A DNA stretch of 64,000 nt, taken from Acinetobacter phage vB_AbaSt_W16. The DNA is taken from the sequence record PP174317.1, one strand, 5' to 3'. Within the stretch, counting starts at the first letter, position 1; every line of letters starts with the position of its first letter. The position numbers and the translations under genes are program-made. This document shows, piece by piece, positions 1 to 64,000 of the stretch. The notes beneath the pieces are model-generated. The model was not told the DNA's origin, did no database searches, and saw nothing but the letters and a program-made list of their open reading frames with translations.

Positions 1-245
1 ATACATTCAATGTGTCGACTTAACATGTTGTCAATCATAAACTTTGAATAGTCCATATGCATTACAGACATTTCACGTTTATTTTGATTGATATTATTTA
101 AGATTTTAAACAAATCGGCTTCTGGCTTTTCTTTAAATTCGTCAGCAAGTTTTTTAACTGCATCCCAATCTTTATTCATCCAAGCAACTTCATGAGGATT
201 AAGTTGAACTTCATCCTCATCAAATAAACAAATCATACTCATTTT
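1..245 (-). CDS. 62: clamp loader small subunit gp62 (partial, continues beyond window start)
   Basis: Minus-strand translation MSMICLFDEDEVQLNPHEVAWMNKDWDAVKKLADEFKEK... resembles T4 gp62 N-terminus; lies downstream of gp44 as in T4. Confidence 0.75.
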
Positions 246-295
246 ATCACTCCAATTATACACCGGTCATTATAACATATATGACCGGCAAAGCA

Positions 296-1255
296 TTAGT
301 TAAATTGCATTTCTTTAAGTAATTGGATAAACATATACACCAGGTGAATTTCCAAATTTGCACAAAGCCCTTTCATTTGATTATTTTCACCAATGATTTC
401 ATACATTCGTAAAATTGAAACTTTGTTGACACGAGTATATAATTCGTTTGCCAATTTTTCAATAAAATTTGAATAATCCGGTGCATATTTTGCAGCCAAT
501 GCTCTAAGTTGTGCAAAGTCTTTGTTTTGAATTGCTGTAAGAACATCATCAATAGACCCACGAGTTTCCATAACAATAGACAGGATACCCGCATCAATTT
601 TGCCATTGGTTGAGTAATGATCTAATGCAACAATTGTTGACCGGAAGTCAGGGAAGTTCTTTTTAACTAATGCAGCTAATACTTTAGGCTCTTCAACAAC
701 AATACCTTCGTTTTTACAAATTTCCATTGAACGTTGAATCATTTCACGCATCATTTGAACCGAATCTTCTGCAGTCGGTTGACCAAATTTAATAACGCGC
801 GAACGTGAACGAATAGCTTCAAGAATACCATCAAGATTATTTGCTGTAATAATCAATGAACATGATTTGCCATATGATTCCATAAATGAACGCAAGTAAC
901 GTTGTGCCTCGCCAAGTTGTGCACGGTCAAACTCATCAAGAATAATAACTTTTTGTTTACCTTCTAATGATTTTGATGTTGCAAAACGAGTTAATTCATT
1001 TTTAATGAAATCAATACCAACACCAGATCCGTTCACAAACATATATTCAGCATCGACATCATTACATAATGCATTTGCAACTGTAGTTTTACCGGTACCG
1101 GGAGAATTTGATTGTAATACTAAATGAGGTAAACGTTTTTTCTTAACTAGACCACGAAAAATTTCTTTATCCGCGGCTGGTAAAATACACTCTTCAATTG
1201 AACCTGGACGATATTTAAGTTCAAACATGTGCTCGCGTTCATTAACTGTTAACAT
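296..1255 (-). CDS. 44: clamp loader large subunit gp44 (AAA+ ATPase)
   Basis: 319 aa; Walker A SPGTGKTT; high similarity along the whole length to T4 gp44 as recalled. Confidence 0.95.
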   Translation of the reverse strand: MLTVNEREHMFELKYRPGSIEECILPAADKEIFRGLVKKKRLPHLVLQSNSPGTGKTTVANALCNDVDAEYMFVNGSGVGIDFIKNELTRFATSKSLEGKQKVIILDEFDRAQLGEAQRYLRSFMESYGKSCSLIITANNLDGILEAIRSRSRVIKFGQPTAEDSVQMMREMIQRSMEICKNEGIVVEEPKVLAALVKKNFPDFRSTIVALDHYSTNGKIDAGILSIVMETRGSIDDVLTAIQNKDFAQLRALAAKYAPDYSNFIEKLANELYTRVNKVSILRMYEIIGENNQMKGLCANLEIHLVYMFIQLLKEMQFN

Positions 1256-1276
1256 ACTATTTTACTCCGATCAGGT

Positions 1277-1292
1277 GAGGCCCGAAGGCCTC
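1277..1292 (-). other. GC-rich hairpin (GAGGCC-CGAA-GGCCTC) between genes 45 and 44; no U-run
   Basis: Perfect 6-bp stem with a tetraloop in an AT-rich intergenic region. Confidence 0.5.
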
Positions 1293-1297
1293 AATTA

Positions 1298-1987
1298 TTA
1301 AAAGTTGTGTGATGATTCATCTTCAACTGCGATTACATAATTTGCAGCAGTACCTTCAAAACGGGCTGCAAATAAATGATCTTTTGCCCATAATTGAACT
1401 TTATAAGTATCAGACTGTAATTTTAAATTTGTTAAATTAATCACAAAATTAAAATCACATGAACCATCATAGTCCGAAACTTCAAAAGTTGAAAGTGGTT
1501 TTTCAAGATTTGGATCAATTGTTTTGTTGAATGCATTAATAACGACCAATCCAGACTTATTTGTAATCGCTACTGTATCAGCACCAAGACCACGTGCAAT
1601 TTTCATAACCTGATTATATTCTTCGGCAGGTAACTCAAATTCAACTTCAGCTGGCGGGAATTGAATTGGTTTTTTAGGATACACAATTGCCGATGGGTCA
1701 CACGATGGCCAAATAATTTCAGAACGTTTACCTTTAATAATAATATCTGCACCTTTAACAGACACTTCCGAATCTTCACCAGATAAAGATAAAATACTTA
1801 AAAATGCATTTAAATCATAAATAGCAACATCAAAATCAATAGTGTCTTCAGGCTGAAGATTTACTTCACCGTATGTTGCACCATTTGCGGCACGAGTCAT
1901 AATAAATGTGCCAGCTGTTAAGTTAATGCCAGTATTAATAGTTGCAAAGTTTTTAAGAGTTGCGATTAGACCTTTAGAAAATTTCAT
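1298..1987 (-). CDS. 45: sliding clamp gp45
   Basis: 229 aa; collinear similarity to T4 gp45 (MKLSKDT...). Confidence 0.95.
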   Translation of the reverse strand: MKFSKGLIATLKNFATINTGINLTAGTFIMTRAANGATYGEVNLQPEDTIDFDVAIYDLNAFLSILSLSGEDSEVSVKGADIIIKGKRSEIIWPSCDPSAIVYPKKPIQFPPAEVEFELPAEEYNQVMKIARGLGADTVAITNKSGLVVINAFNKTIDPNLEKPLSTFEVSDYDGSCDFNFVINLTNLKLQSDTYKVQLWAKDHLFAARFEGTAANYVIAVEDESSHNF

Positions 1988-2018
1988 TCATTACACCTTT
2001 CAAATCAATTAAGTTAAA

Positions 2019-2405
2019 TTATTTTACATCACGTTGCGCGAAACGCGTAATAAACATTTGGGCAGCTTGAATTAATAATTCATCTGGATTTTTACAGAAT
2101 TCATCTGATAAACGTTTAAAACCGCCGACACGAATTTCTTTAGCACCAGCCGCTTCAGCTTCTTTATTTGCATTTGCTAAAAGTTCAACCCAAATTTCAT
2201 TAGTCTCCTGGTCAAATGATTTATATAATTGTCGTTTTACATCACCAGGAAAATGTGCAAATTTGGCTTTTACTTCATCCGGCATTTGCAATGACCATGC
2301 TTTTCGAATACGATTATCAGCAGATTGACCTACGGCGTCATTCGTTGTATTTGCTGCGGTACGTTTAGGTTGCAAGTCATTTACCGTAATTTCTTTAAAG
2401 ATCAT
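2019..2405 (-). CDS. rpbA: RNA polymerase binding protein RpbA-like (start assigned to the internal ATG at 2405, which has an AAGGTAA RBS)
   Basis: Same position as T4 rpbA between 45 and 46; the 129-aa product from the internal start matches T4 RpbA length. The tracked ORF extends to 2489. Confidence 0.5.
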   Translation of the reverse strand: MIFKEITVNDLQPKRTAANTTNDAVGQSADNRIRKAWSLQMPDEVKAKFAHFPGDVKRQLYKSFDQETNEIWVELLANANKEAEAAGAKEIRVGGFKRLSDEFCKNPDELLIQAAQMFITRFAQRDVK

Positions 2406-2436
2406 AATAAGATTACCTTGTTTCGTTACATCTATT

Positions 2437-2661
2437 TTAATATAAAATTTGTGAAGCATTTGAAGTTGTTTGGTCGTTAAAATTTTCAATCAACGACCAT
2501 GCTTTACTACGACCCGATTTAATTTTCATTAATTCAGATTCATCCGTAAAAGCTTGTTCAAGCATTGCGTCCGTAACTAAACGCTCTTCACCTGTGAATA
2601 AGTTAATTAGTGTCCATGTTTTAAATTCAGGATATGTTTCTAAATCACTGAATACACTCAT
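2437..2661 (-). CDS. hypothetical protein (45.1-like position)
   Basis: 74-aa ORF in the early operon; no recognised motif. Confidence 0.35.
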   Translation of the reverse strand: MSVFSDLETYPEFKTWTLINLFTGEERLVTDAMLEQAFTDESELMKIKSGRSKAWSLIENFNDQTTSNASQILY

Positions 2662-2673
2662 TATACACCTCTC

Positions 2674-2886
2674 TTACATTAAGCGAATTAAATTTAAGTC
2701 CCGAATATATTCATATGGAGATTGATCATCAGGATGACATTCTATAAAAAGTTCCCAGTGCTGACGAACTTTATGCATCCACTTATCGTAATCACCTAAA
2801 TTACGATCATTAAAATCTGCAATTGCCCCATCTAGACAGTATAACAGATCATCTAAGACTTCTTTACATTCTGGTGTTAAACTCAT
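2674..2886 (-). CDS. hypothetical small protein (gp45.2-like position)
   Basis: 70 aa; placed as T4 45.2 immediately upstream of gene 46 in transcription order. Confidence 0.4.
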   Translation of the reverse strand: MSLTPECKEVLDDLLYCLDGAIADFNDRNLGDYDKWMHKVRQHWELFIECHPDDQSPYEYIRDLNLIRLM

Positions 2887-2887
2887 T

Positions 2888-4585
2888 TTATGACTCCATT
2901 ACAGTAAATCGACCAACTTTTTTCATTTGCAAATGTTGGCCATAATCTTGAGGATTGTGGTCTCGATGTGAAATAATAAAAATATTTGCATCCGGCATAT
3001 TATTCAATACCGTTGTAATATTTTTTGAACCTTGTGCATCAAGGCATGAATCAAATACTTCATCCAAGAATAAACATGAAATTTTAATGCCTGAAATCTT
3101 TTCGGCAATATCTCTCCATGTAAACATTAAAGCTAAGTCAATACGCCCTTTTTCGCCCTGTGAGAATGAGGCATACGAAAAGTCTTCTCGACCTCGTGAA
3201 CGTATAGTTTCACTAAACTCTGAATTTAGCGTAAATGAATAATCGGCTTCTAACAATGAAAGATAATAGTTGATTTGTTTATTAAACAAAGGTAGATATT
3301 TTTCAATAATAGAACCTTTTACGCCGCTATCTTTTAACATTTCAACTATTAAAGATCGACGGTGTTTTTCAACCACTAAATTAGACTTAGTTTCAACAAA
3401 TTGAGTATATTCACCTTTAAGACGATCAATACTATCTTTATTGCTAACAAATTCCTTTTTAGCTTCATCTAAAGCTGCATTAATTTTTTTAATACGATCA
3501 ACATGCTGAATGGCCAATTGTCTATTAGTCGCAATTTTATTTTCATATTGACGAATTTCTTCTTTAGCATTTAAATATGCAACTTTACGATTATGCACTT
3601 CAGTATGAACTTTTTTAAGACGTTCAAGTTCCGCATGCAATGACTCTTTAGAGTCTTCAATTTTACTAACTAAAGAAGCATCAGAAAGTTGTTGTAAACA
3701 TGTTGGACAAGCACCACCTTTTTGATAAAGTGATAAAACTCTAACAGTTTGATTAAACTCACCCTCAATCTGCACCACGGCTCGATGTGAGTTATGACTT
3801 TCTTCTGACGGGTCTTCGCCAGCATTTACAGAAAGAATTTTATCATTTAAAGACTGATTTTCAGCTTTGATCTTTTCAATTTCTGTCATTGCATCAGATT
3901 TCATCGTCTCTAGGCGAGTTAAGTTGTCACCAGACAGCTTTTTCTGACGATCATCTGCTTCCTGAAGAGTTTTAATTTGTGTATTGATATGACCAAGTTG
4001 AAGCTCGATTTTTGACAATTCCGCATTGATTACTTTGATAGCATCTTTGTTCATCTTATCCATATCTGCTAGAACTGATACTTCCAATAAGTCTTCAACA
4101 AGTTTACGGCGTTCTGCAGCTTTTAATCCCATAAATGGTGTATAACCGGCTGTACCTAAAACTACAACTTGTTTGTATGAGACATAATTCATGCCGATCA
4201 TTTCTTCAAATTCAGTTTGGAAATCTTTGACCGATGCTGCTGCATCAAGAGGTAGACCATCTTTTAACACTTCAAATACAGTCGGTTTTTGACCACGGCG
4301 AACAAGATACTCATGGTTATCATATTCCATAATTAATTCTACTAACATATTCTTTTTATTAATAGAATTAATTAATTGCCCCTTTTTAACATCTCGGAAA
4401 GGTCTCCCAAATAAAGCAAAGGTAATAGCTTCAAGCATAGTCGACTTGCCGCCGCCATTACGTCCTGTGATAAGCGTCTTATGGCAAGCATCAAGTTTAA
4501 TTTCAATTGGGTCGTTTCCAACCGACATAATATTTTGATACTTGATATTTTTCAACTTAAAAATTTTCATTTCACAATATCCCAA
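2888..4585 (-). CDS. 46: recombination endonuclease subunit gp46 (Rad50/SbcC-like ATPase)
   Basis: 565 aa; N-terminal Walker A GRNGGGKST; long coiled-coil; C-terminal signature/Walker B; T4 gp46 position. Confidence 0.9.
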   Translation of the reverse strand: MGYCEMKIFKLKNIKYQNIMSVGNDPIEIKLDACHKTLITGRNGGGKSTMLEAITFALFGRPFRDVKKGQLINSINKKNMLVELIMEYDNHEYLVRRGQKPTVFEVLKDGLPLDAAASVKDFQTEFEEMIGMNYVSYKQVVVLGTAGYTPFMGLKAAERRKLVEDLLEVSVLADMDKMNKDAIKVINAELSKIELQLGHINTQIKTLQEADDRQKKLSGDNLTRLETMKSDAMTEIEKIKAENQSLNDKILSVNAGEDPSEESHNSHRAVVQIEGEFNQTVRVLSLYQKGGACPTCLQQLSDASLVSKIEDSKESLHAELERLKKVHTEVHNRKVAYLNAKEEIRQYENKIATNRQLAIQHVDRIKKINAALDEAKKEFVSNKDSIDRLKGEYTQFVETKSNLVVEKHRRSLIVEMLKDSGVKGSIIEKYLPLFNKQINYYLSLLEADYSFTLNSEFSETIRSRGREDFSYASFSQGEKGRIDLALMFTWRDIAEKISGIKISCLFLDEVFDSCLDAQGSKNITTVLNNMPDANIFIISHRDHNPQDYGQHLQMKKVGRFTVMES

Positions 4586-5121
4586 TCTACATTGTAATAA
4601 CCGTACTCTTGATAGTGGTACTCTCGCTTTTTCATTATCTCACGAATTTCAAAAAGCGAAATTGGTTTAAACCCAATATTTTCTAAAGATGTATTAAAGT
4701 AATTGCTATCTTTAATATTTTGGTTATGCACATGTCCGTGGATATTAAACTTTCCACGCAATTCGGCCGGATGCATCGGGGCATGAGAAAGCCAAAACTC
4801 TTTATACTTCTTCAAAGCATATACGCTATCAAAAGTTTCGCAAAGTTCTTTCATAGACAATCTATCTGTATCATGATTGCCACAAATAAGAATTTTTTGA
4901 CCAGGCCACTTAGCCACTTGACGGGCACGTTCTAGTGTAAAGACGGCATCTCCGGTAAAGTAACACGCATCTCGTTTAGTTACGCGTTTATGATATTCAG
5001 ATTCAACATGTTCAAAATGGTCTTGTTCATCCCGAAATTGAGTGCGATATTTTGCGATAGCATTATGACCAGCGTGCAGATCGCCTAAAAATAATACATT
5101 AGCCAAAGATTTTACCTCCAA
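4567..5121 (-). CDS. calcineurin-like metallophosphoesterase
   Basis: Motifs GDLHAGH, GDAVF, GNHD. No ATG at the conserved N-terminus; the ORF begins with TTG at 5121. Confidence 0.65.
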   Translation of the reverse strand: MEVKSLANVLFLGDLHAGHNAIAKYRTQFRDEQDHFEHVESEYHKRVTKRDACYFTGDAVFTLERARQVAKWPGQKILICGNHDTDRLSMKELCETFDSVYALKKYKEFWLSHAPMHPAELRGKFNIHGHVHNQNIKDSNYFNTSLENIGFKPISLFEIREIMKKREYHYQEYGYYNVDWDIVK

Positions 5122-5192
5122 TAAAAAAGCCCAAAGCTAAACTAGCTAACGGCAATAAAGCCGTTAGCCAAAAGTCTATAGGTGGAAACTTC

Positions 5193-5450
5193 TTACCACT
5201 CATGAGGATGAACTTCCACATAATTATTATCTTCCATCGCAGCTTCAATAGAGGCTTCAACTTGGTGTGGTTTAAGGTATGCAATTCGGCCAGTGCTTGG
5301 GCATGTGATTTTTAAATCACCAACTTTCCCATATTTCATACGAACTGTATATTCAATAATAAATCGAGCAGGATATTCATCCGCTAATTTAAACATTACA
5401 TGTTTAGACTTAGGCTTTTCTTTGATCAAGATAATATTTTTTAAATTCAT
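5193..5450 (-). CDS. hypothetical protein
   Basis: 85-aa ORF between the phosphoesterase and gene 47; its start overlaps the gp47 stop. Confidence 0.4.
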   Translation of the reverse strand: MNLKNIILIKEKPKSKHVMFKLADEYPARFIIEYTVRMKYGKVGDLKITCPSTGRIAYLKPHQVEASIEAAMEDNNYVEVHPHEW

Positions 5451-6466
5451 CGCGTTGCTTCCAAATATAAGTTGGTGGTCATAGTTTTAACTTCATTAAC
5501 ATCTTCTGGTGTTAAATCGGGCAAGGCATCAATATAATCACCAATAATATCAATTAAAGGTTTAACTTCTTCTGTCGTACTAGTATCAATATCTAAAACT
5601 GCATCGGTATCAATACGTGAAACTAGCTTAACTTCATGTGCAACAGCTTCTAAATCAGTTTCAAGTTTTGCTAAATTATCATCAACTTTAGTAATGAATA
5701 CCCGCACAGATAAATTACGATACATTTCAGGGTTAATTGAACATGGATATGTAATCTTACGATGCCACATTGTATTATTTGCAATAAAAGTATTTTCATG
5801 TGTTTCGGTATCAAAAATCCAAAACCCTCGCACATCATTTTCATCGCCTGCTGTTAAAGTCCAAGGTGTTCCAATAAATCTAATATTTTTACCTTCAGAT
5901 TGTGTATGAAAATGACCAGATTCAACAAGTTTATATTTGGCTAAAAAATCAGGTTCAATACCATGCGATTTAAGACCTTTATAAAATAAGAATCCATTAA
6001 GTTCATAGTGACCAATATTGTATAAAGACTTTGAATTTGCAATAAACGTCATAATCTCATCTTTATTTTCATCACAAATCCAGGGTACCAGATCTATTGC
6101 AACACCATCATATTCAACAGTTGTTGCTTTATTATACACTGTAAAGTTTGAAAATTGTGATAATAATTCATCACAGGCATTCGGCGTTAATTTGTTCTTA
6201 AAGGTTGCATCGTGGTTACCAACAATAACATCAACATGAATTCCAGCATTTCGAATTTCTTCACAAATTAAGCGGTTAAATTCCATAGTTTTATGAGTAA
6301 TTGCTTTACGTACGTCAAACCAATCGCCAGCCTGGATCCACTTTTTAATATTAAATTTCTTTGAAATTTCAATTGCTTGTCGGATACCTTGCAATTGTAT
6401 ATTTTGCACCCAAGGGTCATCTTGTTTTACACCAATGTGTAAATCACCCAATTTCAGAATTTTCAT
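5447..6466 (-). CDS. 47: recombination endonuclease subunit gp47 (Mre11/SbcD-like nuclease)
   Basis: 339 aa; phosphoesterase motifs GDLH, GDWFD, GNHD, GHFH; T4 gene order. Confidence 0.9.
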   Translation of the reverse strand: MKILKLGDLHIGVKQDDPWVQNIQLQGIRQAIEISKKFNIKKWIQAGDWFDVRKAITHKTMEFNRLICEEIRNAGIHVDVIVGNHDATFKNKLTPNACDELLSQFSNFTVYNKATTVEYDGVAIDLVPWICDENKDEIMTFIANSKSLYNIGHYELNGFLFYKGLKSHGIEPDFLAKYKLVESGHFHTQSEGKNIRFIGTPWTLTAGDENDVRGFWIFDTETHENTFIANNTMWHRKITYPCSINPEMYRNLSVRVFITKVDDNLAKLETDLEAVAHEVKLVSRIDTDAVLDIDTSTTEEVKPLIDIIGDYIDALPDLTPEDVNEVKTMTTNLYLEATR

Positions 6467-6507
6467 GTCAAGACCTCGATTAAAGATAATACAATTATAT
6501 CACTTAA

Positions 6508-6546
6508 AATAAAAAGGCAAATAAAAAGGACCCTTAATGGGTCCTT
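6508..6546 (-). terminator. rho-independent terminator (AAGGACCC-TTAA-GGGTCCTT followed by a U-run on the minus strand)
   Basis: 8-bp GC-rich stem followed by TTTATTTGCCTTTTT on the minus strand, downstream of ORF 6554..6928. Confidence 0.7.
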
Positions 6547-6553
6547 AAATTTA

Positions 6554-6928
6554 TCATTGTTGTTTTTGTGCAATTTTTACAATATTAAACAATGTTTGTC
6601 GACTATCATCATACATGACAATTAGTTCAGTTCTGCTTGCTTTTGGACGACGATAAAATTCACGCAACTTATTAATTGCATATCCATAACCTTCAAAGTT
6701 ATCGGTTAATAGACATTTTTGTGCATGATTTTTTAATCGTTCAATTTCGCGCTTATTTTTACGTAAACTTTTTTCTGCTTGCTGACCCGCTTCACGTTCG
6801 ATACGTCGTTGAATTTCATCGGTATCAAATTTATTTTCTAATAAGTCATCAATAGATAACGTTTCATCTTCATCAGTCTCTCGGCCTTCTGCTTCAATTA
6901 ATTGTTGCTCAATATTGATGGCTTGCAT
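6554..6928 (-). CDS. hypothetical acidic protein (47.1-like position)
   Basis: 124 aa, charged/coiled; no known motif. Confidence 0.45.
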   Translation of the reverse strand: MQAINIEQQLIEAEGRETDEDETLSIDDLLENKFDTDEIQRRIEREAGQQAEKSLRKNKREIERLKNHAQKCLLTDNFEGYGYAINKLREFYRRPKASRTELIVMYDDSRQTLFNIVKIAQKQQ

Positions 6929-7067
6929 AATTTATTCCTTAACAGTTAAAGATAATCCTGAATCATGAACATTAAAAGAGTAGTCCCAGTCAGGATTGAA
7001 TTCAAAAAGTATATTAATATCATCTTTTGCGCACGAGTCGCAATCTTCATTTAATAAATGAGTTATA

Positions 7068-7613
7068 TCAAGTGTCCGTTCTGCCATAAAGAAATTCTAG
7101 AACATTCACATCCTCATCTGCTTCCGTATCTTTAGGTTTTGCTTTTGCGGATGCTTCGTATTGTGTCATTTTATCGTAAATGTCCTGGATAAAATTTTCA
7201 TCTGCAATAGATGTCATTTCAGGATCACGAGAATCATACACGTTATGGATGAAATAACTATATTTTACAGCCGTTTGTTTTCGTTCTTTTTTAATACGTT
7301 GAACGAAGGCATTAAAACAAACCATTGTAATATATGCATGTGGATTACTAAAACGATTGGTATCAAAATTAATTAAGCCTTTAATTGCAGCTTCGATGCC
7401 GTCACCAATCATTTCCTCCTTCCACGCAGGAGTATATCCGGAAAACTTAAAATACTTTGATAAACCGTGTGAAATTAATAGTATAGCCCGACCAATTTCA
7501 TCACTCTGTTTTACAACTTCACCAGCTTCTTCGCATTTCGCTTTCCACGTACAAATAGCTTCATAAAGTTTCTTGTTGTCGACATAATCATTGCGACCTT
7601 CTGATTTAGACAT
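7068..7613 (-). CDS. 55: late transcription sigma factor gp55
   Basis: 181 aa; strong similarity to T4 gp55 (NPHAYITxxCFNAFVQRIKKERK, YSYFxHNVYDSRD). Confidence 0.92.
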   Translation of the reverse strand: MSKSEGRNDYVDNKKLYEAICTWKAKCEEAGEVVKQSDEIGRAILLISHGLSKYFKFSGYTPAWKEEMIGDGIEAAIKGLINFDTNRFSNPHAYITMVCFNAFVQRIKKERKQTAVKYSYFIHNVYDSRDPEMTSIADENFIQDIYDKMTQYEASAKAKPKDTEADEDVNVLEFLYGRTDT

Positions 7614-7671
7614 AATATCAATCTCCTTAAAGTATATTATACTTTACATTTCAAATGAAGCATAAAAATAT

Positions 7672-8034
7672 TTATTGGATATAATCTGTTGCACATAAAA
7701 TATCTCGTAATTGTCTATACGCTTTAAGATAATCTTCTTGGTCAAGAGGACCCCACGATGGATCTCCATCCGGCTTAGATGATACTCTCATACTTTCAAT
7801 ATCGATTATATTATTACAAATATCAATGCTAGCTTGAAAAATACATTCACCAGACGGGGCATGTAACCATAAACAACGATTTCCAGGTTTACCAACTAAA
7901 GTAACTGAACCCAATTTGTATTGTTCAGTTACTGTTTTCTTAAAAATCCAAAACCCTTTTGTGGTCAAACGAGTACCGTATAGACCATATGAGCCATTTG
8001 GCTTGTGTGACAATTTATCTGTATAAACTTTCAT
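7672..8034 (-). CDS. hypothetical protein (start revised to the ATG at 8034, which has a GGAGAA RBS)
   Basis: The tracked ORF extends to 8118, but that extension overlaps the upstream terminator and the preceding gene's 3' end. A TGGTATAAT extended -10 sits just upstream of 8034. Confidence 0.5.
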   Translation of the reverse strand: MKVYTDKLSHKPNGSYGLYGTRLTTKGFWIFKKTVTEQYKLGSVTLVGKPGNRCLWLHAPSGECIFQASIDICNNIIDIESMRVSSKPDGDPSWGPLDQEDYLKAYRQLRDILCATDYIQ

Positions 8035-8077
8035 ATCATTCTCCGCATATAATTTCTTATTATACCACGAATAAATT

Positions 8078-8108
8078 TTATGCAAATAAAAAGGGCCATA
8101 TGGCCCTT
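8078..8108 (-). terminator. rho-independent terminator (AAGGGCC-ATAT-GGCCCTT followed by a U-run on the minus strand)
   Basis: Stem-loop followed by TTTTTATTTGC on the minus strand after the glutaredoxin-like gene. Confidence 0.7.
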
Positions 8109-8371
8109 TAATAATCAATTAAATCTTTAAATTCAGAAAATGTCACATAATTATTATCAATAAAAATATATGGCAATTTTAATATTCCAACTTCTATACG
8201 TTGTTTTAATTCATGAAGAATATCATCGTCTTTAGCGGGAACTCCATCTTTCATTACAATAATTCTATTAAACTTATATTTGTGACCAGCTTCTTCGCAC
8301 ATCTTTTTAACTTGTTCACATCCTGCACATCTATAATTCGGTTCATCAATTCCATATATTTCAATTTTCAT
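8108..8371 (-). CDS. glutaredoxin/thioredoxin-like small redox protein
   Basis: 87 aa; N-terminal CAGC (CxxC) within a GxDxxxxxC context typical of NrdC/NrdH-like redoxins. Confidence 0.6.
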   Translation of the reverse strand: MKIEIYGIDEPNYRCAGCEQVKKMCEEAGHKYKFNRIIVMKDGVPAKDDDILHELKQRIEVGILKLPYIFIDNNYVTFSEFKDLIDY

Positions 8372-8853
8372 TTAACTGTACCTTTAAGATAATTACGTAA
8401 TGCCTTTTTATATAATGAACATAATTGGGCCTTTGTTGCTTTAGCTGGAATAACCGCATTAATTGATTCAAGTTCAGCAATCATTTCCGGCTTATTCAAA
8501 TACTTAAATGCTTTAGCTTTATCATTAACATATACCGGATGTATATTGGCATTTGATAAATCTCTAAATTGATACGATATCCAATTTGTCACCCAGGTAT
8601 TTAAATCTGCACCTTTAGCTACTAAACCACTTGAATTAAACTTGTGCAATAATTGACCATCTAATCCATTACATAAACAGCACAGCAAGCCACGTACTTT
8701 ACCTGCATTTGGCCCTTCCAGTGAGTGATCATGATCTAAATGATTAGATGTGACATCAGGATTTAGTTCATTACCACAAATGCAGCAAATACCATTTTGT
8801 TCTTTATATAAACGATGTTTCTCTTCAATAAACTTTTTACCCACTAACAACAT
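8368..8853 (-). CDS. 49: endonuclease VII (Holliday junction resolvase) gp49
   Basis: 161 aa; MLLxGK..EEK..Y..QNG.C.IC..ELNPDV..NHLDHDH...GP.AGKVRGLLC.LCN matches T4 gp49. Confidence 0.92.
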   Translation of the reverse strand: MLLVGKKFIEEKHRLYKEQNGICCICGNELNPDVTSNHLDHDHSLEGPNAGKVRGLLCCLCNGLDGQLLHKFNSSGLVAKGADLNTWVTNWISYQFRDLSNANIHPVYVNDKAKAFKYLNKPEMIAELESINAVIPAKATKAQLCSLYKKALRNYLKGTVK

Positions 8854-8893
8854 ACAAAAATACCCATATCAACTGATATGGGTATTTATTAAT

Positions 8894-9166
8894 TTATTGC
8901 TGCGGGATTATACGATATGAATCATCGGCATCTAATAGACACCAATAATCTTTTAACGCATCTACTGTTGAAATATCAATAACTTCACCAGTTTCAGTAT
9001 TTTCTAATTTATCAATACCCCATATATCATCAATTAAAATCGCAATACTTTTAATTGTGTAAGGTACACCAGGTTTTAATTCAGGAAAATATTGTGAAAT
9101 TAAAACATTGTGTTCAAAATACTGTTTATTAATGAGAACTATATCACCAATTTTAGGTTTTGCCAT
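8894..9166 (-). CDS. hypothetical protein
   Basis: 90-aa ORF; compact operon spacing. Confidence 0.4.
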   Translation of the reverse strand: MAKPKIGDIVLINKQYFEHNVLISQYFPELKPGVPYTIKSIAILIDDIWGIDKLENTETGEVIDISTVDALKDYWCLLDADDSYRIIPQQ

Positions 9167-9169
9167 TTA

Positions 9170-9484
9170 TTACTCCTTACGAATAATGAAATTTTCCGGC
9201 GTATGTTCAGTAAAGAAGGCCCAGAAATCAGGATCATCTGCTTCAATGCGGATAACCTCACCACTTTCAACATGTTTAATTGCAGTGCAACCTAGTGTTT
9301 CATCAAGCAGTTCAGTGTGTTCATCTTCAGCTAAACAGTCGCGAATATCTACAACTTCAAAAAGACCTAAACCAATAATAGGATTTTCTTTTTGAAGTCG
9401 ACGAATTTCAGATAACCCCAATTCAGTGAATACAAAACGAGTGCCGATTTCGAATTTTACATTGTTTAAGTATGAAGTAGTCAT
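9170..9484 (-). CDS. hypothetical protein
   Basis: 104-aa ORF. Confidence 0.4.
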   Translation of the reverse strand: MTTSYLNNVKFEIGTRFVFTELGLSEIRRLQKENPIIGLGLFEVVDIRDCLAEDEHTELLDETLGCTAIKHVESGEVIRIEADDPDFWAFFTEHTPENFIIRKE

Positions 9485-9517
9485 GTCATGATCCTAATTT
9501 ATTCAATTAATTTAAAA

Positions 9518-9796
9518 TTACTTACGAGCAATATGAGCACGAAGTTCATTGAATCCGCCGATATGTTCACCATCGACAAATACAACAGGAAGACTTAATC
9601 CAGCTGGACTAGTACGACCTAATTTTGCTAACATACCATGAAATTGTGCATTAAAAACTGGACCATGTTCATTTACTGAATCTGCAATTGAAATAAATTC
9701 AAATTCTTTTTTCTTTGCTGTGCAAAGACGCTTAGCGCTGTCGCAATTAATACACTTTTGAATTTCAGGTAGATACCCATAAATTTGATACATCAT
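9518..9796 (-). CDS. nrdC: thioredoxin NrdC-like
   Basis: 92 aa; YGY...KCINCDSAKRL...FEF..I resembles T4 NrdC (CVYC redox site replaced by CINC). Confidence 0.75.
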   Translation of the reverse strand: MMYQIYGYLPEIQKCINCDSAKRLCTAKKKEFEFISIADSVNEHGPVFNAQFHGMLAKLGRTSPAGLSLPVVFVDGEHIGGFNELRAHIARK

Positions 9797-9856
9797 TATG
9801 TTCCATTGTTAAGTTGATGTAAACTATATTATCATAATTTACATCAAAGCAAATAA

Positions 9857-11017
9857 TTATTTACTATTAGGACGTCGTAAAATAGACAAAGCTGATTCAA
9901 GTGCTTGAATATCACCCAAAAGAAGTGTTGCCCTTGAATTTGCTTCTTTTGCTTTTTCCACATAGTCTTTATGCGATCGCATTAAAGAATCATGTTTTGA
10001 TTTCATATCTTTAATACGTTCTTCAAGTTGGTCATCCAACGACTTGAGCAAGTCAAGAGGTGATCGAGCCTCAATTGTACTAGTGGCGATACGACCGGCA
10101 CTAGGCTGTACTAATGGTTGAACAATATTTGGACTAATTCTATCGTATGGATTTTTAAAAATATCGATACCTGTACCTAATGGTGGAATAGTTACATTTG
10201 ATACAATCATATCATTTACCTTGGATGACGATTTAAAAATAACATCTAAATAATTTTCGCCAACTGCCGTTGCAGATAAATTTGGGCACATATTTAAGAA
10301 TGTTAACCAACGGCGTTGATATTCTGTTGATCGATGTTGTACAGTACGATAATCATGTGATCGAAATGCAGAACGATTTGAATCACATGAATAAACAAAA
10401 CGCAATCTTACACCGCTAAGTTGTTTTTCAATATAAATTTTCATATCATATGATGCACGAATACATCGACCCGACGAACTTTTTGAAATATAATGTGCGC
10501 CTTCTACATCACGAGAATTTGCTCGAGACCAACGTGCTTCCATTGGTACAAGTCGCGGCATATTTTCTAAGAACAAATCATTTAAAACATCAGCTGGATT
10601 TGTATCATTAGACCACCAATGTGTATGAGCTAAACCATTTAAAATAATAGATTTTTGCTTAGCTAAAGGTGTAACATTTTTAGCAAATGCATTTAAACGA
10701 GCACGTACTACTTTATCTGCGAACCATCGAGAACGAATAATACGCTTGGCAATAACATTAACATTGTTTAAGTGAATATCGCGTTCTAAATTAATAACAC
10801 TTCTAATAAGACGTTCAATTTCTGGAGCAATCGGTGCAGAAGGCTCACCAAATCGAGTTATGGCATTAGTCAAATATACAATGTACTGGCTTTTAACAGT
10901 ATGTGATAACGGAGTATAACTTTTTGCATCTCGTTTGATAGGTCCATTTAATTGAGTGATAACATCTTTAATAATAGTTGTAAGTTTGTTCTCAAGCTCT
11001 TTACGTATGTGTAGCAT
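9857..11017 (-). CDS. hypothetical Arg/Ser-rich protein with a C-terminal coiled coil
   Basis: 386 aa; no competing ORF on the other strand; no motif recognised; structured leader upstream. Confidence 0.6.
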   Translation of the reverse strand: MLHIRKELENKLTTIIKDVITQLNGPIKRDAKSYTPLSHTVKSQYIVYLTNAITRFGEPSAPIAPEIERLIRSVINLERDIHLNNVNVIAKRIIRSRWFADKVVRARLNAFAKNVTPLAKQKSIILNGLAHTHWWSNDTNPADVLNDLFLENMPRLVPMEARWSRANSRDVEGAHYISKSSSGRCIRASYDMKIYIEKQLSGVRLRFVYSCDSNRSAFRSHDYRTVQHRSTEYQRRWLTFLNMCPNLSATAVGENYLDVIFKSSSKVNDMIVSNVTIPPLGTGIDIFKNPYDRISPNIVQPLVQPSAGRIATSTIEARSPLDLLKSLDDQLEERIKDMKSKHDSLMRSHKDYVEKAKEANSRATLLLGDIQALESALSILRRPNSK

Positions 11018-11042
11018 TTTTAAATCCTCAAAACAATTATTT

Positions 11043-11071
11043 CCGTCCTACGGACGAGGGGCGAAGCCCCT
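11043..11071 (-). other. two adjacent GC-rich hairpins in the 5' leader of ORF 9857..11017 (CGTCC-tac-GGACG and AGGGGC-gaa-GCCCCT)
   Basis: Perfect short stems in an otherwise AT-rich intergenic region. Confidence 0.5.
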
Positions 11072-11121
11072 ATATCTATCCCGGCCTAAAGAGACAAACC
11101 AATGGGCCAACCTTCGGTTTT

Positions 11122-11152
11122 ATTATACACACTTTTTAATGGAAAGCGAGTT
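11122..11152 (-). promoter_or_regulatory. candidate promoter: extended -10 TGTGTATAAT with an upstream CTCGCTTTC element resembling a T4 MotA box
   Basis: Minus strand reads ...aactCGCTTTCcattaaaaagTGTGTATAATaaaacc about 95 nt upstream of the ATG at 11017. Confidence 0.45.
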
Positions 11153-11179
11153 AATATCAACTTTCCATTAACTGTTTGT

Positions 11180-11893
11180 TTATTTTTCAGTCAAATCTAT
11201 AAGAATTGACGCGCCGGCATCTAATGCAACATCAATATTAGCAAAACGTGTATCATGCCATTCATTTTTTGCAGAATTCCATACTAATAAAATATTTTTA
11301 ATACGACATTGACGATATTGATAAACTGTACGTTGATGCCATGACCCTCTGGTTGGCCACTGCAACACATATTCAACTTTATTATGATTGTCTTTAAATT
11401 TTTGCCAATCCCAATATTCTGGTTTTTTGAATAAAACAGTTTTAGATGATTTTGGTCGACTTTCAATTGATATAATTGTATGAATACCGAATTCACCGTA
11501 TGGCACATTATCTGCAATACATTCATAAATCGTATCACGAATTTCTTCTAAGATATCGTCACCGTATTCTTCATACGCTTCATCACTTTCAAGATCGATG
11601 CCATATAAAGCCAAAACCGTCCAACGTACTGTTTTATATGCTTCATCGCGATCATCATATTCATCACGACCCCAATTGTGTAATGTATCTACTTTAGGCA
11701 TTTGCAATGCAACAATAAGAGCGGCCATAAATTCTTCAAAAGTTTTATCTACAACTCCTGGTACATTAGCAAAAGAATATTCGCTGGCTTTGATAAAAAC
11801 TTCAGTATCTCCAGGAGTATAATCAATAGTTGTATTGATATAATCCGCGTCGTTTGTATCGCCTGTGATTAGATATTCATGTGTATGTTTCAT
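11180..11893 (-). CDS. hypothetical protein, paralog family A/B (shares the W.D..FA.IDVAL.A motif with ORF 12684..13565)
   Basis: 237 aa; C-terminal NEWHDTRFANIDVALDAG matches YRWFDPEFAHIDVALAAA in the 293-aa ORF. Confidence 0.55.
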   Translation of the reverse strand: MKHTHEYLITGDTNDADYINTTIDYTPGDTEVFIKASEYSFANVPGVVDKTFEEFMAALIVALQMPKVDTLHNWGRDEYDDRDEAYKTVRWTVLALYGIDLESDEAYEEYGDDILEEIRDTIYECIADNVPYGEFGIHTIISIESRPKSSKTVLFKKPEYWDWQKFKDNHNKVEYVLQWPTRGSWHQRTVYQYRQCRIKNILLVWNSAKNEWHDTRFANIDVALDAGASILIDLTEK

Positions 11894-12180
11894 TTGTAAA
11901 AGTCCTGTGCTAATGATAAAATTGCTTTTCGCATACGACGATTTTTCTTAATCATCTTTTTATGCCATTTCATATAACGCTTGTGTAATGCAAGTAAAGG
12001 TTCTGCATCTTCAGGTGCATCAAAAACCTGGAGTATAGTATGCTTCATATATCGTCTTGGCACTTTAGATGAAGTTTCTACCATCACCATTGCACCTTCA
12101 TCCGCAATAACTTTAAATGTATGATCGATAATAACTTCAGTGTCATATTTGACAATTATATATTTGCCAACTAAGCTCAT
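11890..12180 (-). CDS. hypothetical protein
   Basis: 96 aa; overlapping start/stop with neighbours. Confidence 0.4.
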   Translation of the reverse strand: MSLVGKYIIVKYDTEVIIDHTFKVIADEGAMVMVETSSKVPRRYMKHTILQVFDAPEDAEPLLALHKRYMKWHKKMIKKNRRMRKAILSLAQDFYK

Positions 12181-12683
12181 TTTGGATCAACTCCATAAAA
12201 TTTATTACAAAACTCCATTAAATTATCACGAGATTCAAAGGCCTCATCTGTAATAGAATCTAACATTTTACTACGAGCTTCTGGGTCCATAGTGCGTAAT
12301 GGTGATAACAATTCAGACAGTTTGCGAGCTGAACGTCGAGCAATTTGTTGCTTTGCTTCATGTTCATACCATTTTTTGATTTCATCTATTTCTGCTTCTT
12401 CAACAATAAAATCTGGTACCATTAACCCTACACTCATATGCGAGTCTTGTGTATAACGAGTTTCTCCTTTCTTTTTATAGCCAAATACGTAACGATATTT
12501 GCCATCAAGAATACTAATTGATGCATAATCATCCATTTGGCCATCTAATTTATATCGAAGTTGAAGATCATTTATGCGACCAAAGGTAAATTCTTTGAAT
12601 ACATCAGTTAAGAATGTTGTACGCTTCTTTAAAAAATTAATGTGTTCTTGAAACTGCTTGGCAGAATATTGTTGACGACTCAT
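12177..12683 (-). CDS. hypothetical protein
   Basis: 168 aa; begins immediately after the TAA of the upstream gene (TAAATG). Confidence 0.45.
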   Translation of the reverse strand: MSRQQYSAKQFQEHINFLKKRTTFLTDVFKEFTFGRINDLQLRYKLDGQMDDYASISILDGKYRYVFGYKKKGETRYTQDSHMSVGLMVPDFIVEEAEIDEIKKWYEHEAKQQIARRSARKLSELLSPLRTMDPEARSKMLDSITDEAFESRDNLMEFCNKFYGVDPK

Positions 12684-13565
12684 TTAAATTTCCTCATACT
12701 CAATTAGAGTTTTACCATTAAATTTGCTACGATGTTCCTTGTACTTGTAGCCCACATATTTTGCAGCATCTTTACGACTATACAAAATATTATCAATAAC
12801 TACATAATCATCAAGATTGCCGAATGTGCCGAAGCCTTCTGAAGGAATCCAGTTCTCCATCGCTTCAAGGTAATTATTTGCACACGTACGGAAAGTATTA
12901 CACTTTCTATACTTGACGTTGTTTCGTATTTTACGGCAAATCTTACTAATATGTACACCGCCTTTTGAATGTTTTCTAATCAAACGAACAACATTATTTT
13001 TCGCACGACGGTACCCTTCCCAATTGCAATGACGATGAATAGGATCATACCAAGCTGCAGCCAATGCAACATCAATATGTGCAAACTCTGGGTCGAACCA
13101 ACGGTAAACCGTATTACTCTGACTAAGAGTCTTAAGCTTATGATATGAAACATGTTTTGTATCAATCCAAAGCTCAATACCTGTTTCAGGGTCTAAATCG
13201 TCTTCAGGATCATAATCATAATTATAGTCAAAATAGTTCATCATATCGGATGAACATGCATCAAATGCAGTATCATCCCAAGATGTTCCAAATGGTGCGT
13301 AATCAATAGACCATTTATACTTAACAGCTTCATACGTAAAGTGTGAACCACAACGACTAACTTCAGCAATCATAGAACGAGTTAAATTGAGGCTATTCTC
13401 TTCTGCGAAATACATAATTTCATCAAAATCAAGAGGATGCATCGCTTTTTCACATTTTGCATTTAGTGTTTTACACAGAGCAATAGCTTCACTTGCTTCG
13501 GGTAAAATACAAACAATATTTTTGTGATGCTCGTAATCCTTTAAAAACACAACAAAATGATTCAT
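12684..13565 (-). CDS. hypothetical Cys-rich protein, paralog family A/B
   Basis: 293 aa; motif FAHIDVALAAAWYDP shared with ORF 11180..11893; C-terminal Cys/His cluster. Confidence 0.55.
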   Translation of the reverse strand: MNHFVVFLKDYEHHKNIVCILPEASEAIALCKTLNAKCEKAMHPLDFDEIMYFAEENSLNLTRSMIAEVSRCGSHFTYEAVKYKWSIDYAPFGTSWDDTAFDACSSDMMNYFDYNYDYDPEDDLDPETGIELWIDTKHVSYHKLKTLSQSNTVYRWFDPEFAHIDVALAAAWYDPIHRHCNWEGYRRAKNNVVRLIRKHSKGGVHISKICRKIRNNVKYRKCNTFRTCANNYLEAMENWIPSEGFGTFGNLDDYVVIDNILYSRKDAAKYVGYKYKEHRSKFNGKTLIEYEEI

Positions 13566-13581
13566 TTAACTCTCCAATAGT

Positions 13582-13887
13582 TTAAGTAGAAGATTGTCTT
13601 TCTTTATAATATGATGATACAACATTTGGATTAATCTTGCCTTGTGTCAATTTCATCACATAATGAATAAAAAACTTCTCGTCCATTTCCATAATGTCAA
13701 TTTTATTTTCTGTAAAATATTCATCCAAATGTGGTTTACTAAATGTAAAGTAATCATATGTTAATGCATTTTGACGAACATATTCCATTGCATTTGGGCG
13801 ATGTTTATTTTCAGTGTATACTTTAGCGCTAATCATTCCCCAAGCATACATTTCTTCAAAGTTTTTAGGTTCAGTGCGTAATGACAT
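13582..13887 (-). CDS. hypothetical protein
   Basis: 101 aa. Confidence 0.4.
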   Translation of the reverse strand: MSLRTEPKNFEEMYAWGMISAKVYTENKHRPNAMEYVRQNALTYDYFTFSKPHLDEYFTENKIDIMEMDEKFFIHYVMKLTQGKINPNVVSSYYKERQSST

Positions 13888-14128
13888 TTTGAATAGCCTC
13901 GATAATTTTTGGATAATTTGAACGAATATTAACTTTTAAACCCTTTGAGGTAATTTCAATTTTAATTCTACAAATCGATTCATAACCTCGTACGAATTCT
14001 GTACACATATAATTTTGTGTATAATGAATTTCTACATCATTTGGATACCCAAATTCTGCCAAAATTGCATTTGTTACTGCTTCTTTAATAGCATATTCGT
14101 ACGCCAGTACTCGATTTATTAAACTCAT
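13871..14128 (-). CDS. hypothetical protein
   Basis: 85 aa. Confidence 0.4.
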   Translation of the reverse strand: MSLINRVLAYEYAIKEAVTNAILAEFGYPNDVEIHYTQNYMCTEFVRGYESICRIKIEITSKGLKVNIRSNYPKIIEAIQNVITH

Positions 14129-14184
14129 ATTGATTTCCTCATTTGGAATTTCATGAAATTATATCATGAAATTCCAATAATGTG

Positions 14185-15237
14185 TTAACGTAATTGTGTT
14201 ACTTCTGCAATTTCTTTCCAATTATGTTCATCAGTTTTAACAAAACTTGCAAGATATAATGCTGTACGTAAACTAACATTACGTAAGCGAGAAATATTGG
14301 ATTTCATCCACTCTAAAATTTCTAAAGTTTCAGATTCAAGTAATCCTGCTTTAAACATCATATCAGTATTTAAAATTACGTCTTCAACACGGACCATAAT
14401 TTCTTCGTTTGTATGAACACCTAAATCAAGATAAACTGAACGTGAAATAAGAGCATCTAAATGTGGAGCCAACTTGCTTCCACGAGACAATTCACGATCA
14501 AAATCAACATTTGAAATAAACACAATTGTACCTTCAAATTCAAATTCAAGTGGAATTCCTTCATCTTTAAGGTAAGATGAAGCAGTAGACCAACATACTT
14601 TACGAGTTTCAGAAGTATCCAACGCTGCTTTAAGAAGATTTAAAGCGTCTTCTGAAGAAAATACATCAACATCATCAAGAACTAATACAGAATTTGAAGA
14701 AGCGCATTCAAATAACTTGCAATATAACCCAATTGGAGACATTTTACCATTTAAAATAGTATATTCAATTTCACCCGCATCATCAGCAGCTTGTAAATCA
14801 CGATTTAATGTAAATGTTTTACCAATTCCAGGCGCACCAGAAATAATCAATGAGCGAATTGATTTATTAATAATGCCTTTAGTCATCATATCCATAACTG
14901 AAAAACGCTTATTAATACGAGCACGCATTTCTTCAGCAGTTTCTGATGGTGCAACAGGAGTAGGTGCTGCAACTGCTTTGAAAGTATTTGTCATACGAGC
15001 AACAGGTTCAGCATTAACTGCTTGATAAATTTTGTTAAACTGAATTTGTTCGCTTAATTCAAAATTACCTAAATCAACCCAAACACCTTGCACTTTACCA
15101 TCGATTTCAACAAAAAACTTAACATCGCCTTTTGCGTAATGTGGTTTTGTTTCAGGATACCAATTATTAACAACTTCATACGTGCCTGAAACATATTTGC
15201 CACGTAAGATGCCGTTTGTAATAGTAACTGTTGCCAT
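14185..15237 (-). CDS. AAA+ family ATPase
   Basis: 350 aa; Walker A GAPGIGKTFT, Walker B VLVLDDVD, arginine-finger region; N-terminal ~110-aa extra domain. Confidence 0.7.
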   Translation of the reverse strand: MATVTITNGILRGKYVSGTYEVVNNWYPETKPHYAKGDVKFFVEIDGKVQGVWVDLGNFELSEQIQFNKIYQAVNAEPVARMTNTFKAVAAPTPVAPSETAEEMRARINKRFSVMDMMTKGIINKSIRSLIISGAPGIGKTFTLNRDLQAADDAGEIEYTILNGKMSPIGLYCKLFECASSNSVLVLDDVDVFSSEDALNLLKAALDTSETRKVCWSTASSYLKDEGIPLEFEFEGTIVFISNVDFDRELSRGSKLAPHLDALISRSVYLDLGVHTNEEIMVRVEDVILNTDMMFKAGLLESETLEILEWMKSNISRLRNVSLRTALYLASFVKTDEHNWKEIAEVTQLR

Positions 15238-15347
15238 GATAATTTACTCAGTGTTTGTTCATTTGATGTAGTTATTATACAGAAAAGCCCAGGCAATGTA
15301 AACTGCCTGGGCGATAAAAAGTTAAATATTTACGTATATTTTTACCA

Positions 15348-15641
15348 TTACATTGTCCCTAATCCAACAATAATTAATAATGCAGCAACTAAACCTAACC
15401 AATTTATCATTGAACTTAATTTAGTAATTGCAGTGTATTTTGGTGGTGCATAATTTGGATATGTACGTGGCAATTGAAAATATAAATCTGTTTTCAATCG
15501 AGTACAAGGGGCTTCGCCCTGGTGTTTACCCAAATCAATCCAAAGTGTTTGAACCGATCCATTATAACGAATCGATTTGATTTTACCGAATCGACATTTG
15601 CGCCATACAAATACAGTTTGATTTTCTTTAAATTTACTCAT
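15348..15641 (-). CDS. hypothetical protein with a C-terminal transmembrane helix
   Basis: 97 aa; C-terminal LGLVAALLIIVGLGTM is hydrophobic; contains the intragenic GC hairpin at ~15505-15520. Confidence 0.4.
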   Translation of the reverse strand: MSKFKENQTVFVWRKCRFGKIKSIRYNGSVQTLWIDLGKHQGEAPCTRLKTDLYFQLPRTYPNYAPPKYTAITKLSSMINWLGLVAALLIIVGLGTM

Positions 15642-16636
15642 TTCAATTTGTACTCCAATTTAATTTGTTCAAGGTATACATCTTCAATAAATTTATCCCA
15701 AAATTTGGTGTCAACTTCTGCAGGCATACCATTTTTAGATGCTTCAATTGCTAAACGATCAACATCTGAAATTGTATCTTCTAAAATTTCAGATACTTCT
15801 TTGAAACTCAATTTACCGAGTTTAATGTCTAAAAGTAATTTTGCATCTTTTAATGGATATTGTAAATCGCCAGTTTTGTATATTTCTTGCAACTGGAATC
15901 CACCTCGAATCGCATGATGCATAGATTTCCAATCAACACCTTGATTTAATTCAGCTTGACGCGCACGTGCGCCATATTTTTCCCATTGTTTTTTAATTGC
16001 GGATACAAATGACGCTAAGGATACAGTTAGTTGATGCTTTGCACCTAATACTTCATAAAATACTTGACCTGTATCTTCATTTGTTACTGTAAAGCAATAT
16101 TCATTTTGTGGAAGTTTATCAATTACACGATCTAATGTAAAAGACTTCCAACCATACGGCGAAGGTCGATCATATCCAACTTCTTCTTTTGATACAATTT
16201 CCCATACTTCTCGCAGCGCTGCCATACGAGTGCCTTTAATACCATATTTTGATGCTTGCTTTTTAACATAGCCCAAATACGCTTTCATATCAGTAGTATA
16301 GAAACGATGACGATTATTATAAATGAAATCCCATGGTTCCATATAGTCATAATCAATAATATGTTGTGTATTAGAATGCAACATATCTAATGCAATTGTT
16401 TCACCTTTAACCGCCATTGCAATAAACTGTTTTAAAGAATACATTTCTTCGTCAACATCATTTGCAGTATTTTTAACATTATCGCCTGCGGTATTATTTA
16501 AATAATGTTCAACAGGATTACCTAAGATCAAGTCTCGAGCACCTGGAATAAAAATACCTTTGATATCTGTATCACTTTCAGGTGTTTGTGTCCCATATAA
16601 AGCAGAACCAAACACAGTCTTCATAATTAAACGCAT
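15638..16636 (-). CDS. Pol-beta superfamily nucleotidyltransferase domain protein
   Basis: 332 aa; N-terminal FGSALYGTQTPESDTDIKGIF fits the hG[GS]x9-13Dh[DE]h nucleotidyltransferase signature; helical C-terminal region. Confidence 0.6.
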   Translation of the reverse strand: MRLIMKTVFGSALYGTQTPESDTDIKGIFIPGARDLILGNPVEHYLNNTAGDNVKNTANDVDEEMYSLKQFIAMAVKGETIALDMLHSNTQHIIDYDYMEPWDFIYNNRHRFYTTDMKAYLGYVKKQASKYGIKGTRMAALREVWEIVSKEEVGYDRPSPYGWKSFTLDRVIDKLPQNEYCFTVTNEDTGQVFYEVLGAKHQLTVSLASFVSAIKKQWEKYGARARQAELNQGVDWKSMHHAIRGGFQLQEIYKTGDLQYPLKDAKLLLDIKLGKLSFKEVSEILEDTISDVDRLAIEASKNGMPAEVDTKFWDKFIEDVYLEQIKLEYKLK

Positions 16637-16737
16637 ATTATCTTACTCATTAAAAACACAAAAACATGATACTGTAAATTATATTAAATGTACACCCTAT
16701 AAATGAAAAAAGAGGAAAATAAATTTCCTCTTTTTAA

Positions 16738-16995
16738 TTAAATTGAAATACGAATATTAGCTCGCCAAACACCTGAAGAGTATTCAACACGGAATGGCAA
16801 TTCATCACTAAACACTAATTCACCCGTAAATGGTCTAGATTTAACAGTTTTAATTGTTTTATCCGGCCAAATAAATTTCGCAACAGGTACTTTAAAAAAT
16901 GAGTCCATTTCAACTTCAGCACGAAATTGTACTCGCTCACCTTCTACCCAATAATAATTGGTGTGTTTTAGATCAATTATTGGTAATTCAGACAT
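16738..16995 (-). CDS. hypothetical protein
   Basis: Start assigned to the internal ATG (MSELPIIDL...), forming an ATGA overlap with the upstream ORF's stop; the tracked ORF extends to 17043. Confidence 0.4.
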   Translation of the reverse strand: MSELPIIDLKHTNYYWVEGERVQFRAEVEMDSFFKVPVAKFIWPDKTIKTVKSRPFTGELVFSDELPFRVEYSSGVWRANIRISI

Positions 16996-16996
16996 T

Positions 16997-17476
16997 TTAA
17001 TCCTTAAATGTAATTTTTGGACAAATTTTAGAGTGCTTTGCATGCAAATATTTAATTACAATATTATCAGATTGTTTAATTGTATCTGTAATAGAAGCAC
17101 TACCTTTATTTAGCCACCATTTATGAATAATATGTAATACTAAAAACATACCACATACAATTCCAAAAGCTGCAGCACAAGCAAATGCAATGCCTAAGGC
17201 GCCCAAAATTGCTAAAACCGGATACCAACCCCAATGATTAAGATGTTGAGATTGATCAAAAAATAAATTTAATGCATATTTTTGTTCAAGCCCTGCAGCC
17301 ATACCTAAACCTACTGCTGAACATATAAACACACCAAATACAACTAATGCTATAATAACTAGCAATCGCCATGTTAATGCACGAATATATGGACATAAAT
17401 TTTCCGGAACTGGTTTAAATGAAGGCAAAAACGTTTTAATAAGTGAATAATGCCATGATGTTTTACTAATATTCAT
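16997..17476 (-). CDS. integral membrane protein (2-3 transmembrane helices)
   Basis: 159 aa; hydrophobic segments LLVIIALVVFGVFICSAVGLGMAAGL and VLAILGALGIAFACAAAFGIVCGMFLVLHII. Confidence 0.5.
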   Translation of the reverse strand: MNISKTSWHYSLIKTFLPSFKPVPENLCPYIRALTWRLLVIIALVVFGVFICSAVGLGMAAGLEQKYALNLFFDQSQHLNHWGWYPVLAILGALGIAFACAAAFGIVCGMFLVLHIIHKWWLNKGSASITDTIKQSDNIVIKYLHAKHSKICPKITFKD

Positions 17477-17481
17477 AATAA

Positions 17482-17748
17482 TTACCTCAATTGCGAATCT
17501 TTACATCCGCGTCTATTAACATATGATAACACTTGTTTATCATAAACGGCTTGACAATTTATACAATATTGTACACCTTTTACGGCGAGTCGTCTACCCA
17601 ATGGAATCACCGCGTCACAATCTTCGCATAATTCATTTGATTCTCTTTTCGATGCCAACTCTAGTTCAAGACGTGCCCAATCTACTGCATCATCAATAGT
17701 GGCTTGATTAGTTTCAAAAACACCATCATTTGGGCCCCAGCCGTTCAT
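17482..17748 (-). CDS. DksA/TraR-family C4 zinc-finger protein
   Basis: 88 aa; CEDCDAVIP....CINCQ four-cysteine motif typical of the TraR/DksA C-terminal domain. Confidence 0.7.
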   Translation of the reverse strand: MNGWGPNDGVFETNQATIDDAVDWARLELELASKRESNELCEDCDAVIPLGRRLAVKGVQYCINCQAVYDKQVLSYVNRRGCKDSQLR

Positions 17749-17780
17749 AATAAATTACTCATCACTATAAAGTAAGAATA

Positions 17781-18083
17781 TTATAATGAAGTTTTAATTA
17801 TTTGTACACTCTTTTTAGGTTTAATTTCAACATTTTTCTCCTTTACGTATTGTTTACCTGTATTATACCCAGCCACCGAACAATTTTGGGTACATTCGTT
17901 AGAAGACCATTTTGCTTGCAAAAAAGAATAGAAACGTTCTGATTCTGCTTTGCTAGGTTTTTTAAATTGCGAATAAACTTCTAGGGCACCTTCGACAAAG
18001 TTATTAAACTCTTTGTCATTTGCTTGTGCCGCAGAAGACATTAGACATAGTATAAATGCACACAATAATAAAATAGATTTCAT
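17781..18083 (-). CDS. secreted small protein (Sec signal peptide)
   Basis: 100 aa; N-terminus MKSILLLCAFILCLMSSAAQA with an AQA cleavage site. Confidence 0.5.
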   Translation of the reverse strand: MKSILLLCAFILCLMSSAAQANDKEFNNFVEGALEVYSQFKKPSKAESERFYSFLQAKWSSNECTQNCSVAGYNTGKQYVKEKNVEIKPKKSVQIIKTSL

Positions 18084-18379
18084 TGATACTCTCCTCTATG
18101 AGGGTTCAACTGCAAGCATGTACTCATAAATCTTTGATCAAAATTATTATAAATCCATGCTAATTTTACAACATTATTGCGGTCAACAGTAGATTCATAA
18201 TCCGATCTAATGCCCCGTAAAATTTTACGATTTGGGCAAAGCTGTGAGTTGTATACCCTATAAGAAAACGCTAAAGAGTCCACTTCGCGTTCATATGTTT
18301 TTGTTTTTATTGTAGGAATGTTATAAATCCCAATTCCAATTGCTGTTATTACAACAAGTGATAATGTAATTTTTTTCAT
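18080..18379 (-). CDS. signal-anchored periplasmic small protein
   Basis: 99 aa; N-terminal hydrophobic helix ITLSLVVITAIGIGIY. Confidence 0.5.
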   Translation of the reverse strand: MKKITLSLVVITAIGIGIYNIPTIKTKTYEREVDSLAFSYRVYNSQLCPNRKILRGIRSDYESTVDRNNVVKLAWIYNNFDQRFMSTCLQLNPHRGEYQ

Positions 18380-18810
18380 TATTTTTGCTCTGGCAATGGC
18401 CCTGCATTTTCAAATTTATATGTAACATGCTCATTTGCAGTGTCCCAAACTCGAAAAAACATTGGACGTTTACAATCTATGAATAGATTGTCCATCTGAT
18501 CCCTAGATGGGATGTCTATAAGTGAAGTACCTGAAATAGCCCCGGTGGTATTAATACCACATGTACGCATATTAAAAATACCGTAACGTACTACTTGTCT
18601 AACTCCCTTTGAATTGATAAATGATATACCAAAGTTATCACTATCTCTATCATATACAATTTCAGCAAAGGGCATTAATACGGCTGTTGGCTTAGACTGA
18701 TCTATTTTTGTGCCATATATTGCATATAATGATGGGGTTAATTGTTCCCAGGCAAAAACGCCTGGGCTTACTAAGAAAAGTAGGCTAAGTAAAACAGCCT
18801 TTATTTTCAT
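18379..18810 (-). CDS. secreted protein (signal peptide)
   Basis: 143 aa; MKIKAVLLSLLFLVSPGVFA signal peptide. Confidence 0.5.
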   Translation of the reverse strand: MKIKAVLLSLLFLVSPGVFAWEQLTPSLYAIYGTKIDQSKPTAVLMPFAEIVYDRDSDNFGISFINSKGVRQVVRYGIFNMRTCGINTTGAISGTSLIDIPSRDQMDNLFIDCKRPMFFRVWDTANEHVTYKFENAGPLPEQK

Positions 18811-19136
18811 CTGTCTAAAAGTCCTGTAATGTATTTTAACATTAATTGGTTTCTATAAGTATCACAAATTTTTCTGTCTTCTGCATGTTCACAGAAAGTT
18901 TGTAATGTTTTAGCTTTCCGATTAATTAATGTTCCGATTGAAGCCGGGTCTCTTTCATTTAAACCGAGATAATACATCCCATCTAATTGAATTGAGACCA
19001 GATCTGAACATTCTTTATCAATCGAACAAACCATACTTGCAGCTTTTGATGTTTGTTTATCCGATGCCGTATTTTGAGCATACACAGGCATTGAAATAAT
19101 CATGCAGAACACTGCAATTATGTTGATAAGTTTCAT
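18807..19136 (-). CDS. secreted Cys-containing small protein (signal peptide)
   Basis: 109 aa; MKLINIIAVFCMIISMPVYAQ signal peptide; 6 Cys in the mature part. Confidence 0.5.
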   Translation of the reverse strand: MKLINIIAVFCMIISMPVYAQNTASDKQTSKAASMVCSIDKECSDLVSIQLDGMYYLGLNERDPASIGTLINRKAKTLQTFCEHAEDRKICDTYRNQLMLKYITGLLDR

Positions 19137-19660
19137 TATTCAACCTTTAAAATGTTGTTGTCTTTAAGATAATTTGCTTTCTTGATTACACTACGGGAAT
19201 AACCTGCACCTTTGTGCGTAGCCCAGCCTGCATTATAAGACGCTAAAGCCTTTTCTAAATTGCCATTGTGTGTTTTTAACCAATACTGCATTTCTACTCT
19301 TGCCCAATGGGCCGAGGTATTATGATTTTGGAGTTCTTTCGTGATTTGAGCACGAGATTTATTTACTCCATCTTTAGCCATTCTAGACTTTACTGTCGTG
19401 ACCAAGTTTTGATATTGACCGGCAGCATGTTTGCCTGTTCCGCAGTTGATTCCCGCGCTGGTCTCTTGCCACATAACTGCGGCCATGATGTACCCAAAAT
19501 CAACTCGTGAACCGTTAAATTTTAATGGTTTTGAATGACCATAATGATATGCCTTTTGCATATTTTTAATTTGTTGTGGGCTAAAATCTGGTTTAGCCGC
19601 ATGCAACATGGGCGAAATTGCTAATGCTAACATTAGTAAAAAATACTTAAAATACTTCAT
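19136..19660 (-). CDS. secreted lytic transglycosylase (SLT domain) with an N-terminal signal peptide
   Basis: 174 aa; signal peptide MKYFKYFLLMLALAISPMLHA; SLT motifs WQETSAG (catalytic Glu), AGQYQ, SYNAGW. Confidence 0.75.
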   Translation of the reverse strand: MKYFKYFLLMLALAISPMLHAAKPDFSPQQIKNMQKAYHYGHSKPLKFNGSRVDFGYIMAAVMWQETSAGINCGTGKHAAGQYQNLVTTVKSRMAKDGVNKSRAQITKELQNHNTSAHWARVEMQYWLKTHNGNLEKALASYNAGWATHKGAGYSRSVIKKANYLKDNNILKVE

Positions 19661-19771
19661 AGGAATCTCCTGCTCGTTTGAGCTTGTTTCATTTACGCTA
19701 TGCGCATCCTTCTTAATGATAGGTTAAATGTATTTAATACAATATAGGGTTAAATATTGTATCACACCATA

Positions 19772-19805
19772 ATAAAAAAGGGAACTAATTTGTTCCCTTT
19801 TTTTC
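19772..19805. terminator. bidirectional rho-independent terminator (GGGAAC-TAATTT-GTTCCC flanked by A-run and T-run)
   Basis: Perfect hairpin with an A-run upstream and a T-run downstream; overlaps the 3' end of the truncated GIY-YIG ORF. Confidence 0.75.
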
Positions 19806-20225
19806 TTTTGCCTTTCGGCGTCCTTCCAACATACGAGTGTGCCAAAATTTATAAAATTCTGGGTCTTGCAATTTCTCTTGGAGGACTTGTGACGCTTTAA
19901 TATTGCGTTCACGAATTAATTCAGTTGAATTGGTGGCATTTACATAATCGAACCCACCAAGGCCACCTAATTTAATGTTATATGAGTTCGGATTTGAGAC
20001 CAAATCGGCATCGACTAGCTCCTTTTCGTGTTCATACATTGCATCTTGGGTATCGTGATATTTTAGAATTTCTTTTGTGAAATTATGAATACCATATTTT
20101 TTAATTGCCCGTTTAATAATTGTACCTGAGCCCATATAACCATCATCTAAATTGGATGTTTTATGAGCCCCGATATAAAAATGACCATTAACGTTGTTAG
20201 TGATCTTGTATGTGTAATAAAACAT
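19785..20225 (-). mobile_element. truncated GIY-YIG homing endonuclease (Seg-like) paralog
   Basis: 146 aa; N-terminal YTYKITN...GHFYIGAHKT GIY-YIG motif; first ~100 aa closely parallel ORF 26433..27095; lacks the C-terminal NUMOD/DNA-binding part; ends with TAG inside the terminator hairpin. Confidence 0.7.
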
Positions 20226-20275
20226 CTTTCCACTTTACAAAACCTTAATAATAGTATTTATAAAGTGGAATGGTC

Positions 20276-20623
20276 TTATTTCATACGAGCGTATCCGTTT
20301 TTCTTAATATAGCGTAAAACTTCAGTTCGATATTTAGATTTAACCTGATCTGTAACGTCTTTGCCATTACTATTAATAATGCGCCACATTTCATTTTGTT
20401 TAACATACGCAAACCCAAAACGATTATGCAAGGCTTCTCGAGAAATAGCCAAAAATAAGCCTACCATATCAAATTCATATCGAATTGAACTTTGAGGCGA
20501 ATCCTCTTGGATTTTAAGCCAATACTGGGCAAGTCGAGTTGTACTTCGATTTGAGTCAAAATATGACCAAGCGCAAAGACATAATAAAAGTACAAAAGCT
20601 GAAATTAAAATACATGCTACCAT
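20276..20623 (-). CDS. membrane-anchored hypothetical protein
   Basis: 115 aa; N-terminal TM helix MVACILISAFVLLLCLCAWSY. Confidence 0.45.
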   Translation of the reverse strand: MVACILISAFVLLLCLCAWSYFDSNRSTTRLAQYWLKIQEDSPQSSIRYEFDMVGLFLAISREALHNRFGFAYVKQNEMWRIINSNGKDVTDQVKSKYRTEVLRYIKKNGYARMK

Positions 20624-20624
20624 A

Positions 20625-20885
20625 TCATTCTCCCAATGATGCCAACCATTCTTGATGGTTTATTTCTGATTGAATTGCGATTGCTTCAGATAAAAGTTCT
20701 TTTATTTCATCTACATCCGCATTATCTTCCCCTGTTACCCAAAAAGTACTCACGCAACCAAGTTCTGTGCCAAGTTCTTTTATTACATTAATGACAGTGC
20801 TTACGTTATTATCAAAATATGGAATGAGATAGTTGTAATGATCTGTTGATTCGGTAACTAAATGTATTGCTACAAATAATTTCAT
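20625..20885 (-). CDS. hypothetical protein
   Basis: 86 aa. Confidence 0.4.
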   Translation of the reverse strand: MKLFVAIHLVTESTDHYNYLIPYFDNNVSTVINVIKELGTELGCVSTFWVTGEDNADVDEIKELLSEAIAIQSEINHQEWLASLGE

Positions 20886-21346
20886 TAGGTTATCTCCATT
20901 AATGACAGCATACGATAATCGCGCTGAATGTCAAATAAGAACATACCACTCAATGAACTAATAGTACCATGATGTTCTAAAATACCTACAGATACTTTTA
21001 GATCACGCAAATTTATATATTTTACCAAATATCGACCATATGCAATTGATTTCATTGATTCTTTATCAAAGCTCTTAGGCATATTGAAAATAGTCTGTTC
21101 ACCCAATTCAATGTTAAATTGACAGTTGTATTCAGCAATAACTTCTTTAATATACCATCTATAGATTTTGAACCCATCTACAACAAATTCAATATCAGTA
21201 TTTTTAACTGTAACTTGGGCAGAAACAATTTCATTCGCTTGTTCGTGAGTATCATCAAATACAATTTTAAAAGATACTCCAGGCACTTTTAAAAGATTTG
21301 AAATTTTCCACCAATCACTTGGCGATATTGATGTTTTAATAACCAT
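20885..21346 (-). CDS. hypothetical protein
   Basis: 153 aa. Confidence 0.4.
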   Translation of the reverse strand: MVIKTSISPSDWWKISNLLKVPGVSFKIVFDDTHEQANEIVSAQVTVKNTDIEFVVDGFKIYRWYIKEVIAEYNCQFNIELGEQTIFNMPKSFDKESMKSIAYGRYLVKYINLRDLKVSVGILEHHGTISSLSGMFLFDIQRDYRMLSLMEIT

Positions 21347-21533
21347 TCCATAATCCCGATAAACTTAAACATAAACACGTACAACCTATAATAAATGGTA
21401 TCGGTTTAAATTTATATGTCGACTGTGTACAAAAAATATACAAACCGTCAATTATTAAAGATAGGCCTACAAAACAACCTATAATATAACCTAATACATT
21501 TACATCCATAATTACATCGCCTTTAATGCGCAA
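21336..21533 (-). CDS. small two-TM membrane protein (holin-like topology)
   Basis: 65 aa; two hydrophobic segments. Confidence 0.4.
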   Translation of the reverse strand: MRIKGDVIMDVNVLGYIIGCFVGLSLIIDGLYIFCTQSTYKFKPIPFIIGCTCLCLSLSGLWNGY

Positions 21534-22117
21534 AAGTCTACAGCTTCAACAAACTCTTTGTCATTTTTAATTTCAATATTTGCTGCAGCACATGCTGGTA
21601 ACGCTTTTTGAAATGCAGGATCATCTCTATATGATTTATCTTCGCCGGCAATAGCAGGTAATTCGTTTTCAAAATCATCGACATCATTAAACCCTGCAAT
21701 CTCAGACTCATTTAATTCGAGACCTACATTTTCACGTGGCAATTGAACTCGATCTTTTTCAGGAATAATCGGATAAGGTTTTAATGTTTCATCAACACAT
21801 TTTTCAACTTTAACTTGATACTCTTGTAATACAGTTGCGCCGTAATCACTAGACATATCAATATTTTTCAGTAAGTTTTCAAATTTAGAATTACATACGG
21901 CAATAGCTTTAAATGCAATTGAACCATATAATTCTGCGGCTTTATATTCGGCTTCAGTTTCAAGAGAAAAATTTGTATTAACAGTTGTATGCTCTTGAAG
22001 ATTTTTTACACCATATTGCATTTCGTTAACAGTAGGAGCTGCTGTAGCTTCTTTATGTGTACTACATCCAACTAAGCTTAAAGATGCGATTGAAATAGCT
22101 AAAAGTAATTTGTTCAT
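21512..22117 (-). CDS. lipoprotein (lipobox LVGC); start assigned to the MNKLLL ATG
   Basis: Signal peptide MNKLLLAISIASLSLVGC followed by STHKE; the tracked ORF extends to 22135. Confidence 0.55.
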   Translation of the reverse strand: MNKLLLAISIASLSLVGCSTHKEATAAPTVNEMQYGVKNLQEHTTVNTNFSLETEAEYKAAELYGSIAFKAIAVCNSKFENLLKNIDMSSDYGATVLQEYQVKVEKCVDETLKPYPIIPEKDRVQLPRENVGLELNESEIAGFNDVDDFENELPAIAGEDKSYRDDPAFQKALPACAAANIEIKNDKEFVEAVDFCALKAM

Positions 22118-22241
22118 GATTATCTCACAATACATTTATTCATTCATTGGTGCTATTATATAAGCAAAAAATTAAAAGCGTACATATATCAAATGTAAAC
22201 TTTTGTAACCGAAAAATAATTCAATTATTTTTCAATAAAGG

Positions 22242-22272
22242 GTTTACAAGTCGGTTGAACTGAGCCATAATA
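22242..22272 (+). promoter_or_regulatory. candidate early promoter (GTTTAC -35, 18-nt spacer, CATAAT -10) with an AT-rich UP region
   Basis: ggGTTTACaagtcggttgaactgagcCATAATac about 35 nt upstream of the ATG at 22305; T4 early promoters use a GTTTAC-type -35. Confidence 0.5.
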
Positions 22273-22304
22273 CACTCATACCAACACAACATGAGTAAAT
22301 TGAA

Positions 22305-22724
22305 ATGAAAAACTTATTTTTAGTAATGACTGCAAACTTCGAAGTTTCTTATGTATCTACTGCACCGGTTGCAGATAATGGAGCTGAAATTGTTGTACGT
22401 CAAGATATTCTTAAACATCTTAGTGTTACACAATTGGTTCAAATCGCTAAAAGCATGAACCCTGAATTAAAAGTTAATAATAAACAAGCGCGTGAAATCA
22501 TTCTTGCCGCTATTGATGAAGAAATTGTTAAAATCCCAGTTAAATCGACTGAAACTAAAACAGTATCTTCTAAATCAATTTGTTATGCGGCATTTGATTT
22601 AATCGATATGGATAATAAAGAAGTTGCACGTTCTACTGTTGAAGCTTTGATTACAGAGCACAATATTCCAAAACGTGTTGTTCAATCTTATGCATCAAAC
22701 TATCGTAAAGCTAAACGCGCATAA
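22305..22724 (+). CDS. hypothetical protein, lone plus-strand gene within the minus-strand early region
   Basis: 139 aa; has its own promoter-like element and a strong terminator. Confidence 0.6.
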   Translation: MKNLFLVMTANFEVSYVSTAPVADNGAEIVVRQDILKHLSVTQLVQIAKSMNPELKVNNKQAREIILAAIDEEIVKIPVKSTETKTVSSKSICYAAFDLIDMDNKEVARSTVEALITEHNIPKRVVQSYASNYRKAKRA

Positions 22725-22735
22725 AATTTAAGTAT

Positions 22736-22770
22736 GAAAAAACCCGCAAATTGCGGGTTTTCTTTTATTT
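22736..22770 (+). terminator. strong rho-independent terminator (A-run, ACCCGCAA-AT-TTGCGGGT, T-run); bidirectional
   Basis: gaaaaaaCCCGCAAATTGCGGGttttcttttattt. Confidence 0.85.
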
Positions 22771-22858
22771 GGCGGAAAGCAGTGTAGTCGAAACACAACC
22801 GATTTAACGGTCCACTCGGTTAGCAGTCGGTGCCAATGACCTCATTGATTTACTTTCC
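22770..22858 (-). ncRNA. tRNA-like element (type-II architecture, Ser-GCU-like anticodon loop CTGCTAA, encoded CCA) with a defective D-arm
   Basis: Acceptor GGAAAGT/GCTTTCC+G+CCA, T-arm GTGT-TTCGACT-ACAC, variable-arm hairpin ACCG-TTAAAT-CGGT; the D-arm cannot form canonically. Confidence 0.35.
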
Positions 22859-22859
22859 A

Positions 22860-23090
22860 TTATTGAATTACTGCAGTAGGTGTATAAAAATTAGATAATA
22901 CACTTAAAATCTTATCTAATTCAACTAATGCATGATATCGATTTTTATAAACTGATCTATGTTCGGTACATTCAACTTTGATACCAGTTGAAATATGAGT
23001 AACTCGAACACCTCTATCGGGCGTATTAACCCAATTACTATGTTTGCCTACTCTAAATGTATCAATTCTAATATCAGAAGGTAGTAGCAT
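22860..23090 (-). CDS. release-factor RF1 domain-3 (GGQ/peptidyl-tRNA hydrolase domain) homolog lacking the GGQ motif
   Basis: 76 aa; SDIRIDTFRVGKHSNWVNTPDRGVRVTHISTGIKVECTEHRSVYKNRYHAL aligns with bacterial RF1 ...[51 protein letters not shown] (from memory); GAGGQH replaced by GKHSNW; GAGGAAA RBS 7 nt upstream of the ATG. Confidence 0.7.
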   Translation of the reverse strand: MLLPSDIRIDTFRVGKHSNWVNTPDRGVRVTHISTGIKVECTEHRSVYKNRYHALVELDKILSVLSNFYTPTAVIQ

Positions 23091-23102
23091 TTTAATTTCC
23101 TC

Positions 23103-23216
23103 ATTTAAAAATACGAGCGGGAATCGAACCCGCTAGCGCCGTATGGTCTTACGCGAACCATTCTTTCAATGGAATCGAACCATCTGCAGCCTCCGCCGGC
23201 ACCTTCCACCAAGGTA
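23103..23216 (-). ncRNA. tRNA-like or degenerate region containing two GGTTCGATTCC T-arm motifs and an anticodon-like hairpin (loop CGCGTAA)
   Basis: Minus strand ...GATGG-TTCGATT-CCATT...TGGTT-CGCGTAA-GACCA...GCGGG-TTCGATT-CCCGC...; no canonical acceptor pairing found. Confidence 0.3.
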
Positions 23217-23666
23217 TCAGGTAATAATATAAATTGGTTTTTGTGGTAATATCGTCTCTAAATTATCAATAGTTCGACGAATTTTTGCCATCAAGTTTTT
23301 ATCAACAATTGCGTCAGGTCCAACATTAATAAAAACACGTTCGATTGTTTTAAGGGCATCAAATCCACGTAAGGAATTTGCATTTCTATAACCAGTAGAA
23401 AAAATAAAACAATCTTGGCCCAAATCAGATTTAAAATTCCGTGCTGCAGGTAAAGACTGTGCAACATAAAGATCAGTATCTTTATTAAAAATTTCTAAAA
23501 TATTTTTAGTACAATTAATAGGTGTGCACACATAAATCATACGATTGTAAATGGCATCTATAGGTTTATACGTTATTGGAGTTGTGGTTGCAGCTTTCTC
23601 TTTTACCTTATGGCATGTAAGATCTAAAAATCGTTGTAACTCATTCATAACATTCCATCCAAACAT
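23217..23666 (-). CDS. hypothetical protein
   Basis: 149 aa; the ATG follows directly after the terminator U-run and has no SD; the true start may be an internal Met. Confidence 0.5.
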   Translation of the reverse strand: MFGWNVMNELQRFLDLTCHKVKEKAATTTPITYKPIDAIYNRMIYVCTPINCTKNILEIFNKDTDLYVAQSLPAARNFKSDLGQDCFIFSTGYRNANSLRGFDALKTIERVFINVGPDAIVDKNLMAKIRRTIDNLETILPQKPIYIIT

Positions 23667-23703
23667 AATAAAAAATTGCCCAGGTTGGTAAGTTCAACCT
23701 GGG
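23666..23703 (-). terminator. rho-independent terminator downstream of the tRNA-Trp gene (CCCAGGTTG-7nt-CAACCTGGG followed by a U-run)
   Basis: Perfect 9-bp stem, then CAATTTTTTATT on the minus strand. Confidence 0.75.
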
Positions 23704-23734
23704 TCTTACAAGTCCCTTTAGGGAACTATTTGGC

Positions 23735-23806
23735 GGCGTCGCCAAGGACTCGAACCCTGGATTGCGGATTTGGAATCCACCGTGTTTCCAACTACACTAA
23801 CGACCC
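23735..23806 (-). tRNA. tRNA-Trp (anticodon CCA); CCA tail not encoded
   Basis: Cloverleaf: acceptor GGGTCGT/GCGACGC (one G-G mismatch at 2-71), D-arm GTGT-AGTTGGAA-ACAC, anticodon arm GTGGA-TTCCAAA-TCCGC, T-arm CAGGG-TTCGAGT-CCTTG. Confidence 0.6.
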
Positions 23807-24046
23807 TTAAACTGCAAATGTGCCAGCATGAAATAATCTCAAACACAATATAAAACCTGTTGTCAACGCAGGAAAGCTTAATGGCATGTCACGATATAAA
23901 TTGACAAGTGCATGCAAGCTGTTCTTTTTTAATTATATAGTAAGCACCAACAAATTGTGAAACGGTGGAATGAGTGAGGCAATTTGCTTTACTCAAGTAC
24001 CTATACTTACTATAGTGTATATTCGTCTTACGAGAAATATACAAAT

Positions 24047-24123
24047 TGGTCTCCGTAGAATGATTTGAACATTCGACACCTGCGTCCCAAACGCAGTGCT
24101 CTACCAGACTGAGCTATACGGAG
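24047..24123 (-). tRNA. tRNA-Pro (anticodon TGG), CCA encoded
   Basis: Perfect cloverleaf: CTCCGTA/TACGGAG acceptor, GCTC-AGTCTGGTA-GAGC, CTGCG-TTTGGGA-CGCAG, GAATG-TTCAAAT-CATTC, discriminator A+CCA. Confidence 0.9.
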
Positions 24124-24244
24124 TTAAATTGCCGTGAAATGTCCTTTTATACTTTCGAGCATTTCACCACTCAATAAGTAAATCTTGAAGCTTTATTTGT
24201 TTTACAAGAGGAAACTTCGTCCTGCTTATCAGGCAATTTAAAAA

Positions 24245-24339
24245 TGGCGGAAGGTGAGGGGGTCGAACCCTCAAGGCGTGTCACCACGCTCGACTGATTT
24301 CAAGTCAGCTGCCGTCGCCAGCTTTCGGCTTGACCTTCC
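24245..24339 (-). tRNA. tRNA-Ser (anticodon TGA), type II with a long variable arm, CCA encoded
   Basis: Acceptor GGAAGGT/ACCTTCC+G+CCA, anticodon arm GCTGA-CTTGAAA-TCAGT, variable arm GCGTG-GTGA-CACGC, T-arm GAGGG-TTCGACC-CCCTC. Confidence 0.85.
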
Positions 24340-24406
24340 AATAAAATATTGACGACCTAAGAACCTTTACACCAATAATGGAGACTTAGGACCCTTTACA
24401 TCAATT

Positions 24407-24485
24407 TGGCTCCCACCGTGAGATTCGAACTCACCTAACCTCGGATTAACAGTCCGGTCCATGCACCTAGCTCGGATTCGTGGGA
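24407..24485 (-). tRNA. tRNA-Asn-like (anticodon GTT) with an 11-nt D-loop, CCA encoded
   Basis: Acceptor TCCCACG/GGTGGGA (one 7-66 mismatch), anticodon arm CCGGA-CTGTTAA-TCCGA (one mismatch), T-arm GTGAG-TTCGAAT-CTCAC. Confidence 0.55.
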
Positions 24486-24492
24486 ATAATTC

Positions 24493-24568
24493 TGGTGCCG
24501 ACACGAGGATTTGAACCCCGGACCCTCTGATTACAAAACAGACGCTCTACCAACTGAGCTATGACGGC
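24493..24568 (-). tRNA. tRNA-Thr (anticodon TGT), CCA encoded
   Basis: Acceptor GCCGTCA/TGTCGGC (one U-U mismatch), D-arm GCTC-AGTTGGTA-GAGC, anticodon arm TCTGT-TTTGTAA-TCAGA, T-arm CGGGG-TTCAAAT-CCTCG, A+CCA. Confidence 0.8.
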
Positions 24569-24570
24569 AA

Positions 24571-24662
24571 ATCATTAATCAAATGAACCCAGGATACAAT
24601 TCGAATTTTGCGAGGATAAGTCGCTCATCTACCGGTATCGCCAAGATCATTTGATTAATGAT
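24571..24662 (-). ncRNA. structured RNA element closed by a perfect 16-bp stem (ATCATTAATCAAATGA/TCATTTGATTAATGAT) immediately 5' of tRNA-Thr
   Basis: Exact 16-nt inverted repeat flanking a 60-nt core that contains a TTCGAAT T-loop-like motif and internal hairpins. Confidence 0.35.
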
Positions 24663-24765
24663 CTTATACATTTATTTATACAACCCAAAAGGGCACCAGT
24701 ATGACCACTTGCCGAGAACACAGTGAGTTAAAACTCTTTATGACAAGATTAATAAAATTTGATCG

Positions 24766-24826
24766 TTAAAACTTTGAACTTTACGAAATAAAAACTTTAA
24801 TCTTTGAGATTTAAACTTTAAGCTTT
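24766..24826. repeat. three degenerate tandem repeats (~18 bp, AAAACTTTgAAcTTT-like) in the noncoding region upstream of the tRNA cluster
   Basis: taaaactttgaacttt / ataaaaactttaatcttt / tttaaactttaagcttt. Confidence 0.4.
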
Positions 24827-24970
24827 CGCAATTTTGGGATAATGTACAGTCTTCGCGCATGGGAATCTGTATCACCATCAAAGTTCTATAACCTTAGAAG
24901 TTAGCCGATTTTAGGATGCATCGGCTAGAACCCTCTACAGTTTTTGATCATACTGATTTTATTTAAAACA

Positions 24971-25540
24971 TTAATCTAAAACAATTAATGGATTATTTTC
25001 TGTTAAAATTGCGTCGAATTCAAGCTCGAAGAAATCTATTGTCTTTTTAATTTCATCGAGTTCTTCTTGTATGTCCAGAATTGTAGGTTTTTCTCGTTTT
25101 TCCAACAATGTCTTGAACTCGGCGTCATCTGATGGAGTTTTGAGCATCTTGGCATCAAACTCACGTTCAACTTGAACAAACAGTGAACGATTTGCAGCTA
25201 AATCTTTTTGCATTTTAGCATATAAGGCTTTAAGCTGAGGTAAAACATGAGTACGATACGTTAACGCATCATTAATACTCATTTCCATGCTGCCAATTTG
25301 AATTGTATGCTTTGCATTGGCACGATTAATAGCACAGCGTAATTTAAATTCTTCCGCTAAACGGTCTTTAAATGATTGGATATTACGACGACTTCCTTCG
25401 GAAAATTCTTTAATCGGTCGTGCTGTTGAAATTTCAACTCCATTACGGAATACACCAGAAAATGCTGCATCACGAAGATCTGAAGTGAATGATACTTTAT
25501 TGCGTTTTAACGTAACTAAACCACGAGCGATTGTAGTCAT
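24971..25540 (-). CDS. hypothetical protein
   Basis: 189 aa; helical/charged; no motif recognised. Confidence 0.5.
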   Translation of the reverse strand: MTTIARGLVTLKRNKVSFTSDLRDAAFSGVFRNGVEISTARPIKEFSEGSRRNIQSFKDRLAEEFKLRCAINRANAKHTIQIGSMEMSINDALTYRTHVLPQLKALYAKMQKDLAANRSLFVQVEREFDAKMLKTPSDDAEFKTLLEKREKPTILDIQEELDEIKKTIDFFELEFDAILTENNPLIVLD

Positions 25541-25613
25541 AATAAATTCCTCTATTCAAAAATAAACTTTATGTGATCATTATATCATTAAATTATGAAA
25601 AGCAACTTAATTA

Positions 25614-25766
25614 CTAATCATGTCCAACTTTTTTATTACATAGTATACAAGTAGATTCTTTAGAATAATAACCCATATCATTTAACATTCTAGCTGTATA
25701 TGAATCATTATCTTTAGTTACTTGATAATAATGTTTGCAAAATAACTGTTTGAAGAACTTAATCAT
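25614..25766 (-). CDS. possible small Cys/His protein (50 aa)
   Basis: MIKFFKQLFCKHYY...CILCNKKVGHD; its ATG overlaps the upstream stop (ATGA); below the tracker's length cutoff. Confidence 0.3.
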   Translation of the reverse strand: MIKFFKQLFCKHYYQVTKDNDSYTARMLNDMGYYSKESTCILCNKKVGHD

Positions 25767-26005
25767 TTAAGACGCACCTTGGCTTCAAAAACAAATCTGT
25801 ATTCATCATCCGTCAAAACTTTGGCTCGTTCATAAGAAGTTGCCATTCTTAAAACGGCACCAGTATATGATACAATTGCAAAAACACAATTCTTAGAATC
25901 TTTATTGGCAATTTCACCAACTTTAAATCTAAATTTTTTATACGTATATTTATTATCATACGTACATAAAAATTGTGCTAAATTTTTAGAAAATGTAAAT
26001 CTCAT
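25763..26005 (-). CDS. hypothetical protein
   Basis: 80 aa. Confidence 0.4.
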   Translation of the reverse strand: MRFTFSKNLAQFLCTYDNKYTYKKFRFKVGEIANKDSKNCVFAIVSYTGAVLRMATSYERAKVLTDDEYRFVFEAKVRLK

Positions 26006-26206
26006 TAATTTACCATCTTCATTTAAAATTCCATAAATTGAACGGCTTGATGTTTTATCAATGCACTTGCGACAAATCTATTTATTCATGGTAAACCTCA
26101 TCAATTAAGGGTTAAAAGAAATAAAGGAGGTTTTTCATTCAAGGACCTCATACCTTTGCCAATGAGAGGGCATGCTAAGCAGTGGTCACATCTCAGGCTA
26201 TGAATT

Positions 26207-26282
26207 TGGTGGATACCGGGAGTGCTTGCACCTCCAATCAACTACGTTGTCCGCTGCTTTACTATTTAAGCTAACAGTACCC
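26207..26282 (-). ncRNA. tRNA-like element (paired acceptor stem with two G-U pairs plus encoded CCA) with non-canonical D, anticodon and T arms
   Basis: GGGTACT...GGTATCC-A-CCA, 76 nt; T-arm GGAG-9nt-CTCC lacks the TTC consensus; no 7-nt anticodon loop can be drawn. Confidence 0.3.
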
Positions 26283-26283
26283 A

Positions 26284-26360
26284 TGGAGACGCCGGATGGA
26301 TTCGAACCCTCATCGACGCGGATTTGCAATCCGCCGCATAACCAATTCTGCCACGACGTC
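26284..26360 (-). tRNA. tRNA-Cys (anticodon GCA), CCA encoded
   Basis: Acceptor GACGTCG/CGGCGTC, anticodon arm GCGGA-TTGCAAA-TCCGC, T-loop TTCGAAT, T+CCA. Confidence 0.75.
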
Positions 26361-26367
26361 TTAAACT

Positions 26368-26442
26368 TGGTGGGCCCAGGGAATTTCGAAATCCCAACCT
26401 TCAGATTATGAGTCTGCTGCTCCGCCTTTGAGCTATAGGCCC
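26368..26442 (-). tRNA. tRNA-Met/Ile2 (anticodon CAT), CCA encoded
   Basis: Acceptor GGGCCTA/TGGGCCC+A+CCA, D-arm GCTC-AAAGGCG-GAGC, anticodon loop CTCATAA, T-loop TTCGAAA; the 5' 10 nt overlap the stop of the GIY-YIG gene. Confidence 0.75.
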
Positions 26443-35571: not shown

Positions 35572-35580
35572 GAGGCACAT

Positions 35581-37536
35581 ATGGCAGATAATCTACCAAA
35601 ATATGCACACGGACAATTACAAAGAACAGTGAATGCTATTCCAGAGGTTTTTGTCGGTGCAACATTCCAAGAAATAAAAACTGCATTAATTAACTGGTTG
35701 TCAGGTCAAAAAGAATTTTTGGATTATGATTTTTCAGGTTCACGTATTAATATATTGCTTGATTTATTAGCATATAACACATTATACATTCAACAATTTT
35801 CTAATACTGCAATATATGAATCATTCTTAAGAACGGCAAATTTACGAAGTTCTGTTGTACAAGCAGCCCAAGACAATTCATACCTACCAAGTGGTATGAC
35901 AGCAGCATCAAATACCATTCAATTAAGAGTATCGAATTCAGTAAACCCGACTAATGTAAAAATTCCAAGAGGTACAAAATTCCTGGCTTATGCTCGTGAA
36001 ACTTCGGCTGACCCGTATCCATTTGTTGTTACTGAAGATGTAGTTGCGGTTCGAGACTTAGAGAATGAATATTGGCCAATTGTTAATCTAGCTCAAGGTC
36101 GAGTAGTGCGTACAGAATTGGCATTTGATCCTACTGAACCTATTATAATTAGAGATGAATATATTGACCGTAATCATGTTCGAGTATTTGTTGATGGTGC
36201 AGAATGGACAAACTGGACACATAATTCAATGGTGAAGGCTGGTTCAACATCAACAATTTATTATATTCGTGAAACTGTTGATGGATTTACTGAAATTTAT
36301 TTTGGTGAGGGTGAACAGTCAATCTCAACAACAAATGGTGCATTATTTGCCAACTATATTGGTGGATTAAAACCTGTTAAAAATGCATCAATTGCAATTG
36401 AGTATATTCGTACTGATGGTGCAAAAGCTAATGGCGCACGAGATTTTACATATGCGGATACTTTACAATATATCACTATTAATGAAGTAATTGAAAACTT
36501 TAATAATGATCCTGATTATGTTGGTGCTGATGGCGGTGGTGATCCTGAAGATAAAGAACGTATTCGAGAAATGGCTGCAATTAAACGCGAGGCCCAAATG
36601 CGATGTGTTACAGCTTCAGATTATGATGCATTTGTTTCTGAGCGATTTGGTTCAATAACACAGGCTGTACAGACATTTACAGATTCCGATAAACCAGGTT
36701 ATGCTTTTATTGCAATTAAACCAAAATCTGGTTTATACTTAACAGCGGTTCAACGAGAAGATATTCAAAATTATCTAAAAGAATATAATCTTGCGCCGAT
36801 TACACCGTCTGTAATTTCACCAAACTATCTATTCATTAAACATAATATTCGTGTAACTTATGCTATTAATAAATTACAAGAATCTGAGCAATGGTTAGAA
36901 TCTAAAATTATTGATCAAATCGATCGATATTATATTGAAGATGTTGAACTGTTTAATAAGTCATTTGCTAAATCAAAAATGTTAACATTTATTGATAATG
37001 CAGATCATTCTATTATTGGCTCGAGCGCATCTATTGAATTAGTACGTGAAATTCAAAATTTCTTTGTAACTCCTGAATCTGGAATTAAATACTATAATAC
37101 AGTTAAAGCCAGAAGTATTACATCTAATGAATTTCCATTTATCCCAGAAGATACCGCTGCCGATGATTACATGGTAAAATTAGTATCAACAGATTCAGAT
37201 TCTAATAATACGGGTAAAATTTTAATTGGGCCATTTATTCCTGGTGATATACCAGCCCATATTACACCTTATGCAGGTAATGATTTTAATAGATCACCTA
37301 TTGGTGCACAAACTATGTATTATCAAGTGGGTGAAATTAATTACTTAACTGATTACATTTATTGGAATCTTGCTGCAATGGATGTAACTTCGGATAGATT
37401 CGAAGTACAACAGATTGAATTATCAGCAACACCTGAAACTGATAACATTTTTACAAAAGATGGTTCATTAATTGTATTTGAAAATGACTTACGTCCACAG
37501 TATACAAATATTATTTTAGAGGCAGTAACGCAATGA
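35581..37536 (+). CDS. 6: baseplate wedge subunit gp6
   Basis: 651 aa; extensive similarity to T4 gp6. Confidence 0.95.
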   Translation: MADNLPKYAHGQLQRTVNAIPEVFVGATFQEIKTALINWLSGQKEFLDYDFSGSRINILLDLLAYNTLYIQQFSNTAIYESFLRTANLRSSVVQAAQDNSYLPSGMTAASNTIQLRVSNSVNPTNVKIPRGTKFLAYARETSADPYPFVVTEDVVAVRDLENEYWPIVNLAQGRVVRTELAFDPTEPIIIRDEYIDRNHVRVFVDGAEWTNWTHNSMVKAGSTSTIYYIRETVDGFTEIYFGEGEQSISTTNGALFANYIGGLKPVKNASIAIEYIRTDGAKANGARDFTYADTLQYITINEVIENFNNDPDYVGADGGGDPEDKERIREMAAIKREAQMRCVTASDYDAFVSERFGSITQAVQTFTDSDKPGYAFIAIKPKSGLYLTAVQREDIQNYLKEYNLAPITPSVISPNYLFIKHNIRVTYAINKLQESEQWLESKIIDQIDRYYIEDVELFNKSFAKSKMLTFIDNADHSIIGSSASIELVREIQNFFVTPESGIKYYNTVKARSITSNEFPFIPEDTAADDYMVKLVSTDSDSNNTGKILIGPFIPGDIPAHITPYAGNDFNRSPIGAQTMYYQVGEINYLTDYIYWNLAAMDVTSDRFEVQQIELSATPETDNIFTKDGSLIVFENDLRPQYTNIILEAVTQ

Positions 37537-40500
37537 CAGTAAAAGCACCTACAGTAACAAGTTTAACAGTTAGTAAACTATCTGCAAATAGTTTACAACT
37601 TACTTGGGACGATGTGGGTGAGAACTTTTATTATTTGGTAGAAATGACTAAAACAAGAGACCTTGGTGAAGCCACCTGGGTCTCATTAGGATATACTGCA
37701 GATAATTTATGGTTTTCATCCGATTTAGAAGCATCAACATTTTATAAATTTAGAGTTGCGGTAACATCAGCCGGATTTGAACAGTCTGATTGGATTGAAA
37801 CCGAAGAATTTGAAACATTTGATCAAAATGCATATTCATTTGAATTAATGAATGAATTAACTTTAAATAAAAAATTCATCGATGAAAAATTTATTAAAGG
37901 TAATAATGATTATGTAAATTTTAGTACCGATGTTGTTTGGGCTGCCCTAACAAATGAATCATTTGTATATTCTGATGCATATTCTCATATTTCTCAAATT
38001 TCAAACTTTATTATTAAAGAAAATGAATACCATGAAATTCAAGGCGATATCACACCAATTTGTCGTGATATAGATCGCATGTATCTAATGGAAGATGAAG
38101 GTATTTTGTACTTATTTGAACGTTGGCAAGCTCTTGTTAAGGTTTCAAATGATAGAGGACAAACTTGGAAAGCGGTTCAATTAATGAATGACCGGGTCGG
38201 CTGGCCATTATCAAAAACTGTATTTTATCAAACATCAACAACAAATTATGTATTGGGCTGGGACAAAGTGTTCTACGGTAGAAAATCAACTGATGTACGT
38301 TGGTCTTCTGATGAAGTTAGAATGTCTTCTGATGATATCACTTTTGCAAAAATTGGTGATACATTACAATTAGGTTTTGATGTTAATATTTTTGGCACAT
38401 ATGCGTCATTACCGGGCGATGTGGCCAAAATTGCAGAAGCTATTACATGTAATGATGATTACATTTATGTCGTTGCTCGAGATAAAGTTCGTTTTGCAAA
38501 AGCAAAAAATGCACCGATTGATACTGACGAACAGTCTCCAACATATAAAGAAAAGTTGTTTGAAAAAGAATCACATTCAATCACTGGAAATCCAAAAGTT
38601 GTAACTTGGAAAATGGATTGTGTTGATGGTAAAATTTTTGCTCTTGTTGTTGGTGAAATGGCACAAGAAAAACAGGACCCTCGCAAATTCCCAATTCTAG
38701 ATTCAAAAGATAAAGGCGTTTATATTTTAGAAGACCATGATACTGGTAAATGGACTCGTATTTTTGGTAACACAGAAGAAGAACGTCGCCGTATTGAAGT
38801 TGGTTATACCAACATGAGTTGTGATGACCGAGAACTTTTTATATCATCAAGCAATTGGCATGCCCTACCTGAAGATATTGTTCCTGATACCGAATTGCCT
38901 GAAAAATATCCAAATGAAGTTGTAACTGCAGTTAAACAGTTATATCCAGATCAGTGGATTCATGATAAACATTATTTGATGATGTCATTTAGGGCTAATG
39001 GTCATGACGGGTGGGATAAATGGGCCCCGGGGCGTATGCGTTATTATGCAGAACCGTTCTTCTCAAAATGTACCAATTCTGGCACAAGATGTTGGGTTAA
39101 TAATTCAAATAAAGTTGTTATGGTGTATTCTGATGTAGAACATTCATACGCAATTGACCCATATACACAATCATCGCCAAACCGATTTATGAAAGAAGTT
39201 TGGGACAAAGGCGATTGTACTGTAATTAGCCCGAATATTGAGTTTAAAAACTTTACACAATATGCAAATGGTATTGTTTTTTATAGATACTCTGGTGAAT
39301 TAATTGGGTATTATGAATTTAATTATCGTGTAAAAGATAATGTTAGAATCGTATGGAAACCTTCTAATATATTCTTAAAGGCCTTTTTACGTCAACAAAC
39401 TAGAGAAGAGCCTTGGGCGCCTGATGATAATAATGGATATAATAATCCAGATTTACGTCCGTTTTTGACAAAGATGATTCCCGATAGCTATTTGTTAGAA
39501 GATAGTAATTTTGAAAAATTCTGTCAATATTATCTTCAGTATCTTTCGGATGGCTATGGTACCCCATATAATAATCTGGTTAATCTTATTAGAGACAAAT
39601 ACCCAAAAGAAAAACATTCTTGGGAGTATATGTGGAGCGAAATTTATAAACGCAATATTTACTTAAGTAAAGAAAAACGTGATCTTGTTGCAAGATTCTT
39701 TGAAACTCGTAAAAATGATTTTTATTCAACTAAAGGTATAGAAGCTTCATATAAATTTTTATTTAAAGTTTTATACAATGAAGATGTTGAGATTGATATT
39801 GAATCTGCAAACGGACTAGAATATGATATTATTGTAGAATCTGATAATATCACAGAAGACTTGGCTGGACGCACTGTTTATACTGCAACAGGTCGGTCTA
39901 ATGTTACTTATATTGAGCGTCATTATAATAAAGGCAAATTACAGTGGAAATTAACTATCCATAATTTAATGGGTAGATTTATTAATGGCCAAGAAATCTT
40001 ATCAGAACGCACCAATTTTAAAGGTATGATTGTACAAGGTGTTCGTGGTAAAGATATGTCATCTAATACAATTGACTATATTAATCGAGGTCGAGCGTAT
40101 TATGTAATGAAGATTAAATCTGCATTACCTTCATCCCGATATAGAGATGATGTTTTACGTTTCGTGCATCCAGTTGGATTTGGTTTTATTGGTATTACTT
40201 TAATTACAATGTTTATTAATGCCGGATTAAGCATGAAACATGTTGAAACTGTCATAAATACATTGAAGAATTATAGATGGGATTCTGGACTACCTTCATA
40301 TTGGCCAGATCGGGTTGCTAAATTTGGCCCAGATGGCAAAATTGATCATGACGCTGTAACAGGTGAACCTTTATATAACCCACATCCAAATGCGGGCCAA
40401 AAATTTCCATTGCGTCCAACATATATGGCAGATAATCCGGGTTTATATTATGGTGTAAATGCCGATGACCGTCGTGTGCCAATGAGTCCATTATTTGATC

Positions 40501-40613
40501 AGTCTGCTGTAACTTTTGCGCGATATCGCGATCTTGTTAATAAACGACTAAAAGACGATATTGGTAATCCTCGTGATCCTAAAGAACCAACACAGGTAAA
40601 AGTTAATGAATGA
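37533..40613 (+). CDS. 7: baseplate wedge initiator gp7
   Basis: 1026 aa; MTVKAP.VTSL..SKLSAN N-terminus and collinear similarity to T4 gp7. Confidence 0.95.
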   Translation: MTVKAPTVTSLTVSKLSANSLQLTWDDVGENFYYLVEMTKTRDLGEATWVSLGYTADNLWFSSDLEASTFYKFRVAVTSAGFEQSDWIETEEFETFDQNAYSFELMNELTLNKKFIDEKFIKGNNDYVNFSTDVVWAALTNESFVYSDAYSHISQISNFIIKENEYHEIQGDITPICRDIDRMYLMEDEGILYLFERWQALVKVSNDRGQTWKAVQLMNDRVGWPLSKTVFYQTSTTNYVLGWDKVFYGRKSTDVRWSSDEVRMSSDDITFAKIGDTLQLGFDVNIFGTYASLPGDVAKIAEAITCNDDYIYVVARDKVRFAKAKNAPIDTDEQSPTYKEKLFEKESHSITGNPKVVTWKMDCVDGKIFALVVGEMAQEKQDPRKFPILDSKDKGVYILEDHDTGKWTRIFGNTEEERRRIEVGYTNMSCDDRELFISSSNWHALPEDIVPDTELPEKYPNEVVTAVKQLYPDQWIHDKHYLMMSFRANGHDGWDKWAPGRMRYYAEPFFSKCTNSGTRCWVNNSNKVVMVYSDVEHSYAIDPYTQSSPNRFMKEVWDKGDCTVISPNIEFKNFTQYANGIVFYRYSGELIGYYEFNYRVKDNVRIVWKPSNIFLKAFLRQQTREEPWAPDDNNGYNNPDLRPFLTKMIPDSYLLEDSNFEKFCQYYLQYLSDGYGTPYNNLVNLIRDKYPKEKHSWEYMWSEIYKRNIYLSKEKRDLVARFFETRKNDFYSTKGIEASYKFLFKVLYNEDVEIDIESANGLEYDIIVESDNITEDLAGRTVYTATGRSNVTYIERHYNKGKLQWKLTIHNLMGRFINGQEILSERTNFKGMIVQGVRGKDMSSNTIDYINRGRAYYVMKIKSALPSSRYRDDVLRFVHPVGFGFIGITLITMFINAGLSMKHVETVINTLKNYRWDSGLPSYWPDRVAKFGPDGKIDHDAVTGEPLYNPHPNAGQKFPLRPTYMADNPGLYYGVNADDRRVPMSPLFDQSAVTFARYRDLVNKRLKDDIGNPRDPKEPTQVKVNE

Positions 40614-41610
40614 TAGTTCAATGATTTATCGAGCGATAATCACATCAAAGTTTCGCACAGAAAAAATGCTCAACTTTTATAATTTGATCGGCGACAATGC
40701 CGATCAAAATACAATTTATTTGACATTTGGCCGAGATACGGCTTGGTCTGAAATGGAAAATGAACCTGGTTTTGCCCCTCCATATCCAGTTGATAGCCCA
40801 CAAGGTGTTCAAGATGTTTGGACTAATATGTTAGGCGCGGTTAAAATTAAACAGTCTTATCTTGATGCCGTAATCCCAAGAAAAGACTGGGGTGATTCAC
40901 GTTACCCGAATCCTCGCACATTCCATGTTGGTGATATTGTTGTAACTAATACTATGCCAAATAATAGAGCACCTGGTGCCGAAGGTTGGCTAGTATATAA
41001 AGTAGTCGATGTTCCTTCAACAGGTACATGTTCGATCTCGACTATTACCAATAAGCCTGAATGTAATAAACTAGGAGGTAAGTGGACGCCTTCGATTGAA
41101 TCATTTAATATACCTTCTGGGCGGGGCGATACGGAAGGCCTAGTTGATACTGGGGATGGATATCTTTGGGAATATCTTTATGAGATTCCACCTGATGTGT
41201 CTATTAATAGATGTACAAATGAATATATTGTTGTGCCCTGGCCTGATGAAATAAAAGCCGACCCTGTTAGATGGGGGTATCAGCATAATTTATCTTGGCA
41301 ACAAAATGATTACGGATTAGTCTTTAAAATGAAGACTGTAATTATGCGATTTAAAGCATACTTAGATTCTGTATATTTTCCAGAAGCATCTATTTTGGGT
41401 AACAAAGGGTTTAGACAAATTTCTATGATTATGAATCCCCTTGAAGCCAAGCCAAAACCTACGGCGCCTAATGTCAAGGCAATAAAAGATCATTATTCAC
41501 AAAGCGGTTTAGACCGACATTCAGGTGAAATGATTTATATAGAAAATAGACAACCTATTATTCGGTCCATGGACCAAACAGAGGAAGTCGCAATATTTTT
41601 CGAGTTTTAA
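40606..41610 (+). CDS. 8: baseplate wedge subunit gp8
   Basis: 334 aa (same length as T4 gp8); MNDSS.IYRAI.TSKFRTEKMLNFYN. Confidence 0.95.
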   Translation: MNDSSMIYRAIITSKFRTEKMLNFYNLIGDNADQNTIYLTFGRDTAWSEMENEPGFAPPYPVDSPQGVQDVWTNMLGAVKIKQSYLDAVIPRKDWGDSRYPNPRTFHVGDIVVTNTMPNNRAPGAEGWLVYKVVDVPSTGTCSISTITNKPECNKLGGKWTPSIESFNIPSGRGDTEGLVDTGDGYLWEYLYEIPPDVSINRCTNEYIVVPWPDEIKADPVRWGYQHNLSWQQNDYGLVFKMKTVIMRFKAYLDSVYFPEASILGNKGFRQISMIMNPLEAKPKPTAPNVKAIKDHYSQSGLDRHSGEMIYIENRQPIIRSMDQTEEVAIFFEF

Positions 41611-41612
41611 TT

Positions 41613-41640
41613 AAGGGGCCTTTGTGCCCCTTAAATTTTA
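41613..41640 (+). terminator. terminator-like hairpin (AAGGGGC-CTTTGT-GCCCCTT followed by a weak T tract)
   Basis: 7-bp GC stem after gene 8. Confidence 0.5.
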
Positions 41641-41648
41641 TATAAATA
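41641..41648 (+). promoter_or_regulatory. late promoter TATAAATA for gene 9
   Basis: Exact consensus 24 nt upstream of the MFNQEPK start. Confidence 0.65.
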
Positions 41649-41671
41649 CTAAAAATATAAGGGGACGTAAT

Positions 41672-42550
41672 ATGTTCAATCAAGAGCCAAAAACTAAAAT
41701 TGACACTGGCGAGCAAGGTAACGCCTCGACTGGTGATATTCTATACGATGGTGGTAATAAAATTAATTCAAACATGGATGCAATTTATAACATGTTTGGA
41801 GACCAACGCTTTTATAATCAAGGTGCAGCCGAAGGCAATCAAACAATTCATGCTACAGGCTATTATCAAAAAGTAGGGGCATTCGATTTTCCAACTCCTG
41901 CACCTTTAGGAACAATGTGGGATGTAGATTGTTCAAATGGATCGGTCGCTGTAACAGTTCAGCCTGGTAAAGTCGGTGAATGTATTGTAGTAGTAAACTC
42001 ATTAGGTAATTGTAGCACATCTACCCCTATTGTAGTTAGATTGACCGGTGCTGGTTCATTTGTGGGCATTGGACGAGATTTGGTAATTACAAGACCATTT
42101 TGTCGTGTTGAATGTTGGTGTATTGGTATTGATGCATCTGGAACTCCGATTTGGAATTTTTCACAATCATCAATGTTTGGGTCTACAGAAGTACCGATTG
42201 AAAAAACAATTAAATTAGATGTAACAAAACCTAATGTTATACCAATTGCCCATGTAGATGAATATACTGCCATTAAGTTATTAATTAATGTGTCTGATAC
42301 GGCTAATACTCAATTAAGACAGTCTGAAGCCTTATTATTAATTGAATCTCGTCCTGGTGTTCAAAATGTACATCATACCGAATATGCTGTAATACGAGCA
42401 GGTCAAACGGTAACTGATCCAGACAACTTAGTAAATATTAAGTATGAAGTCGGTACGGGTTCAATAGTAAACCTAGTGGCCACAACAAGTAAAGTAAATA
42501 TGCGAATTGCTGTTAAAAGTATCGCAACACAAAAAATTGGGTCAGCATAA
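41672..42550 (+). CDS. 9: baseplate wedge / long tail fiber socket protein gp9 (start at MFNQEPK)
   Basis: The tracked ORF extends upstream, but the T4 gp9 N-terminus MFIQEPKKLIDTGE aligns with the Met at 41672, which follows an AAGGGGA RBS. Confidence 0.88.
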   Translation: MFNQEPKTKIDTGEQGNASTGDILYDGGNKINSNMDAIYNMFGDQRFYNQGAAEGNQTIHATGYYQKVGAFDFPTPAPLGTMWDVDCSNGSVAVTVQPGKVGECIVVVNSLGNCSTSTPIVVRLTGAGSFVGIGRDLVITRPFCRVECWCIGIDASGTPIWNFSQSSMFGSTEVPIEKTIKLDVTKPNVIPIAHVDEYTAIKLLINVSDTANTQLRQSEALLLIESRPGVQNVHHTEYAVIRAGQTVTDPDNLVNIKYEVGTGSIVNLVATTSKVNMRIAVKSIATQKIGSA

Positions 42551-44361
42551 TGAAAGAAAATTTAAAAATTGGTAATGTTGTTGATGACGGCACTGGCGAT
42601 TACCTTCGCGAAGGCGGTATTAAAATTAATAATAATTTTAATGATTTATACGGTGAATTAGGAGATGGTTCAAATCCCCACCCTGCTGGCGCCTGGCAAA
42701 CTATTAAATCATCAGCATCAAATATATTAGCTGCAAAATTTGGTAAATCATATGCTATTGATACAAATGCAGCAAGGGTTACAGTTAATTTACCGAAAGG
42801 TACAGTTAATGATTATAATAAAGTTATTCGTTTGCGGGATACTTTTGGTACTTGGCAAGCAAACAGTGTAACAGTTGTGCCTGCTTTGGGTGATACCTTA
42901 AAAGGCTCAAGTGATTCACAAGTTTTTGCTACAAATTTAACAGATTTGGAATTGGTATATTGTGCCCCAGGTCGTTGGGAATTCTTAGCAAATAAATTAC
43001 TTAATAAAATTTCAAACGGTGATATCGCAACCGTTATGAAAAAAGAATTTTTATGCACAGAAGGTCAAACCGATTTCATTAATATTTTTGGCGATGCAGA
43101 TTATAATTTAGTTAATACGCATGTGTATCATAGAGGTAACTTACTTTACTATGGCGCTAAATTTTCTGCAGATTCTGATTATGGTTCACCTGGTACAGGA
43201 AATACTATTGTGCCATTGGATGGCAAAAGTATTCGATTAAGACAGCCAGCTCGTAAGGGCGATAGTTTAATGATCGTCACATATGTTGACGGTATCGCAC
43301 AATGGCGTTCTACATATAATCGTTTAGATATTCAGCTATTAGACCAAAAATTAACTGACTTAAAATCTGTTAACGGCGCCCAGCTTGTAACCGACTTGGC
43401 AACTTTAAATACTATTACTCCAGAACAAATGGGGTATACCTTAACATCAAATAGCGGATTAATAAATCCTTCTACTTTTGAAGTGTATTTAAATGGTGTT
43501 ATTTTAAATATGGCAGGCAAAGCTGGTACACCATTATTCGTTTGTGACGGGGCTAAAGCAGATAATCAATCGGATTGTGTTGCATTAGGCGGAGTTTGGA
43601 AATTATCAAATACAGATTATGCTTATACCTTAAATGATAATGGCGCAATTGAAAGTATTGAGTTTGGTCGAACTTTTGAACATGGTGATATTTTAACAAT
43701 TAAATGGTTTAATAATGATATCGGTACTACTTTAGAGATGGACGATATTATTAATGAAGCTGATAAACACTATATTCAACATGGCACTACTTTTAATTTA
43801 AATGGTAATATCCGTATTACTGATTTTGATAAACCACAATGGCCAAATATCGAAGCTGTAGGCCAGGAAAAAAGATTAGTTCAAACCCCTATTGATCTAT
43901 TTGAATTGGTATATCCAGTCGGAACAATTTATGAAAATGCAGTGAATCCAAATAATCCTGCAACATATATGGGTTTTGGTGTTTGGAAACTTTGGGGTCA
44001 AAAACAAGTTTTATTTGGTTGGACCAATGACCAGCAAGATACTCAGTTTGGTTTAAATAATAACGACATTGATGCGAATGGTAATCCAACGGCTACTGCC
44101 GGAGGTACGGGTGGCGTACGAGCAATAACATTAGAAAATAATGATTTGCCGGCTACCGTAACCACAGAAAAAGCATTAGTTGCGGATGATAATGGTAATA
44201 TTATCATTGGTGGTTGTCAATTTGATCCTGATGATGGTGGTCCTGCATATAACAAATATAGAGAGGATGTGCTTAAAACAAATCCAACACACACTCCGCC
44301 AAACTCTATTGATATTTTACCGCCATATATTACTGTTTATCGTTGGATGAGGATTGCATAA
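42550..44361 (+). CDS. 10: baseplate wedge subunit and tail pin gp10
   Basis: 603 aa; size and position match; N-terminal MKENLKIGNVVDDGTGD. Confidence 0.88.
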   Translation: MKENLKIGNVVDDGTGDYLREGGIKINNNFNDLYGELGDGSNPHPAGAWQTIKSSASNILAAKFGKSYAIDTNAARVTVNLPKGTVNDYNKVIRLRDTFGTWQANSVTVVPALGDTLKGSSDSQVFATNLTDLELVYCAPGRWEFLANKLLNKISNGDIATVMKKEFLCTEGQTDFINIFGDADYNLVNTHVYHRGNLLYYGAKFSADSDYGSPGTGNTIVPLDGKSIRLRQPARKGDSLMIVTYVDGIAQWRSTYNRLDIQLLDQKLTDLKSVNGAQLVTDLATLNTITPEQMGYTLTSNSGLINPSTFEVYLNGVILNMAGKAGTPLFVCDGAKADNQSDCVALGGVWKLSNTDYAYTLNDNGAIESIEFGRTFEHGDILTIKWFNNDIGTTLEMDDIINEADKHYIQHGTTFNLNGNIRITDFDKPQWPNIEAVGQEKRLVQTPIDLFELVYPVGTIYENAVNPNNPATYMGFGVWKLWGQKQVLFGWTNDQQDTQFGLNNNDIDANGNPTATAGGTGGVRAITLENNDLPATVTTEKALVADDNGNIIIGGCQFDPDDGGPAYNKYREDVLKTNPTHTPPNSIDILPPYITVYRWMRIA

Positions 44362-45017
44362 TGAGCAAAAATTTTCAATTAGCCCAGAACTTTTCTCGTG
44401 AAGCATCACATCATGAGTTTGATGTTAAAAAGGGTAGCATTATTGTAGGCAATAATCAGCCAATCGGTTCCCCTTCAATTAGTCAAAGTCAAAAGGGAAT
44501 TAAAGTGCCTAATGTAGAAGATGCGATTAATGATGTCGCATCTTTAACAATTTTACCTTTAAATACTATTATTATTAATGATGATGGTAATAGCCCACAA
44601 GGTATTTCTCAGATTGATGAATTTAAGTTTATTGGCTCGATTAAAGACCCATCAAAACAAACGGGTGATGAAGTAAAATTTGATTTCTATGGGTTCGTAG
44701 TACCTGTAAAAATTGGAGATAACGCAGAAGAAGTTGCAGCCAAAGTTAAACTTGAATTAGATTTGGCTAAATCGGCAGGTATAGTTTTCAATAGAGTAGA
44801 AAATGGTGCCACTTTAGATATTCTTCAATTGACTTATAATGATGTTCAAAGCCATGAATTAGATGATTTAGTACAATATACAATGCGAGTTACTCAAAAT
44901 ACTGTATCTCCGGCTAGAGGTGGCTACGGTATATGGAATCGAATTGGAACTCAAACTATAACTTTAGACGGTACTACAAAACCTACAATTTTATATTATT
45001 TTAAACGAGAGGGTTAA
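44361..45017 (+). CDS. 11: baseplate wedge subunit and tail pin gp11 (start at MSKNFQ, TAATG overlap with gene 10)
   Basis: C-terminal GYGIWN..G.QT.TLD....PT..Y.F.R similar to T4 gp11. Confidence 0.85.
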   Translation: MSKNFQLAQNFSREASHHEFDVKKGSIIVGNNQPIGSPSISQSQKGIKVPNVEDAINDVASLTILPLNTIIINDDGNSPQGISQIDEFKFIGSIKDPSKQTGDEVKFDFYGFVVPVKIGDNAEEVAAKVKLELDLAKSAGIVFNRVENGATLDILQLTYNDVQSHELDDLVQYTMRVTQNTVSPARGGYGIWNRIGTQTITLDGTTKPTILYYFKREG

Positions 45018-45018
45018 G

Positions 45019-46551
45019 ATGGCTGAGACTCCATTAAATAATACATTTAAGCATATTTCGGATGAATCTCGATATACATATTTTGACCCAACTGGTACTT
45101 TATTTCCGGCTACAGTCAAAACTGTTCAAGAAGCTTTAGCTTTAACATCGCCGACTACATATGCTACTACAACGCAAGCTGGTACTATTCAGCTTGCAAC
45201 ACAAGATGAAGTAACTGCAGGTGTTAATAATACAAAAGCAGTTACACCGGCTACATTAGCAGAACGTTTGAAATATCCTGACGCTACTACAACTGTTAAA
45301 GGTATTGTATTTTTGGCAAGTAATGCAGAAGCCCAAGCCGGCACAGTAGCAACAAATAAAGTGGTTAATCCTGCTGCATTAAAATATACTCTTGATTGGT
45401 GGTGGGCAAATAAACTTGCCACAGAAACTGCTAATGGTGTGCTTAAATTATCTACACAAGCTGCGGCGCAAGCCGGAGTAGATGATACTACTGCAATGAC
45501 TCCATTAAAAGTCAAACAAGCAATTAATTCGGCTACAAGTAATTTACCTGTTCCGGTTAAAGCTACAGAAAGTGTGCAAGGTTTAGTAACATTAGCAACA
45601 GTTGCACAAGTCACGCAGGGGACATTGCGTGAAGGGTATGCCATTTCACCATATACCTTGATGCAATTAAAAGGTAATTTAACTCGATATGGTATTACTC
45701 GTGGTGCAACATTAGCGGAAGCTAATGCAGGAACAGCCGATGACTTATATATTTCGGCAAAAGGATTTAAAACTTATAATGCTAATGATACAAATTTTGG
45801 TACAGTTAAGACTACTACTACTGTAAGCCCGACCGCTCAAGCAGGTACAGTTTTAGCATCTAATGCTTCAGTTTTAGGAACTAATTTAACAACACAACAA
45901 ACTGTAACTGGTCCAGTTAATTTTAATGGGATAATGAAAAAAGGTAATATTGATGTTGCTACAACAAAAAATATTACTGATGCAACACCAATTGGTGTTA
46001 TCCAAATGTGGTTAGGTGACCAAGCACCAACCGGTGGGCTATGGGCATTGTGTGATGGCGGTGCAGAGTCTAAAGCAGCTAGACCTGATTTATTTGCTGT
46101 AATTGGTTATAAATTTGGTGGTTCGGGTGATACATTCTATCGCCCGGATATGAGAGGTCTTTATGCTCGTGGTGCTGGTCGTGGTAAAGACATCATTGCA
46201 AACACTGGATATGACGAGTTCAATAAACCTCTATTAGGTAATGGTGTAGATGGCGGTGTTGTTGGTCAAGTTCAAAAGCAACAAATTCGCGAACATAAAC
46301 ACATCGTTTCTTGGGGCGAGACTCGTCGAGAGACACCTAACTTCCCATTTGGTGGCACAGAGTTAAGTAAATATTGGGGGACTAGTGGACGTGAAGATCA
46401 TGATAATGGTTGGATGTTCTCTAACGATGGAACAGAATTTGAACCTGCATCAGTGCGGACCGAATATTCTACTGTCAACTCTAAAGAGTTAATTGGAACA
46501 GAGACACGCCCTTGGAGTATGTCTGTAAATTATATTATTAAGGTGGCTTAA
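45019..46551 (+). CDS. 12: short tail fiber gp12
   Basis: 510 aa; NTKAVTPATLA, TAMTPLK, LATVAQ..QGTLREGYAISPYT and C-terminal ETRPW..S.NYIIKV match T4 gp12. Confidence 0.92.
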   Translation: MAETPLNNTFKHISDESRYTYFDPTGTLFPATVKTVQEALALTSPTTYATTTQAGTIQLATQDEVTAGVNNTKAVTPATLAERLKYPDATTTVKGIVFLASNAEAQAGTVATNKVVNPAALKYTLDWWWANKLATETANGVLKLSTQAAAQAGVDDTTAMTPLKVKQAINSATSNLPVPVKATESVQGLVTLATVAQVTQGTLREGYAISPYTLMQLKGNLTRYGITRGATLAEANAGTADDLYISAKGFKTYNANDTNFGTVKTTTTVSPTAQAGTVLASNASVLGTNLTTQQTVTGPVNFNGIMKKGNIDVATTKNITDATPIGVIQMWLGDQAPTGGLWALCDGGAESKAARPDLFAVIGYKFGGSGDTFYRPDMRGLYARGAGRGKDIIANTGYDEFNKPLLGNGVDGGVVGQVQKQQIREHKHIVSWGETRRETPNFPFGGTELSKYWGTSGREDHDNGWMFSNDGTEFEPASVRTEYSTVNSKELIGTETRPWSMSVNYIIKVA

Positions 46552-48401
46552 TGACAACTAAAGTAGATTTTTTACCATATGTAGATGGTATTCCAACAGA
46601 CGGCCAACACCGTCTTAGTTGGATTCGTAATGGCGACCTTTTAAATGGTTCTGATACAAAATATGGCAATGAAGGCAATCTAAATGCCTTCGGTGTTGAA
46701 TTGCAAAAAAATATCGTTTTCTTAGCGGAAAATATTGATGTTTTAGAATCAAATGCTAATATTACACAAGAAGAACTTGAAAAAATAAAAGAAATTTTAG
46801 GTGAAGTTGGTACAGGTTCTATCGTCGAAAAGGTTAATGCAAATACAGAGAACATTGAATTAATTAATAAAACTGTTGAAACATTAACAACATCTTTTAA
46901 TGAAAGTAAATTAATATTAAATCAAGCTGTAACCGATATTGGTATTAGAACTGAATTAAATGGACCTAATAATATTTTTACAGATTTAGGTTTTATTAAA
47001 TCTAGAATTGGTAATAATGAAAATGAGGATATTAGCGGATTACCGAGTGATGGCAATCCCGCCTCTGGAATTATCTTAAAAATATTAGATCAAGGAAAAC
47101 AAATTAATAAAAACTTATCGGATTTAGAAGAATTAAATACAAAGTTTAATGATTCAGATATTAGTGGGTTATCCCAAAATATTGATAAGTTACGGTTAGA
47201 ACTTGGTCAATCTCCTGAGCCTAATACTCCGACAGTATACGCTAGACTGAATACATTAGAATCATCAGATAAAAGTGTTAAAGAACATTTAGATGAGATT
47301 GATAATAAAATCGGTTCTGGTAATATATCTGAAAAAGTTGAAATTAATACTGGTGAATTAAATACATTAAAAGATTCTATTAATAACCCAGAAACTGGTA
47401 TTAAAAAATCAATTGAAGATTTAAAACAAAACCAAGATACTCTTTTGACAGATTTGGCTAAAACTAATGAAAGTTTAGAAAATGTAGCAACCAAATCTAA
47501 TACTAATGAAACAAATATTGGCACATTAAATGATACTGTAGGTATTAATAACGACGGTCCAAATACTTTGTTACAGAGAACCGCTAATCTTGAAACTGTG
47601 CAACAAAATCAAACCACGACAATTCAAGATATGGAAGTAATTTTGGGTACAAGCACGACTGGTTTACAAGGTGATGTGCAAAATCTGAAAAAAGCTTTAG
47701 ATGGTGACAGCTCAGCTAGTGATCCTGTTGCACAGGCCGGGCTTAAGGCTATTAGTTCCGCTTTAATTGATAAAACAAACGCTTTACAAGAAACTCAAGA
47801 TCGTATTGTGGCCGCTGGTGCATTTTCGTCTAAAAGCTTTGTTCTTTTAGGGGATGCAACTACAAATGTGGTCGCCAGTGATATTGCGAAAGTTTCACTT
47901 GTGCGAGCTTTACCTCTAATGACAAAGGGCGTAAATGGTGCAAACTCAATTTCAATTTTACCGGATTATGTATCTGCAAAATCTGCTGATGTGATTTTAG
48001 TTAATATTGGTACTTATGATTACTTATTTGATCGGGAATTGGGTACATTGGCTGATGCTAAAGATGGAACAGAAGCTGATACTTTCTATGCAGATGTATA
48101 TAAATTATTCGCAGATTTAACAGCTGGCACTTCCCGTGTTTTAACCTGTACTGGATTTAGATCAAAGGGGTTTAAAGATTCAGTTGTTTCTTATCCAAAT
48201 AATAATGGTGTAAATACTTCATATGATAAGTATGTTTTAGCCGTAACAGAAGTTGCCGATATTTTTGGCATTCCAGTTATTCCAACACACCATGAATTAG
48301 GTATTAGCGCTAAAAATATTGATTTATTCGCAAATTCCGATGGCTTAACAAAATTGGGGATTGATAGATTCTCTATTTTAGTGGCCCAATCATTACGATA
48401 A
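46551..48401 (+). CDS. wac: fibritin (whisker, wac) with a non-foldon C-terminal ~200-aa domain
   Basis: 616 aa; N-terminus homologous to T4 fibritin, long heptad coiled coil; the C-terminus lacks the foldon and instead has a globular domain. Confidence 0.8.
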   Translation: MTTKVDFLPYVDGIPTDGQHRLSWIRNGDLLNGSDTKYGNEGNLNAFGVELQKNIVFLAENIDVLESNANITQEELEKIKEILGEVGTGSIVEKVNANTENIELINKTVETLTTSFNESKLILNQAVTDIGIRTELNGPNNIFTDLGFIKSRIGNNENEDISGLPSDGNPASGIILKILDQGKQINKNLSDLEELNTKFNDSDISGLSQNIDKLRLELGQSPEPNTPTVYARLNTLESSDKSVKEHLDEIDNKIGSGNISEKVEINTGELNTLKDSINNPETGIKKSIEDLKQNQDTLLTDLAKTNESLENVATKSNTNETNIGTLNDTVGINNDGPNTLLQRTANLETVQQNQTTTIQDMEVILGTSTTGLQGDVQNLKKALDGDSSASDPVAQAGLKAISSALIDKTNALQETQDRIVAAGAFSSKSFVLLGDATTNVVASDIAKVSLVRALPLMTKGVNGANSISILPDYVSAKSADVILVNIGTYDYLFDRELGTLADAKDGTEADTFYADVYKLFADLTAGTSRVLTCTGFRSKGFKDSVVSYPNNNGVNTSYDKYVLAVTEVADIFGIPVIPTHHELGISAKNIDLFANSDGLTKLGIDRFSILVAQSLR

Positions 48402-48405
48402 AATA

Positions 48406-48426
48406 AGGGGCGAAAGCCCCTTTTTG
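48406..48426 (+). terminator. rho-independent terminator (AGGGGC-GAAA-GCCCCT-TTTTT)
   Basis: GNRA-loop hairpin followed by a T-run after wac. Confidence 0.8.
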
Positions 48427-48434
48427 AGGTTTAT

Positions 48435-49355
48435 ATGTTTACACAACCAAAAACGCCAAAACAATTAAAAGATGATATATTAATGAGATTGGGTGCGCCT
48501 ATTATTCAAGTAGAAGTCACCGAAGCACAAATATATCAATGTATTCAAAGAGCCCTAGAATTATACGGGGAGTATCACTATAATGGATTAAACAAAACAT
48601 ATATTGCTATTCACATTGGAGATGATGATCAATATAAAAATGGTGTTTTCGATTTAAGTGATGAAAATATTTTTGCGGTGTCACAAATTATTCGAGGCAA
48701 CACAGGATTATTACTAACTTTAGATGGTAGTGCAACCTATTCGTGGGCATCTGATTTTATTTTAGGAATGGCCGGAGTTAACGGTTGTAATTCAGGAACC
48801 CGTGCATTTGGACCTAATGGATTTGGGGCAAACTTGAGTTACTACACGACTATTATGCAGTATTGGTCAATATTACAAAATATGTTTAACCCTATTCCTG
48901 ATTTTTGGTTTAATGACGATACTGGCCAATTAAAGCTATCTGGTAATTTTAAAAAGGGTGATTTAATTTTCTTAGAGGTGTGGGTTAAATCATTTGTTGA
49001 TACAAATTATGCCGTAGGCTCATATGCTGGTTATGGGTATGCGCAAGGTGAACAAAATCCATGGTCGGTTTCAGACCGATATAATAATGCAAATTATAAT
49101 GTAACTGGATATATTGCAGGCGAATCCCAAGGTACAAAACAAGGCGCCTTTAATAATCGTTGGGTAAAAGATTATGCAACTGTATTAGTTAAAGAGTTAA
49201 ATGGTCAAATTTTAGCTAAACATCAAGGAATGCAGTTAGCCGGTGGTACTACAGTAGATGGTGTCAGATTAATTGAGGAAGCCCGGCTAGAAAAAGAGCG
49301 TTTAATTGATGAATTAGACTCATTAGCAGCACCTCCTGGAATTTTAATGGGATAA
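48435..49355 (+). CDS. 13: neck protein gp13
   Basis: 306 aa; position and size match T4 gp13. Confidence 0.85.
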
Positions 49356-49359
49356 AAAT

Positions 49360-50133
49360 ATGACTACATTTGATAACCGATTATTCGCTAAATTAGAAAA
49401 TGGTACTGGTTATAACCAAACTAATGAGGGGTCTGTTTTAAATCCATATGTAAATTTTTATCAATTCGAAAATGTTCAAACTTTGCAAGATGCTCTTGTT
49501 GCAGAAAGTATTCAAATGAGAGGTGTTGAATGTTACTATATGCCAAGTCATTTTGTCAATAAAGATGAATTATTTGGCGAAGATGTTCAACGTAAGTTTG
49601 ATAAGGCCTGGAAATTTGCAGCATATTTGGATTCATTTGAGGGATATTCTGGCGCAAACACATTCTTTAGCAAATTTGGTATGCAGGTTGAAGATGAAAT
49701 AACTTTGACTGTAAACCCAAATTTGTTTAAATATCAAGTGAATAATCAAGAACCTAAAGAGGGCGATTTAATTTATTTTAAGATGGACAATTCCTTGTTC
49801 GAAATAACATGGGTAGAACCATATAACCCATTTTATCAAGTTGGTACTAATGCAATGCGTCGCATTACAGCGCAAAAATTCATTTATTCTGGTGAAGAAG
49901 TTAAACCCGTATTACAAAGAAATCCAGGTATACATATTCCAGAATTTGATGAACTTGATCTTGAACCGGTTAATGCATTAAATGATGTTCATGATATTAA
50001 AACACCTCAATACGTTGAAGTAGATCAAATTAATAAAGAAGGTGAAGAAGTTATAGAACCTTATGTAGTTATTAACAATAGGGGTATTATGGGCGATGGG
50101 TCACCTTTTGATGACGACTTTTTAGACGACTGA
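49360..50133 (+). CDS. 14: neck protein gp14
   Basis: 257 aa; position and size match T4 gp14. Confidence 0.85.
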
Positions 50134-50168
50134 TAAATATAATTATAGTTTAATTATAAGGATTTGTA

Positions 50169-50762
50169 GTGGATATCAATATTGAAAACATTTTAAAAAC
50201 ATGGTTGCCTGAAGATATTTGTCAGGAATATATTGATATCTTACACAGACCTATAGTAGGCAAAACAGAAAAACATCATATCTTACCTAGATCTCTTTTT
50301 CCTGAACATATTAAAAATCCTAATAATTTAATTGAATTATCAATTTATGATCATCTTGAAGCACACGAATGTTTAGCAAAAACAAATGAACATAAAATGA
50401 TTTTAGCTTTTAATTTTATGTTTACAGCTAATTATAGAAGATATTCTACTTTAACTGAAGATCAAAAATTAAAAGTAAAGGTAAAAAGAACTAAAGCACG
50501 ACTTGCAATGTCTGATGTTAAATCAGAACAGGGAAAACTGTAAAATCCTTTTTATGGAAAAACTCATTCTGATGAGACAAAAGCGATAATAAGCTCGCAT
50601 CATAAAGGCAAAAAATTATCTGCCGATCATATTGCAATTCTTGTTGCTTGTCATAAAGGTAAACCAAAGCGCAAAGTTAAATGTCCTCATTGTGGTCAAT
50701 TAATTGCAATACATGCTAAAAACCGACGACACTTTGATAATTGTGCATATAAGGAGAATTAA
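50169..50762 (+). pseudogene. HNH homing endonuclease gene interrupted by an in-frame TAA (50541-50543) between genes 14 and 15
   Basis: N-terminal part has the HNH motif (KHHILPRS...NNLIELSIYDHLEAH); the same frame continues after TAA with the NUMOD3-like NPFYGKTHSDETKAIIS and a zinc ribbon CPHCG; T4 has no gene here. Confidence 0.7.
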
Positions 50763-51585
50763 AATTTTTGGTCACTGGTACAACTCCTCTCTCCGTCGCT
50801 ATTGTGTTTTAATGGGTGATTTATTCTCTCATGTACAAGTAATGCGTCGGAGAGAAGGTGATAAAATAGAATTAATTAAAGTCCCTATTACATTTGCTTC
50901 AAAAGAACGCTTTATTATGAAACTAGATGCAAAAACATCAGTTAATAATGGAGATGGTTCTATGGCAAAAGTGGAAACAATTTTGCCAAGAATGTGCTTA
51001 AGCTTGGTAGATTTAGTATATAACCCAACATATAAAACAAATATAACAAACAGAACTATCAGGAATCCTGCGAGTAAAACCTCATTAATTTCGCAATATA
51101 ATCCGGTTCCGGTTAAAATGATTTTTGAGTTAAGTGTTTACACTCGACATCAGGATGATATGTTTCAAATTATTGAACAAATATGGCCATATTTTCAACC
51201 ACATTTTTCAACCCAAATGAAAGAATTGCATGGCAATGATATTACATTTGATAGAAATATCAGAGTTACAATGCAGTCGGTGGCCTTAGATAATCAATTA
51301 GAAACAGACAAAACTACACGACGCCGATTGGAAACTGCTTTTATATTTGAAGTTAATGGGTGGTTATACCCACCTGTTGCTGAAATTGCTGGTGAAATTC
51401 GTACAATTTATATTGATCTTTTTGCAAATGAAAAAGAGTTAAATGCCTCAGGACGCTTTGAATCGGTTGACACTCAAGTATCGCCAGAAGATATAGATTA
51501 TAATGATTGGGACGGTAATCTTATACAGTCAGTTTCGGCCAATGTTCCTATTCCTGTTGCACCTGAACCACCTCACCCAAGGTAG
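50704..51585 (+). CDS. 15: tail sheath stabiliser / tail terminator gp15 (start uncertain: ATG at 50704, or ATT at 50764 preceded by an AAGGAG RBS)
   Basis: Conserved region [22 protein letters not shown] aligns with the T4 gp15 N-terminus MFGYFYNSSFRRYATLMGDLFS; rest collinear. Confidence 0.85.
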
Positions 51586-51590
51586 ATGTT

Positions 51591-52075
51591 ATGAGTAATA
51601 CCCAAAATTTTTTAGATCAAATTATGGACTTCACCGACCTACCCGGGGTTGGCGGTGAAGAACTGGTTGTTTATAAACCATTGGAATTAACTGATGTTGA
51701 ATCTAATCCTCAAGATCGAACTATTGATTTAAATGAAGATTATGCCAAAGTTCGCAAAACATTAGATCATCAACAACAAATGCTTTTTGATGCAGCCAAA
51801 GTTATGCTGGAAACGGCAAAAAATGCAGATTCTCCTAGACATATGGAAGTATTTGCAACCTTGATGGGTCAAATGACTACAACATCAAAAGAAATTCTTA
51901 AACTTCATAAAGAAATGAAAGACATTACAAGTGAAAATGTCTCAACCCAAAACCCAGGGGATAATTCTGGTGTAAATATACAAAACGCGCAAGTATTTGT
52001 CGGGGGTCCTACTGAACTTATGGATAAACTCGGTGATGCTTTTGAAACTAAAAACCTTAATGTGGTAGACGAACA

Positions 52076-52079
<4 letters not shown>
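51591..52079 (+). CDS. 16: terminase small subunit gp16
   Basis: 162 aa; position/size match to T4 gp16. Confidence 0.85.
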
Positions 52080-54365
<2,286 letters not shown>

Positions 54366-54391
54366 TTGAAAAAGAAATAACAGGAGTCATC

Positions 54392-56371
54392 ATGGCTTTA
54401 TTATCTCCAGGTATTGAGTTAAAAGAAAATACCACTCAAAGCACAGTCGTGCAAAATGCTACTGGACGTGCTGCTATGGCGGGCAAGTTTCAGTGGGGCC
54501 CAGCTTTCCAGGTAATTCAAGTTACAAATGAAGTTGAACTTGTTGATTTATTTGGTCAGCCTGATAATGCAACCGCTGATTATTTTATGAGCGCTGCAAA
54601 CTTTTTACAATATGGTAATGACTTGCGTTTAGTCCGTGTTGTAAATGAAGACTCGGCCAAAAACTCTAGCCCTATTGCAGGTCATTTAAAAACAACTATT
54701 ACTGCGTCAGGTAGTAACTATGCTGTAAATGACAAAGTTATTATTAAGTACAATACAACAACTATTGAAGATGCTGGCGTTGTAACTGCGGTTGATAAAG
54801 ACGGCAAAATCTTAAAAATCTTTGTACCTTCTGAAAAAATCATTGCATATGCAAAATCAATCGGTCAATATCCTGCATTAAGTGATTCATGGACTGCAGA
54901 AGTTGTTTCAGTTGCCTCTGGTATTTCTGGTGCAATTAATGTGGATTCTATTGAAACTGATTCTGGTATCTTATTAACTGATCCAGAAAATGCAGACGAA
55001 AAAATTACATCAGTTGCATTCCAAGCTAAACTTGCTGCGTATGCTATGCCTGGTGTTGTTGCATTATATCCAGGTTCAACTGGCGATCAATTAGAAGTTG
55101 AAATTGTATCTAAAGAAACATATGATAAAGGTACATCGGCGCCATTAACAATTTATCCAGCAGGTGGAACGCGTGCATCATTAGCTAAAGCTATTTTTGG
55201 TTATGGTCCACAAAATGAAAATGAATATGCTTTTATTGTTCGTCGTAATGGCGAAGTTGTAGAATCTTATGTTCTTTCAACTGAACGCGGTGCCAAAGAC
55301 ATGTATGGTAGCAACATCTACTTAGATGACTACTTTGCAAGAGGCTCAAGTAATTACATTTTTGCGACAGCACAAGGATTCCCTAAAGGATTCTCGGGTA
55401 TTATCCGTTTATCTGGTGGCTTATCTGCCAACGAAGCAGTTACAGCTGGCGATTTAATGCGCGGTTGGGATAAATTTGCAGATTCAGAAGCACTACATGT
55501 CAATTTAATGATTGCTGGTTCTTGTGCGGGTGAAGATGCAGAAGTTGCATCAACCGTTCAAAAACATGTTGTTGCTCTTGCTGATGAACGTATGGATTGT
55601 TTGGCTCTTATCAGCCCACCACGTGAAACTATTGTAAATATCGGCTTAACTCGCGCTGTTGATAATTTGATTGCATGGCGTGAAGGTACTGGCGCATACG
55701 AAGCGGCTAATATGAATATTAGTTCAACTTATGCATTTATCGATGGTAACTACAAATACCAATATGACAAATATAATGATGTAAACCGTTGGGTTCCATT
55801 GGCTGCTGATATTGCAGGTCTTTGTGCCCGCACTGATGATATCTCTCAACCTTGGATGTCACCAGCCGGTTATGTCCGTGGTCAAATTCTTAATTGCATT
55901 AAACTTGCTATTGAGCCTCGTAAAGCACAGCGTGATAGATTATATCAAGATTCTATTAACCCAGTTATTGGTGCTCAAGGCGGCGATGGTTTCTTACTTT
56001 TTGGTGATAAAACAGCAACTAAAGTTCCATCTCCATTTGACCGTGTAAACGTACGCCGTTTATTCAATATGCTTAAAAAGAATATTGGTGACGCATCTAA
56101 ATTCCGTTTATTCGAAATTAATGACGCATTTACTCGTAGTTCATTCCGGATGGAAACAACTGCGTACTTAGCGGGTATTAAATCGCTTGGCGGTGTATAC
56201 GATTTCCGAGTAGTATGTGATGAGACAAATAATACTCCGGCGGTTATTGATCGCAATGAATTTGTTGCTACATTCTATATTAAACCGGCGCGTGCAATTA
56301 ACTTCATTCAATTGAACTTTGTTGCTACTGCAACAGGTGCTGATTTTGATGAAATCATTGGTCGTCAATAA
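54392..56371 (+). CDS. 18: tail sheath protein gp18
   Basis: 659 aa (same length as T4 gp18); MALLSPGIELKE N-terminus. Confidence 0.95.
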   Translation: MALLSPGIELKENTTQSTVVQNATGRAAMAGKFQWGPAFQVIQVTNEVELVDLFGQPDNATADYFMSAANFLQYGNDLRLVRVVNEDSAKNSSPIAGHLKTTITASGSNYAVNDKVIIKYNTTTIEDAGVVTAVDKDGKILKIFVPSEKIIAYAKSIGQYPALSDSWTAEVVSVASGISGAINVDSIETDSGILLTDPENADEKITSVAFQAKLAAYAMPGVVALYPGSTGDQLEVEIVSKETYDKGTSAPLTIYPAGGTRASLAKAIFGYGPQNENEYAFIVRRNGEVVESYVLSTERGAKDMYGSNIYLDDYFARGSSNYIFATAQGFPKGFSGIIRLSGGLSANEAVTAGDLMRGWDKFADSEALHVNLMIAGSCAGEDAEVASTVQKHVVALADERMDCLALISPPRETIVNIGLTRAVDNLIAWREGTGAYEAANMNISSTYAFIDGNYKYQYDKYNDVNRWVPLAADIAGLCARTDDISQPWMSPAGYVRGQILNCIKLAIEPRKAQRDRLYQDSINPVIGAQGGDGFLLFGDKTATKVPSPFDRVNVRRLFNMLKKNIGDASKFRLFEINDAFTRSSFRMETTAYLAGIKSLGGVYDFRVVCDETNNTPAVIDRNEFVATFYIKPARAINFIQLNFVATATGADFDEIIGRQ

Positions 56372-56412
56372 TAAAATGGGCCTTCGGGCCCTAATAAATT
56401 AAGGATAAAATA

Positions 56413-56904
56413 ATGGAAATTACTGATATTCTCCGAGCATTTGAATCAGGCGACTTTGCCCGTCCTAACCTGTTTCAATTAGAAATTCCTTATTTAGGTA
56501 AGAATTTCACATTTAAAGCAAAAGCTACAGCAATGCCACCAGGCCAAGTCGATAAAATTGCTATTGGCTTTATGAACCGTAAATTTAATATCGGTGGTGA
56601 TCGTACATTTGACGATTGGAGTTGTACAATTTACAATGATGACGCACATGATACTCGTCAACAAATTTTAGATTGGCAAGCATTAGTCCATGGCCAAGGT
56701 GCTGAAATTACAGGTTCTACTCCCGCTGAGTATAAGAAAACTGCTATTATTCGTCAATATGGCCGTGATGGTAAAACTATTACCAAAGAACATACCATTT
56801 ATGGATTATGGCCGACTTTGGTTGGTGAAGTGGCACTAGACTGGGATACAAATTCGGAAGTAGAAACATTTGAGTGTACATTTGCACTTGATTACTGGAT
56901 TTAA
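56413..56904 (+). CDS. 19: tail tube protein gp19
   Basis: 163 aa (same length as T4 gp19). Confidence 0.9.
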   Translation: MEITDILRAFESGDFARPNLFQLEIPYLGKNFTFKAKATAMPPGQVDKIAIGFMNRKFNIGGDRTFDDWSCTIYNDDAHDTRQQILDWQALVHGQGAEITGSTPAEYKKTAIIRQYGRDGKTITKEHTIYGLWPTLVGEVALDWDTNSEVETFECTFALDYWI

Positions 56905-56911
56905 TTTGCGA

Positions 56912-56949
56912 AATCCGATTGATATAAATAATTCTATATCAATCGGATT
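56912..56949 (+). other. perfect 15-bp inverted repeat (AATCCGATTGATATA / TATATCAATCGGATT, 8-nt loop) between genes 19 and 20; no U-run
   Basis: Exact reverse complement arms. Confidence 0.6.
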
Positions 56950-56962
56950 CAGTCTGTAGGAG

Positions 56963-58525
56963 ATGAGTATGCTAGCGGATAGTGATTTGAAAATGTTCGC
57001 ATTCTGGCACAAAGTTGACGACACAGAATACGACAAAATTATTAACGATAAAGCAGAATCTATTACTGCCCCAAAGTTTGATGACGGTGCGACAGAAGTT
57101 GATTCGCAAGATATTGCATATAATGGTGTATTCCAAAAACTTTATGGTAGCCAGGACCCAACGGCAACATCCACACGCGAATTAATCAATACTTATCGCA
57201 GTTTATTAAATAATTATGAAGTTGATAATGCTGTACAAGAAATTGTTTCAGATGCAATTGTATATGAAGAGGGTTTTGATGTAGTTTCAATTGATTTGGA
57301 TCAAACCGCTTTTACCGAAAATATTAGAAATTTAATTTCAGATGAATTTAATTCTGTTTTAAATATGTTAAATTTTCAACGCAAAGGTTCTGATCATTTT
57401 AAACGTTGGTACGTCGATTCTCGTGTATTTTTTCATAAAATTATCAACCCAAATAGGCCAAAAGATGGAATTATTGAACTTCGTCGATTAGATCCACGTA
57501 ATGTTCAATTCGTCCGTGAACTTGACACCAAAATGGAAAATGGTGTTAAAGTTGTAAAAGGTTATCGCGAATATTTTTTATATGATACAGAATTAGAATC
57601 ATATCAATGCGGTCATCAACATTTTGCAGCTGGTACAAAAATTAAAATTCCATATTCTGCTATGGTTTATGCCCATTCGGGATTAGTAGACTGTTGTGGT
57701 AAAAATATTATCGGATATTTACATAGAGCAGTAAAACCGGCAAATCAATTAAAATTGCTTGAAGACGCAATGATGATTTACCGTATTACACGTGCTCCAG
57801 ACCGTCGTGTTTTTTATATTGATACCGGTAATATGCCTGCTCGTAAAGCTGCACAACATATGCAGCATATTATGAATTCACATAGAAATAGAATTTCATA
57901 TGATGCAAGAACGGGTAAAGTAAAAAATCAAGCCAATATGATGGCCTTAACTGAGGATTATTGGCTACAACGACGTGATGGTAAAGCTGTCACAGAAGTT
58001 GAAACATTACCAGGTATGACCGGAATGAATGAAATGGATGACATTTTATATTTCCGTAAAGCACTTTATATGGCGCTTAGAGTACCATTATCACGTATTC
58101 CTGATGAACAAACACAAAATGTGTTTGATATGTCAACGGCTATTTCAAGAGATGAATTATCATTTGATAAGTTTATTTCGGAATTACAACATAAATTTGA
58201 GGAAATTTTCCTCAGTCCGTTAAAAAGTAATCTTTTACTTAAACGCGTAATTACAGAAGATGAGTGGGAAGCAGAACTAAATAATATTAAGATTGTGTTC
58301 CACAAAAATTCATACTTTTCAGAAATGAAAACGATTGAAATAACGGAACGCCGCGTTAATGTTTTAAGTTTAATGGAACCTTATATTGGAAAGTATATTT
58401 CTAACCATACTGCCATGAAAGACTTCTTGCAAATGTCAGACGAAGACATCGCAGCCGAACGAAAGCTCATTGATGAAGAGCTATCAGACAAAATATTTAA
58501 CCCACCAGAACCAGAGGAAATCTAA
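56963..58525 (+). CDS. 20: portal vertex protein gp20
   Basis: 520 aa; position/size match to T4 gp20. Confidence 0.92.
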
Positions 58526-58776
58526 TGAGCGATATTATCCAAGCCATTAATTCCAACGACCTTGTAAAATTTAAGCGATGCTTTGCTGAAGCTATGAAGG
58601 AAAAAGTTGGAAAAATCTTAAAAGAAGAACAACTTGCTATTGCCAAAAGCATCATGGTTGAAGGCGAATATGTTGTTGAATCAGAAGAAGACGCTATCGA
58701 AGATGAAGACGATGGCTCTAATGATGCAGACAATGATGATAAAAAGAAAAAGAATCATAAAAAAGACGAGGACTAA
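58525..58776 (+). CDS. 67: prohead core protein gp67
   Basis: 83 aa; acidic C-terminal tail; follows the portal gene as in T4. Confidence 0.65.
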
Positions 58777-58778
58777 AA

Positions 58779-59204
58779 ATGCAACTTATTGTTGAGAACG
58801 AATTAGTTTTTGATGATGTAGTTAATTTTTTGCCAGAAGCTGAACAACGATTTAAGGATTTATCTGCTGTATTTTCACATGAAGAAATTCAACGTATCGT
58901 CGAAAATATGGTAGATAAAACACCTATTATGGCAATTGCATTAGGTTCACTTGTTGAATCTATGCCATTAAATGAATTTATGGTTAAGCATGTTAGTTCT
59001 AAAGGTGAATTAACTCGCACCAAAGACCGTAAAACTCGTCAGCGTCTTGCATTTCAAACTACAGGTTTATCTAAATCAGCTCGCCGCCAAATCGCTCGCA
59101 AAGCTGTTAAAACCAAAAAAGCTAATCCAAATGATCAAATTCGTGCCCAAAAGAAAATTAAAAAGGCAAAACTTAAACGTAAATCAATGTATGGATTAGA
59201 CTAA
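58779..59204 (+). CDS. 68: prohead core protein gp68
   Basis: 141 aa (same length as T4 gp68); basic C-terminus. Confidence 0.65.
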
Positions 59205-59848
59205 TGACCGAAGAAATGCTACTTATTGAGCATTGGGGTCAACCAGCAACCGTTAATGATGTTACACCGACGATGATTAGCGAATCAGCTAATGGTAAAT
59301 TAAAACCGGGATTATATATCGAAGGTGTATTTCTTCAAGCAGAAGTAGTTAATAGAAATAAGCGTCTTTATCCAAAACGTATTCTTGAAACTGCTGTTGA
59401 TAAGTACATTAAAGAACAGGTTGTTACAATGCAGGCTTTGGGTGAATTAAATCATCCTGCTCGAGCCCATGTTGATCCAATGCAAGCTGCCATTATCATT
59501 GAAGATATGTGGTGGGAAGGTAATAATGTTATGGGCCGCGCTCGTATTATTGAGGGTGATAATGGTCCAGGTGATAAACTTGCTGCAAATATTAGAGCAG
59601 GCTGGATTCCAGGAGTATCTAGTCGAGGTTTAGGGTCAATTAAAAGTTCCGGCCGAGGTTATAATATTGTACAAGAAGGTTTCCGTTTAACAGTGGGTGT
59701 AGATGCTGTTTGGGGCCCAAGTGCACCTGATGCCTTTGTTACACCAAAACAAATTACTGAGAGTGTAGAACCAGCTGAAGAACCGGTTAAAAGTTCAAGT
59801 GCTGATTCAGCTTTTAAAACCTTAATTGGCAACTTAAAAGCATTATAA
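59204..59848 (+). CDS. 21: prohead core scaffold protease gp21
   Basis: 214 aa; position/size match. Confidence 0.88.
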   Translation: MTEEMLLIEHWGQPATVNDVTPTMISESANGKLKPGLYIEGVFLQAEVVNRNKRLYPKRILETAVDKYIKEQVVTMQALGELNHPARAHVDPMQAAIIIEDMWWEGNNVMGRARIIEGDNGPGDKLAANIRAGWIPGVSSRGLGSIKSSGRGYNIVQEGFRLTVGVDAVWGPSAPDAFVTPKQITESVEPAEEPVKSSSADSAFKTLIGNLKAL

Positions 59849-59851
59849 ATA
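59844..59851 (+). promoter_or_regulatory. late promoter TATAAATA for gene 22 (overlaps the gene 21 stop)
   Basis: Exact consensus 26 nt upstream of the ATG at 59878. Confidence 0.6.
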
Positions 59852-59877
59852 AAAGTATATTAAAACAGGACACCAAA

Positions 59878-60714
59878 ATGCTGAAAGAACAATTACTCAA
59901 TGAAGCGAAAACTATTACCGCTTCTGTAGAATTAGACGGTATTTTTGAATCAGTTGAACTTTCACCAGAAACTCAAGAAAGCTTCAAAACAGTATTCGAA
60001 CAAGCCGTTAAGAAAAACGCTGTTGATTTGGCCGAAAAGCATATTTTAGATATTGCTGAAAAAGCTGAAGAAAAATTAGAAGAAGCTACTTTAGCTGCAA
60101 CTACTAAGCTTGAAGAAAAAATGTTAGCAATCGCAGACAAATTCTTTGAGCATACTGCTGCAGATTGGCTCGCTGAAAATAAAGTCGAAGTCCATCGTGG
60201 AATCAAAGCTGATTTATTTGAATCTATGTTTGGTGGTTTAAAAGCATTGTTTGTTGAGCATAATGTTGAACTTCCTGCAGAATCTGTTGATGTTGTTGCA
60301 GAAATGGAAGAAGAACTCCAAGAAACAAAAAATGAAACTTCTAAATTATTTGATACTTTAACAGAAACACAAAGTGAATTAAGTGAATTAAAACGCACAG
60401 TCGCTGTTGATAAAGCGGTTGCGGATTTAACAGAATCACAAAAAGAAAAAGTTCATAACTTAATTGAAGGTTTAGATTATAGCGATACTTTTGATGTTAA
60501 GTTGAATGCAATTGTTGAAATGGCTAAGGGCTCAAAAGAAGCACCAGTTCTTTCAGAATCAACTCAAAATGAGCCAGTTGCAAATGAACTAAATAAAGTT
60601 AATGATGCTGATGCTGCTGGACTTAATTTTGTCGTAGAAGCACATGAACCAGCTGAAGAAGCTAAACCAACAACTAATATGAACCGCTACGTTTCTGCGG
60701 CGCAAAAGCTTTAA
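59878..60714 (+). CDS. 22: prohead core scaffold protein gp22
   Basis: 278 aa; acidic, helical, repeated LxE-type protease sites. Confidence 0.85.
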   Translation: MLKEQLLNEAKTITASVELDGIFESVELSPETQESFKTVFEQAVKKNAVDLAEKHILDIAEKAEEKLEEATLAATTKLEEKMLAIADKFFEHTAADWLAENKVEVHRGIKADLFESMFGGLKALFVEHNVELPAESVDVVAEMEEELQETKNETSKLFDTLTETQSELSELKRTVAVDKAVADLTESQKEKVHNLIEGLDYSDTFDVKLNAIVEMAKGSKEAPVLSESTQNEPVANELNKVNDADAAGLNFVVEAHEPAEEAKPTTNMNRYVSAAQKL

Positions 60715-60739
60715 TAAAATTTTTATAGGTACATAACAC

Positions 60740-62320
60740 ATGACTACTAAACAAAAATCACAATCTGATCTTATGGTTGAAAACTGGACTCCACTTATTG
60801 AAGCTGAAGGCCTTCCAGAAATTTCAAAAGACAAATATAAAATTATGGCCCGCATTTTCGAAAATCAAGAAAAAGATTTCGAAACTGGTATTGAATATCG
60901 TGACCCAGAAATTGCTAAAGCATTTAGTGGCTTCTTAGCTGAAGCTGAAGTTGGCGGTGACCATGGTTACGACGCAACAAATATTGCAGCTGGTCAAACT
61001 TCTGGTGCAGTGACGCAAATTGCTCCTGCTGTTATGGGTATGGTTCGTCGTTCACTTCCAAATTTAATCGCATTTGATATTGCTGGTGTTCAACCACTTG
61101 ACAAACCTACTGGCCAATTCTTTGCAGTTCGTTCTGTTTATGGTGCTGACCCTCTTGCAGCTGGTGCTAAAGAAGCATTACACCCAATGTTCTCACCTGA
61201 CACAATGCATTCTGGTCAAGGTGCGGCTGAAGCATTTGAAAACGTTAAAGCTGGTGATTCATTAGCAATTGGTGACATTAAACGTCATGACTTTGCAGAT
61301 ACTGGCCGTGTTTATATCCAAGCGGTTAAAGCTGTAACTGTTGACGCTGGTGCAACTGATGCAGAAAAACTTGATATCGAAGTTAAAAAATTGATGGAAG
61401 CTGGTTCTGTTGCTGAAATCGGTGAAGGTATGGCTACTTCTGTTGCTGAACTTCAAGAAGGTTTCAATGGTTCAACAGGTAATCCTTGGAATGAAATGTC
61501 ATTCCGTATTGACAAACAATCAGTTGAAGTTAAATCACGTCAATTAAAAGCACAATACACAATTGAACTTGCTCAAGACTTAAAAGCTGTTCATGGTATG
61601 GATGCTGATGCTGAATTAGCTGGTTTACTTGCTACTGAAATTATGCTTGAAATCAACCGTGAAATCGTTGACTGGATTAACTTCTCTGCTCAAATCGGTA
61701 AAACTGGTTGGACACAAGCTCCTGGTTCTAAAGCTGGTGTGTTTGATTTCCAAGACCCAGTAGATGTTAAAGGCGCTCGTTGGGCTGGTGAAGCTTACAA
61801 AGCACTCTTAATCCAAATCGATAAAGAAGCTTCTGAAATTGCACGTCAAACAGGTCGTGGTATTGGTAACTTTATCATTGCATCTCGTAACGTTGTAATG
61901 GCTCTTGCTCAAGTTGATACTAATGTAACTCCAGCTGCTCAAGGTCTTGCAAAAGGTCTTAACTACGATACAACTAAAGCAACATTTGCTGGTGTATTAG
62001 GTGGCCGTTATAAAGTTTATATCGATCAATATGCTCGCCAAGACTACTTCACAGTAGGTTTCAAAGGCGGTAGTGAAATGGATGCTGGTATCTACTACAT
62101 GCCATATGTTCCATTAACACCATTACGCGGTGCTGATCCTAAGAACTTCCAACCTGTGATGGGCTTCAAAACTCGTTATGCAGTTGGTGTGAACCCGTTC
62201 GCAAACTCTGCTGAACAAGCTCCTGCTGGTAATAAGCGTATTAGCAATGGTATGCCTACTATCGAAAATTCTGCAGGTAAAAATGCATACTTCCGTAAGG
62301 TATATGTTAAAGGAATTTAA
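60740..62320 (+). CDS. 23: major capsid protein gp23
   Basis: 526 aa; position/size match to T4 gp23. Confidence 0.95.
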   Translation: MTTKQKSQSDLMVENWTPLIEAEGLPEISKDKYKIMARIFENQEKDFETGIEYRDPEIAKAFSGFLAEAEVGGDHGYDATNIAAGQTSGAVTQIAPAVMGMVRRSLPNLIAFDIAGVQPLDKPTGQFFAVRSVYGADPLAAGAKEALHPMFSPDTMHSGQGAAEAFENVKAGDSLAIGDIKRHDFADTGRVYIQAVKAVTVDAGATDAEKLDIEVKKLMEAGSVAEIGEGMATSVAELQEGFNGSTGNPWNEMSFRIDKQSVEVKSRQLKAQYTIELAQDLKAVHGMDADAELAGLLATEIMLEINREIVDWINFSAQIGKTGWTQAPGSKAGVFDFQDPVDVKGARWAGEAYKALLIQIDKEASEIARQTGRGIGNFIIASRNVVMALAQVDTNVTPAAQGLAKGLNYDTTKATFAGVLGGRYKVYIDQYARQDYFTVGFKGGSEMDAGIYYMPYVPLTPLRGADPKNFQPVMGFKTRYAVGVNPFANSAEQAPAGNKRISNGMPTIENSAGKNAYFRKVYVKGI

Positions 62321-62342
62321 TCGATACGATTAACCTGAAATT

Positions 62343-62372
62343 AAAAAGGAGCCATGCGGCTCCTTTTATTTT
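62343..62372 (+). terminator. rho-independent terminator after gene 23 (GGAGCC-ATGC-GGCTCC followed by TTTTATTTT)
   Basis: Strong hairpin followed by a T-run. Confidence 0.85.
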
Positions 62373-62413
62373 ATGTAATATCTAAATATGTTATATAACC
62401 TAGGAATAATAAA

Positions 62414-63685
62414 ATGAAACGTATTGACCAACTAATTACAGAGTCAACAAATACTCAAGCGGATAGTTTGGCTAGACCTGCATTATTATCATTAACACGT
62501 GCAACAACAAAATTAATTTATCAAGATTTAGTGGCTTCTCAGCCGACAGATCAACCATTGGCAGCATTATACGGTATCAAATATCTAAACCCTAACAAAG
62601 AATTAACTTTTCTTACAGGGGCAACTTATGGTGGTCAATATGGCGTTGGTGATCGCGAATCTATGCCTATTTTATCAAATGCCAATAAAGATTCATTTAA
62701 AAAAGGTGATTTATTTATCTTTCAAAATGTAGTTTTTAAAGTTCTTAAAGATGCCCCATTTGATGGAACAACTGAAACCGAATTATTTGATATTGTATCA
62801 GAAGCTAATGCTGCCTCAACAGTTCGTATGGCACCAGAAGCTGCGGATGTTATGAAATTTGAAACTCATAATGCAGAAATTGCTGAAGCTGGATTTGTTG
62901 TAAACAAATGGCAAGCAGAAGTAAAAAGCCGCAAACTAAAGACAGAATTAACTGTTGAGCTTATCCAGGACATGGAAGCAAATGGATTTAATGCACCAGA
63001 AATGATTGAAGATATTCTTGCTACTCAAATGGCAGAAGAAGTTAATAAAGATGTAATGCAATCATTAGTTACAGTTTCAAAACGATTTAAAGTTGCAGGC
63101 GTTTCGGATAAAGGTGTTTTAGACTTATCGACAGTAGGTAGTTCTGTTGAACAAGCTCGAAATTTATATCGTTATATCTGTGAAATGAATGCATCTATTC
63201 AACGTCAAACATCGTATTCTGCAACATATGTTGTTGCCACGTCTCGTGTTGCGGCTTTATTAGCTTCATCAGGTTGGATGAATCAACAAGATGACCAACC
63301 CGATGCAGCATATGGTACATTATTAAACGGATTACATGTATATTGTGACAATAATAGTCCAGTAGAATATGTTATTGTTGGTGTTAAAGATACTTATGGT
63401 TCTGACGAAATGATCGGTTCATTATTTTATGCACCTTATACCGAAGGTCTTAGTCCTGAAGCTGACCCGACGGACCATGTGGGGGCATATACTGTTATTA
63501 ATGATGCATCATCATTGCAACCAAAAATTGCATTATTATTACGATACGCACTTTGTGTAAACCCATATACAATGGGATTGGATGATTCTGAAGCACGAGT
63601 TATTGACGCTTCAGATATGGATCAATTTGCAGGTCAAAGTGATATGTCTGTATTACTTGGCATTAAACTGCCAAAACTTGTATAA
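62414..63685 (+). CDS. 24: capsid vertex protein gp24
   Basis: 423 aa; gp23 paralog with shared internal segments. Confidence 0.9.
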   Translation: MKRIDQLITESTNTQADSLARPALLSLTRATTKLIYQDLVASQPTDQPLAALYGIKYLNPNKELTFLTGATYGGQYGVGDRESMPILSNANKDSFKKGDLFIFQNVVFKVLKDAPFDGTTETELFDIVSEANAASTVRMAPEAADVMKFETHNAEIAEAGFVVNKWQAEVKSRKLKTELTVELIQDMEANGFNAPEMIEDILATQMAEEVNKDVMQSLVTVSKRFKVAGVSDKGVLDLSTVGSSVEQARNLYRYICEMNASIQRQTSYSATYVVATSRVAALLASSGWMNQQDDQPDAAYGTLLNGLHVYCDNNSPVEYVIVGVKDTYGSDEMIGSLFYAPYTEGLSPEADPTDHVGAYTVINDASSLQPKIALLLRYALCVNPYTMGLDDSEARVIDASDMDQFAGQSDMSVLLGIKLPKLV

Positions 63686-63735
63686 CAAACCGAATCAAGG
63701 GACCAGAAAAGGATTCAACAGGTGCGAAATCGGAA

Positions 63736-63918
63736 TTGGATAAATATTTTAAAGATGAAGGATACCGTCCTAATCCAAGTGGAGACCCTTCTCAATTAAA
63801 CTTAACAGATTGGGTTTATACTATATGTCTAGAATTTATAAAGTCTGCTTCATCGGCAAAAGAAATAGGAGAAATTAAAGCTACCCATGGCGCAGCAATT
63901 GCAGAAATTGTTTGGTAA
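63736..63918 (+). CDS. hypothetical small protein (TTG start)
   Basis: 60-aa ORF between gene 24 and a terminator; weak. Confidence 0.3.
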   Translation: MDKYFKDEGYRPNPSGDPSQLNLTDWVYTICLEFIKSASSAKEIGEIKATHGAAIAEIVW

Positions 63919-63969
63919 TATTAAAAATAAAGAATAACTCTTATTGATAGCATATATAACAAATTAATA

Positions 63970-63998
63970 AAAAAGGAGAGCAATTGCTCTCCTTTTTT
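63970..63998 (+). terminator. rho-independent terminator (GGAGAGCAATTGCTCTCC followed by TTTTTT), bidirectional
   Basis: Perfect palindromic stem flanked by an A-run and a T-run. Confidence 0.8.
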
Positions 63999-64000
63999 AT

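What the first reader, a model, noticed from the sequence alone, without database searches (positions are those of the whole stretch)
22860..23090. Stand-alone release-factor RF1 catalytic-domain mimic with the GGQ motif replaced, encoded inside the tRNA cluster
The 76-aa product (RBS GAGGAAA) reads SDIRIDTFRVGKHSNWVNTPDRGVRVTHISTGIKVECTEHRSVYKNRYHAL. This is collinear with the peptidyl-tRNA hydrolase (domain 3) region of bacterial RF1 (...[51 protein letters not shown], recalled from memory), including an identical RIDTFR and the conserved VNTxDxxVRxTHxxTGI.VECxxxRSxxKN block. The universally conserved catalytic GGQ (SGAGGQH) is replaced by GKHSNW, and the codon-recognition domains are absent. 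Such a protein could occupy the peptidyl-transferase centre without hydrolysing peptidyl-tRNA. It could therefore act as a termination or ribosome-rescue antagonist (an anti-RF/ArfB decoy), or be a degenerate ArfB-like remnant. Its location between tRNA-like RNAs and 4.2 kb from a CUA-anticodon tRNA suggests a translation-termination-modulating module. I know of no such system in T4-type phages.
Basis: partly seen in the sequence, partly recalled or inferred. Interest (0 to 1): 0.85.

Follow-up and report, generated by a model that had tools for sequence, protein, structure and literature searches.

The report
Phage release-factor domain with Trp loop
A small phage gene encodes just the catalytic domain of a bacterial translation release factor, with the universal GGQ catalytic motif replaced by a loop carrying an invariant tryptophan; at least 57 phage-type proteins share this change, so it is a conserved, uncharacterised variant and not a decayed gene.

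Summary
Window 22860..23090 (minus strand) encodes a 76-aa protein, ZZ1p0148 of Acinetobacter phage ZZ1. It passes the Pfam RF-1 threshold (E=3e-10) and matches E. coli RF1 residues 218-274 (E=1.7e-11). Its predicted fold superposes on RF1/RF2 domain 3 (pLDDT 86.6, TMq about 0.78). HSN-W replaces GGQ-H, and no other reading frame restores GGQ.

The RF-1 label already exists in RefSeq and PHROGs. What appears undescribed is that GGQ loss is clade-wide. Of 263 RF-domain proteins retrieved, 57 lack GGQ and all 57 carry Trp at the RF1 His236 column. They keep the HxPTG and RSQxKNK scaffold motifs but lose the whole catalytic-loop signature. Members occur in Acinetobacter T4-like, Pseudomonas, Xanthomonas and Vibrio phages.

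The proposed link to the tRNA cluster and the CUA tRNA is not supported. It holds only in the Acinetobacter lineage, and Pseudomonas phage 73 has no tRNA genes.

Most likely this is a hydrolysis-incompetent RF domain-3 derivative acting on the host translation machinery. Ribosome binding is untested and is questionable for a bare domain without an ArfB-like basic tail. I rate it a new variant of a known kind, of moderate interest.

The parts
22860..23090 (-). CDS of 76 aa (ZZ1p0148): stand-alone RF1/RF2 domain-3 (RF peptidyl-hydrolase, RF-PH) homolog without GGQ
   Evidence: ORF list; Pfam PF00472 E=3e-10; phrog_20323 full-length match E=1e-37; RF1 in the PDB E=1.7e-11; AlphaFold2 pLDDT 86.6 with strand-strand-strand-helix topology; Foldseek hits to RF1/RF2 domain 3 with TMq 0.72-0.79
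23096..23102 (-). Ribosome-binding site GAGGAAA, 5 nt upstream of the ATG
   Evidence: read directly from the sequence
23025..23051 (-). Codons for residues 14-22 (VGKHSNWVN): the remodelled loop that replaces [10 protein letters not shown] of RF1. Trp20 is encoded at 23031..23033
   Evidence: HMMER alignment to RF1; column statistics show W20 in 100% of 57 GGQ-less homologs while G15/G17/G18/Q19 are lost; no frame gives GGQ
22935..22997 (-). Codons for residues 32-52: the retained scaffold motifs H32-x-x-T35-G36 and R45-S46-x-x-K49-N50-R51 at the start of the helix equivalent to RF alpha7
   Evidence: in the Trp class H32 98%, T35 94%, G36 80%, R/K45 97%, S46 96%, N50 96%, K/R51 99%; the same columns are 84-100% conserved in the GGQ class
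22863..22892 (-). Codons for the C-terminal tail NFYTPTAVIQ: non-basic and conserved among Acinetobacter-phage members (NFYTPTTVIQ, EFYTPSDLIQ, LFYEPTQTYS)
   Evidence: alignments; tail pI 5.8
22770..22858 (-). tRNA-Ser(GCU)-like RNA ending in GCCA, directly 3' of the stop codon on the same strand (context of the transcription unit)
   Evidence: cloverleaf-like fold with z=-3.6; homologous to the element ARAGORN calls tRNA-Ser(gct) in phage Minot, L008 5053..5141; 98.9% identical in L010; not called by ARAGORN or Rfam in the window
22739..22761 (.). GC-rich hairpin flanked by T and A runs: a likely bidirectional terminator closing the minus-strand unit and the convergent plus-strand ORF 22305..22724
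   Evidence: terminator scan; fold
23105..23212 (-). 5' intergenic stretch containing two GGTTCGATTCC T-arm-like motifs, possibly tRNA remnants
   Evidence: sequence; fold z=-0.94, not significant; no Rfam or ARAGORN call

Best explanation
ZZ1p0148 belongs to a conserved, phage-borne clade of stand-alone homologs of RF1/RF2 domain 3. In this clade the catalytic GxGGQH loop has been replaced by a variable loop carrying an invariant tryptophan.

Shown here:
- The homology and the predicted fold.
- The clade-wide loss of GGQ together with the gain of Trp.
- Retention of the beta-hairpin motif (HxPTG) and the helix-start motif (RSQxKNK).
- Purifying selection, though relaxed.
- No dependence on tRNA genes or on any conserved phage partner.

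Inferred:
- The protein is not a competent peptidyl-tRNA hydrolase. Both glycines, whose backbone geometry the reaction needs, are gone, and the Gln position is variable.
[quoted passage not shown] The invariant Trp at the loop tip would insert or stack there.
- It thereby acts as a non-hydrolysing competitor or modulator of host release or rescue factors, or of A-site occupancy in general, during infection.
- It is not specific for any stop codon and does not work as a unit with the CUA tRNA.
For: - Homology: Pfam E=3e-10, above the gathering cutoff; prfA and prfB models; RF1 residues 218-274; clade profile against PDB RF1/RF2 at E about 1e-20.
- Fold: pLDDT 86.6; the best PDB matches are ribosome-bound RF1/RF2 domain 3, rmsd about 2.5 A.
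- Clade: 57 of 263 retrieved RF-PH domains lack GGQ, and all 57 have Trp at the His236 column. H32, P34, T35, S46, N50, K/R51, A54 and L58 are 92-99% conserved. D10, R13, G15, G17, Q19, N22, T24, S26 and R29, which are 96-100% conserved in GGQ proteins, are lost.
- Selection: dN/dS is 0.48 against the 54%-identical homolog, compared with 0.13-0.28 for neighbouring genes.
- Distribution: four Twarogvirinae genera plus Pseudomonas, Xanthomonas, Vibrio and marine phages.
- No conserved phage-encoded partner. The target is therefore probably a host component common to Gammaproteobacteria.
- The protein is basic, pI 9.4, as expected for an RNA binder.
- Published basis for catalysis: the backbone amide of the Gln lies at the tip of a compact loop held by A2602 next to A76 of the P-site tRNA (PMC6742477; PMC5799190). 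Mutating GGQ abolishes hydrolysis in ArfB and in RFs (PMC8012679).
Against: - No experiment and no docking was possible, so ribosome binding is only inferred.
- ArfB's GGQ domain alone does not hold on to the ribosome: deleting 10 residues of its basic C-terminal tail abolishes binding (PMC8012679).
- RF1/RF2 domain 3 is directed to the PTC by switch-loop/H69/decoding-centre contacts (PMC6742477). ZZ1p0148 lacks both features, and its tail is non-basic (pI 5.8).
- The retained motifs could be purely structural (hairpin turn, helix cap) and not rRNA contacts.
- Several residues flanking the loop that are near-invariant in true RFs (R13, N22, T24, S26, R29) are not conserved in the clade. The PTC-docking surface is therefore remodelled, not preserved.
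- Monophyly of the Trp class is not resolved: an NJ tree on 52 columns gives pure clades of 37, 12, 6 and 1.
Confidence: 0.4

Rival explanations
1. It is still a peptidyl-tRNA hydrolase or ribosome-rescue factor (ArfB-like in function) that uses a different loop. The Trp would mimic an A-site ligand such as A76 and trigger the PTC's own hydrolytic activity. This would help the phage clear ribosomes stalled by host shut-off or by tRNA-cleaving defences.
For: Catalysis in RFs is carried by a backbone amide and by the ribosome itself, not by the Gln side chain (PMC6742477). The position equivalent to the second Gly is small (G 54%, S 31%), and some members read G-Q-W. Several database records already label it 'putative peptidyl-tRNA hydrolase'. 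An RF-1-domain gene is the core CDS of some mycobacterial tRNA arrays, which those authors read as extra rescue capacity (PMC5966550).
Against: The first Gly of GGQ is lost in every member, and the Gln column is variable (G/N/Q/A/S/R). GGQ mutations abolish hydrolysis in RFs and in ArfB (PMC8012679). There is no basic tail and no decoding domain to anchor it on stalled ribosomes. The loop length varies by about 3 residues between subclades.
Confidence: 0.15
2. It is a decoy for a non-ribosomal protein that recognises RF domain 3. Candidates are the RF glutamine methyltransferase PrmC/HemK, or a host toxin or defence protein. The protein would bind its target without being a substrate.
For: The scaffold is preserved while the substrate loop is replaced. 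The gene evolves faster than its neighbours, with dN/dS 0.48 against 0.13-0.28, as is common for proteins that interact with the host. Acinetobacter-phage members share a conserved non-basic C-terminal peptide, NFYTPTxVIQ, that resembles a protein-binding motif. Members in other phages carry varied N- and C-terminal extensions with no known domains. The RF1-PrmC complex 2b3t is among the fold matches, although only because it contains RF1.
Against: No defence-system model matches. Inhibiting PrmC should matter little over a short lytic cycle (inference). There is no positive evidence for any specific partner.
Confidence: 0.15
3. It is an RNA-binding protein for tRNAs or for tRNA-cluster transcripts, acting in processing, protection or CCA-end binding. 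This would explain its position between tRNA-like elements.
For: In six Acinetobacter T4-like loci the gene lies inside the tRNA cluster. It is immediately followed by a highly conserved tRNA-Ser(GCU)-like RNA. The protein is basic. RF domain 3 naturally sits against the acceptor end of the P-site tRNA (PMC6742477).
Against: Clade members in Pseudomonas phage 73 (no tRNA genes) and in Xanthomonas, Vibrio and marine phage loci (no tRNA within the 3-6 kb of flank scanned) have no such context. The synteny within Twarogvirinae is explained by vertical inheritance in a known plastic region rich in homing endonucleases.
Confidence: 0.1
4. The first reader's module: an anti-RF1 factor that cooperates with the phage CUA tRNA to raise UAG read-through.
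For: The RF-like gene and a CUA-anticodon tRNA co-occur in ZZ1, Berthold, Minot, Acj9 and L011. The tRNA is conserved with covarying stems. The domain is slightly closer to RF1 than to RF2 (49 against 43 bits; the RIDTFR motif).
Against: There is no decoding domain, so no UAG specificity. The clade exists in phages with no tRNA genes. TAG is the rarest stop codon in the window (4 of 87 ORFs), with read-through extensions of only 0-16 codons.
Confidence: 0.07
5. It is a decaying pseudogene-like remnant of a captured prfA fragment and has no function.
For: It is short, lacks the catalytic motif, and shows relaxed constraint compared with its neighbours.
Against: The ORF is intact with a ribosome-binding site. 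It is conserved at the same position in at least 66 Acinetobacter phage records. Ten or more columns are invariant or nearly so across proteins only 30-45% identical, including a newly gained Trp. dN/dS is below 1. The structure prediction is confident.
Confidence: 0.03

Closest known systems
Bacterial class I release factors RF1/RF2, domain 3 (Pfam PF00472 RF-1; the bRF-PH domain of Burroughs and Aravind 2019, PMC6514570)
   Same: About 40-45% identity over about 56 residues, including RIDTFR, VRxTHxxTGI, VEC and RSxxKN. Same predicted strand-strand-strand-helix fold, rmsd about 2.5 A.
   Different: No domains 1, 2 or 4, so no codon recognition and no switch loop. GGQ-His is replaced by xxx-Trp. 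The near-invariant residues flanking the loop are lost.
ArfB (YaeJ) / mitochondrial ICT1 and C12orf65: stand-alone GGQ domains used for ribosome rescue
   Same: A stand-alone RF-PH domain without a decoding domain.
   Different: Those proteins keep GGQ and depend on a basic C-terminal tail lodged in the mRNA channel (PMC8012679). ZZ1p0148 has neither. By sequence it is much closer to RF1/RF2: C12orf65 scores E=1e-8 and ArfB chains are not listed at E <= 0.001.
Catalytically inactive release-factor paralogs: Dom34/Pelota, most baeRF-1 families, and the mitochondrial MRPS35 bRF-PH version (PMC6514570)
   Same: The concept is the same: an RF hydrolase domain that has lost the catalytic Gln and is proposed to bind the ribosome without catalysis.
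   Different: Dom34 and baeRF-1 belong to the unrelated archaeo-eukaryotic aeRF-1 fold. MRPS35 is a eukaryotic structural ribosomal protein. None of them is phage-encoded, and none is described with an invariant Trp in the loop. That paper does not mention phage versions.
PrfH (RF-H), the RtcB-associated release factor homolog
   Same: A truncated RF homolog found on mobile or conflict-related loci, with weak sequence and fold similarity.
   Different: PrfH keeps GGQ and a decoding-like domain and is paired with RtcB. Here the score is 35.7 bits against a cutoff of 166.65, and no RtcB gene lies nearby.
PHROG 20323 and the RefSeq annotation 'RF-1 domain peptide chain release factor' in Twarogvirinae
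   Same: Full-length membership, E=1e-37, and the same genomic position in ZZ1, Berthold, Minot and Acj9.
   Different: The existing names ('release factor', 'putative peptidyl-tRNA hydrolase') imply an activity that the missing GGQ makes unlikely.
RF-1-domain CDS in mycobacterial G1 tRNA arrays (Morgado and Vicente 2018, PMC5966550)
   Same: An RF-1-domain gene embedded in a tRNA gene array on mobile DNA.
   Different: I did not examine those sequences, so their GGQ status is unknown. No mycobacteriophage appeared in the tblastn hits to ZZ1p0148. Mycobacterium phage Phabba has only a distant fold match, E=0.037.

Membership tests
RF-1 / bRF-PH domain superfamily (Pfam PF00472) | Profile match above the curated gathering score | tested here: met
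   40.5 bits against a cutoff of 35, E=3e-10, residues 4-62
RF-1 / bRF-PH domain superfamily (Pfam PF00472) | Domain-3 fold: three strands followed by the long alpha7 helix | tested here: met
   AlphaFold2 model gives E7-12, E27-32, E38-41, H47-66 with pLDDT 86.6; Foldseek TMq 0.72-0.79 to RF1/RF2 domain 3
RF-1 / bRF-PH domain superfamily (Pfam PF00472) | Catalytic GGQ tripeptide in the loop after strand 1 | tested here: not met
   HSN aligns to GGQ. GGQ is present in 204 of 204 GGQ-class sequences by definition of the class, and the flanking loop columns G15, N22, T24, S26 and R29 are 99-100% conserved there but lost in ZZ1p0148 and its clade. No frame gives GGQ.
Class I release factor RF1/RF2 (TIGR00019 prfA, TIGR00020 prfB) | Full-length architecture with the codon-recognition superdomain (PCRF domain, PxT/SPF motif) | tested here: not met
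   Only 76 aa. prfA scores 49 bits against a cutoff of 423, prfB 43 against 370, and only model positions 221-283 are matched.
ArfB / ICT1 | GGQ motif | tested here: not met
ArfB / ICT1 | Basic C-terminal tail that binds the empty mRNA channel and is required for ribosome binding (PMC8012679) | tested here: not met
   The tail DKILSVLSNFYTPTAVIQ has pI 5.8 and only one basic residue. The requirement is taken from the literature.
PrfH (TIGR03072) | Equivalog score and RtcB neighbourhood | tested here: not met
   35.7 bits against a cutoff of 166.65. The neighbours are hypothetical proteins and tRNAs.
PHROG 20323 (small phage RF-1-domain proteins) | Full-length profile match | tested here: met
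   E=1.1e-37, residues 1-72 on profile positions 1-73 of 73
   W20, H32, T35, G36, R45, S46, K49, N50 and R51 are present. ZZ1 departs at two columns: S34 where the clade has P (92%) and V47 where it has Q (85%). Clade statistics come from 57 sequences.
   NJ tree on 52 non-loop columns gives pure Trp clades of 37, 12, 6 and 1. 44 of 56 have a Trp-class nearest neighbour.
Non-catalytic ribosomal A-site/PTC binder (functional class) | Physical binding to 50S or 70S at the RF domain-3 site | not testable with these tools
   Needs co-sedimentation or cryo-EM. Only scaffold conservation and basic charge are available.
Anti-phage defence or anti-defence catalogue (PADLOC) | Match to any model | tested here: not met
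   0 families at E <= 0.1

The most novel reading that the evidence does not exclude
The Trp-loop proteins are a widespread family of phage-encoded 'anti-release factors'. [quoted passage not shown] In doing so they would block or re-time peptide release and ribosome rescue by host RF1, RF2 or ArfB during infection. An even more surprising alternative is that they catalyse peptide release without GGQ.
Probability: 0.25. Interest if true: 0.8.

Novelty: new variant of a known kind. Interest (0 to 1): 0.55.

Why it matters
GGQ is among the most universally conserved motifs in biology, and every characterised bacterial RF-type hydrolase domain (RF1, RF2, ArfB, PrfH) keeps it. A conserved phage clade that keeps the domain scaffold but swaps the catalytic loop for one with an invariant Trp suggests that phages have repurposed the release-factor domain. 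The new role could be inhibitor, modulator or decoy, aimed at host translation termination or ribosome rescue.

If confirmed, this would give a new class of natural protein ligands for the PTC or for the RF machinery. It would also correct the misleading annotations 'release factor' and 'peptidyl-tRNA hydrolase' found in the phage records retrieved here (118 records matched ZZ1p0148, 66 of them Acinetobacter phages). Many of these are Acinetobacter baumannii phages of the kind considered for therapy. The proteins are tiny (about 70-80 aa) and easy to test.

Tried and rejected
1. Sequencing or frame error hiding a GGQ: rejected. All six frames were checked, and the protein is identical in phage Henu6.
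2. A single-sequence word-index search found only the protein itself. An 8-sequence alignment was needed to reach relatives.
3. The search for related loci on viral contigs was unproductive with alignments A1, A2 and A5 (no conserved stretch), and with A4 and with P0001 (pattern hits but no confirmed relatives). I therefore could not obtain a large-sample statistic for proximity to tRNA genes.
4. I looked for a conserved neighbouring gene across lineages. None exists apart from the RF-like gene itself.
5. Pfam on fused extensions of longer clade members found nothing informative.
6. PADLOC gave no hit.
7. Rfam on 22000..28000 found only the known tRNAs and nothing for either flank at E <= 1.
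8. The 'Pseudomonas phage Y1' hit is a full-length RF2 with GGQ in an UNVERIFIED record, probably host DNA, and was discarded.
9. Ten literature searches found no paper describing GGQ-less phage RF-1 domains. Burroughs and Aravind 2019 do not mention phages.
10. Strict monophyly of the Trp class could not be established from 52 columns.
Full report
**1. What is in the window**

The window matches Acinetobacter phage ZZ1 (Straboviridae, Twarogvirinae, Zedzedvirus). Positions 22300-24600 are 99.6% identical to NC_018087.3. The ORF at 22860..23090 is on the minus strand and encodes 76 aa. It has the ribosome-binding site GAGGAAA five bases upstream of the ATG and ends in TAA. It corresponds to ZZ1p0148 (YP_006488787.1), which RefSeq already names 'RF-1 domain peptide chain release factor'.

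**2. The similarity to release factors is real**

- Pfam PF00472 (RF-1) scores 40.5 bits, above the gathering cutoff of 35, with E=3e-10.
- NCBIfam prfA, prfB and prfH models match only their domain-3 positions, far below the equivalog cutoffs.
- phmmer against PDB sequences aligns residues 3-58 to E. coli RF1 218-274 with E=1.7e-11.
- An AlphaFold2 model built on 33 homologs has mean pLDDT 86.6 and a strand-strand-strand-helix topology.
- The best Foldseek matches in the PDB are ribosome-bound RF1/RF2 domain 3, with TMq 0.72-0.79 and rmsd about 2.5 A.

In the RF1 alignment, H17-S18-N19-W20 lies opposite G233-G234-Q235-H236, with a one-residue deletion just before the loop. No reading frame of 22800..23150 contains GGQ. 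Phage Henu6, an independent isolate, encodes an identical protein.

**3. GGQ loss is shared by a whole clade, with a gained invariant Trp**

tblastn finds the gene in 118 phage records, 66 of them Acinetobacter phages. The translated homologs all lack GGQ but keep a Trp in the loop:

| Phage | Loop |
|---|---|
| Berthold (Lazarusvirus) | TGGARRW |
| Minot (Hadassahvirus) | KGASNW |
| Acj9 (Acajnonavirus) | SKQTTW |
| Pseudomonas phage 73 | PGASAW |
| Xanthomonas phage NR08 | PGASAW |
| Vibrio phages | NLGGW / SLGNW |

A profile search of the 5.8-billion-sequence collection and an exhaustive HMM search of 1.84 billion cluster representatives returned 262 proteins. I aligned these to the domain, together with an E. 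coli RF1 fragment as reference, giving 263 domains:

- 204 carry GGQ.
- 57 lack it and have Trp at the His236 column (100%).
- 2 are neither.

In the Trp class the following stay highly conserved: P4 (98%), H32 (98%), P34 (92%), T35 (94%), G36 (80%), R/K45 (97%), S46 (96%), Q47 (85%), N50 (96%), K/R51 (99%), A54 (94%) and L58 (96%).

Columns that are 96-100% conserved in GGQ proteins are lost in the Trp class: D10, R13, G15, G17, Q19, N22, T24, S26, R29 and Q42. The column of the second Gly stays small (G 54%, S 31%). The Gln column is variable (G 31%, N 22%, Q 15%).

This is the pattern expected when a scaffold is kept and its active loop is repurposed. It is not the pattern of decay.

With the loop columns removed, an NJ tree places Trp-class sequences in pure clades of 37, 12, 6 and 1, and 44 of 56 have a Trp-class nearest neighbour. 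The group is coherent, but monophyly is unresolved.

The clade profile matches RF1/RF2 (E about 1e-20) much better than PrfH (6e-11) or C12orf65 (1e-8). ArfB chains do not appear at E <= 0.001. The clade therefore derives from RF1/RF2 domain 3, and the RIDTFR motif and the slightly higher prfA score point to RF1.

**4. Selection**

The closest relative is P0040 (54% identity over the aligned residues), found on a syntenic T4-like metagenomic contig, L010. Against it, dN/dS is 0.48. Three neighbouring genes give 0.13-0.28. The N-terminus MLLPS, the GVRVTHI.TG core and the C-terminal NFYTPTxVIQ are preserved.

The gene is therefore under purifying selection but evolves faster than its surroundings. 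This is typical of small phage proteins that interact with the host. It rests on a single pairwise comparison.

**5. Genomic context and the tRNA/amber idea**

In ZZ1, Berthold, Minot, Acj9 and two metagenomic contigs the gene lies inside the tRNA cluster. A CUA-anticodon tRNA is present in ZZ1, Berthold, Minot, Acj9 and L011. That tRNA is conserved, with covarying stems and an encoded CCA.

Other clade members have no such context:

- Pseudomonas phage 73, a 43-kb siphovirus, has no tRNA genes at all.
- Xanthomonas NR08, two Vibrio phages and a 110-kb marine contig have no tRNA within the 3-6 kb of flank scanned. There the gene sits among small early-type genes or after the primase.

An all-against-all comparison of ORFs within ±3.5 kb finds no gene shared between the three lineages other than the RF-like gene itself.

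TAG is the rarest stop codon in the window, used by 4 of 87 ORFs, and read-through extensions are 0-16 codons.

A domain without the decoding superdomain cannot distinguish UAG from other codons. The 'termination-modulating module' is therefore not supported. The tRNA-cluster location is best explained as lineage-specific synteny in a plastic region rich in homing endonucleases. One published parallel, which I did not follow up at sequence level, is an RF-1-domain CDS that forms the core of the mycobacterial G1 tRNA arrays (PMC5966550).

**6. Mechanism**

Published structures place GGQ at the tip of a compact loop next to A76 of the P-site tRNA. The loop is held by A2602, and the backbone amide of the Gln catalyses hydrolysis (PMC6742477; PMC5799190). 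GGQ mutations abolish hydrolysis in RFs and in ArfB (PMC8012679).

From my own knowledge of the field (Shaw and Green 2007; Zavialov et al. 2002; not retrieved here), the two glycines are far less tolerant of substitution than the Gln side chain. The Trp clade has lost the first Gly in every member and has a variable residue at the Gln position. Efficient hydrolysis is therefore unlikely.

The most economical inference is as follows. The conserved scaffold still docks where RF domain 3 docks, and the invariant Trp engages the PTC or the CCA end. The result would be a non-hydrolysing competitor or modulator. This step is inferred, not shown.

There is real evidence against stable binding by the bare domain:

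- ArfB needs its basic C-terminal tail to bind the ribosome.
- RF domain 3 is steered by switch-loop/H69 contacts.
- ZZ1p0148 has a non-basic tail, pI 5.8.

Longer clade members carry varied extensions with no recognisable domains, which may supply targeting in those phages.

The rival explanations are listed with their probabilities in the rival section of this report. They are residual or alternative catalysis, a decoy for a non-ribosomal partner such as PrmC, tRNA binding, the amber module, and a non-functional remnant.

**7. Comparison with known systems, and novelty**

The gene belongs to the RF-1/bRF-PH domain superfamily by sequence and fold, and to PHROG 20323. It fails the defining catalytic feature of that superfamily.

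It is not RF1 or RF2 because it has no decoding domains. It is not ArfB because it has neither GGQ nor a basic tail. It is not PrfH because its score is far below the cutoff and no RtcB gene is nearby.

The idea of an RF hydrolase domain that has lost its Gln is known from Dom34, from baeRF-1 families and from MRPS35 (PMC6514570). That survey does not mention phage versions. Ten full-text searches found no description of a phage clade that lacks GGQ and carries a loop Trp.

I therefore rate it a new variant of a known kind. The gene and its RF-1 label are already in the databases. The clade-wide GGQ-to-Trp replacement, and what it implies for function, appear not to have been described.

**8. 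Verdict**

The domain identity and the GGQ loss are correct. 'Remnant' and 'module with the CUA tRNA' are not supported. A PTC-occupying antagonist is plausible but untested.
- Interest is 0.55. This is a clear, cheaply testable anomaly in a universally conserved motif, tempered by existing annotation and the lack of any functional evidence.

Noticed in passing
window 22770..22858 (minus strand): An 89-nt cloverleaf-like RNA ending in GCCA lies immediately 3' of the RF-like stop codon. It is homologous (85%) to the gene ARAGORN calls tRNA-Ser(GCU) in phage Minot (L008 5053..5141) and 90% identical to an unannotated stretch of Berthold (L002 6061..6149). It has the anticodon loop CUGCUAA, but its anticodon stem is weak, and neither ARAGORN nor the Rfam tRNA model calls it in ZZ1. 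It is 98.9% identical between ZZ1 and contig L010, where the surrounding region is only 83% identical. It is therefore under strong constraint: either an unannotated functional tRNA-Ser(GCU) or a tRNA-derived stable RNA.
   Followed up: partly
window 23105..23212 (minus strand): The intergenic stretch 5' of the RF-like gene contains two GGTTCGATTCC T-arm-like motifs, one of which scores as a terminator-like hairpin. The overall fold is no more stable than shuffled sequence (z=-0.94), and no tRNA is called. It may be a pair of decayed tRNAs.
   Followed up: partly
window 26433..27095 (minus strand): A 220-aa ORF with weak GIY-YIG, SegE and NUMOD3 matches, likely a Seg-type homing endonuclease, lies between tRNA-Met and tRNA-Arg. 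Only the NUMOD3 match passes its Pfam cutoff. The ORF ends in TAG. tRNA spacing in the window differs from the annotation of NC_018087.3 (Cys and Met 7 nt apart, then a gap of about 700 nt, against Cys-194 nt-Met-8 nt-Arg in the record). The 22300-24600 match to that record also has an indel of about 92 bp. The window is therefore not identical to that record version in the tRNA region.
   Followed up: partly
window 27230..27303 (minus strand); L002 3222..3296; L008 2349..2423; L011 1200..1273: A CUA-anticodon tRNA (a potential amber suppressor, labelled 'tRNA-Pyl' by ARAGORN) is conserved in several Twarogvirinae genera, with covarying stems and an encoded CCA. TAG is the rarest stop codon in the window (4 of 87 ORFs). 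Its amino-acid identity and its role are unknown.
   Followed up: partly
window 23217..23666 (minus strand) and 22305..22724 (plus strand): The two genes flanking the RF-like gene belong to PHROGs of unknown function (phrog_20652 and phrog_9997) and have no Pfam or PADLOC match. The 139-aa gene is convergent with the RF-like unit and shares the hairpin terminator at 22739..22761.
   Followed up: no
L009 (OQ572403.1, 'UNVERIFIED: Pseudomonas phage Y1'): The tblastn hit in this record is a full-length RF2-like gene with an intact [10 protein letters not shown] loop in GC-rich DNA. It looks like host chromosome sequence inside an unverified phage record and is not a phage RF-like gene.
   Followed up: partly
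L004 2995..3489 (Pseudomonas phage 73 ORF037), L005 2995..3507, proteins P0126, P0007, P0212: The Pseudomonas and Xanthomonas members fuse the Trp-loop domain to a C-terminal region of about 100 aa rich in basic and aromatic residues (…PKAKPRIYWTYYPKSRRGYWRVS…KAxxFxRRLN…). This motif recurs in unrelated metagenomic members and has no Pfam match. It might serve as the anchoring module that the 76-aa ZZ1 protein lacks.
   Followed up: no
window 24245..24339 (minus strand): tRNA-Ser(UGA), a class II tRNA of 95 nt, scores best against the Rfam tRNA-Sec model but below its gathering threshold (38.1 against 47 bits). This is an artefact of its long variable arm, not a selenocysteine tRNA.
   Followed up: no
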